Shown here one piece after another: positions 1 to 64,000 of a DNA stretch of 64,000 bases. The position numbers were made by a program, and so were the translations under genes. Below the pieces are notes generated by a model, which was not told the DNA's origin, did not search any database, and saw only the letters and a list, made by a program, of their open reading frames with translations. Within the stretch, counting starts at the first letter, position 1. Each line of letters opens with the position of its first letter. Origin of the DNA: Nitrospirales bacterium (GTDB lineage Bacteria; Nitrospirota; Nitrospiria; Nitrospirales; UBA8639); NCBI GenBank assembly GCA_963555755.3, contig OY820905.2:4512001-4576000 (forward strand), in the 5' to 3' direction.

Positions 1-2
1 TG

Positions 3-1397
3 GGCGAAGTCCTCCGAGAGCAATGGCTGCAGCACCGCGGTTCGTTTGAAGAGGCGTCTACCGTTCGGTTGGGACGATTGCTTGGCGCCCGCTATCTCTT
101 GAGTGGCCAGTATTATGGTGGAGGAGACGACTTGGTCTTGGAAGTCCATCTGCTTGGGGTGGAGCATGGGGCGGTCATCCGTACGTTTCGGGTGACTGGT
201 TCGGCCGATGCCATCCAGGATTTGGAACTCGATCTCGCGTCCCGTTTAGGACGGGTGTTTGATTCCGCGGCGATAGGGCAGACTGAGGATGCGGGTTCCG
301 ATTCTGTTGTGGAGGACAACTCTCCAGCGAGGCAATTTGATCCCCAGGAGATACGTGCAATTCAAAAAGAGGTTATGACTCAGGACCAATTACCTGAAGC
401 GCATGACCCACTCACGACGACCCTCCGGATCGATACGGTCTTGGGGTTGGAGCGCCTCCGATATGTGCGTGAGGCAGCGGCGCGTATAGCTCATGACCTG
501 TGGACCCAGTCTCTAGTCATTCGATTGGGGGCATTGCGGTACGAGTCTCAAGCTGGAAATGATCTAGGTCCGGATTCCTTGATCGTGAGCGTTCCGTTGT
601 CGGCCACCATTCGGGAAGAAACCATTCGACGGCTCGACTCAACGTTAACGATTGTGGAGCCTGATGATGGTGTGGAAGGAACTGATCTTGTTCTGCGGTA
701 TGAAGAATCCGATGCTGGAGCGCAACAATTGTTTCGCGAAGCCCTCCAATCACCTCGACGAATATTTGTTCGTGCGATTCGAGAATCAGGGGAGGTGCTC
801 GCGGTTTCTTCCGAATGGTCCTGGCGAACGGATTTGCATGTTCGTGTTCAACCTGATGGAACAGTCAGTCTCCTTCAATCCTCATCTCCATTCCTGAAAG
901 GGAACGCCACATTTGGAGGGGCGCTCCTGACTAGCCACGATTCCACCATCACGTTTGATGCCGTGGTCGTTCCGGTTCCTGAAGAATCCCGATCCATCTC
1001 CGTTGAATTCGTCATGGATCAGCGCGAGGTGGACGATCCTCTCGCGACAGAAAGGGAATTGGCCGCATCTGTTCAAACCTGGTTGCTTCATCGTTGGTTT
1101 CCGCCTGTGGCGGAATCCATTCCCACGCCGGGGTATCTTCCTGGTAACCGCCGTCGAGGTGTGGCGTTGGTTTCGGGTAAAGGCGGGACGATCTCTCGGA
1201 TCCAGGTCATTCAGATCGATGAAGAGGAAAAATTTGCCCAAAGTGTGAACGATGCATTGCGAAAATTGCCGGGGACCTGTTTCCGAGAATGCGGGAAGCT
1301 TGACCCCAAGAAGGCCCCACCCAAATCGTTTTCCCTGCGAGTCCAGTTTGAATTAACGAAGGATATTCGGCATGCCGGACTCGGTCGTCTGAGATAA
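3..1397 (+). CDS. Hypothetical exported protein, 5'-truncated; CsgG/TolB-N-like domain at the start and a possible TonB-C-like domain at the end
   Basis: The frame is open from the window start. 'EVLREQWLQ...TVRLGRLLGARYLLSG' resembles CsgG/HfaB-type domains. Stop TAA at 1395-1397. Confidence 0.55.
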   Translation, partial: GEVLREQWLQHRGSFEEASTVRLGRLLGARYLLSGQYYGGGDDLVLEVHLLGVEHGAVIRTFRVTGSADAIQDLELDLASRLGRVFDSAAIGQTEDAGSDSVVEDNSPARQFDPQEIRAIQKEVMTQDQLPEAHDPLTTTLRIDTVLGLERLRYVREAAARIAHDLWTQSLVIRLGALRYESQAGNDLGPDSLIVSVPLSATIREETIRRLDSTLTIVEPDDGVEGTDLVLRYEESDAGAQQLFREALQSPRRIFVRAIRESGEVLAVSSEWSWRTDLHVRVQPDGTVSLLQSSSPFLKGNATFGGALLTSHDSTITFDAVVVPVPEESRSISVEFVMDQREVDDPLATERELAASVQTWLLHRWFPPVAESIPTPGYLPGNRRRGVALVSGKGGTISRIQVIQIDEEEKFAQSVNDALRKLPGTCFRECGKLDPKKAPPKSFSLRVQFELTKDIRHAGLGRLR

Positions 1398-1740
1398 GGG
1401 CCGGCTAAACAATAACTGGGACAAAATCGCACCTAGATTTGGGGCGACTTTGGACGTAACGATTGAGAAAAAGCCATGGCATAGCACCGCTATGTTGAGG
1501 CTGTTTCGATTGAGGTATGTTCAACCTAGAAACGGCGGTTGGGCACAAAAAAGCCGTGCAAGCTATTGGTGTGCATGGTGACATACAAAAAGTCGTGGTC
1601 ACCTTGGTGGTGATGAGACATTTTTGTATTTTGCCAGGTGCGCCAAGAGGTTGTGCGGACTTTTGTGATCCAACTGCCGTTTCTAGGTTCAAAGGTGGTC
1701 CGAAGATGGGATGGGATTTTGTCCCAGTTTTGGAAGGCCC
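1398..1740. mobile_element. Diverged MITE family A' copy carrying a nested family B element
   Basis: Starts GGGCCGGCTAAACAATAACTGGGAC right after the TAA stop. The body aligns by eye to the family A copy at 13054-13233. The right end is degenerate (GTCCCAGTTTTGGAAGGCCC). Confidence 0.75.
1524..1688. mobile_element. MITE family B (165 bp)
   Basis: TIRs ACCTAGAAACGGCGGTTGG / CCAACTGCCGTTTCTAGGT, flanked by TCA...TCA (3-bp TSD). Confidence 0.9.
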
Positions 1741-2015
1741 ATATTGGGCTGCCTTGCGTGAGCCGATTCTGATATGGACCGATCTGTTTGATTCAACCAA
1801 GAGTCATGTCGATTCCACATCCCGTGAGGACCTTCACTCCAACTCGAAGAACTTTTCCCTGGAAACCACTTTCGTTCCTTAGGCTCTTGTTCGCGCATTC
1901 CTTAAAAAATTGGGGCCTTCCGTGTTTTCCATGAGTCGTCCCCAGCCTGTTTCTGATCCCTCTCCTTAGAAAGGAGGGGAATTTAAGGACGATTAGCCAT
2001 ACTGTTTACTCATGC

Positions 2016-3449
2016 TCATGTGGAAGAACCAAGAACTTTTCGTGATGGCTTGAGGGCTTGCTCCGCGGCCTGAGCTAACGCGGTATCGGCGCGGTGATCT
2101 TCTGAAAATATGCGAAGTTGCACGATCCGTGAAGGCAGAAATTCGAATAACTCGCGGAGGGTTTCTTTCTCCACGGCTTTGGTGGCTGGGTCGTAGACAT
2201 AAAATTGAAACTGTCCCATGTTGAGGACATTGATGGGGCGGGTATCCTTGCTGGCGATATCCACGCGAAAGATTGTGGTGGCGAGGCGGCGGGGAAGTTT
2301 TTTTCGAATCTTATGTTCAAGCGCTACGGCATTGGTGGCTGAGCCTCTTTCCTGATAGTCCCGCAAAGAGAGCAAGGCGCTATAGGCCATCTTCCATTTC
2401 ACTTTTCTCCCCAAGATTTGAGCCCATTCCTGTCCTAACCGTTGCTTGTTTCGATTCCGGGAAGAGGGCCATGTCCGAACCTGTTCCAACAGTGACCAGT
2501 CGGTGAGTTGCAGGTATTGTTTCATTCGTTGAAGAGGGTGGTGTGGAAAAATGACTTGCATCGTGTCATGAAAAATCTCGCGCAAGTGAAGATCGATGGC
2601 CCTGGTGGTGCGGTGGAAGTAGACATTGGAATAGAGATAGAGCCTGGCATTTAAAAACATCTGGAGGGCCGAAAGCCCATTTTTATGCAGGGTGACCCCT
2701 TTACGAGTGATGAGGGTATAGTGAATGAGCCGGTCGATATCAACCGGGCCTACGGCTACCCCACACATATACGAGTCGCGTAACACATAGTCGAAGTTGT
2801 CCGCTGTAAAGAGTCCACCGATCAGTGGCTGGAGGAGTCGAAGCCAATACGGGTATCCCTGACTCTTTTTTTGAGGATCTTTCAAAATGAGGAATGCGAG
2901 ATAGTCAGGATCGAGTTCCTCTCCTTGCGCAAACGCTCCAGACGGACTACGTCGTAACTTTTTAATGATTGGACCCAGATGCTCTCGTATGATGACCTGT
3001 CCGACCAACTCATGTGATAGCCCAAAATGGTTTAACACGTGATGATCAAAAAAGTGGCAGAAGGGGCCATGCCCCACGTCGTGTAACAGGGCTGTCACGC
3101 GGAGGAGTTCTTCGATAAACGGAAGGGACGGAGTCTCTGGATCAGTGAGGGCAAGACTCGAATACACTTGTTGCGCGAATCGGCCAGCCAGGTGCATGGC
3201 CCCCAGTGAATGCTGAAAGCGACTATGTTCCGCCGAGGGATAGACCCATCGTGCGCTCTGTAATTGATAGATGTATCGAAGCCGTTGGATCCACGGTGAA
3301 TCGATGAGGTCCTTCTCTGTGGTTTCCTGAGAGGGAGAGGTCTCTAGAGGAACGGTGAATTGGATGTATTGATGAATCGGGTCGGCAATGAGCGATATGT
3401 GGTTCAACAGTGGGTACGGCATGGGGGGCGGATGTTCGGTTATGGGCAA
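2016..3449 (-). CDS. HD-domain phosphohydrolase (SAMHD1/dNTP triphosphohydrolase-like)
   Basis: Motifs DPIH, QRLRYIYQL, HSRFQHSLG, LLHDVGHGPFCH, D..DY..RD, VYFHRT. Confidence 0.9.
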   Translation of the reverse strand: MPITEHPPPMPYPLLNHISLIADPIHQYIQFTVPLETSPSQETTEKDLIDSPWIQRLRYIYQLQSARWVYPSAEHSRFQHSLGAMHLAGRFAQQVYSSLALTDPETPSLPFIEELLRVTALLHDVGHGPFCHFFDHHVLNHFGLSHELVGQVIIREHLGPIIKKLRRSPSGAFAQGEELDPDYLAFLILKDPQKKSQGYPYWLRLLQPLIGGLFTADNFDYVLRDSYMCGVAVGPVDIDRLIHYTLITRKGVTLHKNGLSALQMFLNARLYLYSNVYFHRTTRAIDLHLREIFHDTMQVIFPHHPLQRMKQYLQLTDWSLLEQVRTWPSSRNRNKQRLGQEWAQILGRKVKWKMAYSALLSLRDYQERGSATNAVALEHKIRKKLPRRLATTIFRVDIASKDTRPINVLNMGQFQFYVYDPATKAVEKETLRELFEFLPSRIVQLRIFSEDHRADTALAQAAEQALKPSRKVLGSST

Positions 3450-3472
3450 TATTGAATTGGGCTGATTTTAAC

Positions 3473-3961
3473 TTAGGCTGGCTTTTCTGAACAACTAGCA
3501 GGATCGTGTGTGCCCACGGCGTGGTGTTTTCGGTGCCGGGAGATAAGGAGCAGTCCTAAAGGGTATGCAATCAACGCACCCAAAAGACTCAGCGTGCAGG
3601 CGCCAATGGTAAAGGGTAGGAGGTAGGGCACGATGACTTCGTAAAGGGCTTCCGTTGAAAGATTGTCCCAAGAAATGGCTGGAAGTTCCGGCATGCCGAG
3701 AAGCAGAAAGCCCGTCCACATGGTGGCCCCAAGAATTGGCACGGTGGTCCAGGGATTATTCACAAAGTTTCCTAGCAGTATGGCGGCAAAATTTAAGCGA
3801 AAGGCCCATGCGAAAAATATGGCGGAGAGGGTATGCAGCCCATAGGTTGGGCTAAAGGCAATGAATATACCCAGTGCAAAGGCCAGCGCCGTTCGGTGCG
3901 GTGACTCTTGAAGATGTAATACTTGAGTGAGTTGAGAACGAATAGAGGCGAGTGAAAACAC
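3473..3961 (-). CDS. DUF2062 family membrane protein
   Basis: 'SPHRTALAFALGIFIAFSP...RLN...NNPWT' pattern with hydrophobic helices. Confidence 0.85.
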   Translation of the reverse strand: MFSLASIRSQLTQVLHLQESPHRTALAFALGIFIAFSPTYGLHTLSAIFFAWAFRLNFAAILLGNFVNNPWTTVPILGATMWTGFLLLGMPELPAISWDNLSTEALYEVIVPYLLPFTIGACTLSLLGALIAYPLGLLLISRHRKHHAVGTHDPASCSEKPA

Positions 3962-3974
3962 GATGATGGAATAC

Positions 3975-5024
3975 TCAGGGTTTGGTGGAAAAGTGATCGT
4001 AACTCTGTCTCATGATTTTTCGGTTGATCCCGTCTTCTAACGTGAGCCTAAGGCCAAAGGGTTTCGGCTTTATTTCCCCGATACAGGTCATGGTGGTCTT
4101 GAGCGTGTGAGAGAGCTCGGTTACTCTGCCTTGATTTCGAGGGTTGATGGTAAACAGTAACTCGTAATCTTCCCCCCCCTCCAGCGCTATGTCAATGGGG
4201 TTGCACCGATGCGCTGCCGCGTAGGCATGGCATTGACGCGAAATGGGAAGGTGAGTGGCCCACAATTCGACTCCGACGCAACTCGCATGGCAGAGGTGGT
4301 GGATATCTCCTGAAAGTCCATCTGAGACATCAATGGCCGCATGGGCAAGACGACCCTGGGAAAGATGCTGTCCGATGGCCAGTCTCGGTGTCGGGCGCAG
4401 GTGTCTCTTTTTGAGAAATGTTTCATATGGCTGATGGGTAGTAGTTTTTTTCTGTTTCCTTTGGCGTTGCAAAATCTGAAGCCCGGCTTTGGAATCGCCC
4501 AATGTGCCGGTCACATACACTTGATCTCCTACTTTGGCGCCTTGACGGGTCAATGCACGATTGGCTCTCACATGTCCCAGGATGGTGAGACAAAGAAACA
4601 GGCCTGACTTTGATGTAGAGGTATCGCCTCCGACAAGAGAAATATTGTATTGCCGGCATGGTTTTTTAAATCCCTGATACAATGTTCGCACATTGTGTAT
4701 CGAATACGAAGGCGGAATTGCCAAAGCCACAAGGAGAAATTTTGGGATGCCCCCCATCGCGGCGATATCACTGATATTCGCCACGGCGATTCGATAGCCC
4801 ACGTCTTGTAATGATTCAAAGGCTAAATCAAAGTGGACCCCTTCAATGGCGAGGTCGGTGCTGGCAAGAAGGGATTCCTTGGGTGAGGTGCGCAGAATGG
4901 CGGCATCATCTCCAATGCCTTGGATGACCTCGGAACCGAGTGTGTGACAATGTTTGTGCAGGTCGCGAATAAGGCCAAATTCTCCGAGGGCGTGAAGCGT
5001 TGATGGCCGCGACGCAGGTGTCAT
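3975..5024 (-). CDS. thiL: Thiamine-monophosphate kinase
   Basis: GEFGLI, GIGDDAA, NISDIAAMGG, GGDT, DVSDGL and GGEDYELLFT motifs. Confidence 0.95.
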   Translation of the reverse strand: MTPASRPSTLHALGEFGLIRDLHKHCHTLGSEVIQGIGDDAAILRTSPKESLLASTDLAIEGVHFDLAFESLQDVGYRIAVANISDIAAMGGIPKFLLVALAIPPSYSIHNVRTLYQGFKKPCRQYNISLVGGDTSTSKSGLFLCLTILGHVRANRALTRQGAKVGDQVYVTGTLGDSKAGLQILQRQRKQKKTTTHQPYETFLKKRHLRPTPRLAIGQHLSQGRLAHAAIDVSDGLSGDIHHLCHASCVGVELWATHLPISRQCHAYAAAHRCNPIDIALEGGEDYELLFTINPRNQGRVTELSHTLKTTMTCIGEIKPKPFGLRLTLEDGINRKIMRQSYDHFSTKP

Positions 5025-7543
5025 CGTGAGGAATGGGGTGGGGAAAGAGTCCGGTTCGCTTTTGCGCGGGGCGTAGGAGCCGCCGCCACGCGTTTTTTCT
5101 GATTCGCCGTTGATGTTCGGGAGCGCAGCGATTTGATTGTTTTGGATTTTGTGTGCGGGGCTTTGACCGGTTTCAGTTTTCTCCGCATATGTGGAGGTAA
5201 ATGAAGGGCGGCTTGGAACACATCATCCATCGTTTCCGCGAAAATGAAGTGGACCTCTTTGAGGAGGTGTTTGGGGAGCTCCTCCAAATCTTTTTCATTG
5301 CGTTTAGGAATAATGATATTGGTGACGGTCGCCCGTTTGGCTGCGAGGACTTTTTCCTTGAGTCCGCCGATGGGGAGCACGCGTCCTCTTAACGTGACTT
5401 CGCCGGTCATGGCGACATCATGCCGAGTCGGGAGGTTGGCTAAACTCGAGGTAATGGCCGCGGCCATGGTAATGCCCGCCGAGGGCCCGTCTTTGGGTAT
5501 GGCACCTGCGGGGACATGAATGTGGATATCCGTTTTCGAGAAGGTATCGGGTTTGATGCCGAGTCGTTGGGCTTGTGACCGAACGTAGCTCAACGCCGCT
5601 TGCGCCGATTCTTTCATGACATCTCCCAAATGTCCGGTCAGCGTTAACTGGCCTTTCCCCTTCATGGCCGTGGCTTCGATGTGCAGAATTTCTCCCCCGG
5701 ATTCGGTCCAGGCAAGGCCCGTGGCGACACCAACCTGATCTTTTTCTTTCTCGGTTTCCGGCATATACTTGGGGACGCCCAAGTATTTTTGCAGGGACGT
5801 TGGGGTAATCGTGTGGAGTGTGACTTTTCCTTCGGCGACACGCTTGGCGACTTTGCGCATGGCATTGGCGATTTCTCGCTCGAGGTTTCTGACTCCCGCT
5901 TCGCGGGTATAGTGACTGATGATTCGTTGAAGGGCCGGGTCCATGAGGCGGAAATGCTTTTCCGTAATCCCATGTTCTTCCAGTTGGCGGGGTAGCAAGA
6001 AGCGACGGGCAATGCCCAGTTTCTCTTCCTCCGTGTAACCGGGGATTGCGATGATTTCCATACGATCGCGCAGGGCGGAAAGGATGGGATCAATCACGTT
6101 GGCGGTGGTGATGAACATGACATTACTGAGGTCAAACGGGACTCCCAAGTAATGGTCGGAAAACGCGTGGTTTTGTTCGGGGTCCAACACTTCTAACAGG
6201 GCGGCGGAGGGGTCCCCGCGATAATCCATACCGACCTTATCGATTTCATCAAGCATGAAAACAGGATTGTTGGTGCCGGCTTGCTTGATCCCTTGCATGA
6301 TGCGTCCGGGAAGCGCGCCGACATACGTGCGGCGGTGTCCACGGATCTCTGCTTCATCCCGCACCCCGCCAAGGCTGATGCGAACGAATTCTCGGCCTAG
6401 CGCACGTGCAATCGATTTGCCCAGGGATGTTTTGCCAACCCCAGGAGGACCCGCAAAGCACAAGATTGGGCCTTTGAGTTTGTTTTTTAATTTTCGAACG
6501 GCCAGGTATTCCAAAATCCGTTCCTTGACTTTTTCCAGGTCATAGTGGTCGTCGTTGAGCACTTTATGCGCGGCGGGAATATCCAGGTTATCGTCCGAGG
6601 CCTTGCTCCAGGGAATTTCAACCAACCACTCCAAATAGGTCCGAACCGTCGCCGCTTCCGCGGTGTCGGGGTGCATTTTTTCTAGACGCTTCAGTTGTTT
6701 TTCGGCTTCTTTCAACACTTTCTCTGGCATGGCAGCTTCTTGAATCCGTTTGCGAAATTCTGCGGCTTCTTCCGCGCGTTCATCGAGTTCGCCCAGTTCT
6801 TTTTGAATGGCCTTGAGTTGTTCGCGAAGAAAATATTCTCGTTGGGTTTTATCGATTTCGCCCTTGGCCTCAGCTTGGATTTTTTGCTGCATCGACATTA
6901 CTTCGATTTCTTTTCCCAGAATGTCGGTCACTTGCTTCAAGCGGGCAAGGGGGTCTTCGGTTTCCAAAATCTCCTGGGTCACATCGACTTTTTGGGCGAG
7001 ATTCGAAATGATGATGTCAGCCAACCTTCCCGGTTCATCCAAGTTTTCAATCACGACCATCACATCTGGCATCAACATCTTCCCGAGGCTGGTCAATCGG
7101 TCCAAGGTTTCCTTGGCGGTGCGAAGTACGGCTTCCGTTTCGAGTGACGGTGGGCTGGCCGGAATCGCCGGGAGTTGATCAACCTGAACCGAATAGTATG
7201 GATTGCTCTGGATGTATTCGGTGATCCTTCCTTTCATAACACCTTGAACGAGAATTTTGATCCGCTCATCCGGGAGTTTGAGCATCCGCATGATCATGCC
7301 CACGGTTCCAATGGTAAAGATTTCCTCGGGGCCGGGTGTTTCCGTGTCGTGCGATTTCTGAGTCGCTAAAAACACCATTCGGTCTCCCTCGAGTGCGGCC
7401 TCGATCGCTTTAATCGACATGTCGCGGCCGACAAACAACGGGAGCACCATGTACGGGAACACCACGATATCTCTGACGGGGATCAGTGGAAGGGTGTCGG
7501 GGATTTTCACATTCTGGGGATCTAGGGCAAGTTCTTCAGACAT
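5021..7543 (-). CDS. lon: ATP-dependent protease La
   Basis: N-domain; Walker [22 protein letters not shown]; catalytic PKDGPSAG and IGGLKEK. Confidence 0.97.
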
Positions 7544-7640
7544 AGATGAAATAACCTTAGCAATGTCAATTCGACATTTTTTGGTGTGGTTGACGATTGT
7601 GTTGAAATTTCCAACTGGGCTTAAATCATGGGGAAGCTGG

Positions 7641-7670
7641 ATACTAGGTGAAGGAAAAAATGAATGTCAA
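7641..7670 (-). promoter_or_regulatory. Putative sigma70 promoter for lon
   Basis: Minus strand TTGACA-18 nt-TAGTAT, about 100 bp upstream of the lon ATG. Confidence 0.45.
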
Positions 7671-7689
7671 GGAAGGAAAAGCATTGCAA

Positions 7690-9593
7690 CAGGGCTATTT
7701 CATATTAAAGTGTAACTTTATAGATAATAAGGAATAATCGATTTAGGCTGGCTTTTTCTTTTCGTTTACGGCATACTCTTTTGCATGCCAGACGAATCGC
7801 CAAGCGGACAGCCGGACATTGATCTGAGGCAAGTCGTGGTTCGCCCAATTGTCCGAGACGAAAAGGACGCCTTCAAGACCCTTCTCGACAGACACCACTA
7901 CCTCGGTCATGCCCCGCTGATTGGCCAATCGATACAATATCTCGCCTGTGTGCAGGATCGCTGGCTGGCCTTGCTGGTGTTTGCGGCGGCGGCCCTCAAA
8001 TCGAGACCGCGAGACCACTGGATCGGCTGGCCCCCCTGTTTTCAATGGCAACGACTCCATTTACTGGCCAACAACACCTGGTTTCTCATGCTGCCGGGCT
8101 GTTCGCAAAAGAACCTCGCCTCGAAAGTCCTGTCGCTCTGCGCGAAACGGATCTCGGCCGATTGGCAACTGTACCACGGCTACCCCTTGCTCCTCTTAGA
8201 GACCTTCGTCGATCCTGCCCGCTTCACCGGGACCTGCTATCGGGCCGCCGGGTGGCACGAGCTCGGTCTGACACGAGGGTTTCGCAAGTCGAACACGTGT
8301 TATGTTCAGCATGAGAGACCGAAGCGCATCCTAGTCGTGCGGCTGCATCCCCAAGCCCGAGAGATCCTTGCACGCCCGATGCTTGATCAGCCCTATCAGA
8401 AAGGAGAAGCGCCTCAGATGAGATTGAATACAAAACAGACGGACTCCCTCTTTACGTATGTGGTGCAGCTGACCGATCCCCGCCATTTGCAAGGGCAACG
8501 GCACACCCGACGCGCCCTCACGGCGATCATGTTCTGTGCCACCTTGTGCGGCGCGCGCGGCTATGAAGCGATCTCGGACTGGGCCCAGCAGTTATCGCAG
8601 CCGATGCGCAAGCGGCTAGGCTGTACTCAGCGAGGGGGGCGCTACCTCGTCCCGAGCCGCAGCACTCTTTACCGCTTTATCACGGCCGTCGACCCCTGTG
8701 AAGTCGATACCCTGCTCGGCCGGTGGCTGGACACCTTCGGCGGGGAGGATCAGGGCATTGCCATTGATGGGAAGACCATGCGGGGGACGTCGAAGGTCCC
8801 AAGCGAACAGACCCACGTCCTCAGCGCCGTCACCCATCAAGCCGGGCGCCACCTCACCCAAAAAAAGTTCACTCCAAGACCAATGAGATCCCCTGCGTGC
8901 GGCCCCTGTTAGATGCGCTCGAGATCGCAGGGAAGGTGATCACGGCGGATGCGCTCCTCACCCAGAAAGAGATTGCCGAGTACCTGGTGCACGAACGCGG
9001 CGCCGACTTCGTCTTCACCGTCAAGGGAAACCAGCCCACCTTGAAGCACGACATTGAGGCCTTAGCGTTGCGAGCACGCCGGTGCGATTATGCCACCACC
9101 GAGAAAGGCCATGGGCAGATCACGACCCGCAGGATCTGGTGCGATGACTCCCTGAATGCCTATGTCAACTTTCCTCATGTCCAGCAAGTCTTCTGCATTG
9201 AGAGGGAAGTGACGCATCTCAAGCAGGGCCTCACGACCGTCGAAGCGGTCTGCGGTGTCACGAGTCAGTCCAAAGACAAGGCGGGGCCGAAGACCATCCT
9301 CTCGCAAAACCGAAAGCATTGGAGTGTGGAGAATAAGCAGCATTATGTGTTGGACGTCACCTTTGATGAAGACAGGAGTCAGATACGAAGTCTCAATGGC
9401 CCAATGGTCATGACCTGTCTGAGACGCTATGCCATCAGTCTCTTACGCCTGAAAGGCTACACCAATATCGCGCAGGCGTGTAGACTGCTCTGGGGCAAGC
9501 CCCATTTAGCCATCCGCATGGCCCTGCCCTGAAAAAGAGCGCACAAAAAACCTCATGGAATCCCTTGCTTATAAAAAGAATGAAATGGCCCTG
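7690..9593 (+). mobile_element. ISAs1-family insertion sequence (1904 bp)
   Basis: TIRs CAGGGCTATTTCAT / ATGAAATGGCCCTG. Perfect 10-bp TSD AGCATTGCAA at 7680-7689 and 9594-9603. Confidence 0.95.
7785..9532 (+). CDS. ISAs1 transposase with N-terminal DUF4338-like domain, joined by a -1 frameshift at 8861-8867
   Basis: ORF1 has HHYLG, RDHWIGW, LLETFVD..F.GTCYRAAGW, then DPR and IAIDGKT. The -1 frame after A_AAA_AAG reads VHSKTNEIP..VITADAL..VKGNQPTL..R.HWSVEN..HYVLDVTFDED. Confidence 0.9.
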
Positions 9594-9612
9594 AGCATTG
9601 CAATGACAATAC

Positions 9613-9641
9613 TTTACAAGGACAGGGTGGCACATTATAAT
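9613..9641 (+). promoter_or_regulatory. Putative sigma70 promoter facing the bamA/lipid A operon
   Basis: TTTACA-17 nt-TATAAT. Confidence 0.6.
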
Positions 9642-9681
9642 GCCTGTGCCCACCAGGGTCTTCGGATGGTCCGGGGTCTGA

Positions 9682-9860
9682 GGACCTGAGAGAAAATAAC
9701 TTGGCCATCTCGCATCCAAGGTTCGGGCCATCTTTGAACGGGTCTCAATCGAAACACCCTCACCATAGCTGTGCTATGCCTCGGGTGTTTCTCAATCGTT
9801 CCGTCCAAATCCGCCCCAAATCTTGGCGCAATATTGTCCAAGTTATTTTCTCTCAGGTCC
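9682..9860. mobile_element. MITE family A (179 bp)
   Basis: 23-bp TIRs GGACCTGAGAGAAAATAACTTGG / CCAAGTTATTTTCTCTCAGGTCC; TSD TGA in a CTGAG context. Confidence 0.93.
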
Positions 9861-9910
9861 TGAGCGGCCATTTCGGGGTTTCTGTTTATAATGGTAAAAA
9901 ATTTCTGATC

Positions 9911-10033
9911 CGGGGCTGTTGAAAAAGGCTGTCCAGCAAGGCCGCAGGGGATTTGGCGCCCGCAGCGTACATGGAGTACGTGAGGACGACAAAGCCCCGA
10001 GAACGCCGCTGGCGGACTTTTTCGACAGCCCCG
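9911..10033. mobile_element. MITE family D (123 bp)
   Basis: TIRs CGGGGCTGTTGAAAAAG / CTTTTTCGACAGCCCCG; homologous (inverted) to 57820-57944; no clean TSD. Confidence 0.8.
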
Positions 10034-10123
10034 ATTTTCGAACTTTCAGATCACAAGTGGTTTGGTCTACTGGCTCCTTCCTTGTGTAGTTGCCTTCCAA
10101 GCCGTAAACCGACAGGCTGTTGA

Positions 10124-12451
10124 ATGGATGGACTGAAAAGGCTCGGGCCCCTGGATGAGGGGCCTGACGCCATACGTGTTGACATGTTTCGCTGGGTCAC
10201 CGCATTTCTCTGTGTTGTTGTCGGTGGTTGGGGTGTGGCTGCCGAGATGGTCTTTGGGCAAACGTTAGGATTGAAGATCCAGTCCATTGGTATTGAGGGG
10301 AATCAACGAATCGAAGATTCTGCCATTCTTGGCAGGTTGACCGTGCAGCCAGGGGATCTCATTACTTCGATCATTGCTCGTCAGCAAATACAGCGCATTT
10401 ACGATATGGGGTTTTTTGATGACGTGCAAGTACGGACAGAGTCTATTGCCAATGGTGTCCTGGTGATTTTTCTTGTGAAGGAAAAACCGTTTACCGTCGA
10501 CATTGTGTTTGATGGTAATGAAGAACTGTCTGACGATAAGTTGAAGGAAGTGGTGACATTGCAAAGTCAGGTGTTTTTGGATAAGAAGGAAGTAAAAGCC
10601 AGTGCTGAGAAAATTCGTGAAGAGTATCAAATAGAAGGGTATCATCATGCCAAAGTGATTCCCATTGTGCAGGCGCTTGATGATACCCGGAACCGGATTA
10701 CCTTTTTTATTCAGGAAGGCACACGCGCCAGGATTCGCACCATTATTTTCGCAGGCATGACCGTGGTGAGCAAGAGTGATTTATTAGGGGTCACGGCGAA
10801 TCGGGAATGGGTGCCGCTGCTCTCGCTGTTGACGGATGCCGGCATTCTTCGTCGGGAAGAATTGTCCAACGACGTGGAACGGATCAAAGAATTCTATTCG
10901 AACAAAGGGTACCTCGATGTCCAGGTTGGCATTCCCCGCATCGACCTGAGTGAGGACAAAGAGTCGTTTATTGTCACATTTCGGATCATCGAGGGCCAAC
11001 CGTATACTATTGGTTCCGTGACGTTCACGGGCAATACGATCTTCGAGACGGAAGAGTTAGAACTCGGATCCTTCCTCCGTTCGACTGATGTGTTTCAACG
11101 GTCATTGATCCGTCAGGAAGTGACACGGATAACGGATAAATATGGGGTAAAGGGGTATTCTTTTGCGGAGGTGACCCCCTCATTGGTTCCGAATCCTCAA
11201 ACCTTGACGACGCAGATTACTTTTACCATTACGGAAGGTCATCTGATTCGTGTTCGCGAGATTCACATATCCGGAAATGATAAAACCCGAGACAATGTCA
11301 TTCGTCGTGAGATCCGAGTTGATGAACAGGAGGCCATTAACTCGGTCGCGATCAAGCGGAGTTTTCAGCGGCTCAATAATCTAAATTTTTTTGAAACCGT
11401 GGAAATTCTTCCCACCCAGGTTGAAGAGGATAAAGTCGATCTGGAAGTGAAGGTGAAGGAAAAACCAACAGGATCGTTTAGTATCGGTGGTGGGTTTAGT
11501 ACGTTGGACCAATTTACCGCGATTGCCAATATTTCTGAGGGCAATTTGTTCGGAAAGGGATATTTAGTGCGGATCCGTGGACAGCTCGGCCTTCGGCGGA
11601 CGTTAGGGGTCCTCACCTTTCGGAATCCCGCTTTATATGACGGTCCCACCTCATTTCAAGTCGACGGCTTCAGTACCAATACGAATTTTCTTACGTATGA
11701 GGAAGAGCGGATTGGGGGGACCATGCAATTTGGCCAAGCTTTTTCGGAATTTATTGCGGGCAGCTTTACGCTGGTGGCCGAAGCCATTACAATTAAAAAC
11801 CCGTCGTCTGATGCTCCGACTTTTATCCTCAGTCAGGTGGGCGACCAATCGACGACTGGGTTTCGCGCCAGCTTGTTTCGTGATACAAGGGATAATTTTC
11901 AAAGCCCACGGAGTGGGTCACGTACTGGAATTCGATTGGGTTTTGGGTCCGAGGCCTTTGGTGGGTCGAATAATTTCTACCGCGTGAGTCTTGATGGGCT
12001 CAAATATGTGCCGTTCCCAATTTGGGACATGCGGATGTCCTTTCGTGGTCGGTTTGGGCTTGTCGAAGGCTACGGAGGGGATCCGGTACCTTTGACCGAA
12101 CTCTATTTCGTCGGAGGTATCAACTCCGTTCGTGGTTTTAAATTCGGTCGTGCGGGTCCTGTCACCTCTGGTGGTACCTTAGAGGGTGGGAATAAGCAGG
12201 TCATTCTCAATGTGAATGTGATTTTCCCTATAATAGAGGGGGCGAAACTCGACGGCGTGGTCTTTTTTGATTATGGAAAAGGGTTTGCTGAAGTGGAGGA
12301 CCTTTCGTTGGATCTCAGGCCCGCGACCGGTCTTGAAGTTCGGTGGGTTTCTCCATTCGGCCCCCTGCGAGCTGCGTGGGGAATTAATTTAGATGCCAAA
12401 CCAAATGAACAGGAAACCGTGTTCGAATTTTCGGTTGGAAATGTCTTTTAG
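10124..12451 (+). CDS. bamA: Outer-membrane protein assembly factor BamA (start possibly ATG 10184)
   Basis: POTRA repeats; GNDKTRDNVIRRE; VRGF motif; W.SPFGPL; C-terminal Phe. Confidence 0.96.
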   Translation: MDGLKRLGPLDEGPDAIRVDMFRWVTAFLCVVVGGWGVAAEMVFGQTLGLKIQSIGIEGNQRIEDSAILGRLTVQPGDLITSIIARQQIQRIYDMGFFDDVQVRTESIANGVLVIFLVKEKPFTVDIVFDGNEELSDDKLKEVVTLQSQVFLDKKEVKASAEKIREEYQIEGYHHAKVIPIVQALDDTRNRITFFIQEGTRARIRTIIFAGMTVVSKSDLLGVTANREWVPLLSLLTDAGILRREELSNDVERIKEFYSNKGYLDVQVGIPRIDLSEDKESFIVTFRIIEGQPYTIGSVTFTGNTIFETEELELGSFLRSTDVFQRSLIRQEVTRITDKYGVKGYSFAEVTPSLVPNPQTLTTQITFTITEGHLIRVREIHISGNDKTRDNVIRREIRVDEQEAINSVAIKRSFQRLNNLNFFETVEILPTQVEEDKVDLEVKVKEKPTGSFSIGGGFSTLDQFTAIANISEGNLFGKGYLVRIRGQLGLRRTLGVLTFRNPALYDGPTSFQVDGFSTNTNFLTYEEERIGGTMQFGQAFSEFIAGSFTLVAEAITIKNPSSDAPTFILSQVGDQSTTGFRASLFRDTRDNFQSPRSGSRTGIRLGFGSEAFGGSNNFYRVSLDGLKYVPFPIWDMRMSFRGRFGLVEGYGGDPVPLTELYFVGGINSVRGFKFGRAGPVTSGGTLEGGNKQVILNVNVIFPIIEGAKLDGVVFFDYGKGFAEVEDLSLDLRPATGLEVRWVSPFGPLRAAWGINLDAKPNEQETVFEFSVGNVF

Positions 12452-12462
12452 AGGATACAGCT

Positions 12463-13053
12463 ATGCAGGGTTTTAGTTGGATTTCACAGGATCCGAGAAC
12501 ACTTGTCCACCTCGGTGCCGGGTGGTTGGTATCGGGGATTCTGTTGCTTGGCAGCGGTTGCATGTCGTCTTCCCCCGTCACTGAAAAAAAATCTGTCTCA
12601 CCGATCGCCATTGGTGTGGTGGATACGCAGTGGTTGCTCAAAGAGTCCAAATTGGGGCAGCGTGTGACGGAGACGCTCAATGTGTTCATGAAAGATCGTC
12701 AAACATTAATTGAGCTGGAGCAGAAAGAACTCCGAAACCTGGAAAGCCAATTGTTGCGGCAAGGGAGTGTCTTAAGCCAGTCGGCTCAGCAACAACGCGA
12801 AGAACAATTTCGGCGACGGATGGGGGAGTATCAGCAAAAAGTGGCGAATATGAACCAGGAAGTTCAGGCCAAACAGGGGCAATTGTTTTTGGAATTTCGA
12901 GAAAGCGTTGATGCGATTATTGAAAATTTTGCCCAGCGCCGTGGCCTGGCCCTTGTGATGGAAAAAGGCGCGAATACGCCGACTCGCTATTATCAGCCCA
13001 GTTTAGATATTTCCAAGGAAGTGCTCGCTGAATTGAATCAACGTTACCCCTAA
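12463..13053 (+). CDS. skp: OmpH/Skp periplasmic chaperone
   Basis: IGVVD motif, long coiled coil, C-terminal 'LDISKEVLAELN'; lies directly after bamA. Confidence 0.85.
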   Translation: MQGFSWISQDPRTLVHLGAGWLVSGILLLGSGCMSSSPVTEKKSVSPIAIGVVDTQWLLKESKLGQRVTETLNVFMKDRQTLIELEQKELRNLESQLLRQGSVLSQSAQQQREEQFRRRMGEYQQKVANMNQEVQAKQGQLFLEFRESVDAIIENFAQRRGLALVMEKGANTPTRYYQPSLDISKEVLAELNQRYP

Positions 13054-13233
13054 GGACCTGAGAGAAAGTAACTTGGACAATATTGCGCCAAGATTTGGGT
13101 CGGATTTGGACGGAACGATTGAGAAAACCCCGAGGCATAGCACAGCTATGTTGAGGGTTTTTCGATTGAGGCCCGTTCAAAGATGGCCCGAAGATTGGAT
13201 GCGAGATTGACCAAGTTATTTTCTCTCAGGTCC
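13054..13233. mobile_element. MITE family A (180 bp), inverted relative to the 9682 copy
   Basis: GGACCTGAGAGAAAGTAACTTGG...CCAAGTTATTTTCTCTCAGGTCC; the TSD TAA is the skp stop codon. Confidence 0.93.
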
Positions 13234-13256
13234 TAAGGGGCAGGGTTCTTTTGGAA

Positions 13257-13284
13257 CGTGACGCGTGAGACGTGAAGCGGAAGA
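13257..13284 (+). repeat. Short CGTGANN heptamer array
   Basis: CGTGACG CGTGAGA CGTGAAG CGGAAGA. Confidence 0.6.
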
Positions 13285-13305
13285 GTTTGGTGGAGGAGCC
13301 TTTTT

Positions 13306-13773
13306 ATGGGTGAGACCCCGATCGAGAACATTGATATTCAAGCTATTCTCCCTCACCGGTATCCGTTTTTATTAGTGGATCGGGTGACGGAATTACACAC
13401 TGATCAGATGGCTGTTGGGGTGAAAAACGTCACGATCAATGAACCGTTTTTTCAGGGACACTTTCCTGGCCATCCTATTTTTCCAGGGGTTCTCATTCTT
13501 GAGGCTTTAGCGCAGCTTGGTGGAATCCTGGCTATACTCTCAACTCCAGGAAATACTCCGCCGGTTGTATTTTTAACGGGTATTGATAAAGCAAAGTTTC
13601 GTAAGCCCGTGGTTCCTGGTGATCAATTGCGTCTCCAGGTCACGGTGATTAAAAGACGTCCTCCCTTTTGGAAAATGCAGGGCAAAGCCTTTGTTGGCAA
13701 TGACTTAGTGTGCGAAGCTGAATCGACGGCGATGGTCACGACGACCACTGAGTCGGAGTCGGTGCGCGAGTAG
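13306..13773 (+). CDS. fabZ: 3-hydroxyacyl-ACP dehydratase
   Basis: LPHRYPFLLVDR; NEPFFQGHFP..PI.PGVLILEALAQ. Confidence 0.97.
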   Translation: MGETPIENIDIQAILPHRYPFLLVDRVTELHTDQMAVGVKNVTINEPFFQGHFPGHPIFPGVLILEALAQLGGILAILSTPGNTPPVVFLTGIDKAKFRKPVVPGDQLRLQVTVIKRRPPFWKMQGKAFVGNDLVCEAESTAMVTTTTESESVRE

Positions 13774-13788
13774 GATGAGAAGCTGAGT

Positions 13789-14598
13789 ATGTCTATCCAT
13801 TCCACAGCCATTGTGCATCCCAAGGCGGAACTCGATGAAGATGTTACAATTGGGCCGTATTGCATAGTCGGAGAGCATGTGCACATTGGGCGTGGAACCG
13901 AGTTGCTCTCCCATGTCTGCGTGGAAGGATGGACCGAAATCGGTCAACGATGCAAGATCTTTCCATACGTGTCCATCGGCACCCCTCCCCAACACCTTCA
14001 GTATCATGATGAGCCCACCAAAGTCATCATTGGGGACCAAAATATTTTGCGGGAATATGTCACCGTGAATCGAGGGACGGCGTTTGGCGGGGGCATTACC
14101 TCATTGGGGAAACATAATTTTTTGATGGCCTACGTGCATATCGCGCATGATTGTCACTTGGGAGATTCGGTCGTAATGGCCAATGCAGCGACGTTGGCCG
14201 GGCATATCACCATCGGGAGTTATTCCGTGATCGGTGGGTTGGTTGGGGTCCATCAGTATGTCCGTATTGGCGATTATGCCATGATTGGCGGATGCTCGGC
14301 TGTGGCTCGTGATGTGCCGCCGTATATGCGGGCAGTCGGGAACCGCGCCAAACTCTATGGGCTCAATTCCATTGGCCTTCGCCGTGGTGGGTTTTCCAAT
14401 GCGCGTATCCGTATTCTCAAACAGGCCTATCAGCTTTTATTTCGGAAGGGCCAACGTTTGGCCGAGGCCACGAAACTCGCCAGACATCAATTTCAAGATA
14501 GCCAGGATGTCTTGATGATGTTGACCTTTTTGGAAGCCTCAACGCGAGGCGCTTGCCGACCTGCACGAAAAGGCCAGGACGATCAAGAGGAATTCTAA
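13789..14598 (+). CDS. lpxA: Acyl-ACP--UDP-N-acetylglucosamine acyltransferase
   Basis: Hexapeptide repeats; REYVTVNRGT; HIAHDC; LAGH; GLNSIGLRR. Confidence 0.96.
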   Translation: MSIHSTAIVHPKAELDEDVTIGPYCIVGEHVHIGRGTELLSHVCVEGWTEIGQRCKIFPYVSIGTPPQHLQYHDEPTKVIIGDQNILREYVTVNRGTAFGGGITSLGKHNFLMAYVHIAHDCHLGDSVVMANAATLAGHITIGSYSVIGGLVGVHQYVRIGDYAMIGGCSAVARDVPPYMRAVGNRAKLYGLNSIGLRRGGFSNARIRILKQAYQLLFRKGQRLAEATKLARHQFQDSQDVLMMLTFLEASTRGACRPARKGQDDQEEF

Positions 14599-15465
14599 TT
14601 GATCTCAGACTCCCTTTCTTCGAATGATCCTTCCTCCCCTGTGGAACCGGTGTCACCAGGTGAATCGATTGGGTTGATTGCCGGGAACGGTCGGTTTCCG
14701 ATTATCTTTGCGGAAAATGCCAAAAAACTAGGGTATGCCGTGTCGGCGGTCGCGCATGTGGGTGAGACCGATCCGGCGCTTGAACAGGCGGTGGATCGCA
14801 TTCATTGGATCCGAATTGGCCAGTTGAATAAAATGATTCGAGCCCTCAAAGATGATGGGGTCCGTCAGGCTGTCATGTTGGGGGGGATCAAAAAAACGCA
14901 TCTGTTTTCAGATGTTCGTCCTGACCTCCGCGCCATTGCCTTGTTTTCCCGTCTCAAGGTCTGGAAGGACGATGGGATTTTGCGAGCCATTGCCAAGGAA
15001 ATTGAAAGCGAAGGGATCACAATCCGGGAATCGACGTTTGGCCTACGCGATATTTTAGTGCCGGTCGGGGAACTATCAAAACGGCGGCCCACGAAAAAAG
15101 AACTCGAAGATATTCACTTTGGGTGGGCCATTGCGAAGGAAATCTGCCAGATTGATATTGGGCAATGTGTGGTTGTGAAGGATAAGGTCATCGTCGCGGT
15201 GGAAGCGGTGGAAGGCACAGATGAAGCCATTCGTCGTGGTGGGGCCTTGGCTCGAAAGGGGGCCGTGGTAGTGAAACGTTCGAAACCTCAGCAAGACCTT
15301 CGGTTTGACCTACCGGCAGTTGGTCCTCGGACCATCGAGGTGATGCGGGAGGTCAAGGCATCGGTTTTGGCTTTAGAGGCGGACAAAACGATTTTTCTCG
15401 ATCGAGAAGACATGCTGGAACAAGCCAATCGTGCTGGTATCGCTATTGTCGGATTAAAAGCGTGA
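14599..15465 (+). CDS. lpxI: UDP-2,3-diacylglucosamine pyrophosphatase LpxI
   Basis: GLIAGNGRFP; DIGQCVVV; AVEAVEGTD; KPQQDLRFDLPAVG. Confidence 0.93.
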   Translation: MISDSLSSNDPSSPVEPVSPGESIGLIAGNGRFPIIFAENAKKLGYAVSAVAHVGETDPALEQAVDRIHWIRIGQLNKMIRALKDDGVRQAVMLGGIKKTHLFSDVRPDLRAIALFSRLKVWKDDGILRAIAKEIESEGITIRESTFGLRDILVPVGELSKRRPTKKELEDIHFGWAIAKEICQIDIGQCVVVKDKVIVAVEAVEGTDEAIRRGGALARKGAVVVKRSKPQQDLRFDLPAVGPRTIEVMREVKASVLALEADKTIFLDREDMLEQANRAGIAIVGLKA

Positions 15466-15540
15466 TACGTAATGCGTGATGCGTAACGCGTAGGAAATTT
15501 TCCTTTTCACGCATTACGCTTCACGGATCACGCATTACGA
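15461..15540. repeat. Inverted pair of heptamer tandem arrays, (CGTRANN)5-loop-(NTYACGN)5
   Basis: CGTGATA CGTAATG CGTGATG CGTAACG CGTAGGA ... TTCACGC ATTACGC TTCACGG ATCACGC ATTACGA. Confidence 0.8.
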
Positions 15541-15558
15541 TATTTGGGGTTCTCACAC

Positions 15559-16533
15559 ATGGATCGTCTCAAAGTCGGCGTCATTGGGGTGGGGCACTTA
15601 GGCCAACACCATGTTCGACTGTATTCTCAGTTTTCGGATACCCAGCTCGTGGGTATCGTGGATCTTGATCGTGATCGTGCAGAGGCGATTGGACAACGGC
15701 ATGGTGTCCCGGTGTTTTCTCATGTCAAAGAGTTGTTAGGCGTTGTCGATGCGGTGAGCGTGGCTGTGCCGACTTCTCATCATCGAGAAGTCGTGCAGAC
15801 CTGTTTGGAGGCCGGGGTGCATGTCCTGGTGGAAAAGCCTCTGGCGTCCACTGTTGCCGAGGCCAGGGCCATGGTCGAATTCGCGAACCAACGCGGCTTG
15901 TGGTTACAGGTCGGGCATGTGGAACGGTTCAATCCGATTATGGATGGCATTCGAAAGGTCATTCACACCCCTGGATTCATCGAATGTCATCGTCTCGCTC
16001 CGTATCAACCGCGTGGGACGGATGTGGATGTGGTGTTGGATCTCATGATCCACGACTTGGATCTGATTTTGTCTTTCAACTTGGGCGAGCCAGAAAAAGT
16101 TGAAGCGGCGGGGGTGACGGTGCTGTCCTCACAAATTGATTTTGCGAATGCCCGTGTTGAATTTTCTGGTGGGTGTATCGTCAGCTTTACCGCCAGCCGA
16201 ATGTCCACGGGCCGCCTGCGGAAAATGCGTTTATTTCAATCTGATCTGTATCTGTCCGTGGATTTTCAATCACGGCAAGGCTTTGGGTATAGACGGACTG
16301 TTCTTTCAGGCGGAGAGTCCTCCGTGGCAGAAGAGTCGATTCAGGGCAATGATGAAGAGCCCCTCAAGCGAGAGTTGCACGCATTTGTGCAATCTGTCCA
16401 GTCGGGTGTGGCACTCGGAGTGTCGGGGGAAGAGGGGCTTCGTGCATTGGAACTGGCCCATGCCATCAACGAATCGATCCTTAAGGCTGGTTTGCGTGAA
16501 CCGTTCACACAGAGAGCAGGTTCTTCTTTTTGA
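15559..16533 (+). CDS. Gfo/Idh/MocA oxidoreductase (GnnA-like)
   Basis: GVIGVGHLG; LVEKP; QVGHVERFNP; DLMIHDLD; lies between lpxI and lpxB. Confidence 0.88.
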   Translation: MDRLKVGVIGVGHLGQHHVRLYSQFSDTQLVGIVDLDRDRAEAIGQRHGVPVFSHVKELLGVVDAVSVAVPTSHHREVVQTCLEAGVHVLVEKPLASTVAEARAMVEFANQRGLWLQVGHVERFNPIMDGIRKVIHTPGFIECHRLAPYQPRGTDVDVVLDLMIHDLDLILSFNLGEPEKVEAAGVTVLSSQIDFANARVEFSGGCIVSFTASRMSTGRLRKMRLFQSDLYLSVDFQSRQGFGYRRTVLSGGESSVAEESIQGNDEEPLKRELHAFVQSVQSGVALGVSGEEGLRALELAHAINESILKAGLREPFTQRAGSSF

Positions 16534-16535
16534 AG

Positions 16536-16718
16536 AACGGGTAAAAAAGCATGCTCTCGCGAAGGGAAGGGTGCCAGCGGGGTTTTCCTGGAACGTAACA
16601 CGTGAAGCGTGGAAGAAACATCGGGGTACGTGTCCCCAATACTTCACGCATGACGCTTCACATCCCACGAATCTTGGCTTTCCTTCGGCAACACTTAGGA
16701 CAGGTTTTGAACAGTCCC
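16536..16718. mobile_element. Degenerate family D MITE with REP-like hairpins at both ends and a heptamer array in the centre
   Basis: Right end TTTTGAACAGTCCC preceded by CCTTCGGCAACACTTAGGACAGG (homologous to 41268-41305 inverted); CCAGCGGGGTTTTC core; CGTGAAG/CTTCACG heptamers at 16593-16669. Confidence 0.55.
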
Positions 16719-16738
16719 TTTGATTGTCTATTGTTACT

Positions 16739-17875
16739 ATGGCTGCCCTCACTATTCTGATTGTCGCAGGAGAGGCCTCAGGAGATCTGCACGGTGCAAA
16801 CTTGGCGAAGGCATTAAAGATCCGTGAGCCCAATGTGAAGTTGCTTGGAGTTGGCGGCCAGCACATGCGTTCCACTGGGGTTGAGCTGTTAGGCGGCATA
16901 CAACGACTGGACGCCGTGGGAGTTCCAGGGCCAGTGACGATTGGCAAGGGGATAGCGAATATTTTGAGGATGAAGCGATTTTTCAAGGAACAGGCCTTGG
17001 ATGGCGTGGTCTTCATCGATAACCCGTCCATGAATCTTCGGTTGGCCCGAATTGCGGCAAAACTTGGGCACCGGGTAATCTATTATATCGCCCCACAAAT
17101 TTGGGCATGGGGCCAGCATCGGATCCATTTAATTAAACGTGTCGTTCGCCGCATGATCGTGATTTTGCCCTTCGAAGAAGCCATCTATCGTGACGCCGGC
17201 GTGCCCTGTGATTTCGTCGGGCATCCGTTACTCGATACGTTGGCACCTCAGTATGACCGGCGAATGGTGCGGAAGCAGCTGGGGTTGCCTGAAGAGGGTT
17301 TGATCATCGGGGTCTTGCCGGGCAGCCGCATATCAGAGGTCCAATCGCTGTTACCCGAAATGATTCAGGCGGTGAAGCAGCTGAGAGATTTTGCCCCCGA
17401 TGTGCAATGTGTCATTGGTCAGGCCCAGTCCATTTCCGGTGAATACCTCGAAGGGCTGTTCGATCGTGAGGGATTGCCCGTGACCATGATCGCTGATCAG
17501 ACGAATGAGGTCATGGCGGCTTCTGACTTGCTGCTCGTGGCGTCGGGAACGGTCACGCTTCAGGCCGCGCTGGTGGGGACGCCCATGATTATTACGTATC
17601 GGTTATCGTGGTTGACTTACCAGATTGCCACACGCATTGCCTTGGTGAACCATCTCGGGTTGGTTAATGTGGTGGCTGGACGTGGTATTGTGCCGGAATT
17701 GCTCCAAGCGGAGGCAACTGCCGAACGATTATATGAAGAGGCCCTGAGTCTGTTAACGGATCGTGGCCGGTATCATCAGATGCAAGAAGCGTTTCAATGT
17801 ATTCGTGAACAAATGGGTACGCCCGGGGCGTCAGACCGGGCGGCTCAAGTGGTATTAGCCGAATGTCGAGCGTAA
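16739..17875 (+). CDS. lpxB: Lipid A disaccharide synthase
   Basis: AGEASGDLHG; YIAPQIWAW; ILPFE; FVGHPL; LPGSR..E; SGTVTL. Confidence 0.96.
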   Translation: MAALTILIVAGEASGDLHGANLAKALKIREPNVKLLGVGGQHMRSTGVELLGGIQRLDAVGVPGPVTIGKGIANILRMKRFFKEQALDGVVFIDNPSMNLRLARIAAKLGHRVIYYIAPQIWAWGQHRIHLIKRVVRRMIVILPFEEAIYRDAGVPCDFVGHPLLDTLAPQYDRRMVRKQLGLPEEGLIIGVLPGSRISEVQSLLPEMIQAVKQLRDFAPDVQCVIGQAQSISGEYLEGLFDREGLPVTMIADQTNEVMAASDLLLVASGTVTLQAALVGTPMIITYRLSWLTYQIATRIALVNHLGLVNVVAGRGIVPELLQAEATAERLYEEALSLLTDRGRYHQMQEAFQCIREQMGTPGASDRAAQVVLAECRA

Positions 17876-19620
17876 ACGTTTTCCTCAGGATTATCTCCTA
17901 TCTTCGTGGGTATCAGATGAGGCTGGCGGCCGCATGTGTGTGTGCCGCGGGCGTCGCTGGGATGACCGGCGCGTATGCCTGGCTCATTCAGCCCGTGATG
18001 GATGAGCTGTTCATTGCCAAAGATGAGTCACTGCTCCTGGTCTTGCCACTGGCGCTCCTTAGCGTGGCGGTCCTGAAAGGTCTCTTTTCCTATGGTCAGG
18101 CCTACCTCATGAGTTATGTGGGACATCGACTCGTTGCGAACGTGCGTCAGCAATTGTTCGGGCAATTTCTTCGTCTCCCCCTGCCGTTTCATCATGCCCA
18201 TACCTCGGGGCGTCTCCTGGCACGAGTGGTCAATGATGTCAATGAAATGGGAAATGCGATTCCTACCGTGGTGAAAGATCTTTTTCAGCAGGGTTTAACA
18301 TTTATTGCCATGTTGGGTTTGGCATTTTATCAGAATTGGAAATTGGCGACGATTGTGCTTCTGGTGTTCCCCATCTCGGGCTATGTTATCGTCCAAATTG
18401 GCAAGCGAATTCGGAAATTGGCTACCAAGGGGCAGGAGTCGATGGGGGATATGGCCTCAGTGGTTAGCGAAGCACTCAAAGGGATTCGTATTGTGAAAGC
18501 GTACGGGGCAGAAGACATTGAACAACAACGTTTTAGCCAAAGTAACAACTCCTTTATGCGGGCCAATATTAAGTCGGCACAGGTTTCGGCCATAGCTTCT
18601 CCCTTTTTAGAAATTATCGGAGTGGGGGGAATTGCCGTCATCATTTGGTATGGTGGATTTTTGGTGATTGACGGCCAGATGAAACCCGGGGAATTTTTTT
18701 CGTTCTTGCTTGCATTGGGTCTGGCGTATGGACCTGTTCGCAAACTGGCTGGGGCCAATGTCTCGATACAACGAGCATTAGCCGCAGGGATTCGTGTCTT
18801 TGATATGCTCGATCGACAGAATGAATATGAACAAGATCGTGGACATATCGTGTTACCACCAGTCGCGCATTCTTTGGAATTTCGGAACGTGCACTTTTGT
18901 TATGAAGACAGTGAGCAGCCGGCGCTGATAAATATTAACTTAACGATTCAGGCCGGGGAAGTGGTCGCGCTGGTAGGCCGAAGTGGAAGTGGCAAAACCA
19001 CGCTCGTGAGTCTTGTGGCACGGTTATTTCATCCCTCAGAGGGAATGATTGCTATCGATGGACAAGATATTCAACATGTGATGCTTGACTCATTGCGATC
19101 GCAAATTGCCATGGTCTCGCAGGATACGATTTTGTTCGATGAAACCATACGGGCCAATATTGCGTACGGTCGAATGGACGCCAGTGATGCCGACGTGCTT
19201 GGGGCAGCCAAGGCTGCGCATGCATGGGAGTTCATTGATCAGTTGCCGGAGGGCCTGGATACATTGATCGGAGAAAATGGGGTCAAGCTGTCCGGAGGCC
19301 AACGGCAGCGATTGGCGATTGCGCGGGCGATTTTGCGGGATCCGCCCTTGCTCATTCTCGATGAAGCCACCTCCTCACTCGATACCGAATCCGAGCGCAT
19401 GGTTCAAGCCGCCTTAACGACCTTAATGAACAATCGGACGACTCTCGTGATTGCCCATCGTCTCTCAACCGTTCAGCATGCGAATCGCATCGTGGTGTTG
19501 AATGAGGGGCGCATCTTGGAAGTTGGCACCCATTCGGAACTCCTTCGTCGAAATGGGGCATACACGCGGTTGTATCAGACGCAATTTCACGACGTATCGG
19601 TGGAATCGATCATCAGTTAA
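17863..19620 (+). CDS. msbA: Lipid A export ABC transporter
   Basis: TM domain plus GRSGSGKT, LSGGQRQR, ILDEATSSLD, IAHRLST; located in the lipid A operon. Confidence 0.9.
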   Translation: MSSVNVFLRIISYLRGYQMRLAAACVCAAGVAGMTGAYAWLIQPVMDELFIAKDESLLLVLPLALLSVAVLKGLFSYGQAYLMSYVGHRLVANVRQQLFGQFLRLPLPFHHAHTSGRLLARVVNDVNEMGNAIPTVVKDLFQQGLTFIAMLGLAFYQNWKLATIVLLVFPISGYVIVQIGKRIRKLATKGQESMGDMASVVSEALKGIRIVKAYGAEDIEQQRFSQSNNSFMRANIKSAQVSAIASPFLEIIGVGGIAVIIWYGGFLVIDGQMKPGEFFSFLLALGLAYGPVRKLAGANVSIQRALAAGIRVFDMLDRQNEYEQDRGHIVLPPVAHSLEFRNVHFCYEDSEQPALININLTIQAGEVVALVGRSGSGKTTLVSLVARLFHPSEGMIAIDGQDIQHVMLDSLRSQIAMVSQDTILFDETIRANIAYGRMDASDADVLGAAKAAHAWEFIDQLPEGLDTLIGENGVKLSGGQRQRLAIARAILRDPPLLILDEATSSLDTESERMVQAALTTLMNNRTTLVIAHRLSTVQHANRIVVLNEGRILEVGTHSELLRRNGAYTRLYQTQFHDVSVESIIS

Positions 19621-19643
19621 CCTCCAAGTCAGGGCTCATCGAG

Positions 19644-20296
19644 ATGAAACGTTGGTTGATACACAGAATAGTGCCTTCCGTTGGTTACTGGCTTATCAGA
19701 TTCTTGGGATGGACCAATGCTCTACAGTTTCAGGGTTATGACATGGTTCGTACACTCCGATCGCAATATGGAGGACTCATCTTTGCATTTTGGCATAGCC
19801 ACCAATTACTCATGCCATTAGTCTTTCACGAAAAACCGGCTTGTGTGCTGATTAGCCAACATCGTGATGGCGAACTCATTTGCGGAATCATTCAACGATT
19901 TGGACATTCCGCAATCCGTGGGTCAACGACTAGAGGAGGCGGATTGGCATTTCGTCAATTGATTCGGGCTGGCCGAACCGGCGGTGATCTTGTGGTGACG
20001 CCTGACGGCCCCAAGGGGCCACGGGAGGTAGTGAAACTGGGAGTGATTCATTTGGCGAAAATGACGGGGTTGCCCGTTGTCCCGTTAGTGTTTGCCTGCT
20101 CAAAAAAAAAGTCTTTTCAAGCTGGGACCGTTTTGTCTTTCCCTATCCATTTGGCAAAGGCCTTTTTGTGTGGGGGCAGCCTCTCTGGGTTGACAGGTCG
20201 GCTGATGACCAAAGTTTGGAACGTCAACGCCAAGAATTGGAAAGGGTTCTGTGTTCCATGCTTGCTGAAGCCACAGAAGTGGTCAGTCGAAAATAA
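19644..20296 (+). CDS. DUF374/LpxJ-like lipid A acyltransferase; the full-length 217-aa product needs a -1 shift at 20102-20111
   Basis: FWH, LISQHRDGE, RGS, TPDGPKGP in frame 0; SWDRF..PYPF and the C-terminal helix only in the -1 frame (stop 20294-20296). Frame 0 runs on to 20339. Confidence 0.85.
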
Positions 20297-20347
20297 TCAC
20301 GTTGATCCTTCTGTAGAATACCTTCCTTCGTGGATCTGAAAACATAA

Positions 20348-20487
20348 GGGCACCTCTACAAACCAGGCATTTTGGTGAGGGCAAGGAAGCCGCGCGCGGA
20401 AAACCGGAGTGTATGGGCGAATACATGAGGATTTGAGCACGCGGCTGACGCCGCCATCACAGAAAAGGACGGCTTTTAGAGGTGCCC
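20348..20487. mobile_element. MITE family F (140 bp)
   Basis: TIRs GGGCACCTCTA / TAGAGGTGCCC; 4-bp TSD ATAA. Confidence 0.85.
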
Positions 20488-20535
20488 ATAAGCCGTCTTT
20501 GCCCCAATCTTCGCCGGTACGATACATCTTCCCGA

Positions 20536-21831
20536 ATGTGGTACTTCCTTTACAATATCCTTCTCTTGGTCAGTGCTCCGGTCATTATTCTGATCTTATT
20601 ACTGAAGAAGCGTTGTCGTCGTGGGTTTGGGCAACGATTGGGCCTCGCTCTTCCTGAGGAATTTTCCTCTGACAAAGAGGTCCTGTGGATTCATGCGGTG
20701 TCGATGGGTGAAGTCCTTGCCGTTGTACCACTGGTGACGGCTATCCACCATGCCTATCCTCATCTCGCCATTATCATTTCGACGATTACGGACACGGGAC
20801 GTGAGGCGGTGGAGCAGCGTTTGAGCGGAATCGCCCGACATTGTTATTTGCCTCTTGATTGGCCCTGGACGGTTCGCCGGTTTATCCTGCACCTTCGTCC
20901 CAAAGCGTTTCTTGTCGTGGAAACGGAATTGTGGCCCAATTTGCTCAAGGAACTTCAGGCTCATGGGGTGTCGAGTGTGCTGGTGAATGGCCGTCTTTCT
21001 ACTAAATCTTTTGAACGGTATCTTTGGGTGAAGTCCTTCATGAAACATGTGCTTTCTTCCTTCAGTTTATGCCTGGTGCAGTCTGATCGGGACGCGCGCC
21101 GTTTGATTGTCTTGGGGGCCAAGGGAGAGTGGGTTCATCGAACTGGCAATATGAAGTTCGATGTTGAACTTGTGGGAATTGACGGCCAAGAGAACAGGAT
21201 AGGTCCTCAACTCATTGACTTACATGATGGCGAAATACTGATTGTGGCTGGAAGTACCCATCCAAAAGAGGAAAAAGAATTGCTCTCGTGTTATCAAGAC
21301 ATCTTGGAAGAGTACCCTCAGGCGGTGATACTGATGGCACCTCGGCATATAGAACGGAGTGACCAGCTTGAAGACACCATACGATCATTTGGGTTTGAGG
21401 TGGTGAGACGAAGTCGGCTTGGCACACATGAAAGTGGCTCGATAGCTGGGACAAGGCCAAGAGTTATCGTGCTTGATACTCGAGGTGAACTTGCTCAGGT
21501 GTATGCCTTGGCCCGAGTGACGTTTGTCGGAGGCACATTTGTCCCGGTGGGTGGGCATAATCTCCTGGAACCAGCCTCCTGGGGAAAACCGGTGTTGTTT
21601 GGTCCGTTTACCGATCATTGTCAGGAAATTGCGGACCTCCTTATTGAGAGCGGGGGAGGGAACCAGGTATGCGATGGACATGAGATGGCTTCTCTGGTGG
21701 TGAAGATTCTGAACGATCAGTCTTTGGCCCATCGAATGGGACAAGCCGCTCGCCAGGTTGTTCTCGACAATCAAGGTGTGGTGAAACGAAATATGGAACT
21801 GCTGCGTCCACTGCTAGAGTCTCGACGGTAA
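20536..21831 (+). CDS. waaA: Kdo transferase
   Basis: WIHAVSMGE; LPLD; ETELWPN; NGRLS; GNMKFD; AGSTH; APRHIER; GGHNLLEP. Confidence 0.95.
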   Translation: MWYFLYNILLLVSAPVIILILLLKKRCRRGFGQRLGLALPEEFSSDKEVLWIHAVSMGEVLAVVPLVTAIHHAYPHLAIIISTITDTGREAVEQRLSGIARHCYLPLDWPWTVRRFILHLRPKAFLVVETELWPNLLKELQAHGVSSVLVNGRLSTKSFERYLWVKSFMKHVLSSFSLCLVQSDRDARRLIVLGAKGEWVHRTGNMKFDVELVGIDGQENRIGPQLIDLHDGEILIVAGSTHPKEEKELLSCYQDILEEYPQAVILMAPRHIERSDQLEDTIRSFGFEVVRRSRLGTHESGSIAGTRPRVIVLDTRGELAQVYALARVTFVGGTFVPVGGHNLLEPASWGKPVLFGPFTDHCQEIADLLIESGGGNQVCDGHEMASLVVKILNDQSLAHRMGQAARQVVLDNQGVVKRNMELLRPLLESRR

Positions 21832-21856
21832 TTCAACTGAGTCATGAGGGTTCTGA

Positions 21857-22879
21857 ATGCTGACCGATCTGATAACGTTTCCCTATCAGGTGGCAGTGTG
21901 TTCGCGTCTTTGGCTGTACACCCATGGTTGGCTAAAGTCCAAGCGATTGCCTCGTCCCGTGGTAAGCGTGGGGAATCTTACTGTTGGCGGAACCGGAAAA
22001 ACCCCGATGACCATGTGGGTGGCGCACTATTTGGCCGCCAAAGGAAAGCAGGTGGCGATTCTCAGTCGAGGGTATCGGCGCCATTCTTCAAAGAAATTTC
22101 TTTTAGTCTCGAATGGCAAGGATGTCCTTACTGGGCCAGTAGAATCTGGTGACGAACCCTTTTTAATGGCCACCCGTTGTCCTGGTGTCATCGTGGCTGT
22201 TGGCGCGGATCGGTATCACTTGGGGCTTTGGGTGTTGGCGCAGCAGGCAGTCGATTGCTTTGTGCTGGATGATGGATTTCAGCATCTCAATCTTGACCGT
22301 GACTTGAACTTTCTGCTTATCGATGTGTCTGATTCCACAGGGATGCAAGCTCTCGTTCCTATTGGCCGGCTGCGCGAACCGCTCTCGAGTGCGCAACGAG
22401 CCACAGACATTCTTTGTACTCGCGTGGAGGATCCTGAGGATGTGAAGCCGGTACGGCAGGCTCTTGAATCAGCTATCGGTAGTGCGGTCTCTCCAATTAC
22501 CTCGCGCTTTGAGGCCCAGCATTTGACGTGTGGAAACGGTGATGTGACCCACGAACCTTCATGGTTGCAAGGAAAGCGAGTTTTATTATTTAGTGGTGTG
22601 GCGAATGCCCGTTCCTTCCGACGTCTAGTGGAGGGTCTCGATGCACAGGTGGTTGACGAACTGATATTCCCGGATCACATGACGTACACCCCCGATACCC
22701 TTCGCCAGATTCAAGAACGAGCGGATAGGGCCCAAGCAGATGTTCGAGTAACCACTGAGAAAGACCTAGTGAAAGTCAAACCTGTATGGCCCTATCCCGA
22801 GCCGGTATGGGCGCTGTCCCTCGGTGTTCAATTTATAGAAGGACAAGATAAACTGGAAGCACGATTAAGTAGCATCTAA
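21857..22879 (+). CDS. lpxK: Tetraacyldisaccharide 4'-kinase
   Basis: VGNLTVGGTGKTP; SRGY; GDEP; LDDGFQH; GRLRE; FPDH; TTEKD. Confidence 0.96.
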   Translation: MLTDLITFPYQVAVCSRLWLYTHGWLKSKRLPRPVVSVGNLTVGGTGKTPMTMWVAHYLAAKGKQVAILSRGYRRHSSKKFLLVSNGKDVLTGPVESGDEPFLMATRCPGVIVAVGADRYHLGLWVLAQQAVDCFVLDDGFQHLNLDRDLNFLLIDVSDSTGMQALVPIGRLREPLSSAQRATDILCTRVEDPEDVKPVRQALESAIGSAVSPITSRFEAQHLTCGNGDVTHEPSWLQGKRVLLFSGVANARSFRRLVEGLDAQVVDELIFPDHMTYTPDTLRQIQERADRAQADVRVTTEKDLVKVKPVWPYPEPVWALSLGVQFIEGQDKLEARLSSI

Positions 22880-22900
22880 GCATGTTCACAGAAATTGAGA

Positions 22901-23156
22901 AAATCCGAAACGCGAATATCGAGAAATCTGAAACACATTCATAGGAGTTCTCTCTGTCATTTCGAGTGGAAGGAGAAATCTCTTGGTTGGGGCTGGAATG
23001 GGTGCTTTAGTGTGAGGGATGGAGAGATTTCTCCCATGGGTCGAAATGACAAGATATGAGTGAGGTGAGGTCTTTTCATCAAAAGACCCTGTTTGAAGCA
23101 TTCGAATTTTAAATTTCGGATTTGTTTTGAATTTTGATATTCGGATTTCGAATTTA
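22901..23156. repeat. AT-rich inverted heptamer-type arms enclosing a REP-like inverted doublet
   Basis: Outer arms AAATCCGAAACGCGAATATCGA... / ...GATATTCGGATTTCGAATTT. Inner pair TGTCATTTCGAGTGGAAGGAGAAATCTCT (22955-22983) / AGAGATTTCTCCCATGGGTCGAAATGACA (23023-23051). Confidence 0.7.
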
Positions 23157-23174
23157 ACTTGTAAAAGGCTCACT

Positions 23175-24281
23175 GTGTTTAGTGAATTAAAGCCTGACAC
23201 GATTCGACGGATTCTCGTTCGCGGCCCCAATTGGGTGGGCGATGCGGTGATGTGTACGCCGGCCTTGCAAGGCATTCGGCAGACATTTCCTTCGGCAGAA
23301 ATTTCGCTTCTTGCTCGACCTGCTGTGGCCAATCTGTTGAGAGGTCATTCCAGTTTTGACAGGACGATTGTGTATGAACATCAGGACGAGCATGCAGGAT
23401 TTCTTGGTACGTTCCGACTTGCTAAAACCCTGAAGGCACTGGCCTTTGATGTTGCCGTTCTGTTTCCCAACGCGTTTGATGCGGCGTTGTTGACCTTTCT
23501 CGCACGGATTCCCCGACGGTACGGGTATGCCACCGATGGGAGATCCTTGTTGCTGACCAATGCCGTCTCCCTTCCTCCTCAAGCGAACGCGTTGCATCAA
23601 GTTCGATATTTTGAGGAATTGATTCGTCCGTTGTGCCCGACGTATTCTTCTCAGCCTCCAGTGTTGACCGTTTCAGGAGACGACGAGGATCAAGCCGCCC
23701 AACTTTTCGCTAGGAACGGGGTGTCAGAGGATTGCGTTCTCGTCGGGTTGAATCCTGGGTCGATGTATGGTGGGGCCAAGCGCTGGTTGCCTGAACGGTT
23801 TGCGGAAGCCGCTGATCAAGTCGTTGAGAACCTTGCGACAAAGGAAAAATCTGCTGCTGTGCGAGTTGTCATTGTTGGGGCACCGGGCGAGGAAGTATTA
23901 GGTCATCAGATTGCCGGGTTGATGCGGATGTATCCTGCCGTTCTTTCCGGACAAACCTCTCTTGGGGTGCTCAAAGCGGTTATTAAACGGTGCCGGTTAT
24001 TTCTGACCAATGATACGGGTCCCATGCATATCGCCAATGCCTTGGGTATTCCCGTCATTGCGGTGTTTGGGCCGACCGATCACACGACGACCGCGCCTTT
24101 TGCCTCAGGACATGTGGTGGTGAGGACTCCTGTGAATTGCTCACCCTGCTTACTTCGGGAATGTCCTATCGATCATCGTTGTATGACTGGCGTGACGGTT
24201 GAGCAGGTCGTTCAAGGTGCGCAACAGGTTTTGAAGAACCGTGATAGCTCTCTTCTCAAAAAATTCCAGGTAGAACCCTGA
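23175..24281 (+). CDS. waaF: LPS heptosyltransferase II
   Basis: PNWVGDAVM; NPGSMYGGAKRW; TNDTGPMH; FGPT; CSPC..RECP. Confidence 0.9.
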   Translation: MFSELKPDTIRRILVRGPNWVGDAVMCTPALQGIRQTFPSAEISLLARPAVANLLRGHSSFDRTIVYEHQDEHAGFLGTFRLAKTLKALAFDVAVLFPNAFDAALLTFLARIPRRYGYATDGRSLLLTNAVSLPPQANALHQVRYFEELIRPLCPTYSSQPPVLTVSGDDEDQAAQLFARNGVSEDCVLVGLNPGSMYGGAKRWLPERFAEAADQVVENLATKEKSAAVRVVIVGAPGEEVLGHQIAGLMRMYPAVLSGQTSLGVLKAVIKRCRLFLTNDTGPMHIANALGIPVIAVFGPTDHTTTAPFASGHVVVRTPVNCSPCLLRECPIDHRCMTGVTVEQVVQGAQQVLKNRDSSLLKKFQVEP

Positions 24282-24856
24282 TGTCAGTCGATCAATCCCA
24301 CGCGACGGTTTTTTTTGATCGTGATGGTACGTTGAATCATGATACGAGTTACATCAAGACTCCTGGAGAACTCGTCTTGTTTCCCGATGCTGTGACCGCA
24401 GTGAAGCGGTGTAATGATGCTGGCATACGGGTGTTGGTGGTCACGAATCAATCCGGACTGGCGCGTGGCTATTTTTCCCAGGCGGACCTAGATGGGATTC
24501 ATCGACGTTTGCGTGAGCAACTTCAGGATGGTGGGGCCTGGATCGATGACATCTTTATCTGCCCGCATCATCCTGATGACGGATGCCAGTGCCGAAAACC
24601 CAACCCGGGTATGATCGAACAGGCCATGGCTCGCTATCCGATTGATCTGGCGAGGAGCTATGTGGTCGGTGATAAATCTATCGATGTCGAGCTAGCGGCT
24701 AAGACACAAGTCAAAGGGCTGTTGGTGACAACAGGGCCTACAAGTGCAGAGGAGCTTCGGATGATCCGGGCCCATCATCTTCCTGTCGCGCATGTGGCGG
24801 AGTGCTTGCAGGACGCCGTGGATTGGATTTTGGCTGATGTTGAATGTGTTGGATGA
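24281..24856 (+). CDS. gmhB: D-glycero-D-manno-heptose 1,7-bisphosphate phosphatase
   Basis: FFDRDGTLN; VTNQSG; CPHHP...C.CRKP.PGM; VGDK. Confidence 0.92.
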   Translation: MSVDQSHATVFFDRDGTLNHDTSYIKTPGELVLFPDAVTAVKRCNDAGIRVLVVTNQSGLARGYFSQADLDGIHRRLREQLQDGGAWIDDIFICPHHPDDGCQCRKPNPGMIEQAMARYPIDLARSYVVGDKSIDVELAAKTQVKGLLVTTGPTSAEELRMIRAHHLPVAHVAECLQDAVDWILADVECVG

Positions 24857-24901
24857 GGCTGCTGTTTCCCCTTAATTTCCCAAGGCCATGGGTATGGTGC
24901 C

Positions 24902-25960
24902 GTGTTGAATGTGAATCCCGAACGAATCCTCATCATAAAGCCAAGCTCGTTGGGTGATATCATTCATGCCCTGCCAACACTTGCCGCCTTACGGGCACGG
25001 TTTCCGCAGGCGTGGATTGCCTGGTTGGTCAAACAGGAATGGGCGGAAATTCTGGAAGGCAATCCGTTGTTGAATGAAGTCCTGGCCGTGAACCTTGGCG
25101 TAACACAGTGGTGGGGTGTTGTTCAGGCGGTCAGGAAACGAGGCTTTGATCTTGTCGTCGATTTGCAGGGATTGTTCCGGTCAGCCTTCATGGCCAAATT
25201 GACCGGGGCTCCTGTGGTCGTGGGCTTTGCTCAAGGTCGTGAATGCAGCCCCTGGTTCTATACGCATCGTGTGAAGTTGCCCATTTCTGCAGGGCAGTCC
25301 TGGCGTTTGTGGAATATGCACGCCGTGGATCGAAATCTCGCCGTGGCGAAATTTCTCGGGGCAAAGAGTGTTGTCCCTGAATTTTGGTTGCCCAGCCATG
25401 ACGATGATCGCCAAGCCGTTGACCAATGGTTGAAGGCCTCGGGTGTGACCGATGCCGACCGGCTTGTCGCTATGGCCCCTCTGACTCGTCAGAGTATAAA
25501 AAATTGGCCCTTGGATCGATTTGTCCAAGTGGCTCAAGCTTTGATAAAAAACAACCGGGTCAAGGTTGTGCTTATTGGAACAGAAGCTCCGCACGTCAGC
25601 CGGCAATTTGAGGTGGCATTGGGCTCCCAATTGGTAAATTTGATGGGGAAGACTCGCGTTCGCCAGCTTGGCGTCATATTTGATAGAGTGCAGCTTTTAA
25701 TTGCCAATGATTCGGCGCCGCTACATATTGCGGTAGCACGTGGGATTCCGATAGTGACGATATTTGGTCCCACAAACCCGGAAGCCACCGGGCCGTATGG
25801 GATGGAAGCAGGTTCTCATGTTCTGACGCATGCTCTTCCCTGCCGGCCTTGTGGGGAGCCAACCTGTCGGAATGACAACCCGCTTGAATGTTTGACCTCG
25901 ATATCGGTGGAGGACGTGGTGGGGCAAGCTGAGCGTATTTTGGGTGCGGTGGAAACGTAA
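24902..25960 (+). CDS. GT9 heptosyltransferase (WaaC-like)
   Basis: KPSSLGDIIH; DLQGLFRS; HAVDRN; NDSAPLH; FGPT. Confidence 0.85.
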   Translation: MLNVNPERILIIKPSSLGDIIHALPTLAALRARFPQAWIAWLVKQEWAEILEGNPLLNEVLAVNLGVTQWWGVVQAVRKRGFDLVVDLQGLFRSAFMAKLTGAPVVVGFAQGRECSPWFYTHRVKLPISAGQSWRLWNMHAVDRNLAVAKFLGAKSVVPEFWLPSHDDDRQAVDQWLKASGVTDADRLVAMAPLTRQSIKNWPLDRFVQVAQALIKNNRVKVVLIGTEAPHVSRQFEVALGSQLVNLMGKTRVRQLGVIFDRVQLLIANDSAPLHIAVARGIPIVTIFGPTNPEATGPYGMEAGSHVLTHALPCRPCGEPTCRNDNPLECLTSISVEDVVGQAERILGAVET

Positions 25961-26014
25961 AGCGTGATCCGTGAAGCGTGGGGAAAGCGTAGTTATTTTT
26001 TACTCATCACGCAT
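25956..26014. repeat. CGTRANN heptamer array with a partial inverted arm
   Basis: CGTAAAG CGTGATC CGTGAAG CGTGGGG ... TTACTCA TCACGCA; the first unit contains the gene's TAA stop. Confidence 0.6.
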
Positions 26015-26269
26015 AGAGGTTGTGCACTTCTTTTTACAATATGAGCGCCTAGGACAAACTGGGATCGCAGCGTGGCATGGGGCGCCAGCACGCCGTGGAA
26101 GCGAATGAGATGGAGCTGTGGATGCGGAACGAGCGCGGCCAGGCGTTGGAGGGATTCCAGCGGGGTCAGTGAAGAACATCATTCATTAACATTTACCCTT
26201 TTCCTCCATTTTTTCATATTGGAAATACTTCGAGCCTGCCCTCTAATGAATCTCACGCCCTAAATAACC

Positions 26270-26321
26270 TTGCACGATCATTCTGTATGCTCTAGTATTA
26301 CTTGTAGTTATGCATATTACA
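26270..26321 (+). promoter_or_regulatory. Putative promoter and operator of the TA operon
   Basis: TTGCAC-17-TAGTAT, followed by the imperfect palindrome TGTAGTTATGCATATTACA and an AGGAGG RBS. Confidence 0.55.
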
Positions 26322-26331
26322 GGAGGAAGCG

Positions 26332-26547
26332 ATGGCAACGTTAACCCTGAGAGTGGAAGACCAATTAAATCGTAAACTTCAACGCTTGGCCAAAGAGACG
26401 GAACGTCCTAAAAGCTATTTTATTAAAAAAGCTTTGGAACTCTACCTGGAGGAATATGAGGATTATCAAATAGCTCTGGCCAGACGAGCCAGTAAGGATG
26501 ATGAAATCCTGACGATGACGCAAATGAGGAAAGCGCTTGGTGTTTGA
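26332..26547 (+). CDS. Ribbon-helix-helix antitoxin (RelB/CopG-like)
   Basis: TLTLRV...LAKETERPKSYFIKKALE..LE..ED; overlaps the toxin gene. Confidence 0.88.
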   Translation: MATLTLRVEDQLNRKLQRLAKETERPKSYFIKKALELYLEEYEDYQIALARRASKDDEILTMTQMRKALGV

Positions 26548-26794
26548 GGTCCGCTTTAAAAAGTCTGTTAAGAAAGACCTGCAGAAACTCTCGAAAACCG
26601 ACCAAAAACAGGTGTTGACCAACCTTCAACGGAACTTAGCCAAAGATCCCTATAAAGGCAAAGCGTTAAGCGGAGAATTCAAAGGATTGTATCGTTGGCG
26701 GACGGGAAATATTCGAGTGATTTATGAAATTCAAAACAAACAACTGATTGTTCTCGTATTAAAAATCGGCCAACGCAAAGACGTCTATCGGTAG
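26537..26794 (+). CDS. relE: RelE/ParE family toxin
   Basis: K.L.G..KGLYRWRTGNIRVIYEI....L.V.V..IGQRKDVY. Confidence 0.88.
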   Translation: MVFEVRFKKSVKKDLQKLSKTDQKQVLTNLQRNLAKDPYKGKALSGEFKGLYRWRTGNIRVIYEIQNKQLIVLVLKIGQRKDVYR

Positions 26795-26811
26795 GCCTCA
26801 TTTTTAATTGA

Positions 26812-26936
26812 TCGTCCAGGCACCTCGCAAAATACAAAAATGTCTCATCACCACCGAGGTGACTACGACTTTTTGTATTTCACCATGCACACCAATATCT
26901 TGCACGGCTTTTTTACGTCCAACTGCCGTTTCTAGG
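26812..26936. mobile_element. Right half of a family B MITE (possible B::C remnant)
   Basis: CGCAAAATACAAAAATGTCTCATCACC...CCAACTGCCGTTTCTAGG; left half missing. Confidence 0.8.
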
Positions 26937-27133
26937 CTCGAGGGTATTGTTCCCTGTCAAGAGGCAACCCAGACCCGGTCTGGGTTTGTTGAGTCCCTAA
27001 CCTGAGGGTAGTAGACTGCGGTTTGGCATGAACATCCCGTGAAAAATTTCCGGTAGCAACTTCCTGAAGTCCGCCGTGAGTGCCGGTTGTTCTGGCTGGA
27101 AAATACCTGTCTGGGGTGCAGGAGTGATCCTTA

Positions 27134-27931
27134 ATGAATGAATCATCGAAAAAAGTATCTGCGGTAGTCATCGCCTATAATGACGAGCCCAATATGCGGG
27201 CGTGTTTGGAAAGCCTAGCTTGGGTTGATGAACTCATTGTGGTGGATTCTCATAGCACGGATGCCACGGCGGAGATTAGTCGAGAGTTTACGGAGCAGGT
27301 GTATCAACACGATTTTGCGGGTTTCGGAAAACTTCGCAATGAGGCTGTCGCTCATGCCACTCATGACTGGGTGTTTAGTTTGGATACGGATGAACGGGCG
27401 ACGCCGGAAATTCGTGATGAAATTCGAAGGACGTTAGAGCAAGGACCTCAGGCCGATGCGTATTTTGTGCCAAGAAGGAATTATTTTCTTGGGCGGTGGA
27501 TTCGGCGGTGTGGGTGGTATCCAGATTATCGGCAGCCTCAATTGTTTCACAAGGGTCGCATGCGGTACAAAGAAGACCTTGTGCATGAGTCTTTTGAGCT
27601 TACGGGGAAGATCGGGTATCTCAGAGAACATGTGGATCAATATCCTTTTCGGGATATTGATCAGTATTTGATGAAAATGGATCGATACTCGACGTTAATG
27701 GTCCAGGAGATGGTAAAACGGAAACGGCGGTTTCATTGGCACCAACTCATCACGCACCCGGTCTTTACGTTTTTTAAAATGTTCATACTCCGGCGGGGTT
27801 TTCTCGATCGAAAGCCTGGTCTCATTCTGTCGGGCTTGTACGCCTATTACACTTTTGTGAAGTACGCGAAGTTGTGGGAAATCATGCGAAAACCGGAGCC
27901 ACAGGATTGCGAGATTGATACGGACACGTGA
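27134..27931 (+). CDS. GT2 glycosyltransferase (KdtX/WaaE-like)
   Basis: VVDSHSTD; WVFSLDTDE; GWYPD; VHE; GFLD...G; YAKLWE. Confidence 0.88.
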   Translation: MNESSKKVSAVVIAYNDEPNMRACLESLAWVDELIVVDSHSTDATAEISREFTEQVYQHDFAGFGKLRNEAVAHATHDWVFSLDTDERATPEIRDEIRRTLEQGPQADAYFVPRRNYFLGRWIRRCGWYPDYRQPQLFHKGRMRYKEDLVHESFELTGKIGYLREHVDQYPFRDIDQYLMKMDRYSTLMVQEMVKRKRRFHWHQLITHPVFTFFKMFILRRGFLDRKPGLILSGLYAYYTFVKYAKLWEIMRKPEPQDCEIDTDT

Positions 27932-29055
27932 GGGTCTTACGCATTCTCCATACGGAATCCTCAATGGAGCTGGGTGGCCAGGAATATGCGACGCTTGAAT
28001 TGGTGGAAGGTCTTCGGAGCCGCGGCCATGTTGTGGTTTTGTTGGTCCAGGACGGCAGTCGGTTGCTGGCTTTAGCAATGGAACGTGGAGTCCCGTGTCG
28101 GAGCATCACCATGAACAAGGCTTTGTATCCTTGGGCCATTCTTCGGCTGTGCTCCATTATTCGGGAATATCGGATTGAGGTGGTCCATACGCATGGGTCA
28201 CGAGATAGTTGGATCGGGAGCCTTGCCGCGTGGTTTTCCGCCTCGAAGCCGGTTGTCGTTTTGTCGAGACACAAATCTACTCCGATTGCGAAGCATGCGA
28301 TTAACCGGATTCTGTACCATCGTCTCGTGCAGAGGATTGTAACGACCGGGGGCGAATTGACCCGAAAGTATTTAATCGATGACCATGGGTTTTCTGAGCA
28401 GCACGTCGTGTCCATTCCGACAGGGGCTGATGTGGAGCGATTTTCTCCTGAGATCGAAGGCGTTCAATTTCGAAGAGAATTCGGGATAGATCAAGACGCA
28501 TGTCTGATCGGGACTGTGTGCTTTTTGCGGAGCTACAAAGGGCTGGATTATTTTCTTGAAGCGGCTGCGATTCTTGTAGGCGACGCGCCACATTGTCGGT
28601 TTGTGATTGTTGGGCATGGTCCGGAACGACAGCAAGTCATGGAAAAAATCACTCAACTAGGATTACAAGGTCGGGTGGTGATGACAGGGCATCGGCAGGA
28701 TGTACCGGAGGTGATGGCGGCTCTTGATGTGTTTGTCGTTTCTTCAACAGCCGGTGAAACGTTGACGCAAACGATTCCTCAGGCCTTGGCTATGGAAACG
28801 CCAGTTGTTGCTACGAATATTGGAAGTATACCAGATATCATTCATCATGGAGAAACCGGTTTTTTGGTGCCTCCAGGAAATTCGCAAGAACTTGCCGATC
28901 ATATATTGAAAATCGTTCAGGATCCTGATCGAGGCGCCACAATGGCTCGAGACGGTCGAAAACTTGTTCTGAATTCGTTTAGTTCTCAAAGTACGGTGAC
29001 CAAAAATGAAACACTCTATCAGGACCTTCTTGGCGAGGTCACCCATGCATCATAA
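27928..29055 (+). CDS. GT4 glycosyltransferase
   Basis: GGQE; HTH; KG; E....IPQALAM..PVVAT..G.IPDII. Confidence 0.88.
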   Translation: MRVLRILHTESSMELGGQEYATLELVEGLRSRGHVVVLLVQDGSRLLALAMERGVPCRSITMNKALYPWAILRLCSIIREYRIEVVHTHGSRDSWIGSLAAWFSASKPVVVLSRHKSTPIAKHAINRILYHRLVQRIVTTGGELTRKYLIDDHGFSEQHVVSIPTGADVERFSPEIEGVQFRREFGIDQDACLIGTVCFLRSYKGLDYFLEAAAILVGDAPHCRFVIVGHGPERQQVMEKITQLGLQGRVVMTGHRQDVPEVMAALDVFVVSSTAGETLTQTIPQALAMETPVVATNIGSIPDIIHHGETGFLVPPGNSQELADHILKIVQDPDRGATMARDGRKLVLNSFSSQSTVTKNETLYQDLLGEVTHAS

Positions 29056-29085
29056 CCATGACCAGCCTGATGACAGGATGACCTG

Positions 29086-29925
29086 ATGAAAGTTAGCGGG
29101 TTTACATTTATTCGTAATGCGGTTCAGTATGATTTTCCTATTGTTGAAGCCATTACCTCGGTCTTGCCTATTGTCGATGAGTTTGTCGTCAACGTTGGAC
29201 GATCGGAAGATGATACCCTGAATGTCATTCAATCGATTGGGTCAGACAAGATTCGAATCGTTGAGTCGGTGTGGGATGACAGTCTGCGAAAGGACGGGCG
29301 CATTTTGGGAATTCAGCAGGATGTGGCCTTGTCGCACTGTACTGGAGATTGGGCGTTGCTTGTTCAGGGCGATGAAGTCCTGCACGAAGACGATTATCCT
29401 ATCATTCAGGAGGCACTTCGCACGCACTATGAAAATCCAGAAGTATTGGGACTCGTGTTTCGCATGGTCCATTTTAAAGGCGATTACTGGAGTGTGGATC
29501 CTTGGATGTATCGCAAGGCGACGCGGATTGTTCGCAATCACTGCGGTATTCATTCCGCGACAGATGGTTGTGATTTCATGGCACCTGGCAAGCCGCGAAT
29601 GCTTAAGCACGACCCGAATAGCCGCTTGATCAAGGCGCGAATGTTTCATTATGGGTGGGTAAAGGCCCCAAAAGTGATGTGTCAAAAATTGCAATACCAA
29701 ATTAGTTTTTATGAAGGGGATAGGCTTTCCGGTGAAGAAATACATTGGCAAGCGGTTCTGCGTTCTGAATACCCAACATATGATATTTTAAAGGAATATC
29801 AGGAAAGCCATCCGAATGTCATGCAAAGGAGAATCGAAGGGGCAACACGGATTCGTCCTCGAAAAAACCGGTGGCTTAACCCTCAATTTTATTCAGCCAT
29901 CTTACAACATGGATTCCACGGGTAA
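29086..29925 (+). CDS. GT2-like glycosyltransferase
   Basis: SGFTFIRNA..YDFP; SEDDT; QGDE; HYGWVK. Confidence 0.8.
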   Translation: MKVSGFTFIRNAVQYDFPIVEAITSVLPIVDEFVVNVGRSEDDTLNVIQSIGSDKIRIVESVWDDSLRKDGRILGIQQDVALSHCTGDWALLVQGDEVLHEDDYPIIQEALRTHYENPEVLGLVFRMVHFKGDYWSVDPWMYRKATRIVRNHCGIHSATDGCDFMAPGKPRMLKHDPNSRLIKARMFHYGWVKAPKVMCQKLQYQISFYEGDRLSGEEIHWQAVLRSEYPTYDILKEYQESHPNVMQRRIEGATRIRPRKNRWLNPQFYSAILQHGFHG

Positions 29926-29934
29926 ATCTTTTTT

Positions 29935-30726
29935 GTGGAAATCTCAGCCGTCATTCTCACCAAAAATGAAGAGGGCAATATTGGACCCTGTCTCTCCACC
30001 CTCCAATGGGTAGACGAGATTATTGTGGTTGATTCACAGAGTACGGATAATACGGTCGCACTTGCTCGGGCGTTGACCGGGCGGGTGTACGTTGAGCCCT
30101 GGCGAGGCTTTGGTCCTCAAAAGAATTTTGGAATAGATCATGCCAGTGGCGAGTGGATATTGATCATTGATGCCGATGAACGAGTAACGGAAGAGCTTCA
30201 AAAGGAAATACTTGCGGTCATCGCTTCCGTTAAGGGGAGAAGCGTTGTTGGTTTTAGAATTCCCAGGAGGAATTATTTTTATGGAAGTTGGATGAAAAAT
30301 GGTGGAATGTTTCCAGATTATCAACTTCGGTTGTTTAGGAAACAAGTTGGACGTTATGATGATACTCTTCTTCACGAAAATCTGATCATCCCTGGAAATC
30401 TGGAGACACTTCATTCCCCATTAGATCATCATTCCATACCCTCAATCGCCCATCATGTCAGAAAAATGCAGCATTATACGTCCTTAGCCGCCATGGAAAA
30501 GCTCAAAAAGATTCAGAACGTTTCAAGTTTGACTCTCATCAGTCATCATCTTGTCATCTTATTTAAAACGTTCATTCTGAAATCTGGATGGAAAGATGGT
30601 CTTCCTGGATTAGTTGCCGCTCTGTTTGCCGCAATGCACACCTTTGTGAAATATGCAAAGGCCTATGAAATGCTTGAGATTCACCCAAGTCGTAGGTACC
30701 CTTCCCATGTTTCAGATCGATTGTGA
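29935..30726 (+). CDS. GT2 glycosyltransferase (KdtX-like paralogue)
   Basis: KNEE; VVDSQSTD; GFGPQKN; IDADE; PDYQLRLF; YAK. Confidence 0.88.
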   Translation: MEISAVILTKNEEGNIGPCLSTLQWVDEIIVVDSQSTDNTVALARALTGRVYVEPWRGFGPQKNFGIDHASGEWILIIDADERVTEELQKEILAVIASVKGRSVVGFRIPRRNYFYGSWMKNGGMFPDYQLRLFRKQVGRYDDTLLHENLIIPGNLETLHSPLDHHSIPSIAHHVRKMQHYTSLAAMEKLKKIQNVSSLTLISHHLVILFKTFILKSGWKDGLPGLVAALFAAMHTFVKYAKAYEMLEIHPSRRYPSHVSDRL

Positions 30727-30916
30727 CATCTCGTCTCAGACTTGCGGAATGGTAAATTTGGAGTCCCGCTCATGCCAGGTTCTCGGCCGATCTTTGGGAT
30801 GTCCTGAGTGTGTGTACATGTAGTCTTTCTCGCAACATCCTAGAGATGATTCCAGAATAAGATGATAACGGCTGTTTCAATAATTATTGTCTAGATTCGA
30901 TGGTTTGGAACAATTC

Positions 30917-32641
30917 ATGCGGAAGATGACTTCAATTCCGAATCATTTGAGATTATGGGTTCCCAAGATCCCCAACTCATACCAAGGGAATCTCTATTGT
31001 ATTTTAGGCCCAGGCCTTGGTGATACTGTCAATGATTTTCGGATTCTCCACGAACTTCGAAAGTATTATTCCTTTGCGACGTTTATTACATATGTCGACC
31101 CGCGATGGAAGGAACTCTACGAACTCATTCCTGAATTTGAGAAGTTGACTCTCCGCTTTTATGACGAGGCTCCTTCCGGCCAATACTCTCCTTCGCTTCA
31201 CAGGAAGCCGTACTATCAAACCTTTCATTCTCTGGTGCATGAGATATGTCAGGAGATCGAGTTGACCCCGGGTTACGTGGCTTTGGCAAGTTTTTATTGC
31301 CCAGATCAGCTACCGAAAAAAGAATCCAGTATATCCATGAAAGCCAGAGCTATTGGTCTCCCCATGAGCCGAGAGCAGCGTCGTCCTTTTTTGCCTTTTC
31401 CTGAAAGGTATGAAGCTGATGTACAACGAGTTCTACAATCGAAAGGAATGATTTCAGGGGAATATTGTGTTGTGGCTCCTCATACGTTTCCTGATAAGAT
31501 GTGGGTTGATGAATCATGGGAACATGTCATGACTGAATGTGTGGAAAAGATGTCGATACCTGTTTTATTGGTAGGACTTCCTGGATACCCATCACTCTGT
31601 CAGGGTGTGGTTCAAGAGGCTCTTGGGTTACCCCTTCATATTGTTGCGGGTCTTATTTCGAAGGCCCGATGTTTTATTGGGCTTGATTCAGGCTTAACAC
31701 ATCTTGCGGCGAGTTATGATATTCCTATCATGACATTGAACCCTCAAGGGAAATTTCCCCCATTCCTTATTGAAGTACAATCACCGATGCGATGGACGCA
31801 TTTGACTCCTGGCATTTATGGTAGTCAGACAATCCCTTCTGAATCAGTTCTTGCAATTGTGAAGAGGGCCTTACAAGAGGAAACACCTGAATGTTGTCCT
31901 CTTTGTTCAGACATACCCTATGTTTTGATTGGAAAGAATGATAAGAGACTGTTTCTTTGTCGATGTGGCCTCGTATTTCTAAGCCCTTCAATCACTAGGC
32001 ATGGTCAAGCTACAATAGACAGGTCCGAGGAGGTGATCTCCTTGCCTAGGCACGTCAGCGATCTTCGGGCATTTCAGGATTGGTTGAATCAACAACGAGA
32101 ACAGGCGTTAGAGCGGGAAGGTGATGCCGATATCAGAGTTCATTTTGAGCATTGGAGGCTAACAGGTACTGATCCGGATACCTTTCTTTCCTGCGGGCCA
32201 GAGCAAGACGTGTGGTGGACCTGGGACGCTGTGTATCAGGTGTTATCGAAAAATGGATGGCATGTGATGGAGAGTCGAGGACAACCAGCATCTCGTGGTC
32301 AAGGGTTTTTATATTCCTTTACTATTCGAGCAATTTCTATTGGGTGGGAAGATACAGATCCTGCTCTGCAAAGGCCTTGGGGCGCACGGTTGGTATGGTT
32401 TCGTCGCTCTCTTTGTGAGCGATGGCTGTGTTGGGAAAGTTTTGAGAGGAATAATGAACTTGAAGCCCTGGGCTGGTTGCTTGTGAACGAGGGATTTGAA
32501 CGAGACGGACGGGATATCTTGCGCTTCGTCGCGACGCTCGGGTTGCGGGGGCGAACCATTGGGAGAGTGATTCGTTCAGAGTTGAAAGCTCTGGCGGCTG
32601 GTTTTAGGAATTCCTCAAAAACCGTTGCGGAGGTCCCTTGA
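30917..32641 (+). CDS. GT9-family protein fused to a Cys-rich and unknown C-terminal region
   Basis: GLGD; PDKMW; FIGLDSGLTHLAA (GT9), then CCPLC...LCRCGLVF and about 200 unassigned residues. Confidence 0.7.
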   Translation: MRKMTSIPNHLRLWVPKIPNSYQGNLYCILGPGLGDTVNDFRILHELRKYYSFATFITYVDPRWKELYELIPEFEKLTLRFYDEAPSGQYSPSLHRKPYYQTFHSLVHEICQEIELTPGYVALASFYCPDQLPKKESSISMKARAIGLPMSREQRRPFLPFPERYEADVQRVLQSKGMISGEYCVVAPHTFPDKMWVDESWEHVMTECVEKMSIPVLLVGLPGYPSLCQGVVQEALGLPLHIVAGLISKARCFIGLDSGLTHLAASYDIPIMTLNPQGKFPPFLIEVQSPMRWTHLTPGIYGSQTIPSESVLAIVKRALQEETPECCPLCSDIPYVLIGKNDKRLFLCRCGLVFLSPSITRHGQATIDRSEEVISLPRHVSDLRAFQDWLNQQREQALEREGDADIRVHFEHWRLTGTDPDTFLSCGPEQDVWWTWDAVYQVLSKNGWHVMESRGQPASRGQGFLYSFTIRAISIGWEDTDPALQRPWGARLVWFRRSLCERWLCWESFERNNELEALGWLLVNEGFERDGRDILRFVATLGLRGRTIGRVIRSELKALAAGFRNSSKTVAEVP

Positions 32642-32705
32642 GGGAGTAGGTAGAGTTGTGTGAATCGTTAAAGCCTATACATTCAAGAAATGACGAGTTG
32701 CCTCT

Positions 32706-33818
32706 ATGCCTAAAAATGTCCTGTACGTTCATGGTATTGGAGAGATTGGGGGAGCAGAGAAGGATTTATTGTCGTATCTGTGCTTATTGGATCGAACTGA
32801 GTTTCTGCCTCATGTGGTGTGTCCCGGATCCGGAGCCCTGATAGAGGAAGTGAAAAGATTACACGTTCCGGTTATGGCTCTGCAGTTGCCCCCCTGGAGG
32901 AAATTAAAAAATAGATTCCAGGTTCCCTGGGCGGTGTGGAAATTAGTCAAGATTTTTCGTCAGTGGAATATTGATATCGTTCATGTCAATGACTACTGGT
33001 GGGCTCCCGTGGCATATCTTGCCGCAAAGATTTGCCGAATTCCTGTGATTGTTCATATTCGGCAACAGATTGAACCGGTTCGCATTAAACAGTATTGGCT
33101 GGACAAACCTGACTATCTTTGTCCCGTTTCGAAAGATATTGAAAATGTAATACTGTCCATGGCTGTGACGCCAAGTCACGTTCATGTGACCTATAGCGGC
33201 ATTGATCTGGATCGTTTTTGTCATACCGTGGACCAACGTGAAATTCGTCGGCGATATGGTTTGAAAGATGGCCAGCCAATCATTGGGACTGTGGCCAATC
33301 TTTTTCCACGAAAGGGATATGAGTATTTGCTCGAAGCGCTGGTTGAGATTAAGGATGCGATGCCAGATATTTGTTGCTTTATTGTTGGCGAGGGACCAGA
33401 AGCATATCAACAAAAGCTTTTTCAGTTAGTTGAAAAAAAGCAGTTGATGGCCAATGTTATATTTGCCGGTTTTCAAAAAAATGTGCATGAATTCATCAAT
33501 GCGTTTGATGTCTTTGTATTGCCATCTCTTATGGAAGGATTTGGTATTGCTTTATTGGAGGCCATGGCCATGCGTAAGCCTATTGTCGCCTGTCGTGTAG
33601 GGGGAATTCCTGAGGTCATCACTGATGGAGTGACAGGTATTTTGGTGCCACCAAAAGATTCGCACGCATTAGCGAAGGCCATAGTGGGGCTGATATCCGA
33701 TGAAAAGGCCAAGCGACGTTTCGGAGAGGCTGCGAGAAAAGTTGTGGAAGAACAATTCTCACAAGAAATGGCTATGAAAAGGGTTGAAAATCTTTACCGT
33801 GATCTTACAGGGTTGTAG
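32706..33818 (+). CDS. GT4 glycosyltransferase
   Basis: GGAE; RKG; DVFVLPS..EGFGIALLEAMA; GGIPEVI. Confidence 0.9.
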   Translation: MPKNVLYVHGIGEIGGAEKDLLSYLCLLDRTEFLPHVVCPGSGALIEEVKRLHVPVMALQLPPWRKLKNRFQVPWAVWKLVKIFRQWNIDIVHVNDYWWAPVAYLAAKICRIPVIVHIRQQIEPVRIKQYWLDKPDYLCPVSKDIENVILSMAVTPSHVHVTYSGIDLDRFCHTVDQREIRRRYGLKDGQPIIGTVANLFPRKGYEYLLEALVEIKDAMPDICCFIVGEGPEAYQQKLFQLVEKKQLMANVIFAGFQKNVHEFINAFDVFVLPSLMEGFGIALLEAMAMRKPIVACRVGGIPEVITDGVTGILVPPKDSHALAKAIVGLISDEKAKRRFGEAARKVVEEQFSQEMAMKRVENLYRDLTGL

Positions 33819-33888
33819 AGGAATTCTGTGTGCGTAGCGAGTGATTCTGCAAAGTAGACAGAACGGAAAGGGAGGAAAGGACGACTAC

Positions 33889-35430
33889 TTATTGGGGTTG
33901 ATTGAGGGGGGTTGGTTGGGAAGAGGAGCGAAGCAGGTGCTCTGGAATAGACCCCTGTCCCATGGAATGTTCGTAGCGAACTCCCGACGAAGCCTCGGGG
34001 TAGGGTATGTGTAAAAAACTTCGCACATCCGCTTCTAGCCAATCTCGTAATCGCACGAGATCTTCGGCTGTGAGAGAGTCTGTGTAGACATACGATGTAT
34101 ACTCTCCCGGTATTCCCTTATAATATTCTGCCGTTTCGTTATAGTTCACTTCTACGCTATGTAAGCGATCACCGGTTTTATGATAGGTATAGGTCCAGAT
34201 CCGGGGGGATGTTTCTACGGCCTCGTCAAAATAGGGTGTTCCTGGATATGTGGTGATGACCGTGGTATCAAAGTCATTCGGCTGAACTAACCGCAGCCAG
34301 TCGCGTGTGTCTTTGATGGTTTGTTCTGTTTCCCCAGGGTGCCCAACGGACATGAGCGCCTTCACTTTGAGCCCATGTCGTCTGGCGATTTCCATGCATC
34401 GAGTATTGTCCTCAAGGGTGGCTATCTTTTGAATATTGGTGAGAATCCGTTCAGCGCCTGATTCAAAGCCAATAAGCAGCCAACGAAATCCAGCTTGATA
34501 CATGGCTTCGGCTTGTTCGTCCGTAAACAATTCAGCCTTGATGAAACCTCTAAGCCGGAACTCGACACCGAGGTTGTGCTGCGCTTGGGATATGAGCGTC
34601 ATTAACTCAACCATTTTTGGATTGACGTTGAGTTCGTCATCGTAGAGCATGAATCCGCGTGTTCCATACTGTTCAAAAAGGTGGACCATTTCCTGAACCA
34701 CATTTTCACTTGTCCGAGTCCGAATGCGTCTGAGAGATGGACTGCTTCGTCCACCGCAAAATCCGCATCCAAATGGGCATCCTAATTGGGCAATCATGGA
34801 AAGAGCCGGGACGTCATCAATGGTGTAACGGTAGCTCTCCACATCCACTAAATGGCGAGCAGGAAATGGCAGGTCATTCAGAAGTGAGTTGGTTAAGAAT
34901 ATTTTGGATTGAGGATTATCTCCATCGACAATTTTTGGTGGGTGCTCGCATAAGGCATCAAATATCGCCAATTCACCATCCCCGGCGACCAAGACATCGT
35001 ATTGTTGTTGGAGTTGTTGGAGGGCTTCGGTGGCCCTCCCTATGATCCCGCGTTTACATTCGTTTTTGTGCGCGGAATGGACGAGGGTGGTATGAGGTCC
35101 CCCTAAAATAATACGAGAATGTGGAAGGTGGGCGCGAAGCACGATTTGGATCTTGCCCGCAGCGGGGATTTGGGGAGTCGTAGCCGTCAGGCCAAAGGTC
35201 TGGATCGAAGTGGTATTTGCGTAATCTCGAACGACTTCTTCGTAGTTTTCTACTCCTGATAAATCTAAGACATCCACTGAATAGCCGGCATTTTCCAAGA
35301 CCGCGGCAATACGGAGAATGCCAAGACTCATGAAAACTCGTTCATCTAAGAGAAACACCGAGGGGGGAATGATCAGGCAGATGGAACGAGTCATGAAATT
35401 GTGTGGTCCGGACGCTGTGGGGATGGACAA
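33889..35430 (-). CDS. Cobalamin-binding radical SAM protein (class B methylase-like)
   Basis: N-terminal SLG...GGPH.T...GDGE B12 domain; CPFGCGFC; GFESG; YPGTP. Confidence 0.88.
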   Translation of the reverse strand: MSIPTASGPHNFMTRSICLIIPPSVFLLDERVFMSLGILRIAAVLENAGYSVDVLDLSGVENYEEVVRDYANTTSIQTFGLTATTPQIPAAGKIQIVLRAHLPHSRIILGGPHTTLVHSAHKNECKRGIIGRATEALQQLQQQYDVLVAGDGELAIFDALCEHPPKIVDGDNPQSKIFLTNSLLNDLPFPARHLVDVESYRYTIDDVPALSMIAQLGCPFGCGFCGGRSSPSLRRIRTRTSENVVQEMVHLFEQYGTRGFMLYDDELNVNPKMVELMTLISQAQHNLGVEFRLRGFIKAELFTDEQAEAMYQAGFRWLLIGFESGAERILTNIQKIATLEDNTRCMEIARRHGLKVKALMSVGHPGETEQTIKDTRDWLRLVQPNDFDTTVITTYPGTPYFDEAVETSPRIWTYTYHKTGDRLHSVEVNYNETAEYYKGIPGEYTSYVYTDSLTAEDLVRLRDWLEADVRSFLHIPYPEASSGVRYEHSMGQGSIPEHLLRSSSQPTPLNQPQ

Positions 35431-35468
35431 CTATTACTATTAGGTTGCTAGGGGTTGCTTATTAGTAT

Positions 35469-36581
35469 TTACAGAGCTTTTCGGCAAATATCAAGGAAAT
35501 ACTCCGCTCTTTTTTCGCATGTATGGTGATTGACAAGGTGCAGGTAACCCTTTTCAATGATTTCTTGTCGTTCGGATTCATTTTGAAGGTAGTATTTGAC
35601 CAATTCTACCAGGTTGCTTAAGTCTCGTTTGATAAAAACAGCATGGGTGTTATGGATAAAATTATGAGGGATGACCGAGTAGGGTATATCTGATAAGAGT
35701 AATGTCTTGCATGCGACAATTTCATAGTAGCGAATCGGGGGGGTGAGCCCCCCACCACGAAGGCATAGGGCAATTTTTGAACGGAAAATTTGGTTAAAAT
35801 ATGGATTGTTTCCTTGGCTGTCTGGATCGGGGGAAAGTTTAGGAGCTTCGTAATTGTGAGGGGCTGCGGCCAAGGGAAAAAATTTGTCTTTGAGCCGTTC
35901 TATCCCTGGTCCTCTCATTTTGTATGTCTGATCGCCAGGGTCTCTATATAGTCCGCCATCGAAATTAATTGCTGATGTATTCTTTAATATGGTGATCGCT
36001 TTAGGGCGACATGGATGGGAAGCCCGTCCGGTATAGGAGAGATCGATGGTCTTGTCTCCACTGGGAATTGGTGGAATGGTTTGAAGTGCCACGCTCAACG
36101 GAAGCGGATAGGTTATGTTATATAAAGTACGATTCCACCTAAAGGACCGAACCGCGTCAATAAAATCCAGTAGCCGGTTTCGCGTGCCCCACACGTAGTC
36201 ACGTTTAAAATACAACTGAATGGGATATTGTGCCAAAAGGTCATGGCGGATGTAGGAATCTTCTTCTCCATCCAGTAGAACCAAGGGGGGCATCGGGGCT
36301 TTAGATTGTTGCAAGGAAGTCAAGGTGGTCAGTGCCACGGGGCGAGGTGCAAAGCAAATAAACGAAAATTCGTGTTGAAAAAGTTTTTCGATAACTTCTT
36401 CCTTAGAGGCCAGGGGAATCGAAGATTGGGGTACAAACCAGATTTTTGCCGAAGGGTCGTGGTATGTGGGCTTGGGAGGAAAATCAACGACATTTTGTGA
36501 ACCTAGAACCGAACACAACCCTGTATACATTTGATCGGTTTGGTGGTCGGGATCCGGCAAAGTGATAAAAAGGATTTTCAT
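35469..36581 (-). CDS. Glycosyltransferase (CgeB/Glyco_trans_1_2-like)
   Basis: YFKRD; SKIALC..G; RYYEIVAC; Y.L...ERQEI...G.....HHT...RA. Confidence 0.75.
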   Translation of the reverse strand: MKILFITLPDPDHQTDQMYTGLCSVLGSQNVVDFPPKPTYHDPSAKIWFVPQSSIPLASKEEVIEKLFQHEFSFICFAPRPVALTTLTSLQQSKAPMPPLVLLDGEEDSYIRHDLLAQYPIQLYFKRDYVWGTRNRLLDFIDAVRSFRWNRTLYNITYPLPLSVALQTIPPIPSGDKTIDLSYTGRASHPCRPKAITILKNTSAINFDGGLYRDPGDQTYKMRGPGIERLKDKFFPLAAAPHNYEAPKLSPDPDSQGNNPYFNQIFRSKIALCLRGGGLTPPIRYYEIVACKTLLLSDIPYSVIPHNFIHNTHAVFIKRDLSNLVELVKYYLQNESERQEIIEKGYLHLVNHHTCEKRAEYFLDICRKAL

Positions 36582-36988
36582 GTTACTTTTCCCTGTGCCC
36601 TTGTTTAAAGAGAATTATTGTCTTCACCTATAACTTCGAATGGGAAATCTGACTATTTGTTTGATTGGCTAGGAAGTTCTTTTAAAAATAATTTTTCTGA
36701 TAGAATACGTCTCGACTCTATTCACCAATTTACCAGAAGGTCAAGAAAAATAGATCGACATAATTCGTTGGATGAGATGATTTTTTGCTGGGGACTCACT
36801 TGTCAGCTCTGGAATTAATCTACCCATTTTTTGATTCAATATTTCCCACTTCTTACTTGATTGAAACTTCCTAGGCCTGTTATTGAGGGTACCCAGTGCC
36901 CGCAATGAAGAATTATTGCTTTGTAATGATAAGTACGAAATTTGATGGCGCTCGTTGAGTTTTTATTTTGTCTAAGGCGAGGATAGGG

Positions 36989-37795
36989 ATGAAACTACAT
37001 TGTTTTTTGTGTGCTTCTCCGCTGTTTCCTGATGATAGGGTGAGGGATCAGGAGTTGCACTCTCAATATTATAAGAAGAACAGGGAAGCGACTCCAGAGG
37101 ACGTGATGCTGAGTGTCATTCAAAATGGATGTACGTTTCCCGTTCAAGAAGGCAGGTGTATTCGGAATCCGTTCGTCAAGAGTATAGCATATAATTGGCT
37201 TCTCTGTGATGCCAACTGCCAAGGAGATTACTGGCTCTTTCTTCCGGAAGATTGTTTGGTGAAACCAGAGGGGTGGCAGGAAATTCAACGGCATATGCGT
37301 AAGGGGAAGGAGTGTTTTGGGCTTTCAAAAGATCCTAAAGGCTTGGTAGCCAAACAAGGAGTTTTTCAGAGTATTTCAAAAGAAGTCCAGGCTGTGTGCG
37401 ATATGAATTTCCTGGGAAAAGAAATTGGGGGTGCTGTATTACGCCAGACATTGGAAAAACAAGGCTTTCACTGTATTACTAAAAACTGGAAAAAATTTTC
37501 GTCAAATCCTGATCTTTGGGGGAATGAGTTGTATGGGCTTATGAATGTTCCTGATCATCCGGAAATTAATCGAACCTTAAATCTGCCAATTCTCCAAGAT
37601 TATGGCTTTGATGGATGGAAAGCGACCAAGGAAGAATTGGAGTCAACATTCATGAAAATTGTGTCGAGGAGTTTGGAATTACAACGGCAACAAGCTGATG
37701 CGGTGAAATCCCTCATTGCCCACTTTGGCCCATTGATTAGCGAATTACCTTATAAAGGTCTGTGGTCTGAGTTTATGAGCAGATTCAAAAAATAA
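36989..37795 (+). CDS. Hypothetical protein in the LPS cluster
   Basis: Long open frame in an AT-rich segment; no family recognised. Confidence 0.6.
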   Translation: MKLHCFLCASPLFPDDRVRDQELHSQYYKKNREATPEDVMLSVIQNGCTFPVQEGRCIRNPFVKSIAYNWLLCDANCQGDYWLFLPEDCLVKPEGWQEIQRHMRKGKECFGLSKDPKGLVAKQGVFQSISKEVQAVCDMNFLGKEIGGAVLRQTLEKQGFHCITKNWKKFSSNPDLWGNELYGLMNVPDHPEINRTLNLPILQDYGFDGWKATKEELESTFMKIVSRSLELQRQQADAVKSLIAHFGPLISELPYKGLWSEFMSRFKK

Positions 37796-37852
37796 GCCCC
37801 CTGTGTAGGTGCGATTAATACCAAATGTTGGCGTTGTTGGACTTCTGACTAA

Positions 37853-38965
37853 ATGAAAATTGGCTTTGATGCGACCCCCCTTATTCACCCAATTGGAGGA
37901 ATCGCATGCTATGCAAAGAATTTATTGAAAGCCCTATTAGAATTAAATAGCGGGGACATTTTTTTTGGGTATATCCCCATCGGCACTTCCTCGCAACTGC
38001 CATGGCCTACTCATGAATACGGTAAAAGGTTAAGATGGGTCGAAGTTAATCACCGTAGCCTTCGGCATCGAAGGGCCACTGACCAATTGGATGTGTACCA
38101 CGGAACAAATTTTAAACTTCAGACTTCAGGGCGTTATGGAACGGTGTTGACGATTCATGATCTTTGGTTAGATCGACATCCTGAATATTCCAAAAAGTTT
38201 TTTGGACAGCGACTTTCCTTTTATCGGACGAAACGACGGGTTCAGCAGGCTACTCGTGTGATTGCCGTGTCAGAGTTTACGGCGAAGGAAATTCAGGAAC
38301 TATACGGAGTGCCCGCGAACAAGATTTCAGTCATTCATCATGGAGTCTCGAAGGATTTTTTCCCTGACCCTGGTCCAATCAAGAACTTTAGTGGTTTCCG
38401 GGAACGTCTAGGGATTCGGGATAAGCCGTTTGTCTTATTTATCGGTGGGGCTAACCCAAGGAAAAATCATCAGGCGCTATTCAAAGCCCTTGCCCATAAT
38501 ACATATCTCAGCCAAGAACATTCGCTCGTGGTGGTAGGAAGTACATCATTTAAAAAACTCACCCTTAAAAAAACCATCCATGACCTCGGCTTGGAAGGAT
38601 GTGTCGTTTGTGTTGAGCAGGTGTCTCCTGATGAACTTCGAATGTTGTATTCGAGGGCCTCGTTATTCGTGTTCCCTTCAAGATATGAAGGCTTTGGCTT
38701 TCCTGTCCTTGAGGCGATGGCTTGTGGAGTTCCTGTCATAACTTCGAGATGTTCTGCCTTGCCAGAGGTGGCAGGGGACGCCGCGATATTGGTAGATCTT
38801 GAAAATTCAGAAGCGTTGGAACAGGCGATGGTTCAAGTCCTTCAAGACTTGGATCTTCAAAATACGCTTCGACAAAAGGGGGTAACACGAGCGGCTAGTT
38901 TTGATTGGATGCGGACGGCAGAACAAACTCTTCAGGTCTATCACTCAATTGGTCCTCAAAAATGA
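37853..38965 (+). CDS. GT4 glycosyltransferase (mannosyltransferase-like)
   Basis: [35 protein letters not shown]. Confidence 0.9.
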
Positions 38966-39071
38966 TAGAGGTGCTTAAGGGAAGATTCAGTTTGCTGATA
39001 AAAAGAGCAAGTTTCCAAACTGGAAGTTAAGGAAGTTGCAGAAAAATTTTATCGAGAAGTTTCAATAGAAG

Positions 39072-40112
39072 ATGTCAAAAATTAAAGTACTACAAGCCGT
39101 AAGTCGATTGGAGATAGGTGGAACCGAAAAGGCCCTTCAGGTTTTCTGTAAATATCTTGATAAATCAAGATTTGAGGTCATTGCCTGTGGATGGCAACAA
39201 GGGGGTTGTCGAGTTGAAGAATTAAAAAAACTAGGGATTCCCGTTATAGTGGGGCCCGTGGATATCAATAAAGTGGTTCGTGATCATAAGATTGATATTT
39301 GCCATGTTTATCGATCTGGCCACTATGAACCAGGATCACTTCCTGACAAATCCAAAGGGTGGCCGAAGATCGTTGAGACGAGTATTTTCCATGATTTCGA
39401 TCCCATTGAAGGGCAGTCCATTGATCACCATTTCTTTGTGTCTGAGTTTTCTCGAAACCAATACCTTGAAAAAAATAGGTTGTCGCAGTCCCTGCAGTAT
39501 GATGTTTTGTATAATCCTGTAGATATGGAAGAGTTTCCTGAACGCCCAAAAACCTTTTCCTCCACCATTGGTCGATGTAGTCGAGCTGATGATGGCAAAT
39601 GGCACAAGGTCTGTATCGATTGTTTGCCGAAGGTGTTCAGAAAGGTTCCAGAAGCCAAATGTGTGATCCAGGGGATACCGGATACTATGCGCGAGCGGTT
39701 AGCCCATTTATCCGTAAATGAGAAAGTTCAGCTTTTTGAACCGAATATGAATGTCCAAGAGTTTTATCAACGTATCGATGTATTTATTCATGGTGCGCGA
39801 GTGGGTGAAACGTTTGGGTGTGTCATTGCTGAGGCCATGGCGAATAAAATTCCCGTCGTGACCCTGAGCACCCCTCGGGGCAAGAAAGCGAATGCGCAGG
39901 TTGAGTTGGTTGAGCACGGCATAACCGGGTTTGTGTGTCGATGGTCATGGCAATACGCGAATGCTGTCATTGAGCTGTTAAAGAATCACGATCTCAGGGA
40001 ACGGTTTGCTCGACAGGGCTATGAAAAAGCCTGCGAGCAGTTTGAAGCATCACGGCTGACACGAAAACTCGAGAATGTGTATACTTCGCTGATGGATGGG
40101 CCGCATGTTTGA
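39072..40112 (+). CDS. GT4 glycosyltransferase
   Basis: IGGTE; GETFGCVIAEAMA..PVV; G.TGF. Confidence 0.85.
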   Translation: MSKIKVLQAVSRLEIGGTEKALQVFCKYLDKSRFEVIACGWQQGGCRVEELKKLGIPVIVGPVDINKVVRDHKIDICHVYRSGHYEPGSLPDKSKGWPKIVETSIFHDFDPIEGQSIDHHFFVSEFSRNQYLEKNRLSQSLQYDVLYNPVDMEEFPERPKTFSSTIGRCSRADDGKWHKVCIDCLPKVFRKVPEAKCVIQGIPDTMRERLAHLSVNEKVQLFEPNMNVQEFYQRIDVFIHGARVGETFGCVIAEAMANKIPVVTLSTPRGKKANAQVELVEHGITGFVCRWSWQYANAVIELLKNHDLRERFARQGYEKACEQFEASRLTRKLENVYTSLMDGPHV

Positions 40113-40143
40113 GTATCGGGATTCTTAACTCCCTTTTGATCTG

Positions 40144-41160
40144 ATGGGTAGCCATGTTGAAAATATTCTTGTCATCAAGCTACGGTACATTGGCGATGTT
40201 CTCCTCACCACTCCGCTCTTTCGTGTCCTTCGCGAGCAATTTCCTCAAGCCAGACTGACCGCCCTGGTAAATCAAGGCACGGAGCCTGTTCTCAAGCATA
40301 ATTCTTGCCTTGATCATATCGCCGTACTTCCCCAGGGAAACTGGGTTCAACAGATTAAATTTCTCCGGTTTATTCGATCGTGTCGCTTTGACTGTGTGAT
40401 TGATGTATCTGATGGGGATCGGTCTGCATTCCTCACGGCTATTTCAGGGGCACGAATGAAAATTGGTTTTAATCGTGAAGGCCTATGGAGGGGGAGAGTC
40501 TATTCATGGTCGATCAAAGGCCAATATGGAACGATGCACATGTTGGACTACCACGCACAGTCGCTTATTCCGCTTGGGATGGAGCCGCGCATTTGTGATC
40601 CGGAGCTAAATGTCAGCGACGAAGAGAGTCAAGCTGCCGAACAGATTCTTGCCAACTATGGGTTGAAAGGCGTGAATTGGGTCATGCTACATCCCGCTGC
40701 TCGATACTGGTTTAAAGCCTGGCCACCTGAAAGGTTTGCAGCGCTGGGTGATGCGCTTATCAAAGAAGGGTTTCAAGTTGTCTTAGTAGGAAGCGAACCT
40801 GAACAAAAGGTGGCCGAAGAGGTGATTCAAGCTGGTCAACAGAAATTTGTCTCTCTCGTTGGGAAAACTACTCTTCGAGAGTTGGCAGTGTTGATGAAGC
40901 AATGCCGCATTTTTGTAGGAAATGATGCGGGACCGATGCACATGGCTGCTGCGGTCGGCTGTCCCGTAGTCGCCTTGTTTGGTCCCACGGATCCGGCTGT
41001 ATGGGGGCCTCGTGGGAAATCATGTCATACCATCTATAAAGGGCTTGATTGCCGAGAATGTTTTTATCCAGGTTGTCAAAAGGGCGAGATGAGTTGCATG
41101 AAACGTATTAGCGTGGATGAAGTACTGCAAGCGGTGAAACCATTGTTATCTGGGGCATAG
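40144..41160 (+). CDS. GT9 heptosyltransferase III (RfaQ-like)
   Basis: KLRYIGDVLLTTP; HPAARYWFKAW; GNDAGPMHMAAA; FGPT. Confidence 0.85.
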   Translation: MGSHVENILVIKLRYIGDVLLTTPLFRVLREQFPQARLTALVNQGTEPVLKHNSCLDHIAVLPQGNWVQQIKFLRFIRSCRFDCVIDVSDGDRSAFLTAISGARMKIGFNREGLWRGRVYSWSIKGQYGTMHMLDYHAQSLIPLGMEPRICDPELNVSDEESQAAEQILANYGLKGVNWVMLHPAARYWFKAWPPERFAALGDALIKEGFQVVLVGSEPEQKVAEEVIQAGQQKFVSLVGKTTLRELAVLMKQCRIFVGNDAGPMHMAAAVGCPVVALFGPTDPAVWGPRGKSCHTIYKGLDCRECFYPGCQKGEMSCMKRISVDEVLQAVKPLLSGA

Positions 41161-41266
41161 CTTACCTGGGTGGTGAATGTAAACAGACAATGGGGCTGCC
41201 GAACAATTGAAATATTTCCATTATGCCGTCCGCAGGTTATTCATCTCATACACCTCCAAGAGCAAG

Positions 41267-41402
41267 CGGGGATGTTCAAAACCTGTCCTGAGCCAACGCC
41301 GAAGGAAGGTGTGATCAGTCCTGTCCTGAGTCTGTCGAAGGGAACGCTGCTGGTTTGTCTGCCGTAGCCTTGGCGAAGGCTGACGCCCTTTTTCAACATC
41401 CC
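41267..41402. mobile_element. Degenerate family D MITE containing three REP-like hairpin units
   Basis: Ends CGGGGATGTTCAAAA / TTTTTCAACATCCC; inserts CCTGTCCTGAGCCAACGCCGAAGG, CCTGTCCTGAGTCTGTCGAAGG and GCCGTAGCCTTGGCGAAGGC. Confidence 0.65.
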
Positions 41403-42464
41403 TTACGGAAATGGGGACAGGGGGGCATAGTGCATAGGAACTCCGAGTAGCTCTTCAAGCCATGGGTCCATGTCAGATTTGGGTAACGGCATCATGTTGA
41501 GTCGTACTTCGAGTTGGTATTGATTGCCTGTGGTCATCACCCCGATGACGACTGCGGCATTTTTGTAATCGGGGAGTAGGTGTTGAGTATAAAATTCACA
41601 AATCGTCGTATAGAGCCGCCCGCTTTCCCCCATAATCCCTAGAAGATCCGGAAGCTCAGTGAGACATGTATGAGCCGAACACCGATAGGCAAAGCGGTTG
41701 TGTGGCTCGATCTCCTGAAATTCGTGTAAGGCCTGTTGCGGGAACCCGGTTAGATACACTCTGACCGACGCAGTAGGCAGTTGATGCGTATTGGCCAACC
41801 CGCTAGCCGGCACCAGAAATTCAAAAGGGTCAGAGGCATTAAATTCGAATTGGCATGGCCCAAAGGCATCCGCCCAAGAGCAAAAAAACGGTACCTCTTC
41901 TCGAGTCGAACGAAGGCTGACCTTATGGTCCTGGCGCTCTATTTCAATGGGAAGTCCCAGAAGATCGATAGCGGATTGAAACGCGGTCTCCCGTTCGTCT
42001 ACCCAGATTGATGGCTGATGATTGATCCATGTATCTCCTGGGGCAATGACCTCACAGGTGCCCAGGCGAATGCGAATAAAGGAATGGGTATGACGAAAAC
42101 CGAGCCAAAACATGGCCTGAGGGTGGAGTGTAGCGAAGTGGCCTGGGATGAGCCAGGGATGACAAATGGAACAATAAGTACTGACGGATTGGTATTGTTG
42201 AAAGATCGTGTGATAGCGTCCCGCTAACAGAAAAAAATCGCCCTGCCAATTATCCAGAATGTGGATCATCGTGACATCCTCGAATGGCCAGGGTTCCAGT
42301 TGTTGAATGCTTTCAGGCGAAGTCACCTGCCATTCTTCCACATAGCAAATCCCTTCTTTCTCCGGATCAACGGGGCGTAGCCCTTTACGTTCAAGACGTG
42401 TCAGCATGGACAACACGTCTTCGAAACTTAGCGAATCCTGAGATTCCCACCGTTGCTCACGCAT
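41403..42464 (-). CDS. Hypothetical protein
   Basis: 353-codon ORF; no family recognised. Confidence 0.65.
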   Translation of the reverse strand: MREQRWESQDSLSFEDVLSMLTRLERKGLRPVDPEKEGICYVEEWQVTSPESIQQLEPWPFEDVTMIHILDNWQGDFFLLAGRYHTIFQQYQSVSTYCSICHPWLIPGHFATLHPQAMFWLGFRHTHSFIRIRLGTCEVIAPGDTWINHQPSIWVDERETAFQSAIDLLGLPIEIERQDHKVSLRSTREEVPFFCSWADAFGPCQFEFNASDPFEFLVPASGLANTHQLPTASVRVYLTGFPQQALHEFQEIEPHNRFAYRCSAHTCLTELPDLLGIMGESGRLYTTICEFYTQHLLPDYKNAAVVIGVMTTGNQYQLEVRLNMMPLPKSDMDPWLEELLGVPMHYAPLSPFP

Positions 42465-42636
42465 GTTTGTTTAGGGCGGAGGAGGATGAGCCGGTCATGG
42501 ATAGTGATGAGGATGGGAGGTGAGGAGTGAGTTGTCGGTTAAAGATTTTCATGGGGTTGGGAATTTTGAGGCAGCAGGAAAAGAGTGCGAGCAAGGCCAT
42601 CGACAGAAAACCTTTTTGGTCAATCGGGCAAAAAAA

Positions 42637-42728
42637 TGGCGGAGAGGGCGGGATTTGAACCCGCGGTAGGGGGTAAACCCTACGGCGGTTTAGCAAACCG
42701 CTGCCTTCGGCCGCTCGGCCACCTCTCC
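42637..42728 (-). tRNA. tRNA-Ser (GCT)
   Basis: GGAGAGG acceptor stem; anticodon arm GCGGT-TTGCTAA-ACCGC; long variable arm; GGTTCAAATCC; encoded CCA. Confidence 0.97.
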
Positions 42729-42732
42729 GCAT

Positions 42733-42921
42733 TTATTTTGTGATATTTTCCAACTGTTTATACGCGAACGCCAATGGAACCTCAAGAGCCGGTTGCAGTG
42801 GGGTTGTGGATTCGGCCTGTTCTTGGGTGTCGTCTAACAGATTGATGACGTGTCGGTAGTCCCCTTCAAACAAGTGGCCATACACGTCTATGGTCACTTT
42901 AATGCTGCTATGCCTCAACAT
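42733..42921 (-). pseudogene. C-terminal fragment of a tyrosine integrase
   Basis: LRHSSIKVTIDVYGHL matches the box II LGH....T..Y.H motif; upstream domains are missing. Confidence 0.75.
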
Positions 42922-43130
42922 TATATCACCCACGAAGACATAAATCCCACCTGCATCGTCCCTCTGGGTCCCGACCCAAACCTCACTTCCCCCCATGGTC
43001 GAAACGATTTATCTCGATAGACTATATTGTTCGTTCAGAATGTACCCTCAAAAGTATTCTAAGCTTGTAAAGAGGTTTTTGAGTTTAAAGGGATAGGTTG
43101 ATTTTGGTGGAGGTGTTGAAAAACGGTCTG

Positions 43131-43661
43131 TTACTTTTTGGTGAAGAGATGGGTCTGATCCACGCCGTGGGATTCAATGACGTTGAGGCCTTTGGCATTT
43201 ACGTGACGGCCGCTGATTTTTGCGTTTTTTATCCGCAGGGTCCACGGGGTATGGAGTTTGGCGCCGTTTTCCATGAAGAGTTGCGGGGTTTTGAGTTCGC
43301 CGTCCACCCTGGCGGTGCTGCTGAGTTTGACGTTGTTCTTTGCCGTGATATCCCCAATGATCGTGCCTTCACTTTCGACGGACCCGGCCTTGACTTTGGC
43401 TTCAATCATGCCTTGATGGCCAACAATCAGTGAGCCTTTGGTATGAATTTCCCCTTCAAAGCGTCCGTCAATTCGAATGTTTCCGTGGTTGGTAATCTTT
43501 CCCTTGCATTCAACCCCTTCACCAAAAAATGCGACGATTTCATTGCTTTTTCTTCGCTGAACGGGGTCCCTGGGGTTTTTGGCTGTTTGTGTAACAGACC
43601 TTCCCTGGGCATGGCGTTTATCCATGGCCTTCGACTGTTTGGATTCAGTGGATGTACTCAT
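43131..43661 (-). CDS. Bactofilin / polymer-forming cytoskeletal protein
   Basis: G.I...GNIRIDGRFEGEI...GSL.VG..G.I.A beta-helix repeats. Confidence 0.88.
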   Translation of the reverse strand: MSTSTESKQSKAMDKRHAQGRSVTQTAKNPRDPVQRRKSNEIVAFFGEGVECKGKITNHGNIRIDGRFEGEIHTKGSLIVGHQGMIEAKVKAGSVESEGTIIGDITAKNNVKLSSTARVDGELKTPQLFMENGAKLHTPWTLRIKNAKISGRHVNAKGLNVIESHGVDQTHLFTKK

Positions 43662-43935
43662 GAGTCAGAAGATGTCCTGTATTTCGTACGCCTCAATCTT
43701 TTTTTTGTTCCTTGTGCCTCAATATAAGTTTATCGGTGGTTGATTGAATTAAATTGAATTTTTTGTATTTCTCATCGTGCCCCTGCTCCTCATCCACCTT
43801 TTGAAAGCCTTTCGTATGATTTGGATCTGATTGTCCATATTGCAAAAAATTACCGATCTGTTTTTTCCATATATGCAGGGTGGCGAGGCGTCTTGGACCA
43901 GGACCTTTTGCTTGACATGAGATGGTCATGGGTAG

Positions 43936-44406
43936 ATGGTGCGCGAGACGTTGTCACATGTGATTTGTGCGTGTGGATATCCTGCGAACGAGCGAGGACT
44001 ACGATCCATGCCAGTTGCGACTATGGCCTTTCGTCGATGTGTGGTCAATTCCCCTGCCTACGGAAGCGATGAGGACCACGTGGGCTCGCGCGTTTTTTTT
44101 GACTTGCAGGTTGAAGATGAGGCGTATGCCAATGTGTGTGTTGATGTTCGGCAGCTAGCGCGTGAGGGGACAGAGAATGAACCACTGTTGGTTTCGCATC
44201 CGGACGGCTATGATGGGCCCCTCAACTTTCAGGTGTTTCAGTGCCTGGTAGAATTTTATTATCGTCAAGCTGTAGGCACAAAATGGGGGATGTTGGGAAA
44301 CACAGGCATTCGAATGCGGTTAGAAGATTGGGTCATTGAACACGAGATGCTCGTTCAGTTTGAATTGTATGATGATGAGGCAGGATGGGGCGCTTCCGTT
44401 CCTTAG
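43936..44406 (+). CDS. Hypothetical protein
   Basis: 156-codon ORF (start uncertain); its TAG stop overlaps a MITE end. Confidence 0.6.
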   Translation: MVRETLSHVICACGYPANERGLRSMPVATMAFRRCVVNSPAYGSDEDHVGSRVFFDLQVEDEAYANVCVDVRQLAREGTENEPLLVSHPDGYDGPLNFQVFQCLVEFYYRQAVGTKWGMLGNTGIRMRLEDWVIEHEMLVQFELYDDEAGWGASVP

Positions 44407-44565
44407 GGTTCGCGCAAGAATAACTTCCCCTGTTTGGGCGTCGGTCCATCCCGTCTGGCGGCGTTGCTTGTCCTTTCCATACCGAGGAGTATGTGCAGTC
44501 CTCGCGCCTTGCCCCGATCTCAAATCTGGGCCTCCCAATTGTACCGGTTATTTCGTGACGGACCC
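44406..44565. mobile_element. MITE family E (160 bp)
   Basis: Ends GGGTTCGCGCAAGAATAAC / GTTATTTCGTGACGGACCC; TSD TTA in a CTTAG context. Confidence 0.88.
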
Positions 44566-45183
44566 TTAGCTTCTGGATAGAGCCTCCTCAATACCAGTCA
44601 CAATCTGTGGGGATAAGGGTTTGAGCCCTGGACGGTATCGAGCAATGATGTTTCCTTGTCGATCGACTAAAAACTTTTGAAAATTCCATGTAATCTCGCC
44701 AGGGAAGGGACTGTCCTTTGTTAAATATTGATACAACGGATGGGTGTCCTCACCCTTCACACTGATTTTGGTAAACAACGGAAATTCTAACGCGTACTTC
44801 GTATAACAAAATGATTTGATCTCCTCGTTTGTCCCCGGTTCCTGTTTCCCGAAGTTGTTGGCTGGAAACGCGAGAATCTCTAATCCTTGTTCCTGGTATT
44901 GCTCGTACAATGTTTGCAATCCACCGTATTGCGGAGTGTTGCCACACAGACTGGCGGTGTTGACGAGAAGCAGGACTTTGCCCTGAAAGCGTTGAAGGTC
45001 AACGGGATGGCCATCAATGTCATCCATGGTAAAGTTGTAGACGGGAGCCATGGTCGCTTGCGTGGCTTCTTTGACCCGGTCGGAGCTCGGTTCGAATGAA
45101 TAACCCGGTTTACAACTGAGGGTGAGGCTCAGAAAGAGAATGGTGCCGAGGCCGAGTGCGAAGTGTCGTGAGGTGATATCCAT
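44566..45183 (-). CDS. Glutathione peroxidase (Cys type, with signal peptide)
   Basis: VNTASLCG.TPQY; AFPANNFGKQEPG; WNFQKFLVD. Confidence 0.93.
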   Translation of the reverse strand: MDITSRHFALGLGTILFLSLTLSCKPGYSFEPSSDRVKEATQATMAPVYNFTMDDIDGHPVDLQRFQGKVLLLVNTASLCGNTPQYGGLQTLYEQYQEQGLEILAFPANNFGKQEPGTNEEIKSFCYTKYALEFPLFTKISVKGEDTHPLYQYLTKDSPFPGEITWNFQKFLVDRQGNIIARYRPGLKPLSPQIVTGIEEALSRS

Positions 45184-45265
45184 GGGAGGGCTCCTTTTTT
45201 CTGTAGGGGGTTTGTCGATAACACTCAGTGGGTTGCTGTGCTTTCAATTGTGCCGCAACAACGAT

Positions 45266-45838
45266 TCACCAGTAATAGGGCCTTCCATAGGGGCCAAAGT
45301 AATAGGGATTCCAGTAATACGGGCCGTACCAATAGGGCTGATATCGATACGGGTAATACCCATAGGGATAATTCACTGCTGTTGGCCAAATCTTAAGATG
45401 TTCAATAGTTATCGTAGGATAGGTGTAATCCATTTCATCCAAAGGTTCGGTTTGACTTCCTGAAACAGAGCCAACAATCGTGATGCGAGTGCCTTCAGGG
45501 ACAATTGCGGGATCCAAAAAGGCCTGTTCTCTTGCCAAAAATCTTCCTTGGGACTGCATGCGATCCATGACCGGTTCATAGGAGTCTTCCAAGGGAAGCT
45601 GCAAAATCACAAGCCGTGTATGGTCTTTCATCCGTTTAGCCATTAAAACCTCTCCACCCAAAAAAAGAGTTGTGCCTTTGTAGGATTCCGGGGATTCCTT
45701 GATTTGTTCAAAAGTCAGGGACGGGTCCACTTTGGACAGCGTGTCTTGAGGGAACCAATCGTCGTGATAACTGGACGCACAACCAAGCAGGAGAGGAATA
45801 CCGAAACTAACAAAGGCGCGAGTAAAGAGGGTTCGCAT
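45266..45838 (-). CDS. Slp family outer-membrane lipoprotein
   Basis: Lipobox LLGC; GG.V; GRFLA....FLDP; ITIVG; Y.YP; Tyr/Pro-rich tail. Confidence 0.88.
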   Translation of the reverse strand: MRTLFTRAFVSFGIPLLLGCASSYHDDWFPQDTLSKVDPSLTFEQIKESPESYKGTTLFLGGEVLMAKRMKDHTRLVILQLPLEDSYEPVMDRMQSQGRFLAREQAFLDPAIVPEGTRITIVGSVSGSQTEPLDEMDYTYPTITIEHLKIWPTAVNYPYGYYPYRYQPYWYGPYYWNPYYFGPYGRPYYW

Positions 45839-45902
45839 TCGGAGGGCTTACCTTATCCAAAGGTTATGCGTTATTGTACCCTCAAGGAAGAGGATTGCCA
45901 AT

Positions 45903-46676
45903 TTAGCCTAGTGATTTGAGTGAGAAACGAATGGGGAGGTCTACCACGCTGCGAACGGCGAAGAGTCCGTCTTGGGCTGGGGTAAATTTCCATTTCTTGA
46001 TGGCCCTGGCCGCGGCTTCATCTAATACGGAATAACCACAGCTTTCTCTGACTTTTACCGTTCCCGGACGGCCGTCTTGCAGAATTTCTACCCGCAGGAG
46101 GGTTTTGCCTTCCAATCCCATTACACGGGCAATTCTGGGGTATTGGGGAGTGGGATTAAATAGAATTTTCGGGGGTGTGGTTGCGGTGAGGGATTGTCCC
46201 GCCTGGTGGTCCACGAGGATGCGAGTGCTTGAGTGAGCCAGATCGCTTACGCGATTGACTCGAGATATCGGTTGAGCAAACTCTTCTGGAGTCAGTGCCG
46301 TGGACGCAACTTGAATAATCGAGTGGATGTGTCGATTGGTACCGACTGTTACATGTCGGACCAGAGAAGAGAATGTATCAGCCGGACGAATCATATGAAA
46401 CAAATTCGAAACAGCCACCGCCGGGGTCGAGGGTTTCTGAGAGGCAGCCACCGTGTCGGGTTGATGGGCTTTTGGGACGGTTGGTATCGGAGCGACCTGA
46501 GGCGTAACCGGCATCACGTCCACTAACCTCACGGATATCGGCGAGGAAGCAGAATCGGGGGGATGGGACCCAACGAGAACCGCGAGCGCCAAGAAACCTG
46601 CTAGATGGAGTGCCAGCGAGTAGGAACTGAACACCCAAAAGTGTTGGGATCTGTTTTTGCGAAAAGCCATGCTCAC
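45903..46676 (-). CDS. Energy transducer TonB
   Basis: N-terminal anchor S...H; P.YP..AR..G.EG; LDEAA...KKWKF.PA; PIRF.L. Confidence 0.85.
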   Translation of the reverse strand: MSMAFRKNRSQHFWVFSSYSLALHLAGFLALAVLVGSHPPDSASSPISVRLVDVMPVTPQVAPIPTVPKAHQPDTVAASQKPSTPAVAVSNLFHMIRPADTFSSLVRHVTVGTNRHIHSIIQVASTALTPEEFAQPISRVNRVSDLAHSSTRILVDHQAGQSLTATTPPKILFNPTPQYPRIARVMGLEGKTLLRVEILQDGRPGTVKVRESCGYSVLDEAAARAIKKWKFTPAQDGLFAVRSVVDLPIRFSLKSLG

Positions 46677-46985
46677 ATGTCTTTAAGAAAGATGGGTCAA
46701 AAACGACCTCATTATAGAAAGTAAAGGATACAATGTGTGGGGCTTGTTCTTCAACCTTTTAAATCTCTTCAATTTATTGCTTTATACCTGTGTGGCCCCT
46801 GATCCTTATCATCGCAACAATGACAAAAGAAATTGAGAGGAAATAATTGCCTAGGCAGAACTCAGGATAACGTGGTGGGTCCTGCCATACAATCAGCAGG
46901 GCTCGGAGGAATCTTTGGTCTGAGAAAACTTGCGCAACTCGCTATAATAGAAGAAGGATGATGGGTCTTCTATTGCGGAGGAAAT

Positions 46986-49475
46986 ATGGAACCTGAATCA
47001 GAGAGCTCCAAACCTCAACCCAAGCATCGCGAACTCATGATGGCTACAGTTGCCAAGGTCATGGATCCGGTGTGTGGGATGATGGTCGATCCGCTTTCAG
47101 CTGCCGGGAAATTCGACCATGAGGGGACGACCTATTATTTCTGCAACCCCCGATGCGAAGAACGATTTCGTGGTGATCCCGATGGCTATCTAAGCGGGAA
47201 GTACAAGCAATCGATGGAGCAGGTTCCGGCAAAGCCTGGGACAAAATACATTTGCCCGATGTGTCCGGAAGTGGAATCGGATGTCCCGGCAACATGTCCG
47301 TCGTGTGGGATGGCCTTGGAACCGTCGGCTGTGGCCATGCCCTCGACCAAGACGGAATATGTGTGTCCCATGCATTTGGAAGTGGTCCAAGACCATCCGG
47401 GGGCCTGTCCCAAATGCGGAATGGCATTGGAGCCCCGAACCGTAACGTTGGAAGAAACCAATGCTGAACTCGTGGATATGACCCACCGGTTCTGGATTGG
47501 GGTGGCGCTGGCGTTGCCAGTGTTTGTGTTGGCTATGTCGGATATGATCCCAGGTCAACCGTTAAAAGAAATGCTGTCCGCCAGAATATCGAATTGGCTG
47601 CAATTCATCCTCGCCACGCCGGTGGTGGTTTGGGTCGGGTTACCGTTCTTTCAACGTGGGTGGGCCTCAGTCGTCAATCGTAGTCTCAACATGTTTACGC
47701 TTATTGCTATGGGTACGGGGACCGCCTATGTGTATAGTGTGGTTGCAACGGTGCTTCCCGGTATGTTTCCCGAATCATTCCGTACTCTGAGCGGCGAGGT
47801 GCCCGTGTATTTTGAAGCCGCTGCGGTTATCATTGTGTTGGTCGCGCTGGGTCAAGTATTAGAAATTCGGGCACGCAGTCAGACGACGAGTGCGCTTAAA
47901 GCGCTGCTTGGCTTAGCGCCAAAAACCGCCCGTATCGTTTGGCGTAATGGAAAGGAAGAAGATATTCCCCTAGAGAAAGTCACAGTCGGCGATCGATTGC
48001 GCATTCGACCTGGAGAAAAAGTGCCGGTTGATGGGGAGGTGCTGGAAGGTTCAACATCGATCGATGAATCGATGGTGACGGGTGAGCCGATCCCGGTCGA
48101 AAAACACAGGGGCAGTTGGGTGACTGGAGGGACCATCAATGGCACGGGTACCGTGTTGATGGAAGCCAAGCGCGTTGGGCAAGAGACCATGCTGGCGCGG
48201 ATCGTTCAGATGGTGAGCGAGGCTCAACGCAGTCGTGCGCCTATTCAGCGGGTGGCGGATGTGGTCGCTGGTTACTTTGTTCCAGTCGTCGTGTTGGTGG
48301 CGGCTGTGGCTTTTGGTGTATGGGCAACAATTGGACCGGAGCCAAAGTTGGCCTATGCCTTGGTGAATGCGGTGGCAGTGCTCATCATTGCCTGCCCCTG
48401 TGCGTTAGGGTTGGCCACACCCATGTCGATTATGGTGGGTACTGGGCGAGGCGCCAGCGCCGGCGTGCTCATTAAAAATGCCGAAACTCTAGAACGATTG
48501 GAAAAGGTAGACATCTTAGTGGTGGATAAAACCGGGACGTTAACCGAAGGCAAACCCGTACTTCAGTCGATCGTGCCCACCGCAGATTTCAGCGAGACAG
48601 CCGTGCTTCAATTGGCTGCCAGCGTGGAGCGCATCAGTGAGCATCCCTTAGCGTCAGCCATCGTGACGGGGGCAAGGGAGCAGGGGCTTGTGCTCAGTGC
48701 GGTGGAAGAATTTCGTTCGCAAACAGGTGAAGGAGTCGAAGGGAAAGTTGATGGGAAAATCGTGGCGTTGGGTAATCGGCTGTTTCTCGAACGCGATATG
48801 GGTGTGCCATCGAAGGAATTAATGGAACTCAATAAGCAAAGTGAGTCGTTACGAAAAAAAGGGCAGACCGTGGTATTCGTAGCCGTCGATGGGCAACCAG
48901 CGGGTGTCATCGGTGTGGTTGATCCAATTAAAGCGACCACTGCGGAAGCGATCCGTTCCCTTAAACGTGATGGCCTCAAAATCGTGATGGTGACGGGTGA
49001 CAATCGGCAGACCGCCGAAGCCGTGGGTCAGCAACTTGGGTTGAAACAGATTCAGGCGGAAGTGTTGCCTGAACACAAGCATCAGATCGTGAAGCAATTA
49101 CAAAAAAAAGGGCATGTGGTGGCCATGGCCGGGGATGGCATCAATGATGCGCCAGCTCTCGCTGAGGCTGATGTGGGAATTGCCATGGGAACAGGTACCG
49201 ACGTGGCCATCGAAAGCGCAGGCGTCACCTTAGTCAAAGGGGACCTTCGTGGTGTCGCCCGCGCCCGCAACCTGAGCAAAGCTACCATGGCGAACATTCG
49301 TCAAAATCTTTTCTTCGCCTTCTTCTATAACCTCCTCGGCATACCTGTTGCCGCGGGTATCCTGTATCCCTTCTTTGGAATTTTGCTGACCCCGATTATT
49401 GCCAGCGTGGCCATGACCTTCAGCTCGGTATCAGTCATCACGAATGCGCTGCGGTTGCGAAGAGTTCATCTGTAA
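46986..49475 (+). CDS. copA: Cu(I)/Ag(I) P1B-type ATPase with YHS and two CPM(C/H)-type metal-binding domains
   Basis: DPVCGM..YYFC; YICPMC and [30 protein letters not shown] and M..SS motifs. Confidence 0.92.
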
Positions 49476-49528
49476 CCTGGTGCTGAGGAGTTTGCAAATT
49501 ACCAGAATGCTGAAGATTCTTTTATTGA

Positions 49529-50018
49529 ACCTAGAATCGGCAGTTGGATCACAAAAGTCCGCGCAAGCTATTGGCGCACCTAGGAGCCTGTCCAAGATTA
49601 GACAGATCTACTGCGGGTGCGCTGGGTTTGGCCAGATCTTTCGATCCTTTTCGTTAAATAGTCACCACTATTCGCCTCAAACGATCGAAACATCTGACTC
49701 AAACCAGACCCCCCTCGTCACGATCGCTAATCTCGGACAGGCTCCTCACAAAATACAAAAATATCTTATCACCACGGAGGGTTCGCGCAAGAATACCTTC
49801 CCCGGTTTGGGTGCTGAGACACCTGTCTGGCAAGGCGCGAGGACTGCGCATACTCCTCGTATGGAAAGGACGAGCAACGCCGCCAGAAAGGATGGATCGA
49901 CGCCCAAACCGGGGAAGGTATTCTTGCGCGAACCCTAAGGTGACCACGACTTTGTGTATTTCACCAGGCACACCAATTTCTTACACGTCTTTTTTGCGCC
50001 CAACTGCCGTTTCTAGGT
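49529..50018. mobile_element. Composite MITE: family B containing family C (49583-49745) and family E (49779-49935)
   Basis: B TIRs with TSD TGA; C ends GGAGCCTGTCC / GGACAGGCTCC; E has a 33-bp perfect IR starting GGGTTCGCGCAAGAATACC. Confidence 0.92.
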
Positions 50019-50084
50019 TGAAAAGATAGATGCCGTTTTTGCGGGAATAATGCCCAGGGTTTTCATAGTGTTCCCCAAAGAGCC

Positions 50085-50366
50085 TTGATGAACAATCTTC
50101 CTCGTATTGAAATCGAATATTGCACGCAATGTCGGTGGCTATTGCGGGCGGCATGGATGGCGCAGGAGTTGTTGACGACGTTTGAGGAAGAGCTGGGTGA
50201 AGTGGCGTTGATTCCTGGGACCGGTGGGGTGTTTAACGTTCGTGTAAAAGAAAAATCGGTTTGGTCGCGGGAGCAGCAAGGGCGGTTCCCAGAGGTCAAA
50301 GAACTGAAACAATTAGTCCGGGATGTTATTGCCCCTGGAAAAGATCTTGGGCATTCGGAACGATAG
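50085..50366 (+). CDS. SelT/SelW/SelH (Rdx) family protein
   Basis: IEYCTQCRWLLRAAWMAQELL.TF; PGTGGVF; FPE.KELKQ.VRD. Confidence 0.93.
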   Translation: MMNNLPRIEIEYCTQCRWLLRAAWMAQELLTTFEEELGEVALIPGTGGVFNVRVKEKSVWSREQQGRFPEVKELKQLVRDVIAPGKDLGHSER

Positions 50367-50410
50367 AGAGGATAGCCGATGGGCTATTTATCGTAAGAAA
50401 AATGCCTGGT

Positions 50411-50605
50411 CTATTCAAAAAGCGGAGCTTGCGGTCCGACATGGAGACCAGCCAAATCAGGATCTTCTCCTTCTAGGGTCTGAGGTCGGTCCTCTGCATT
50501 TTGGACTTTTTTAAAGGCCTTTCGTTCTAGCTTATCTTTTTGTTTCATTTGCAAGGCTCGTTCCCTATTACGCTTGGCCGTCGTGGTTTTCGATGGTTTT
50601 CCCAT
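50411..50605 (-). CDS. Small basic hypothetical protein
   Basis: 64 aa with a GGAGG RBS; K/R-rich helix and EDPDLAG..GPQ tail. Confidence 0.65.
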   Translation of the reverse strand: MGKPSKTTTAKRNRERALQMKQKDKLERKAFKKVQNAEDRPQTLEGEDPDLAGLHVGPQAPLFE

Positions 50606-50948
50606 ATCCCTCCGTCGTGTTGTTTCCCTAATTGACGTTGTGACTGGATGGTGTCATTACCCGGAGCCACAACATGACAAGAAAAATGTTTATTATTGAT
50701 CGTGAATGTGATCGTGAATGTGCTGGGTAAGAAAATAACATCGGGTGGGTGGCCTGTCAAATGGGGTTGGAGTGGCCCTTTGTAGTCGGTGTTAAGGCTT
50801 GGGGTGCTTGGAAAATACGAACATATTACCCAATTGACAAAGTTCGGTTATCGGAATAAGCAGAATCATTGGTATATTGGTCTTGGACACGGATTGTCCC
50901 ACTGGCCTGTTTCTGTCTTGGGAAGATGAACAATTGGAGGTGATTGCC

Positions 50949-51122
50949 ATGGACGGAATAAAAACAATTTTAATGGTGATGGTTTTGGTCCTACTTGCGT
51001 GTTCTCCAGAAATTGGGAGTAAGGCGTGGTGTGAGAGTATGAAGGATAAATCCAAAGGGGATTGGACTGCCACCGAAGTCAAGGATTTTGCCAAACACTG
51101 TTTGTTGGACCTTGGAGAATAA
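50949..51122 (+). CDS. DUF3012-like small lipoprotein
   Basis: GGAGG RBS; LLAC-SPEIGS..WC..M..K.KGDWTA.E..DFAKHC. Confidence 0.8.
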   Translation: MDGIKTILMVMVLVLLACSPEIGSKAWCESMKDKSKGDWTATEVKDFAKHCLLDLGE

Positions 51123-51423
51123 ACCAGGGCTGATTTTCGAGAAACAGGAGTCCTTCTCATCGGTGAGGAAATGCATGTTTCTTCCGCTCTTCCTTTCTTA
51201 AGGGTTGTATTGAGTGCACCAACCCGTTTTCTCCATTTTTTTACCTCCCACCTCATTTAATACACTCCTATATCTTAAGCGAGACATTCTGATCTTTGGA
51301 GACCTGTATGATTCCTTGTCCAAAATATAATTTTTCTTAGTTGTGCCTTTCGGGAACCATGGGTGGCCGTCCGCAGTGAGTGTATCTGTCCTTCTCAATT
51401 TTCGAGGAAAGGAGGGAGGCAAG

Positions 51424-51861
51424 CTAATCTAAAAAATGAAGGTTGGCTCGTCGCCGAAGGTGATACCGGTCTAAGGCACGAACCATGTGGCCTAAAATTT
51501 GATGGGAAGGTTTCCCGTCTTTTGTTTGAAGTTTTTGAAAGAGGACCCCGACCTTTCCAGTTATTGGGGAGGTGACCGACCCATGTTGAAAATGTTGAAT
51601 GACTCCTGTTGCCCAAACTATTTTTTTATCTAGTATCAGTTTCAGGTGAATTTCTCTTCCCAAGGACAAGAGGTTCGTTCTCCACTCCGGCATTTCCAAT
51701 AGGGACCCTTCCAAGCTTAAATTGTCAATGGTGACGGCCCAGTATTGTCCTCCCTCAATTTCCAAAATGCCTTCAACTAAGGGAAATGCTTTAACATCCT
51801 GCAATCGTAGGGACGCTCGACGATCAGCGTGTTGAGGGTGAGACGATTGTGATTGATTCAT
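51424..51861 (-). CDS. PilZ domain protein
   Basis: DRRASLR (RxxxR) and DNLSLEG (D/NxSxxG) motifs. Confidence 0.75.
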   Translation of the reverse strand: MNQSQSSHPQHADRRASLRLQDVKAFPLVEGILEIEGGQYWAVTIDNLSLEGSLLEMPEWRTNLLSLGREIHLKLILDKKIVWATGVIQHFQHGSVTSPITGKVGVLFQKLQTKDGKPSHQILGHMVRALDRYHLRRRANLHFLD

Positions 51862-52118
51862 GGGGCAACAGAAATTTGAATTAAGTAAACCCTAGAAGTC
51901 AAATGTCGTCAGAGATTTTTCGTTTCATGCATTATTGATGACATTGCCTGATCTGTTCTTTGTATCGGTTGGATTAGTAGATGGCCAAAGCCGAGGATGC
52001 GAGGAAGATGGAAGCTTTATCGTTACAAGGATGGATGATGAATTGAATGAAAGGGATGAGGGCTAAATCTTCCTCAACGATGACGAAATGGACGAAACAG
52101 GGCTCATCTGATAGTTCA

Positions 52119-52282
52119 ACCTAGAAACGGCAGTTGGATCACAAAAGTCCGCGCAAGCCCTTGGCGCACCTGGCAAAATACAAAAAGGTCTCATCACCAG
52201 AGAGGTGACACGACTTTTTGTATTTCACCATGCACACCAATATCTTACACGTCTTTTTTGCGCCCAACTGCCGTTTCTAGGT
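52119..52282. mobile_element. MITE family B, uninterrupted (164 bp)
   Basis: 19-bp TIRs ACCTAGAAACGGCAGTTGG / CCAACTGCCGTTTCTAGGT; TSD TCA. Confidence 0.93.
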
Positions 52283-52997
52283 TCAATGGACGATCACATG
52301 GCTGTCCCGATATTCCACCCGAGAAATAGCTAAGGGCTCTAAAAGCCTAGTTCGAATGGGCCCTGTTGAAAGTCTTTCCGGGTATTTGGTATTCACATTT
52401 CTTTTTGTTTTCCTTATTTTGTGGTTTCTTGGGTGTCCGCCTTCCGTATTCTTCCCCTCAGCCTGTCGGTGTAGGAGTCTATCGTTTGTCCGAGTTTTTT
52501 ATCATTAAATACCCGTCACCTCACTTTTTCCATCACCATCGTCCATAACTGTCAGAATGTTTTTTGAGGTTCTGCGTTTGAGGTGGCTCGCTGGGCTCTC
52601 CTGCAATCTTACCCCTTTGAATTAGGATAGTGTGGATGGGGTGTTGACGGTGGAAACCATTCTGGTCGTCTGAACATGGATCGCCAAATGAATTAACCGT
52701 TTAGCCAGATTAACCCTAACAGTTGTACCTATGTGGCCAATTTCATCTTGAGATGGTAAGGAGGAACACAGGAGGAGTGTTATGAGGGTACCGTCAATCT
52801 TTCGGAACTGCCTGCTCGCGGGTTCATTCATAGCATTGTGTGCTACGACTAGCTGGGCGGTGCCGGTAAAATTACCATTGAACCCAGTGGAAACATGGGT
52901 GGATTCGGTTATAGCGTCATTCACAGGGCGAGTCATGGATCGGGGGGCCATCCCGGTTATTACATTGGGTGGAGCCTTTTGTATGACAACATTATTG

Positions 52998-53126
52998 GGA
53001 TGGATCGACGCCCAAACAGGGGAAGTTATTTTTGCGCGAACCCTAAGGTGACCACGACTTTTTTTATTTCACCATGCACACCAATATCTTATACATCTTT
53101 TTTGCGCCCAACTGCCGTTTCTAGGT
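52998..53126. mobile_element. Right part of a B::E composite MITE
   Basis: E right end (...TTGCGCGAACCC) + TAA + B right arm, the same junction as at 49935. Confidence 0.85.
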
Positions 53127-53164
53127 TCAATATCACGAGTGGGTCCTTAGTTCAGCAGCCGAAT

Positions 53165-54606
53165 GGGAGTCAAGCCCAAAGTTAGTTGAAATTCTCCACG
53201 GCTCCGAGGTTCATATTAGGCAACCTTCTTCATCGAGGTCTTCCCAATGTTTAACTCTTGTTGCAGTGCCTCACGCAAGCGTGGCAAGTGCCGATAGCCC
53301 TTGACTCTGCGGAGCCGTGGCTCGATATCCAGCAACGCCGCGGCCAACCACCGCTGCCGCTGATTCGAGTTCGTCCAGCGATCCACCTTGGCACACCGCT
53401 CTTCCACCAAGGCATTGATGGATTCCAGACAATTCGTCGTTTTGAAGGACAGACCTACCAGAGCAAACACCCCCAGCCGATGCAACGTCAACGTGTCCTC
53501 TAGACCTTCCGCCAAACTCCGAGCCGCCGATTGGTTGCGGTCCTCCAGTTCCGTCTGCAGGTGCGTGAGTGCGGCTCTCGCTTCCGCATAGGTCGGGCGC
53601 TGATACGCCCGTTGAAGCCGGCGTCGCCACGTGGCCTGGTCGCCTTTCGGTACATGGCTGACGACATTCTCCCGTTTGTGCCACTGGCACCGCTGCCCCA
53701 GGGCTGAGTGGCCAAAGGCGTGGCGCACGGCCGCTCGCAGGCCTTTGCCCCCATCAATGCTGACCACCAACCCCTGGGAACTGGTGAGGCCGCGCTCCCC
53801 CAACTCCTGAAGAAAGGGCGTGAGGCCTTGCTCATTTTCCGTTCCCGTTTCCACAAACCCCAGGACGTGTTTCTCGCCCGTGAGCGTGATCCCGATCGCC
53901 ACGACCCTCGTCATGTCGGCAACGGTCTTGCCATCGAGAAAGATGGCGACGATGTCTCGCTCACGGCGGTCGCGTTCCTGCAGTCCCTTGAGTGGCTTGG
54001 CGCTGGCATCCGTAAAACTCCGCGACACCGTCGCGCTTGACAAGCCAATCGCCCCAGGGACTGCGGCCGCCGCCGCCTCATAGTTCCGGCAGGAAATCCC
54101 ATACAGCACGCGTTTGAGCCGGACCTCATCCAGCTTACCTGTCCCACGGAGGTGGGTCAGGCGCTGTAAGGCCATTTCGCCACCCCCCACGTACTGAACG
54201 CGAGGAATCGGCAACGGATGCCGTTGCCCCGCCAGCCGGACACTCCCGGGATTACTCCCATGCCGGCGGCCAGGCAGCCGAGCCCCCTTCCGTTCATCCC
54301 GGGCCCCGGCCACCGCACACACTTCGTCCTCTAAGAGCTCCTGAATCCGCATCAGACCCAAGGGGATGAGGGCCTGAATACATTCCACCTTGCTGTTCAC
54401 ATCGAAGGCCTCATACTGCTCGGGCCGAATCACCCGCACGGCCCCCAAGCGGCGCGTCTTCTTGCTTCTCGTTGTCGTTTTCGCAATACTGCGCATGAAG
54501 TGGCTCCTTTTTTTCTGTTGCTGAGATGTCGATTCTTCGTCGAACGCCATCTCACCACAGGTGGGGGAGCCGCTTCAAATTTCAACTAACATTAGCACAC
54601 ACTCCC
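53165..54606 (-). mobile_element. IS256-family insertion sequence (1442 bp)
   Basis: 28-bp imperfect TIRs GGGAGTCAAGCCCAAAGTTAGTTGAAAT / ATTTCAACTAACATTAGCACACACTCCC, flanked by GAAT. Confidence 0.88.
53216..54550 (-). CDS. IS256 (Mutator-like) transposase
   Basis: IFLDG; G.K.VLG; IDGGKGL; QRCQWHKRENV; TTNCLES. Confidence 0.88.
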   Translation of the reverse strand: MAFDEESTSQQQKKRSHFMRSIAKTTTRSKKTRRLGAVRVIRPEQYEAFDVNSKVECIQALIPLGLMRIQELLEDEVCAVAGARDERKGARLPGRRHGSNPGSVRLAGQRHPLPIPRVQYVGGGEMALQRLTHLRGTGKLDEVRLKRVLYGISCRNYEAAAAAVPGAIGLSSATVSRSFTDASAKPLKGLQERDRRERDIVAIFLDGKTVADMTRVVAIGITLTGEKHVLGFVETGTENEQGLTPFLQELGERGLTSSQGLVVSIDGGKGLRAAVRHAFGHSALGQRCQWHKRENVVSHVPKGDQATWRRRLQRAYQRPTYAEARAALTHLQTELEDRNQSAARSLAEGLEDTLTLHRLGVFALVGLSFKTTNCLESINALVEERCAKVDRWTNSNQRQRWLAAALLDIEPRLRRVKGYRHLPRLREALQQELNIGKTSMKKVA

Positions 54607-55074
54607 GAATGGGTTTGTTGATGGTGAGGTCAATTATATCCTGACGAGTGGACCTTCCGCCGGTTCTGGGACGTTTTATTTTGATGCGATTAATTTTATG
54701 AATAACAGCACTGGGCCCAACCGTCTTTCTGAAACGTCGTTGATGATCTGGGCCAACAATTGGGATACAGAGGGTTCTGAATCGGGACCCTCTTATGGTG
54801 CTTTGGGGGTTAATCTGAAAGGGAGTCTGCAAGCAATACCCGAATCCAGTACAGTGCTTTTGATCGGCACTGGCCTTGCCGGATTGATTGGGTAACGGTA
54901 CCGGAAATCTTAGGGATAACCATCTCGCTGGGTCTCATGCGCACAAACAGTTCGAGCCTCATTCCTCAGGCAGTGGAGTTCGATTTTTTTTTGCGTAGAC
55001 GAAAGGCAGGAGATGAGGGACAATGCATGGAGAGTATGTGAAATGCGTACAAAAAAAGCATTGGGGACATTGGC

Positions 55075-56475
55075 ATGAGTGAGGACCGGGTGTTTGATCT
55101 GTTGTGTATTGGCAGTGGCCCTGCGGGTCAACGTGCTGCCGTTCAAGCCGCGAAAGTGGGGAAACGCGTAGTGGTGGTGGAAAAACGTCGTTGGGTGGGT
55201 GGGTTGTGTCTGGATACGGGCACGATTCCCAGTAAGACGTTTCGGGAAGCGGTGCTAGCGTTTGGAAAACAAGCAGAACAGTTTCGAAGCCATCATGGTT
55301 TTTCCAGTAGCGAACGGTTGACCGCCACTGGGCTTTTTTCGAGAGTCAATGCGGTGGTGGAACGCGAAGCCGATGTGATCGATCGTCAACTTCAACGTAA
55401 CGACATCGAGGTGTTACGAGGAGAAGGCGCCTTTCTCGATCCGCATACCCTCAAGATCTCCACCGAGACCGAAACGCTTCATGTTCGAGCTGACCGTATT
55501 CTCATTGCTGTAGGCACGGTCCCGGCCCCCACTCCTGGAGTGCCCTGTGATGGGGAGGTCATTATCAACAGTGACGCGGTAACGAAATTACGACGATTGC
55601 CAAAATCCATGGTCGTGGTTGGTGCGGGGGTCATTGGGATTGAATATGCATCGATGTTTGGGGCGCTCGGTATCGAAGTGACCTTGGTGGATCGACGAGA
55701 TCGGCCTTTGGAGTTTCTCGATTCCGAAATCGTGGATGAACTCATTCATCAAATGCGCAATAACAATGTGGTATTTCGTTCGGGAGAAACGGTTGAACGA
55801 TTGGATTTGACGGAAGGGACACCCACGCGGGCCGTCATTCATCTTGAATCGGGGAAGCGGCTGGTGTCGGACCTTGTGCTCTTTTCGATTGGTCGTATGG
55901 GAGCAACAGATTCCCTGAATGTCGGGGCTGCCGGGTTAGAGGTGGATGCCCGTGGCCGTCTGAAAGTCGATGAATACTTTCGGACAAATGTTCCTCATAT
56001 CTTTGCGGCTGGTGACGTGATTGGCTACCCCAGCCTTGCGGCCACTTCATTGGAGCAAGGTCGATTGGCGGCCTGCTATGCCTTTGATATTCCGGTCCAA
56101 CCGATGGTGTCCTATTTTCCGATCGGGATTTATGCCATCCCTGAGATTTCCATGGTTGGGGAGACGGAGCAAGCGCTCACCAAAAAGAAGGTTCCCTACG
56201 AAATTGGGTTGGCGCGGTACCGGGAAATTGCCAGAAGTCAGATCGTGGGGGATAATACGGGTTTATTGAAGTTGCTCTTTCATCGACACACTCGGCAGCT
56301 TCTGGGCGTGCATGTGATTGGGTCGAGCGCGACAGAATTGGTTCATGTGGGGCAGGCCGTCCTTGGTCTGGGGGGCGGATTGGACTACTTTTTAACGACG
56401 GTGTTTAATTATCCCACCATGGCGGAGTGTTATAAAGTCGCCGCTCTTGACGCATGGAATAAACTGTCACAATGA
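55075..56475 (+). CDS. sthA: Soluble (Si-specific) pyridine nucleotide transhydrogenase
   Basis: IGSGPAGQRAA; GTIPSKTFRE with no CxxxxC; GAGVIG.EYA; GYPSLA; FNYPTMAECYKVAALD. Confidence 0.92.
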   Translation: MSEDRVFDLLCIGSGPAGQRAAVQAAKVGKRVVVVEKRRWVGGLCLDTGTIPSKTFREAVLAFGKQAEQFRSHHGFSSSERLTATGLFSRVNAVVEREADVIDRQLQRNDIEVLRGEGAFLDPHTLKISTETETLHVRADRILIAVGTVPAPTPGVPCDGEVIINSDAVTKLRRLPKSMVVVGAGVIGIEYASMFGALGIEVTLVDRRDRPLEFLDSEIVDELIHQMRNNNVVFRSGETVERLDLTEGTPTRAVIHLESGKRLVSDLVLFSIGRMGATDSLNVGAAGLEVDARGRLKVDEYFRTNVPHIFAAGDVIGYPSLAATSLEQGRLAACYAFDIPVQPMVSYFPIGIYAIPEISMVGETEQALTKKKVPYEIGLARYREIARSQIVGDNTGLLKLLFHRHTRQLLGVHVIGSSATELVHVGQAVLGLGGGLDYFLTTVFNYPTMAECYKVAALDAWNKLSQ

Positions 56476-56734
56476 TGTGAGTGAGTTGGGTCTATTCGTT
56501 AACATTTTTTTGTTATTTCTCTCAGTTTGATACACCCAGGTGCCGAGAAGAGGACTAACCGTTGTATTGATTTCCCGCTGGATAGGAGTCGATACGTTAA
56601 ATATCTCTAAGCCCGCTCATTTCTGCGAACCCTTTTTTCCTAGGATTCGGTGAGGGTGAAAGAGAAGGCATCTAGTTGTCGACAGTGAACTGAGTGGGGA
56701 GAAGTTGAGACTCATGTCATCAAAAGGAGGAGTT

Positions 56735-56962
56735 ATGGATACTGAAACACGCTGTGTTTTTGTGGCTGGCTTGACCTTTTTTTCCGGATTAATCTTTGGC
56801 TTGGGAATGGGCGTCTTGCTCGCTCCTCAGTCGGGGAGTCGGACTCGCCGGCATCTTCGGACTATGGTGGAAGACATAGGTGAGCGGGCCGGTGAATGGG
56901 TAGAAGATGCCAAGGATACTATGAACGGCATGGTTGATCGTGGGAGAACGATTGCTGGATAG
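56735..56962 (+). CDS. YtxH-domain protein
   Basis: TM helix followed by LLAPQSG..TR..L; AGGAG RBS. Confidence 0.8.
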   Translation: MDTETRCVFVAGLTFFSGLIFGLGMGVLLAPQSGSRTRRHLRTMVEDIGERAGEWVEDAKDTMNGMVDRGRTIAG

Positions 56963-57220
56963 CACGTATAAAATATTTGTGACTACTCAGGCGGATAGAC
57001 TGAAGGCTTTTAGGGGCAATCATGCGTGATCTTTCAACACTTCTGGCATTTTGACCGTTAGCCTTCAGCCTACCGCCTAAATACCTGACCAGTTGCAAAT
57101 ATTTGAGAGCTGGAGGTCGAGTGTGGTTGTAAAGACAAAGCACGACTTGGCCAATGGGAACGGATTTGATTGCTGATGAGAAAGAATAGATGTTTAATGT
57201 TTCTTAAGATGGCGTTCTAG

Positions 57221-57625
57221 ATGAAAATGTGGGTGGGAGTTGTCATTTTTGTGCTGGGTGTGGGCGCTGGATTGAGCGGAGTGCAATTTATTCCGGCCTC
57301 CGTGTCACTGTATTTGCCTGCTGTGCTTCAAGCTCAGAACGAAATTGTGAAGGGGATCGTTGTTCGAAAGCACCAGGAGTCTGAACGGTTGCTCCTAACG
57401 GTGTCTACTCCTCGGGGAGCCTTGTTAGCCACGTTTACCCAGCAAATCCCAGAAATTGATTTATTGGTTGAGGAAGGGGATGAGGTGACGTTGGGACTGA
57501 CACAGTATGCTCCGTTTGTTCATGATCCCACGATCAAAGGTGTGATGAAGCCCGATCATCTCCCAGCCCAACCAACAGCCGACCCGGAACCCGACAACGG
57601 GAATCTACCAATCTTGGAATCGTAA
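57221..57625 (+). CDS. Hypothetical protein with N-terminal membrane anchor
   Basis: 134-codon ORF with a hydrophobic N-terminus. Confidence 0.65.
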   Translation: MKMWVGVVIFVLGVGAGLSGVQFIPASVSLYLPAVLQAQNEIVKGIVVRKHQESERLLLTVSTPRGALLATFTQQIPEIDLLVEEGDEVTLGLTQYAPFVHDPTIKGVMKPDHLPAQPTADPEPDNGNLPILES

Positions 57626-57640
57626 TCCGAACCCGTCTTA

Positions 57641-58281
57641 GGACCTGAGAGAAAAGAACTTGGCCATCTCGCATCCAATCTTCGGGCCATCATTGAACCT
57701 AGAAGCAGCAGTTGGATCACAAAAGTCCGCGCAAGCTCTTGGCGCACCTAGGAGCCTGTCCAAGATTAGACAGATCTACTGCGGGTGCGCTGGGTTTGGC
57801 CAGATCTTTCGATCCTTTTCGGGGAATGTTGAAAAAGGCCCCCAGCTGCGTTCTCGGGCTTTTGGCGTGCTCACGTACTCCGTGTACGCTCCGCGCGCCA
57901 AAACCCCTGCGGCCTTGCTGGATGGCCTTTTTGAACATTTCCCGTTTTCGTTAAATAGTCACCACTATTCGCCTCACACGATCGAAACATCTGACTCAAC
58001 CCAGCACCCCCTCGTCACGATCGCTAATCTCGGACAGGCTCCTCGCAAAATACAAAAATGTCTCATCACCACCGAGATGACCACGACTTTTTGTATTGCA
58101 CCATGCACACCAATATCTTACACGTCTTTTTTGCGCCCAACTGCCGTTTCTAGGTTGAACGGGCCTCAATCGAAACACCCTCACCATCGCTGTGCTATGC
58201 CTCGGGTTTTCCTCAATCGTTCCGTCCCAATCCGACCTAAATCTTGGCGCGATATTGTCCAAGTTATTTTCTCTCAGGTCC
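57641..58281. mobile_element. Four-layer nested MITE: A[57641-58281] > B[57697-58155] > C[57751-58042] > D[57820-57944]
   Basis: Each layer has its own TIR pair. Duplications are TTA (A), TGA (B), TA/TC (C, one mismatch) and TTTT (D). Removing each layer restores the family sequence seen elsewhere in the window. Confidence 0.93.
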
Positions 58282-58294
58282 TTATCTGATCCTC

Positions 58295-60505
58295 ATGTCG
58301 CTGAACCTCAAACATGAAAAAACCCTTCAGGCCCTCGCGCGTGCGCATGGTATCGAGTTGAGGTATCGTGATGGGACGGGCATGGTTCGAAGGGTTTCGA
58401 CTTCGACCGTTCATGCTCTATTGCATGCGATGGGAGTGAACGTGGCAACGTACGAGGAGGTGCATCAATCTTTGAAGGCCGTTCGCCTTCAACCTTGGAC
58501 GAGGGTGCTCGACGAGGTGTTTGTGGTCTGGCAAGGGAACACTTCCTCACTGTGGCAATTAACGATTCCCACGGCTGCCACTTTGCTTCCTCAACTGGCA
58601 GTGACTTGGCAGTTGGAAAATGAGCGAGGGCATCAGGTCGGCGATCAGGGTTCCGGAGAACGCCTTTCGCTGATTGCCTCACGAACGATTAATGGAAGGG
58701 CGTGCTGTCGGTTGGGCGTGCCGTTTCCCGAAAACCTGCCTCTTGGCTATTATCGTTTAACGGTCACGGCATCGTGGCCCTCTCAGACCGTCTGTGGAGA
58801 GGCGTTGGTCATTGTCGCACCCAAGCAGTGTTACCTGCCGGACCAGCCCAATCGGTCTTGGGGGGTGACGGTTCAATTGTATGGGTTATCGAGCGCTCGA
58901 AACTGGGGTATTGGAGATTTTAAAGATCTTTCGATGTTGGCCACGTGGGCAGGTAGCCACCTTGGTGCTTCGACGATTGGCATCAATCCACTCCATGCCC
59001 TGTCAGCCAAATCGATCAGCCCGTATTCTCCGTCGAGCCGGTTATTCTTTAACCCGCTGTATCTGGATGTTGAGGCGATTCCCGAATTTCAGAACGCCCT
59101 CGCTTTACAAGAGCAGGTCAAAAGCGAGGCCTTTCAAGATCGCTTGAAAGTGCTGAGGGACCGCCGAACGGTGGATTATGATGAAGTCCGCGCGGTGAAA
59201 TTTCCTCTCTTGGAATCCTTGTATGCGGTGTTTTGCCAACACCATGTGGCCACGGGATCCGAACGGGCGCACGCGTTTGATCAATATGTTCAACAGCAAG
59301 GTACAGTGTTGCGCCGGTTCGCCGTATTTCATGTTTTACAGGAACGGTATCGCCATGCGTCGTGGTGGCAATGGCCCGTCGAATATCAGGATTCAACGTC
59401 GGTTGCTGTTGAGGATTTTGCCAACCAGCATCTGGATCGGCTGCGGTTTTATCAATATTTGCAATGGCAGTGCGAGGATCAACTCGGTGAGTTAAACTCA
59501 ACCGCAAAACAGGCGGGATTGTCTTTAGGGTTGTATCACGACCTGGCAGTTGGAATCGTTGCCGATGGGGCTGATGCCTGGATTTTTCAAGATCAGCTTG
59601 CGCGTGGGGTCTCGATTGGGGCCCCTCCGGATCTGTTTAATTTGTCGGGTCAAAATTGGAACTTACAACCACCGATCCCGACTCGACTCCGATCGCAGGC
59701 GTATCATTTTCTCAGGGAAACTTTTCGTCACAACATGCAGTATGGTGGCATGTTACGAATTGATCATGCGCTGAGTCTCTTTCGGTTATATTGGATTCCC
59801 GAGGGCAAGTCGGCTAGTGAGGGCGCCTATGTTCGGTATCCGACTGACGAGTTGTTGGCGGTTCTTGCCTTGGAAAGCGTCCGGCATCAGGTGATGGTCG
59901 TTGGAGAAGATTTAGGAACTGTGACCCCTGGGATTCGACGAAAATTCGCTCAGGCAGGCTTATTGTCCTATCGTTTATTAATGTTTGAAAAACATTCTGG
60001 CAGAGGATATCGAACCCCAAAAACGTTTCCGGAACAAGCGTTAGCTTCGGTCAATACGCATGACCTTCCCACCCTACGCGGATTTTGGGTTGGGCGAGAT
60101 ATTGAGACGAAGGAGCAAATTGGGTTATACCCTTCTGCATCGCATATGGACCAGGATCGAGTCACTCGCACCCAGGATCGGCAAGCCTTACTGCGGGCTT
60201 TGGGGAGGGAACGGCTGTTGCCAACGGGTACGCCATCTCAAGCGGAAGAATTGCCTCAATGGTCGGATGAATTGTGCCGGGCGATCTATGCGTATGTAGC
60301 CCGGACCCCTTGCCGGGTGATGGCGACCTCTCTTGAGGATTTATTGGGAGAGGTGGATACGCCCAATGTGCCCGGTGCGCCGGAGGGTGCGTATCCTGTG
60401 TGGCAACGAAAGTTGAGCCGACCATTTGAAGAATGGCAACACGATCCGGATCTTCTCGATTTTGCAGCCGCCGTGCATCGCGAGCGTGCGGCTTCTTCGG
60501 TGTAA
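58295..60505 (+). CDS. malQ: 4-alpha-glucanotransferase (GH77)
   Basis: WGIGDF; SPYSPSSR; YHDLAVG; GAPPD; GQNW; RIDH; GEDLG; THDLPT; N.PG. Confidence 0.95.
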   Translation: MSLNLKHEKTLQALARAHGIELRYRDGTGMVRRVSTSTVHALLHAMGVNVATYEEVHQSLKAVRLQPWTRVLDEVFVVWQGNTSSLWQLTIPTAATLLPQLAVTWQLENERGHQVGDQGSGERLSLIASRTINGRACCRLGVPFPENLPLGYYRLTVTASWPSQTVCGEALVIVAPKQCYLPDQPNRSWGVTVQLYGLSSARNWGIGDFKDLSMLATWAGSHLGASTIGINPLHALSAKSISPYSPSSRLFFNPLYLDVEAIPEFQNALALQEQVKSEAFQDRLKVLRDRRTVDYDEVRAVKFPLLESLYAVFCQHHVATGSERAHAFDQYVQQQGTVLRRFAVFHVLQERYRHASWWQWPVEYQDSTSVAVEDFANQHLDRLRFYQYLQWQCEDQLGELNSTAKQAGLSLGLYHDLAVGIVADGADAWIFQDQLARGVSIGAPPDLFNLSGQNWNLQPPIPTRLRSQAYHFLRETFRHNMQYGGMLRIDHALSLFRLYWIPEGKSASEGAYVRYPTDELLAVLALESVRHQVMVVGEDLGTVTPGIRRKFAQAGLLSYRLLMFEKHSGRGYRTPKTFPEQALASVNTHDLPTLRGFWVGRDIETKEQIGLYPSASHMDQDRVTRTQDRQALLRALGRERLLPTGTPSQAEELPQWSDELCRAIYAYVARTPCRVMATSLEDLLGEVDTPNVPGAPEGAYPVWQRKLSRPFEEWQHDPDLLDFAAAVHRERAASSV

Positions 60506-60554
60506 TTATCTATCCCATCGACGACTTCCACCCTGACAAAGAAGGTCATTCCTC

Positions 60555-61370
60555 ATGAACCCAGAATCGCGTCTTGTGATCCTGACAGATTTAGATGGCT
60601 CGTTACTGGATGCTGATACCCATGAGTGTGGCCCTGCACGATCGGAACTGGATAATTTGCGCACTCGAGGTATCCCGGTCATGTTCTCGACGAGCAAGAC
60701 CTTTGCCGAAGTAGAACCCATGCGTCAGGAAATGGAGAATGTCGATCCGTTTATCGTGGAAAATGGCGGAGCGGTATATGTTCCCGAGGGATATTTCCCC
60801 GAGGTCCCGGAGCACAGTGTCCAGCGAGATGGCTATCATGTCATTGAGCTTGGGATATCGTATCTGACCCTTCGTGAAGGGTTGCGGACGATTGAGCAAA
60901 AACTTGGCATTCGGTTGAAGGGCTTCGGCGATATGAGTTTGGATGAAGTGGTCACGACCACGGGGCTATCCCCCATTCAAGCGATGGCTGCACAAAAACG
61001 AGAGTTTGACGAACCGTTTCTCGTCAACGATCCGTCAAAAATGTTTGAGATACGGCATGAAGCAGGGCAGTTGGGATTCCTGGTGGCATTGGATGGGCGC
61101 TTTGCTCACCTTGTGGGTGGCACCCATAAAGGATCAGCTTGTCGCATCCTTTTGGATTTATGCCGGAAGTATTGGGGAGCCATCCGGACTGCGGCGATCG
61201 GATCCAGCTTAAATGACGTTCCCATGCTGGAACAAGTGGACTATCCCTTTTTGGTCGAACAGCGAGGGGGCGGATACCAAAGTGGGATTGCGTTTAAACA
61301 ACTTATTCGGGTGGAAGGAATTGGTCCGGTGGGTTGGGCAAAATGTATTCAACAATTAGGCGAAGCCTAA
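60555..61370 (+). CDS. Mannosyl-3-phosphoglycerate phosphatase-like HAD-IIB hydrolase
   Basis: TDLDGSLLD; TSKT.AE; PFIVENG; REFDEPF; KG; G.S.ND.PML; GP.GW. Confidence 0.85.
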   Translation: MNPESRLVILTDLDGSLLDADTHECGPARSELDNLRTRGIPVMFSTSKTFAEVEPMRQEMENVDPFIVENGGAVYVPEGYFPEVPEHSVQRDGYHVIELGISYLTLREGLRTIEQKLGIRLKGFGDMSLDEVVTTTGLSPIQAMAAQKREFDEPFLVNDPSKMFEIRHEAGQLGFLVALDGRFAHLVGGTHKGSACRILLDLCRKYWGAIRTAAIGSSLNDVPMLEQVDYPFLVEQRGGGYQSGIAFKQLIRVEGIGPVGWAKCIQQLGEA

Positions 61371-61460
61371 GACATGGATGCTACCCAAGGATGGCTTCTT
61401 AGTTGTCTGTGTCCTGTATGTCTTGGACCGATAGCGTTTTTATCTCGTAGCCCTTCATTG

Positions 61461-62294
61461 TTAGGTTTGTTGGGGGTTAATGGTAGTGGGGGCGTCATTT
61501 AATCGGGAGGCTGGTATGACGACTTTCTTTCCGTCCACGTCGAGAACAATGACCATCGAGGTGAGGTCCACAACTGTTCCCGTCATTTCGCCAACCTGGA
61601 CGTGTTGCCCGATTTGAACAAAATGGCGAACCGAGTAAGTGCCAATGAGATTTCGGACGGCTGGTCCTGCACCCAGTCCGATGGATAAGGCCACTGTAGC
61701 TACCAATCCCGCCGCAAGGATCAATAAAAACGAGGCCAAGAAACTCGTATCAAATCCTAATCTGGAGACAGCCATGATGCCCGCCACGAGGATGGACAAC
61801 GCATAAATCAGGTGCCCGGCCATCCTTGCCGCAGGCAATCCAGCCGATTCACATGTGGCTGTGACCAATGTGCGTAATGCCCTGGCACCAAACAATCCGA
61901 TCAGGACAATCAGAGCTGCGAAGATGAGATCCGGAAGCGCATAGGCTAGAGAAATCAGCGCTTCAGTGAGAACCTCCAGCTTTAATGCTCGGGCCGCCGA
62001 AATAAGAAAGAGGAGAAAAATTACCCAAAACATGAGGGCTCCGATGATGTGAGCCCCTGTTTTCTGTAGGCCGAGTTGTTGGAATAAGGAGGTGATGCCC
62101 CAACTGTCCAGGAGCCGATTGAAGTGTGCAAATTCCAAGATACGGCGTATGGCGCTACTGACAAGCCGACCAAGAATGATGCCCACTGTTACCAGAACAA
62201 GCGCGCCCAGAATGTTTGGAAGAAAGGTAATGATCATATCCAAACTATCGTAGAGTGATTCTTCCAGCGGCAGGCTGAACGGGCTTTGGTCCAT
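61461..62294 (-). CDS. Small-conductance mechanosensitive channel family protein (MscS/CmpX-like)
   Basis: Two 'F/LPN/DI..A..I' TM-helix repeats; ALSIGLG; N...G; G..V.VG...G.V beta-domain. Confidence 0.8.
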   Translation of the reverse strand: MDQSPFSLPLEESLYDSLDMIITFLPNILGALVLVTVGIILGRLVSSAIRRILEFAHFNRLLDSWGITSLFQQLGLQKTGAHIIGALMFWVIFLLFLISAARALKLEVLTEALISLAYALPDLIFAALIVLIGLFGARALRTLVTATCESAGLPAARMAGHLIYALSILVAGIMAVSRLGFDTSFLASFLLILAAGLVATVALSIGLGAGPAVRNLIGTYSVRHFVQIGQHVQVGEMTGTVVDLTSMVIVLDVDGKKVVIPASRLNDAPTTINPQQT

Positions 62295-62297
62295 GCG

Positions 62298-63161
62298 TTA
62301 TACTCCTGTGTCTTTTCTCACCCATGCAGGTGAACGATGAGGGATTCGTTGCGTGATGAACTGGCGCATCTTGCCACGTTTCTCCCAATTCGTCACGTAA
62401 GATTTTTTCGACATCTTTTCGTCGAGAAGAACTTGGTAGGCCCGTATCCGCTGGACATATGTCACGGGTTCGAGCCCTCGCGCATATCCATACGGAAGCG
62501 ATCGATAATATTTTTTCTGGCTCAGAAGGGGCAGGACTTGCATCATGTCCTGCCAGCGATCCGGGTTTTTCTGTTTTCGGAGGGCCAGGATCCGCGCATC
62601 TTTCACATGTCCCAACCCCACGTTGTAGGCGGCTAGTGCAAAGAAGGTTCGGTCGGGTATGGGGACGGAGATTGGGATTCTCTGCTGCATCATCGTGAGG
62701 TACTGTGCGCCCCCATAGATACTTTTTCTGGGGTCAAGCCGATTCCTGATCCCAAGTGACGCTGCCGTACGTCTGGTCAGCATCATAAGGCCTCGAACAC
62801 CAGTTGGGCTTCTGGCTCGACGGTTCCAGTGGGATTCTTGATAGGCTTGAGATGCGAGAAGTTTCCACGGAAGATTATGCTTTTTGGCAGCGTTTTGAAA
62901 ATGTTCTTGATATCGAGGGAATCGGGTCCTGAGGTGTCTGAAGAAAATTTTACGGTCATAGCGGGAGAGTATTTTTCTCACTTGCACCGGTGCGGTAGTT
63001 TGGGGGCGAGTCAAAGCCTGCATGTGTTGTGTGTGAAGGTTGGATTTGATAGTTGCGAGATGATTGGATGTGTGTTGAGCAAATTTCGAAAATACAATAT
63101 GTGTGCTGACAAGCACACCAATCAAGATAAGACTGCCTACCCATTTCAAGAATATGCCCAT
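62298..63161 (-). CDS. Lytic transglycosylase, MltF-type SLT domain
   Basis: YQESHW...A.SPTGVRGLMMLT; ALAAYNVG.GH..DAR; GYARG.EPV.YV. Confidence 0.88.
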   Translation of the reverse strand: MGIFLKWVGSLILIGVLVSTHIVFSKFAQHTSNHLATIKSNLHTQHMQALTRPQTTAPVQVRKILSRYDRKIFFRHLRTRFPRYQEHFQNAAKKHNLPWKLLASQAYQESHWNRRARSPTGVRGLMMLTRRTAASLGIRNRLDPRKSIYGGAQYLTMMQQRIPISVPIPDRTFFALAAYNVGLGHVKDARILALRKQKNPDRWQDMMQVLPLLSQKKYYRSLPYGYARGLEPVTYVQRIRAYQVLLDEKMSKKSYVTNWEKRGKMRQFITQRIPHRSPAWVRKDTGV

Positions 63162-63205
63162 TGGTCGATTATCTGTTCCCGGGACGGTATTTCAGGTTTT
63201 CTCTA

Positions 63206-63481
63206 CAGGGAATGTTGAAAAAAGCCGCCAGCCTACGCTTAAGCTTCGGCCGACGGGCCAGCGGCGTTCTCGCCATTTTGCCGTGCGCACTACTTCATGT
63301 ACGCTCCGCGCGTCAAAATGGCTGCAGCCTTGCTGGACGGAACCTTCGGAAAGACCTCAGGGCATGCTTTTTGAACATTTCCCGTTTTCGTTGAATAGTC
63401 CAACTATTCGCCTCAAACGATCGAAACATCTGACTCAAACCAGCACCCCCTCGTCACGATCGCTAATCTCGGACAGGCTCC
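63206..63481. mobile_element. Family D MITE (63206-63384, with two REP-like inserts) joined to the right arm of family C
   Basis: CAGGGAATGTTGAAAAAAG...TTTTTGAACATTTCCCG-TTTT-CGTTGAATAG...GGACAGGCTCC, the same D/C junction as at 57944. Confidence 0.85.
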
Positions 63482-63785
63482 TAGGTGGTGCAGGTGAGAG
63501 TCACAGGAAAAAAAGTGTGACAAAGAACACAACGTTGGAGTGATAGGAGCCACGGCTATCATTTGTTGTAATGGAATATAATTAGTGCCCTTGAGAGAAA
63601 GGGGGAATATCTCCGCAATCGAGATGGTCGTGGCTCTATCGCTGGCAAAGGTCATTGCGGCTGAGGGATGAGCTCGGGATCTTCCCCCTCTTTTCAGAAA
63701 CACATTCTTTTCAGCCATTTTATGCTGTTTGCTAACGCGCTGTCCATTTTTTTCTCGACATACGAACAATCTCTTTATGTACTTA

Positions 63786-63965
63786 GGACCTGAGAGAAAA
63801 TAACTTGGACAATCTCGCATCCAATCTTCGGGCCATCTTTGAACGGGCCTCAATCGAAACACCCTCACCATAGCTGTGCTATGCCTCGAGTGTTTCTCAA
63901 TCGTTCCGTCCAAATCCGACCCCAATCTTGGCGCGATATTGATCAAATTATTTTCTCGCAGGTCC
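63786..63965. mobile_element. MITE family A (180 bp)
   Basis: GGACCTGAGAGAAAATAAC... / ...TTATTTTCTCGCAGGTCC; TSD TTA. Confidence 0.92.
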
Positions 63966-63968
63966 TTA

Positions 63969-64000
63969 GGGTCCGTCACGAAATAACCGAGACAATTGGC
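63969..64000. mobile_element. Start of a family E element, in tandem with A and cut off by the window end
   Basis: GGGTCCGTCACGAAATAACCG is the reverse complement of the 44565 end; it shares the TTA with family A. Confidence 0.8.

What the first reader, a model, noticed from the sequence alone, without database searches (positions are those of the whole stretch)
57641..58281. Four-layer nest of four unrelated miniature transposable elements
Seen: A (TIR GGACCTGAGAG, TSD TTA) contains B (ACCTAGAA, TSD TGA), which contains C (GGAGCCTGTCC, TA), which contains D (CGGGGAATGTTG, TTTT). Each family also occurs without its insert elsewhere: A at 9682, 13054 and 63786; B at 52119; C at 49583; D at 9911. 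The insertion history can therefore be reconstructed by subtraction. Inference: MITEs act as preferred landing pads for other MITEs, forming an ordered hierarchy. Nesting this deep is familiar in plant genomes; I do not know of it described at this depth in bacteria.
Basis: partly seen in the sequence, partly recalled or inferred. Interest (0 to 1): 0.8.

Follow-up and report, generated by a model that had tools for sequence, protein, structure and literature searches.

The report
Nested mini-transposons reshuffled by recombination
This 641-base stretch is four small non-coding jumping elements sitting one inside another, but it is not an ordered 'landing-pad' hierarchy: it likely arose from a few old one-off insertions that were then carried around as packages and swapped between copies by recombination, an ordinary outcome in a genome crowded with such elements.

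Summary
The four-layer nest is real. All four repeat pairs sit where stated, removing inner layers restores family consensus, and a close relative has the empty site. Each family has about 110-230 ends per side in this genome, and A[B[C[D]]] occurs at three loci.

The 'ordered hierarchy of preferred landing pads' is not supported. Reverse nests exist (A-in-B, B-in-C, C-in-D). Nested copies share one site and one orientation (25:1, 47:1). Counted as distinct events, nesting does not exceed target density.

Best reading: a few old founder insertions, shared with relatives, were spread as composite MITEs and shuffled between copies by gene conversion. D sits in 41 of 84 C copies regardless of host divergence, with a linked base about 20 nt away (27/41 vs 1/40). 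The focal nest is a mosaic, so subtraction does not give this locus's history.

C's likely mobiliser is a resident IS1182 element; none was found for A, B or D. Elements inside elements are published for prokaryotes, and the scan noted nested MITEs in other genomes. Interest is modest.

The parts
57638..57640 (+). Left target duplication of A (TTA)
   Evidence: Repeated at 58282-58284; a single TTA at the orthologous site in G006
57641..57693 (+). MITE A, left arm (family about 180 nt, 3-nt TWA duplication); carries the T-to-A marker at 57692 found only in B-carrying A copies
   Evidence: 48 of 71 exact 3-nt TSD; marker in 4 of 14 A[B], 0 of 77 B-less
57694..57696 (+). Left target duplication of B (TGA within TTNAA)
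   Evidence: (72 of 84 exact)
57697..57748 (+). MITE B, left arm (family 165 nt; the same ends occur in many phyla)
57749..57750 (+). Left TA of C's target
   Evidence: (TA/TA in 33 of 50 unique-flank C)
57751..57815 (+). MITE C, left arm (family 162-163 nt; ends match a resident IS1182 element); identical to D-less C copies at G000:C1:130573 and 4561583
57816..57819 (+). TTTT repeated on both sides of D (apparent duplication; parse ambiguous)
57820..57944 (-). Hairpin element D, C-resident subfamily; identical to D of the nest at G000:C1:2075922
   Evidence: (ssDNA fold z = -8.2)
57945..58042 (+). Second TTTT and right arm of C
58043..58044 (+). TC in place of C's right TA: an inherited junction marker of the B[C] lineage, also present in G005
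58045..58155 (+). MITE B, right arm
58156..58158 (+). Right target duplication of B (TGA)
58159..58281 (+). MITE A, right arm
58282..58284 (+). Right target duplication of A (TTA)
57221..57625 (+). Upstream conserved gene of no known family, 134 aa here and 150 aa in G006, where it runs through the insertion site
58295..60505 (+). malQ (4-alpha-glucanotransferase); likely start ATG 10 nt after the right TTA

Best explanation
The stretch is four non-coding miniature elements nested one inside another, likely built from a few old founder insertions that were carried around as composite MITEs by the outer element's transposase and swapped between copies by gene conversion. Shown: the anatomy, the empty site, one site and one orientation per junction, junction markers shared across loci and species, composites with their own target duplications, and layer-by-layer mosaicism. 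Inferred: (1) B landed in A, C in B and D in C essentially once each, at sites matching their ordinary target words. (2) Because inner insertions leave the outer inverted ends intact, the outer transposase moved the whole package; for C this is probably the resident IS1182 enzyme. (3) Homologous recombination among more than 100 paralogous copies moved or removed inner layers. (4) An A-type jump placed the outer shell here, and the inner layers came with it or were converted in. No host function is needed.
For: Single founders: orientation 25/26 (B in A), 47/48 (D in C; the odd one is a truncated fragment), p<=8e-7. At unique sites B takes TGA 21 and TCA 25 times, so it has no orientation preference at such a target. 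Founder markers that a fresh jump would not copy: TC instead of TA in 15 B[C] copies, and a broken left duplication (GGA/TGA) in 4 of 14 A[B] copies. The same junctions are in G005, G006 and (C[D]) G018 of another genus. Composite mobility: duplications intact in 18 of 25 unique-flank C[D], 36 of 40 insert-bearing B and 8 of 12 A[B]. Recombination: the GGA-marked B insert lies in 2 alpha-type and 2 main-type A hosts. Among 28 C[D] copies, D distance is unrelated to host distance (Mantel -0.03, p=0.57) and D is less diverse (0.059) than its hosts (0.10-0.12). D presence needs 20 changes on the C tree against 24.4 shuffled. Of 39 polymorphic C sites, the 4 linked to D lie within 40 nt left of the site (position 46: 27/41 vs 1/40) and none of 16 sites from position 98 on is linked. 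The focal D is identical to a copy whose C-left differs at 6 of 69, while the focal C-left is identical to D-less copies.
Against: Event-level counts are minima: repeated insertions at the same base and orientation would be merged, so a true preference could be hidden. The non-coding background is a rough own gene call (74% coding). General linkage decay is significant only for C (p=0.014), not A (0.08) or B (0.54). Linkage to D is seen on the left side only (right-side sites p=0.07-0.08), and the focal copy keeps the D-less allele at position 59, under 10 nt from D, which needs a very short tract or fits rival 1. D's low diversity could reflect structural constraint. The C tree has 148 columns for 84 rows with many open forks. 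A subfamilies were defined after looking at the data. One B-in-A copy is reversed, so that site was hit at least twice. No transposase was found for A, B or D, and no movement was observed.
Confidence: 0.72

Rival explanations
1. Site- and orientation-specific re-insertion (homing-like): an unidentified recombinase or nuclease repeatedly puts D into the same site of empty C copies, and perhaps B into A, using the short repeated core.
For: D occupies one site in 41 of 84 C copies, is younger-looking than its hosts and is unlinked to them. 36 of 41 close (>=90%) relatives of the nest's D are in C. Two copies, including the focal one, carry D with no co-transfer at position 59. The genome holds target-specific IS110 elements inside D-type hairpins.
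Against: A host base 20 nt outside the site travels with D (27/41 vs 1/40), and broken duplications travel with B and C. A fresh enzymatic insertion would not copy these. No such enzyme was identified.
Confidence: 0.13
2. One reading: each MITE is a preferred landing pad for the next, in a fixed order, and the nest grew here by four successive insertions.
For: The anatomy is as described. Most ends show a copy-level excess of nesting. The A site was hit in both orientations at least once.
Against: Reverse nests at all three junction types. No event-level excess. Extreme orientation bias. Junction markers predate this locus. The nest is a mosaic.
Confidence: 0.05
3. Clonal composite with repeated precise loss: each nest arose once, moved only by transposition, and inner hairpins were lost by slippage between their short direct repeats, without exchange between copies.
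For: D is a 125-nt hairpin between direct repeats. C copies identical in sequence occur with and without D. Precise loss by such repeats is proposed for Haloquadratum (PMC3119063, passages).
Against: Loss cannot put near-identical D copies into hosts 9-22 differences apart, nor the same marked B into different A subfamilies. It may still contribute to D-less copies.
Confidence: 0.08
4. Assembly artefact: collapsed repeats were stitched into a false nest or false mosaics.
For: No contig or long read spans the whole nest, and 58071-58126 lacks a listed perfect piece in X1.
Against: The genome is in 2 contigs and 99% complete. The junctions recur at many loci and in other genomes. X1 contigs match with 0 differences. 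Duplications match across the whole nest and with the empty site.
Confidence: 0.02

Closest known systems
MGE conglomerates of Haloquadratum walsbyi (PMC3119063; passages read)
   Same: Hundreds of transposase-free elements; 192 cases of one element inside another; some MITEs mobile without an intact cognate transposase.
   Different: There a real targeting preference is reported (SMR-A into PATE/IS605 palindromes) and MITEs are not the hosts. Here MITEs host MITEs, reciprocally, and the excess traces to few founders plus spread.
Pneumococcal BOX/RUP/SPRITE clusters (PMC3049150; passages read)
   Same: [quoted passage not shown]
   Different: No depth-4 nest, composite spread or conversion analysis in the passages seen.
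IS1182-derived MITEs (table in PMC3852290: 160-169-nt ISMac2 MITEs; the same paper separates 'Russian doll' nests as a routine step; passages read)
   Same: C is 162-163 nt, has matching ends and has a resident intact IS1182 partner.
   Different: The apparent duplication here is TA within CTAG rather than the 4 nt listed, and half of the C copies carry a passenger.
REPINs of Pseudomonas (PMC3116915; passages read)
   Same: Hairpin elements forming clusters by insertion into or next to existing ones.
   Different: REPINs are linked to RAYT (HUH) enzymes. A, B and C have DDE-type ends and duplications; D's mobiliser is unknown.
ERIC/IRU repeat
   Same: D is a roughly 122-nt hairpin with a central small stem; a 24-nt core match lies in an E. 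coli intergenic region.
   Different: The match has E=4, covers 19% of D and is unannotated, so ERIC identity was not established here.

Membership tests
Bacterial MITE (A, B, C, D) | Terminal inverted repeats | tested here: met
   All four pairs found, 70-95% complementary; conserved across families
Bacterial MITE (A, B, C) | Family-typical target duplication | tested here: met
   A 48/71, B 72/84, C 33/50 exact among unique-flank copies; the focal C has an inherited mismatch
Bacterial MITE (D as a 125-nt unit) | Family-typical target duplication | tested here: inconclusive
   3 of 85 short D have a 5-nt duplication; the long form has it in 69 of 138; the TTTT in C is a single founder event
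Bacterial MITE (A-D) | Short, no transposase | tested here: met
   122-180 nt; the 209-aa frame across the nest has no Pfam or NCBIfam hit
Bacterial MITE (A-D) | Many dispersed copies and empty sites | tested here: met
   113-232 ends per side; empty site in G006; insert-free hosts
Bacterial MITE (A, B, D) | Cognate autonomous IS with matching ends | tested here: inconclusive
   None in own genome, in 80 loci with B ends, in 80 metagenome loci with A ends or in the 59 transposase loci listed. ISNCY elements share an 11-nt core with A's end, a lead only
IS1182-derived MITE (C) | Ends match an IS1182 element | tested here: met
   18 of the first 19 nt of C's right end match one end of G000:C1:2920458-2922130, whose 462-aa protein scores 375 bits on NF033551 (cut-off 270); 2 copies; same CTA/TAG flanks
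IS1182-derived MITE (C) | Mobilisation by that transposase | not testable with these tools
   Needs an assay
   A-in-B, B-in-C and C-in-D all present
   12 family ends tested, event-level p>=0.31; counts are minima
ERIC (D) | Homology to ERIC over its length | tested here: inconclusive
   Only a 24-nt, E=4 match in unannotated E. coli DNA; no reference ERIC sequence was on hand
Known structured RNA | Rfam match | tested here: not met
   Only a tRNA at 42640 in the window

The most novel reading that the evidence does not exclude
Passenger mini-elements 'home' through a host MITE family: D has swept into half of all C copies at one base and one orientation, by conversion biased towards the filled allele or by a dedicated site-specific enzyme, so non-coding parasites of non-coding parasites spread without jumping to new DNA.
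Probability: 0.15. Interest if true: 0.65.

Novelty: new member of a known kind. Interest (0 to 1): 0.3.

Why it matters
It is a caution and a small resource. Deep nests in bacteria look like targeting hierarchies and readable timelines, but here they come from few founders plus composite movement and exchange between copies, so counting nested copies or subtracting layers misleads. With about 80-115 full copies per family and a 50:50 filled/empty site in C, this genome allows within-genome conversion tracts and insertion bias to be measured directly. B's ends occur across many phyla with no transposase yet identified.

Tried and rejected
Rfam: nothing at the nest. Promoter/terminator scan: nothing above shuffles. 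The 209-aa frame across the nest has no family hit and is treated as spurious. Long elements bounded by A, B, C, D or E ends first looked like autonomous partners, but proved to be unrelated IS1634, IS1595, IS5, IS110 and IS630-like elements inserted inside MITEs. Pfam IS982, IS701, ISL2-type and DUF4096 searches of the own genome: 0 matches each. Plasmid searches with A and B gave only E=2 fragments. A blunt-insertion model for C (no duplication) was considered because of the TA/TC junction; flank counts did not separate it from TA duplication plus mutation, and it was dropped. A wide-gap paired-end pattern search of relatives could not be run, so that route to A/B/D partners is untested. One junction count mixed A and F junctions and is not used. 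The first A-subfamily table used wrong columns and was redone. Expression was not tested: only contigs, no raw RNA reads. The paper on very small cyanobacterial mobile repeats (recalled) was not held. Literature searches found no paper on a four-deep bacterial MITE nest or on conversion of nested layers. The library lacks most subscription papers, and no supplements were read.

Full report
Observation. The nest is in the sequence as described: A 57641-58281 between TTA copies, B 57697-58155 between TGA copies, C 57751-58042 between TA and TC, and D 57820-57944 between TTTT copies. Removing inner layers restores A, B and C to 94-98% of their family consensus. It lies between a conserved gene of no known family and malQ. 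In the close relative G006 the two genes are joined by a single TTA, so the outer shell is a real insertion with a 3-nt duplication. Public contigs match most of the nest with no differences, but none spans it whole. The whole folds strongly (RNA z = -12.6), as nested inverted repeats must.

The genome. G000 is 4.62 Mb in 2 contigs, and 18.6% of it is multicopy at the 24-mer level. Six MITE families (A-D plus two more, E and F) cover 143 kb, 3.1%. Of 821 repeat clusters, 95 reach depth 2, 19 depth 3 and 4 depth 4; three of those four are A[B[C[D]]]. The focal nest is therefore one of a set.

What the layers are. A has a 3-nt TWA duplication (48 of 71 unique-flank copies exact), B a 3-nt TNA duplication in TTNAA (72 of 84), and C TA in CTAG (33 of 50). 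C's ends match an intact IS1182-family element present twice. No partner was found for A, B or D. B's ends occur in Proteobacteria, Nitrospinota, Chlamydiae, Verrucomicrobia and Acidobacteria as 165- and 236-nt elements, and none of 80 fetched loci held a transposase between the ends. D is a long hairpin.

No ordered hierarchy. Mapping the flank of every element end shows B in A (25 + 1 reversed at one site, plus three minor sites) and also A in B (21). It shows C in B (two main sites) and also B in C, and D in C (47) and also C in D (2, one giving D[C[D]]). All three junction types of the nest exist in reverse.

No landing-pad excess at the level of events. Copy counts exceed the share of target words lying in MITEs for most ends, but the nested copies collapse to 1-10 distinct sites per family end, and none of 12 ends exceeds expectation (p>=0.31). 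These are minimum counts on a rough background, so this alone is not proof. The orientation bias is stronger evidence: 25/26, 47/48, 35/37 and 33/34, although B shows no such bias at unique sites. Damaged duplications are inherited: TC for TA in 15 B[C] copies, GGA for TGA in 4 A[B] copies. The same junctions occur in G005 (6, 12 and 1 exact matches for A|B, C|D and C|B, the first two allowing one mismatch), in G006 (1, 6, 0) and, for C|D, in G018 of another genus; G002 and G008 had none.

How the copies spread. Composites move as units: 18 of 25 unique-flank C[D], 36 of 40 insert-bearing B and 8 of 12 A[B] have intact outer duplications. But they are not clonal. The GGA-marked B lies in two A subfamilies. 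D is in 41 of 84 full C copies; filled and empty hosts are equally diverse (0.114, 0.109); D is less diverse than its hosts and uncorrelated with them; and D presence is scattered over the C tree (weakly resolved). Host bases close to the site travel with D (position 46: 27 of 41 vs 1 of 40; unique-flank copies only 16 of 25 vs 1 of 22; position 59 p=0.004), while distant sites do not. This is the pattern expected of gene conversion with short tracts from one founder. Against it: the signal is one-sided, general linkage decay is significant only for C, and the focal copy shows no co-transfer at position 59. A site-specific homing route and precise loss therefore remain possible contributors.

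The focal locus. Its D is identical to that of the nest at C1:2075922, its C-left is identical to D-less copies at 130573 and 4561583, and its A-left and B-left are closest to A[B] and A[B[C]] copies elsewhere. Subtraction gives the family-level order of founder events (each host existed before its guest arrived) but not a sequence of four jumps at this site.

Comparison. Element-in-element insertion is in print for prokaryotes: 192 cases in Haloquadratum (PMC3119063), mutual insertion of pneumococcal repeats (PMC3049150), REPINs into REPINs (PMC3116915), and 'Russian doll' nests as a routine annotation step (PMC3852290). I saw abstracts or search passages only, not whole texts or supplements. 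A 2024 MITE review (PMC10969869, passages) and PMC3733652 and PMC2700814 (passages) did not describe deep nests. Ten searches found no report of a four-deep bacterial MITE nest or of conversion of nested layers, in a library that lacks most subscription papers. The scan's earlier notes record nested MITEs in up to eight other windows, all marked as other genomes (unchecked).

Verdict. A real, tidy example of an ordinary process, in undescribed families as far as my searches go. The part worth following is the sweep of D through C. Interest 0.3.

Noticed in passing
window 57623-57640 and L135:1501-1953: The upstream gene stops 5 codons before the insertion site (134 aa). In G006 the same gene is 150 aa, runs through the site and overlaps the start of malQ. 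The insertion and the early stop may be linked.
   Followed up: partly
G000:C1:1893134-1894491 and six similar copies: An IS110-family element sits at one position inside a 27-nt insert within D-type hairpins (7 elements in the 1350-1359-nt size class; 5 inspected): a likely RNA-guided element targeting a repeat inside a repeat.
   Followed up: partly
D family, e.g. G000:C1:19442, 2378941, 3593746; window 63208-63385: D copies carry many tiny 20-45-nt hairpin inserts at recurring positions, some nested in each other, so nests deeper than four layers exist elsewhere in the genome.
   Followed up: no
G000:C1:2680641-2681025, 1495110-1495422, 17152-17847; G005:C127: Recursive A[B[A...]] structures give a 102-nt tandem unit (A-left plus B-left), also seen in G005; a direct sign of recombination between reciprocal nests.
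   Followed up: partly
D, E, F and the 236-nt form of B: A shared inner module (CAAGG ... small hairpin ...
   Followed up: partly
L342:140-260 (E. coli rpsP-ffh intergenic region): A D-like stretch with a 24-nt near-exact core, found in 2291 of 5426 E. coli genomes at E about 4; unannotated.
   Followed up: partly
G000:C1:2549815, 3591524, 2884740, 2332331, 2361897: Full IS1634, IS1595, IS5, IS630-like and a two-gene element are each inserted inside a MITE.
   Followed up: partly
window 7785-9532: ISAs1-family transposase in two frames with an N-terminal Druantia DruA-like domain; about 43 copies in the genome.
   Followed up: no
window 1392-1716, 49526-50018, 63208-63482: Further nests in the window: a variant A carrying B, B carrying C and E, and a C[D] that has lost its left part.
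   Followed up: partly
G000:C1:2032116-2033710: A B element encloses, besides C[D], a 1.1-kb stretch with a PIN-like and a small antitoxin-like frame (judged by eye): possible gene capture by a MITE.
   Followed up: no
L140 / G005:C325 and L135: In G005 and G006 a C[D] or C element sits just upstream of the same gene, a different position from the nest in this genome.
   Followed up: no
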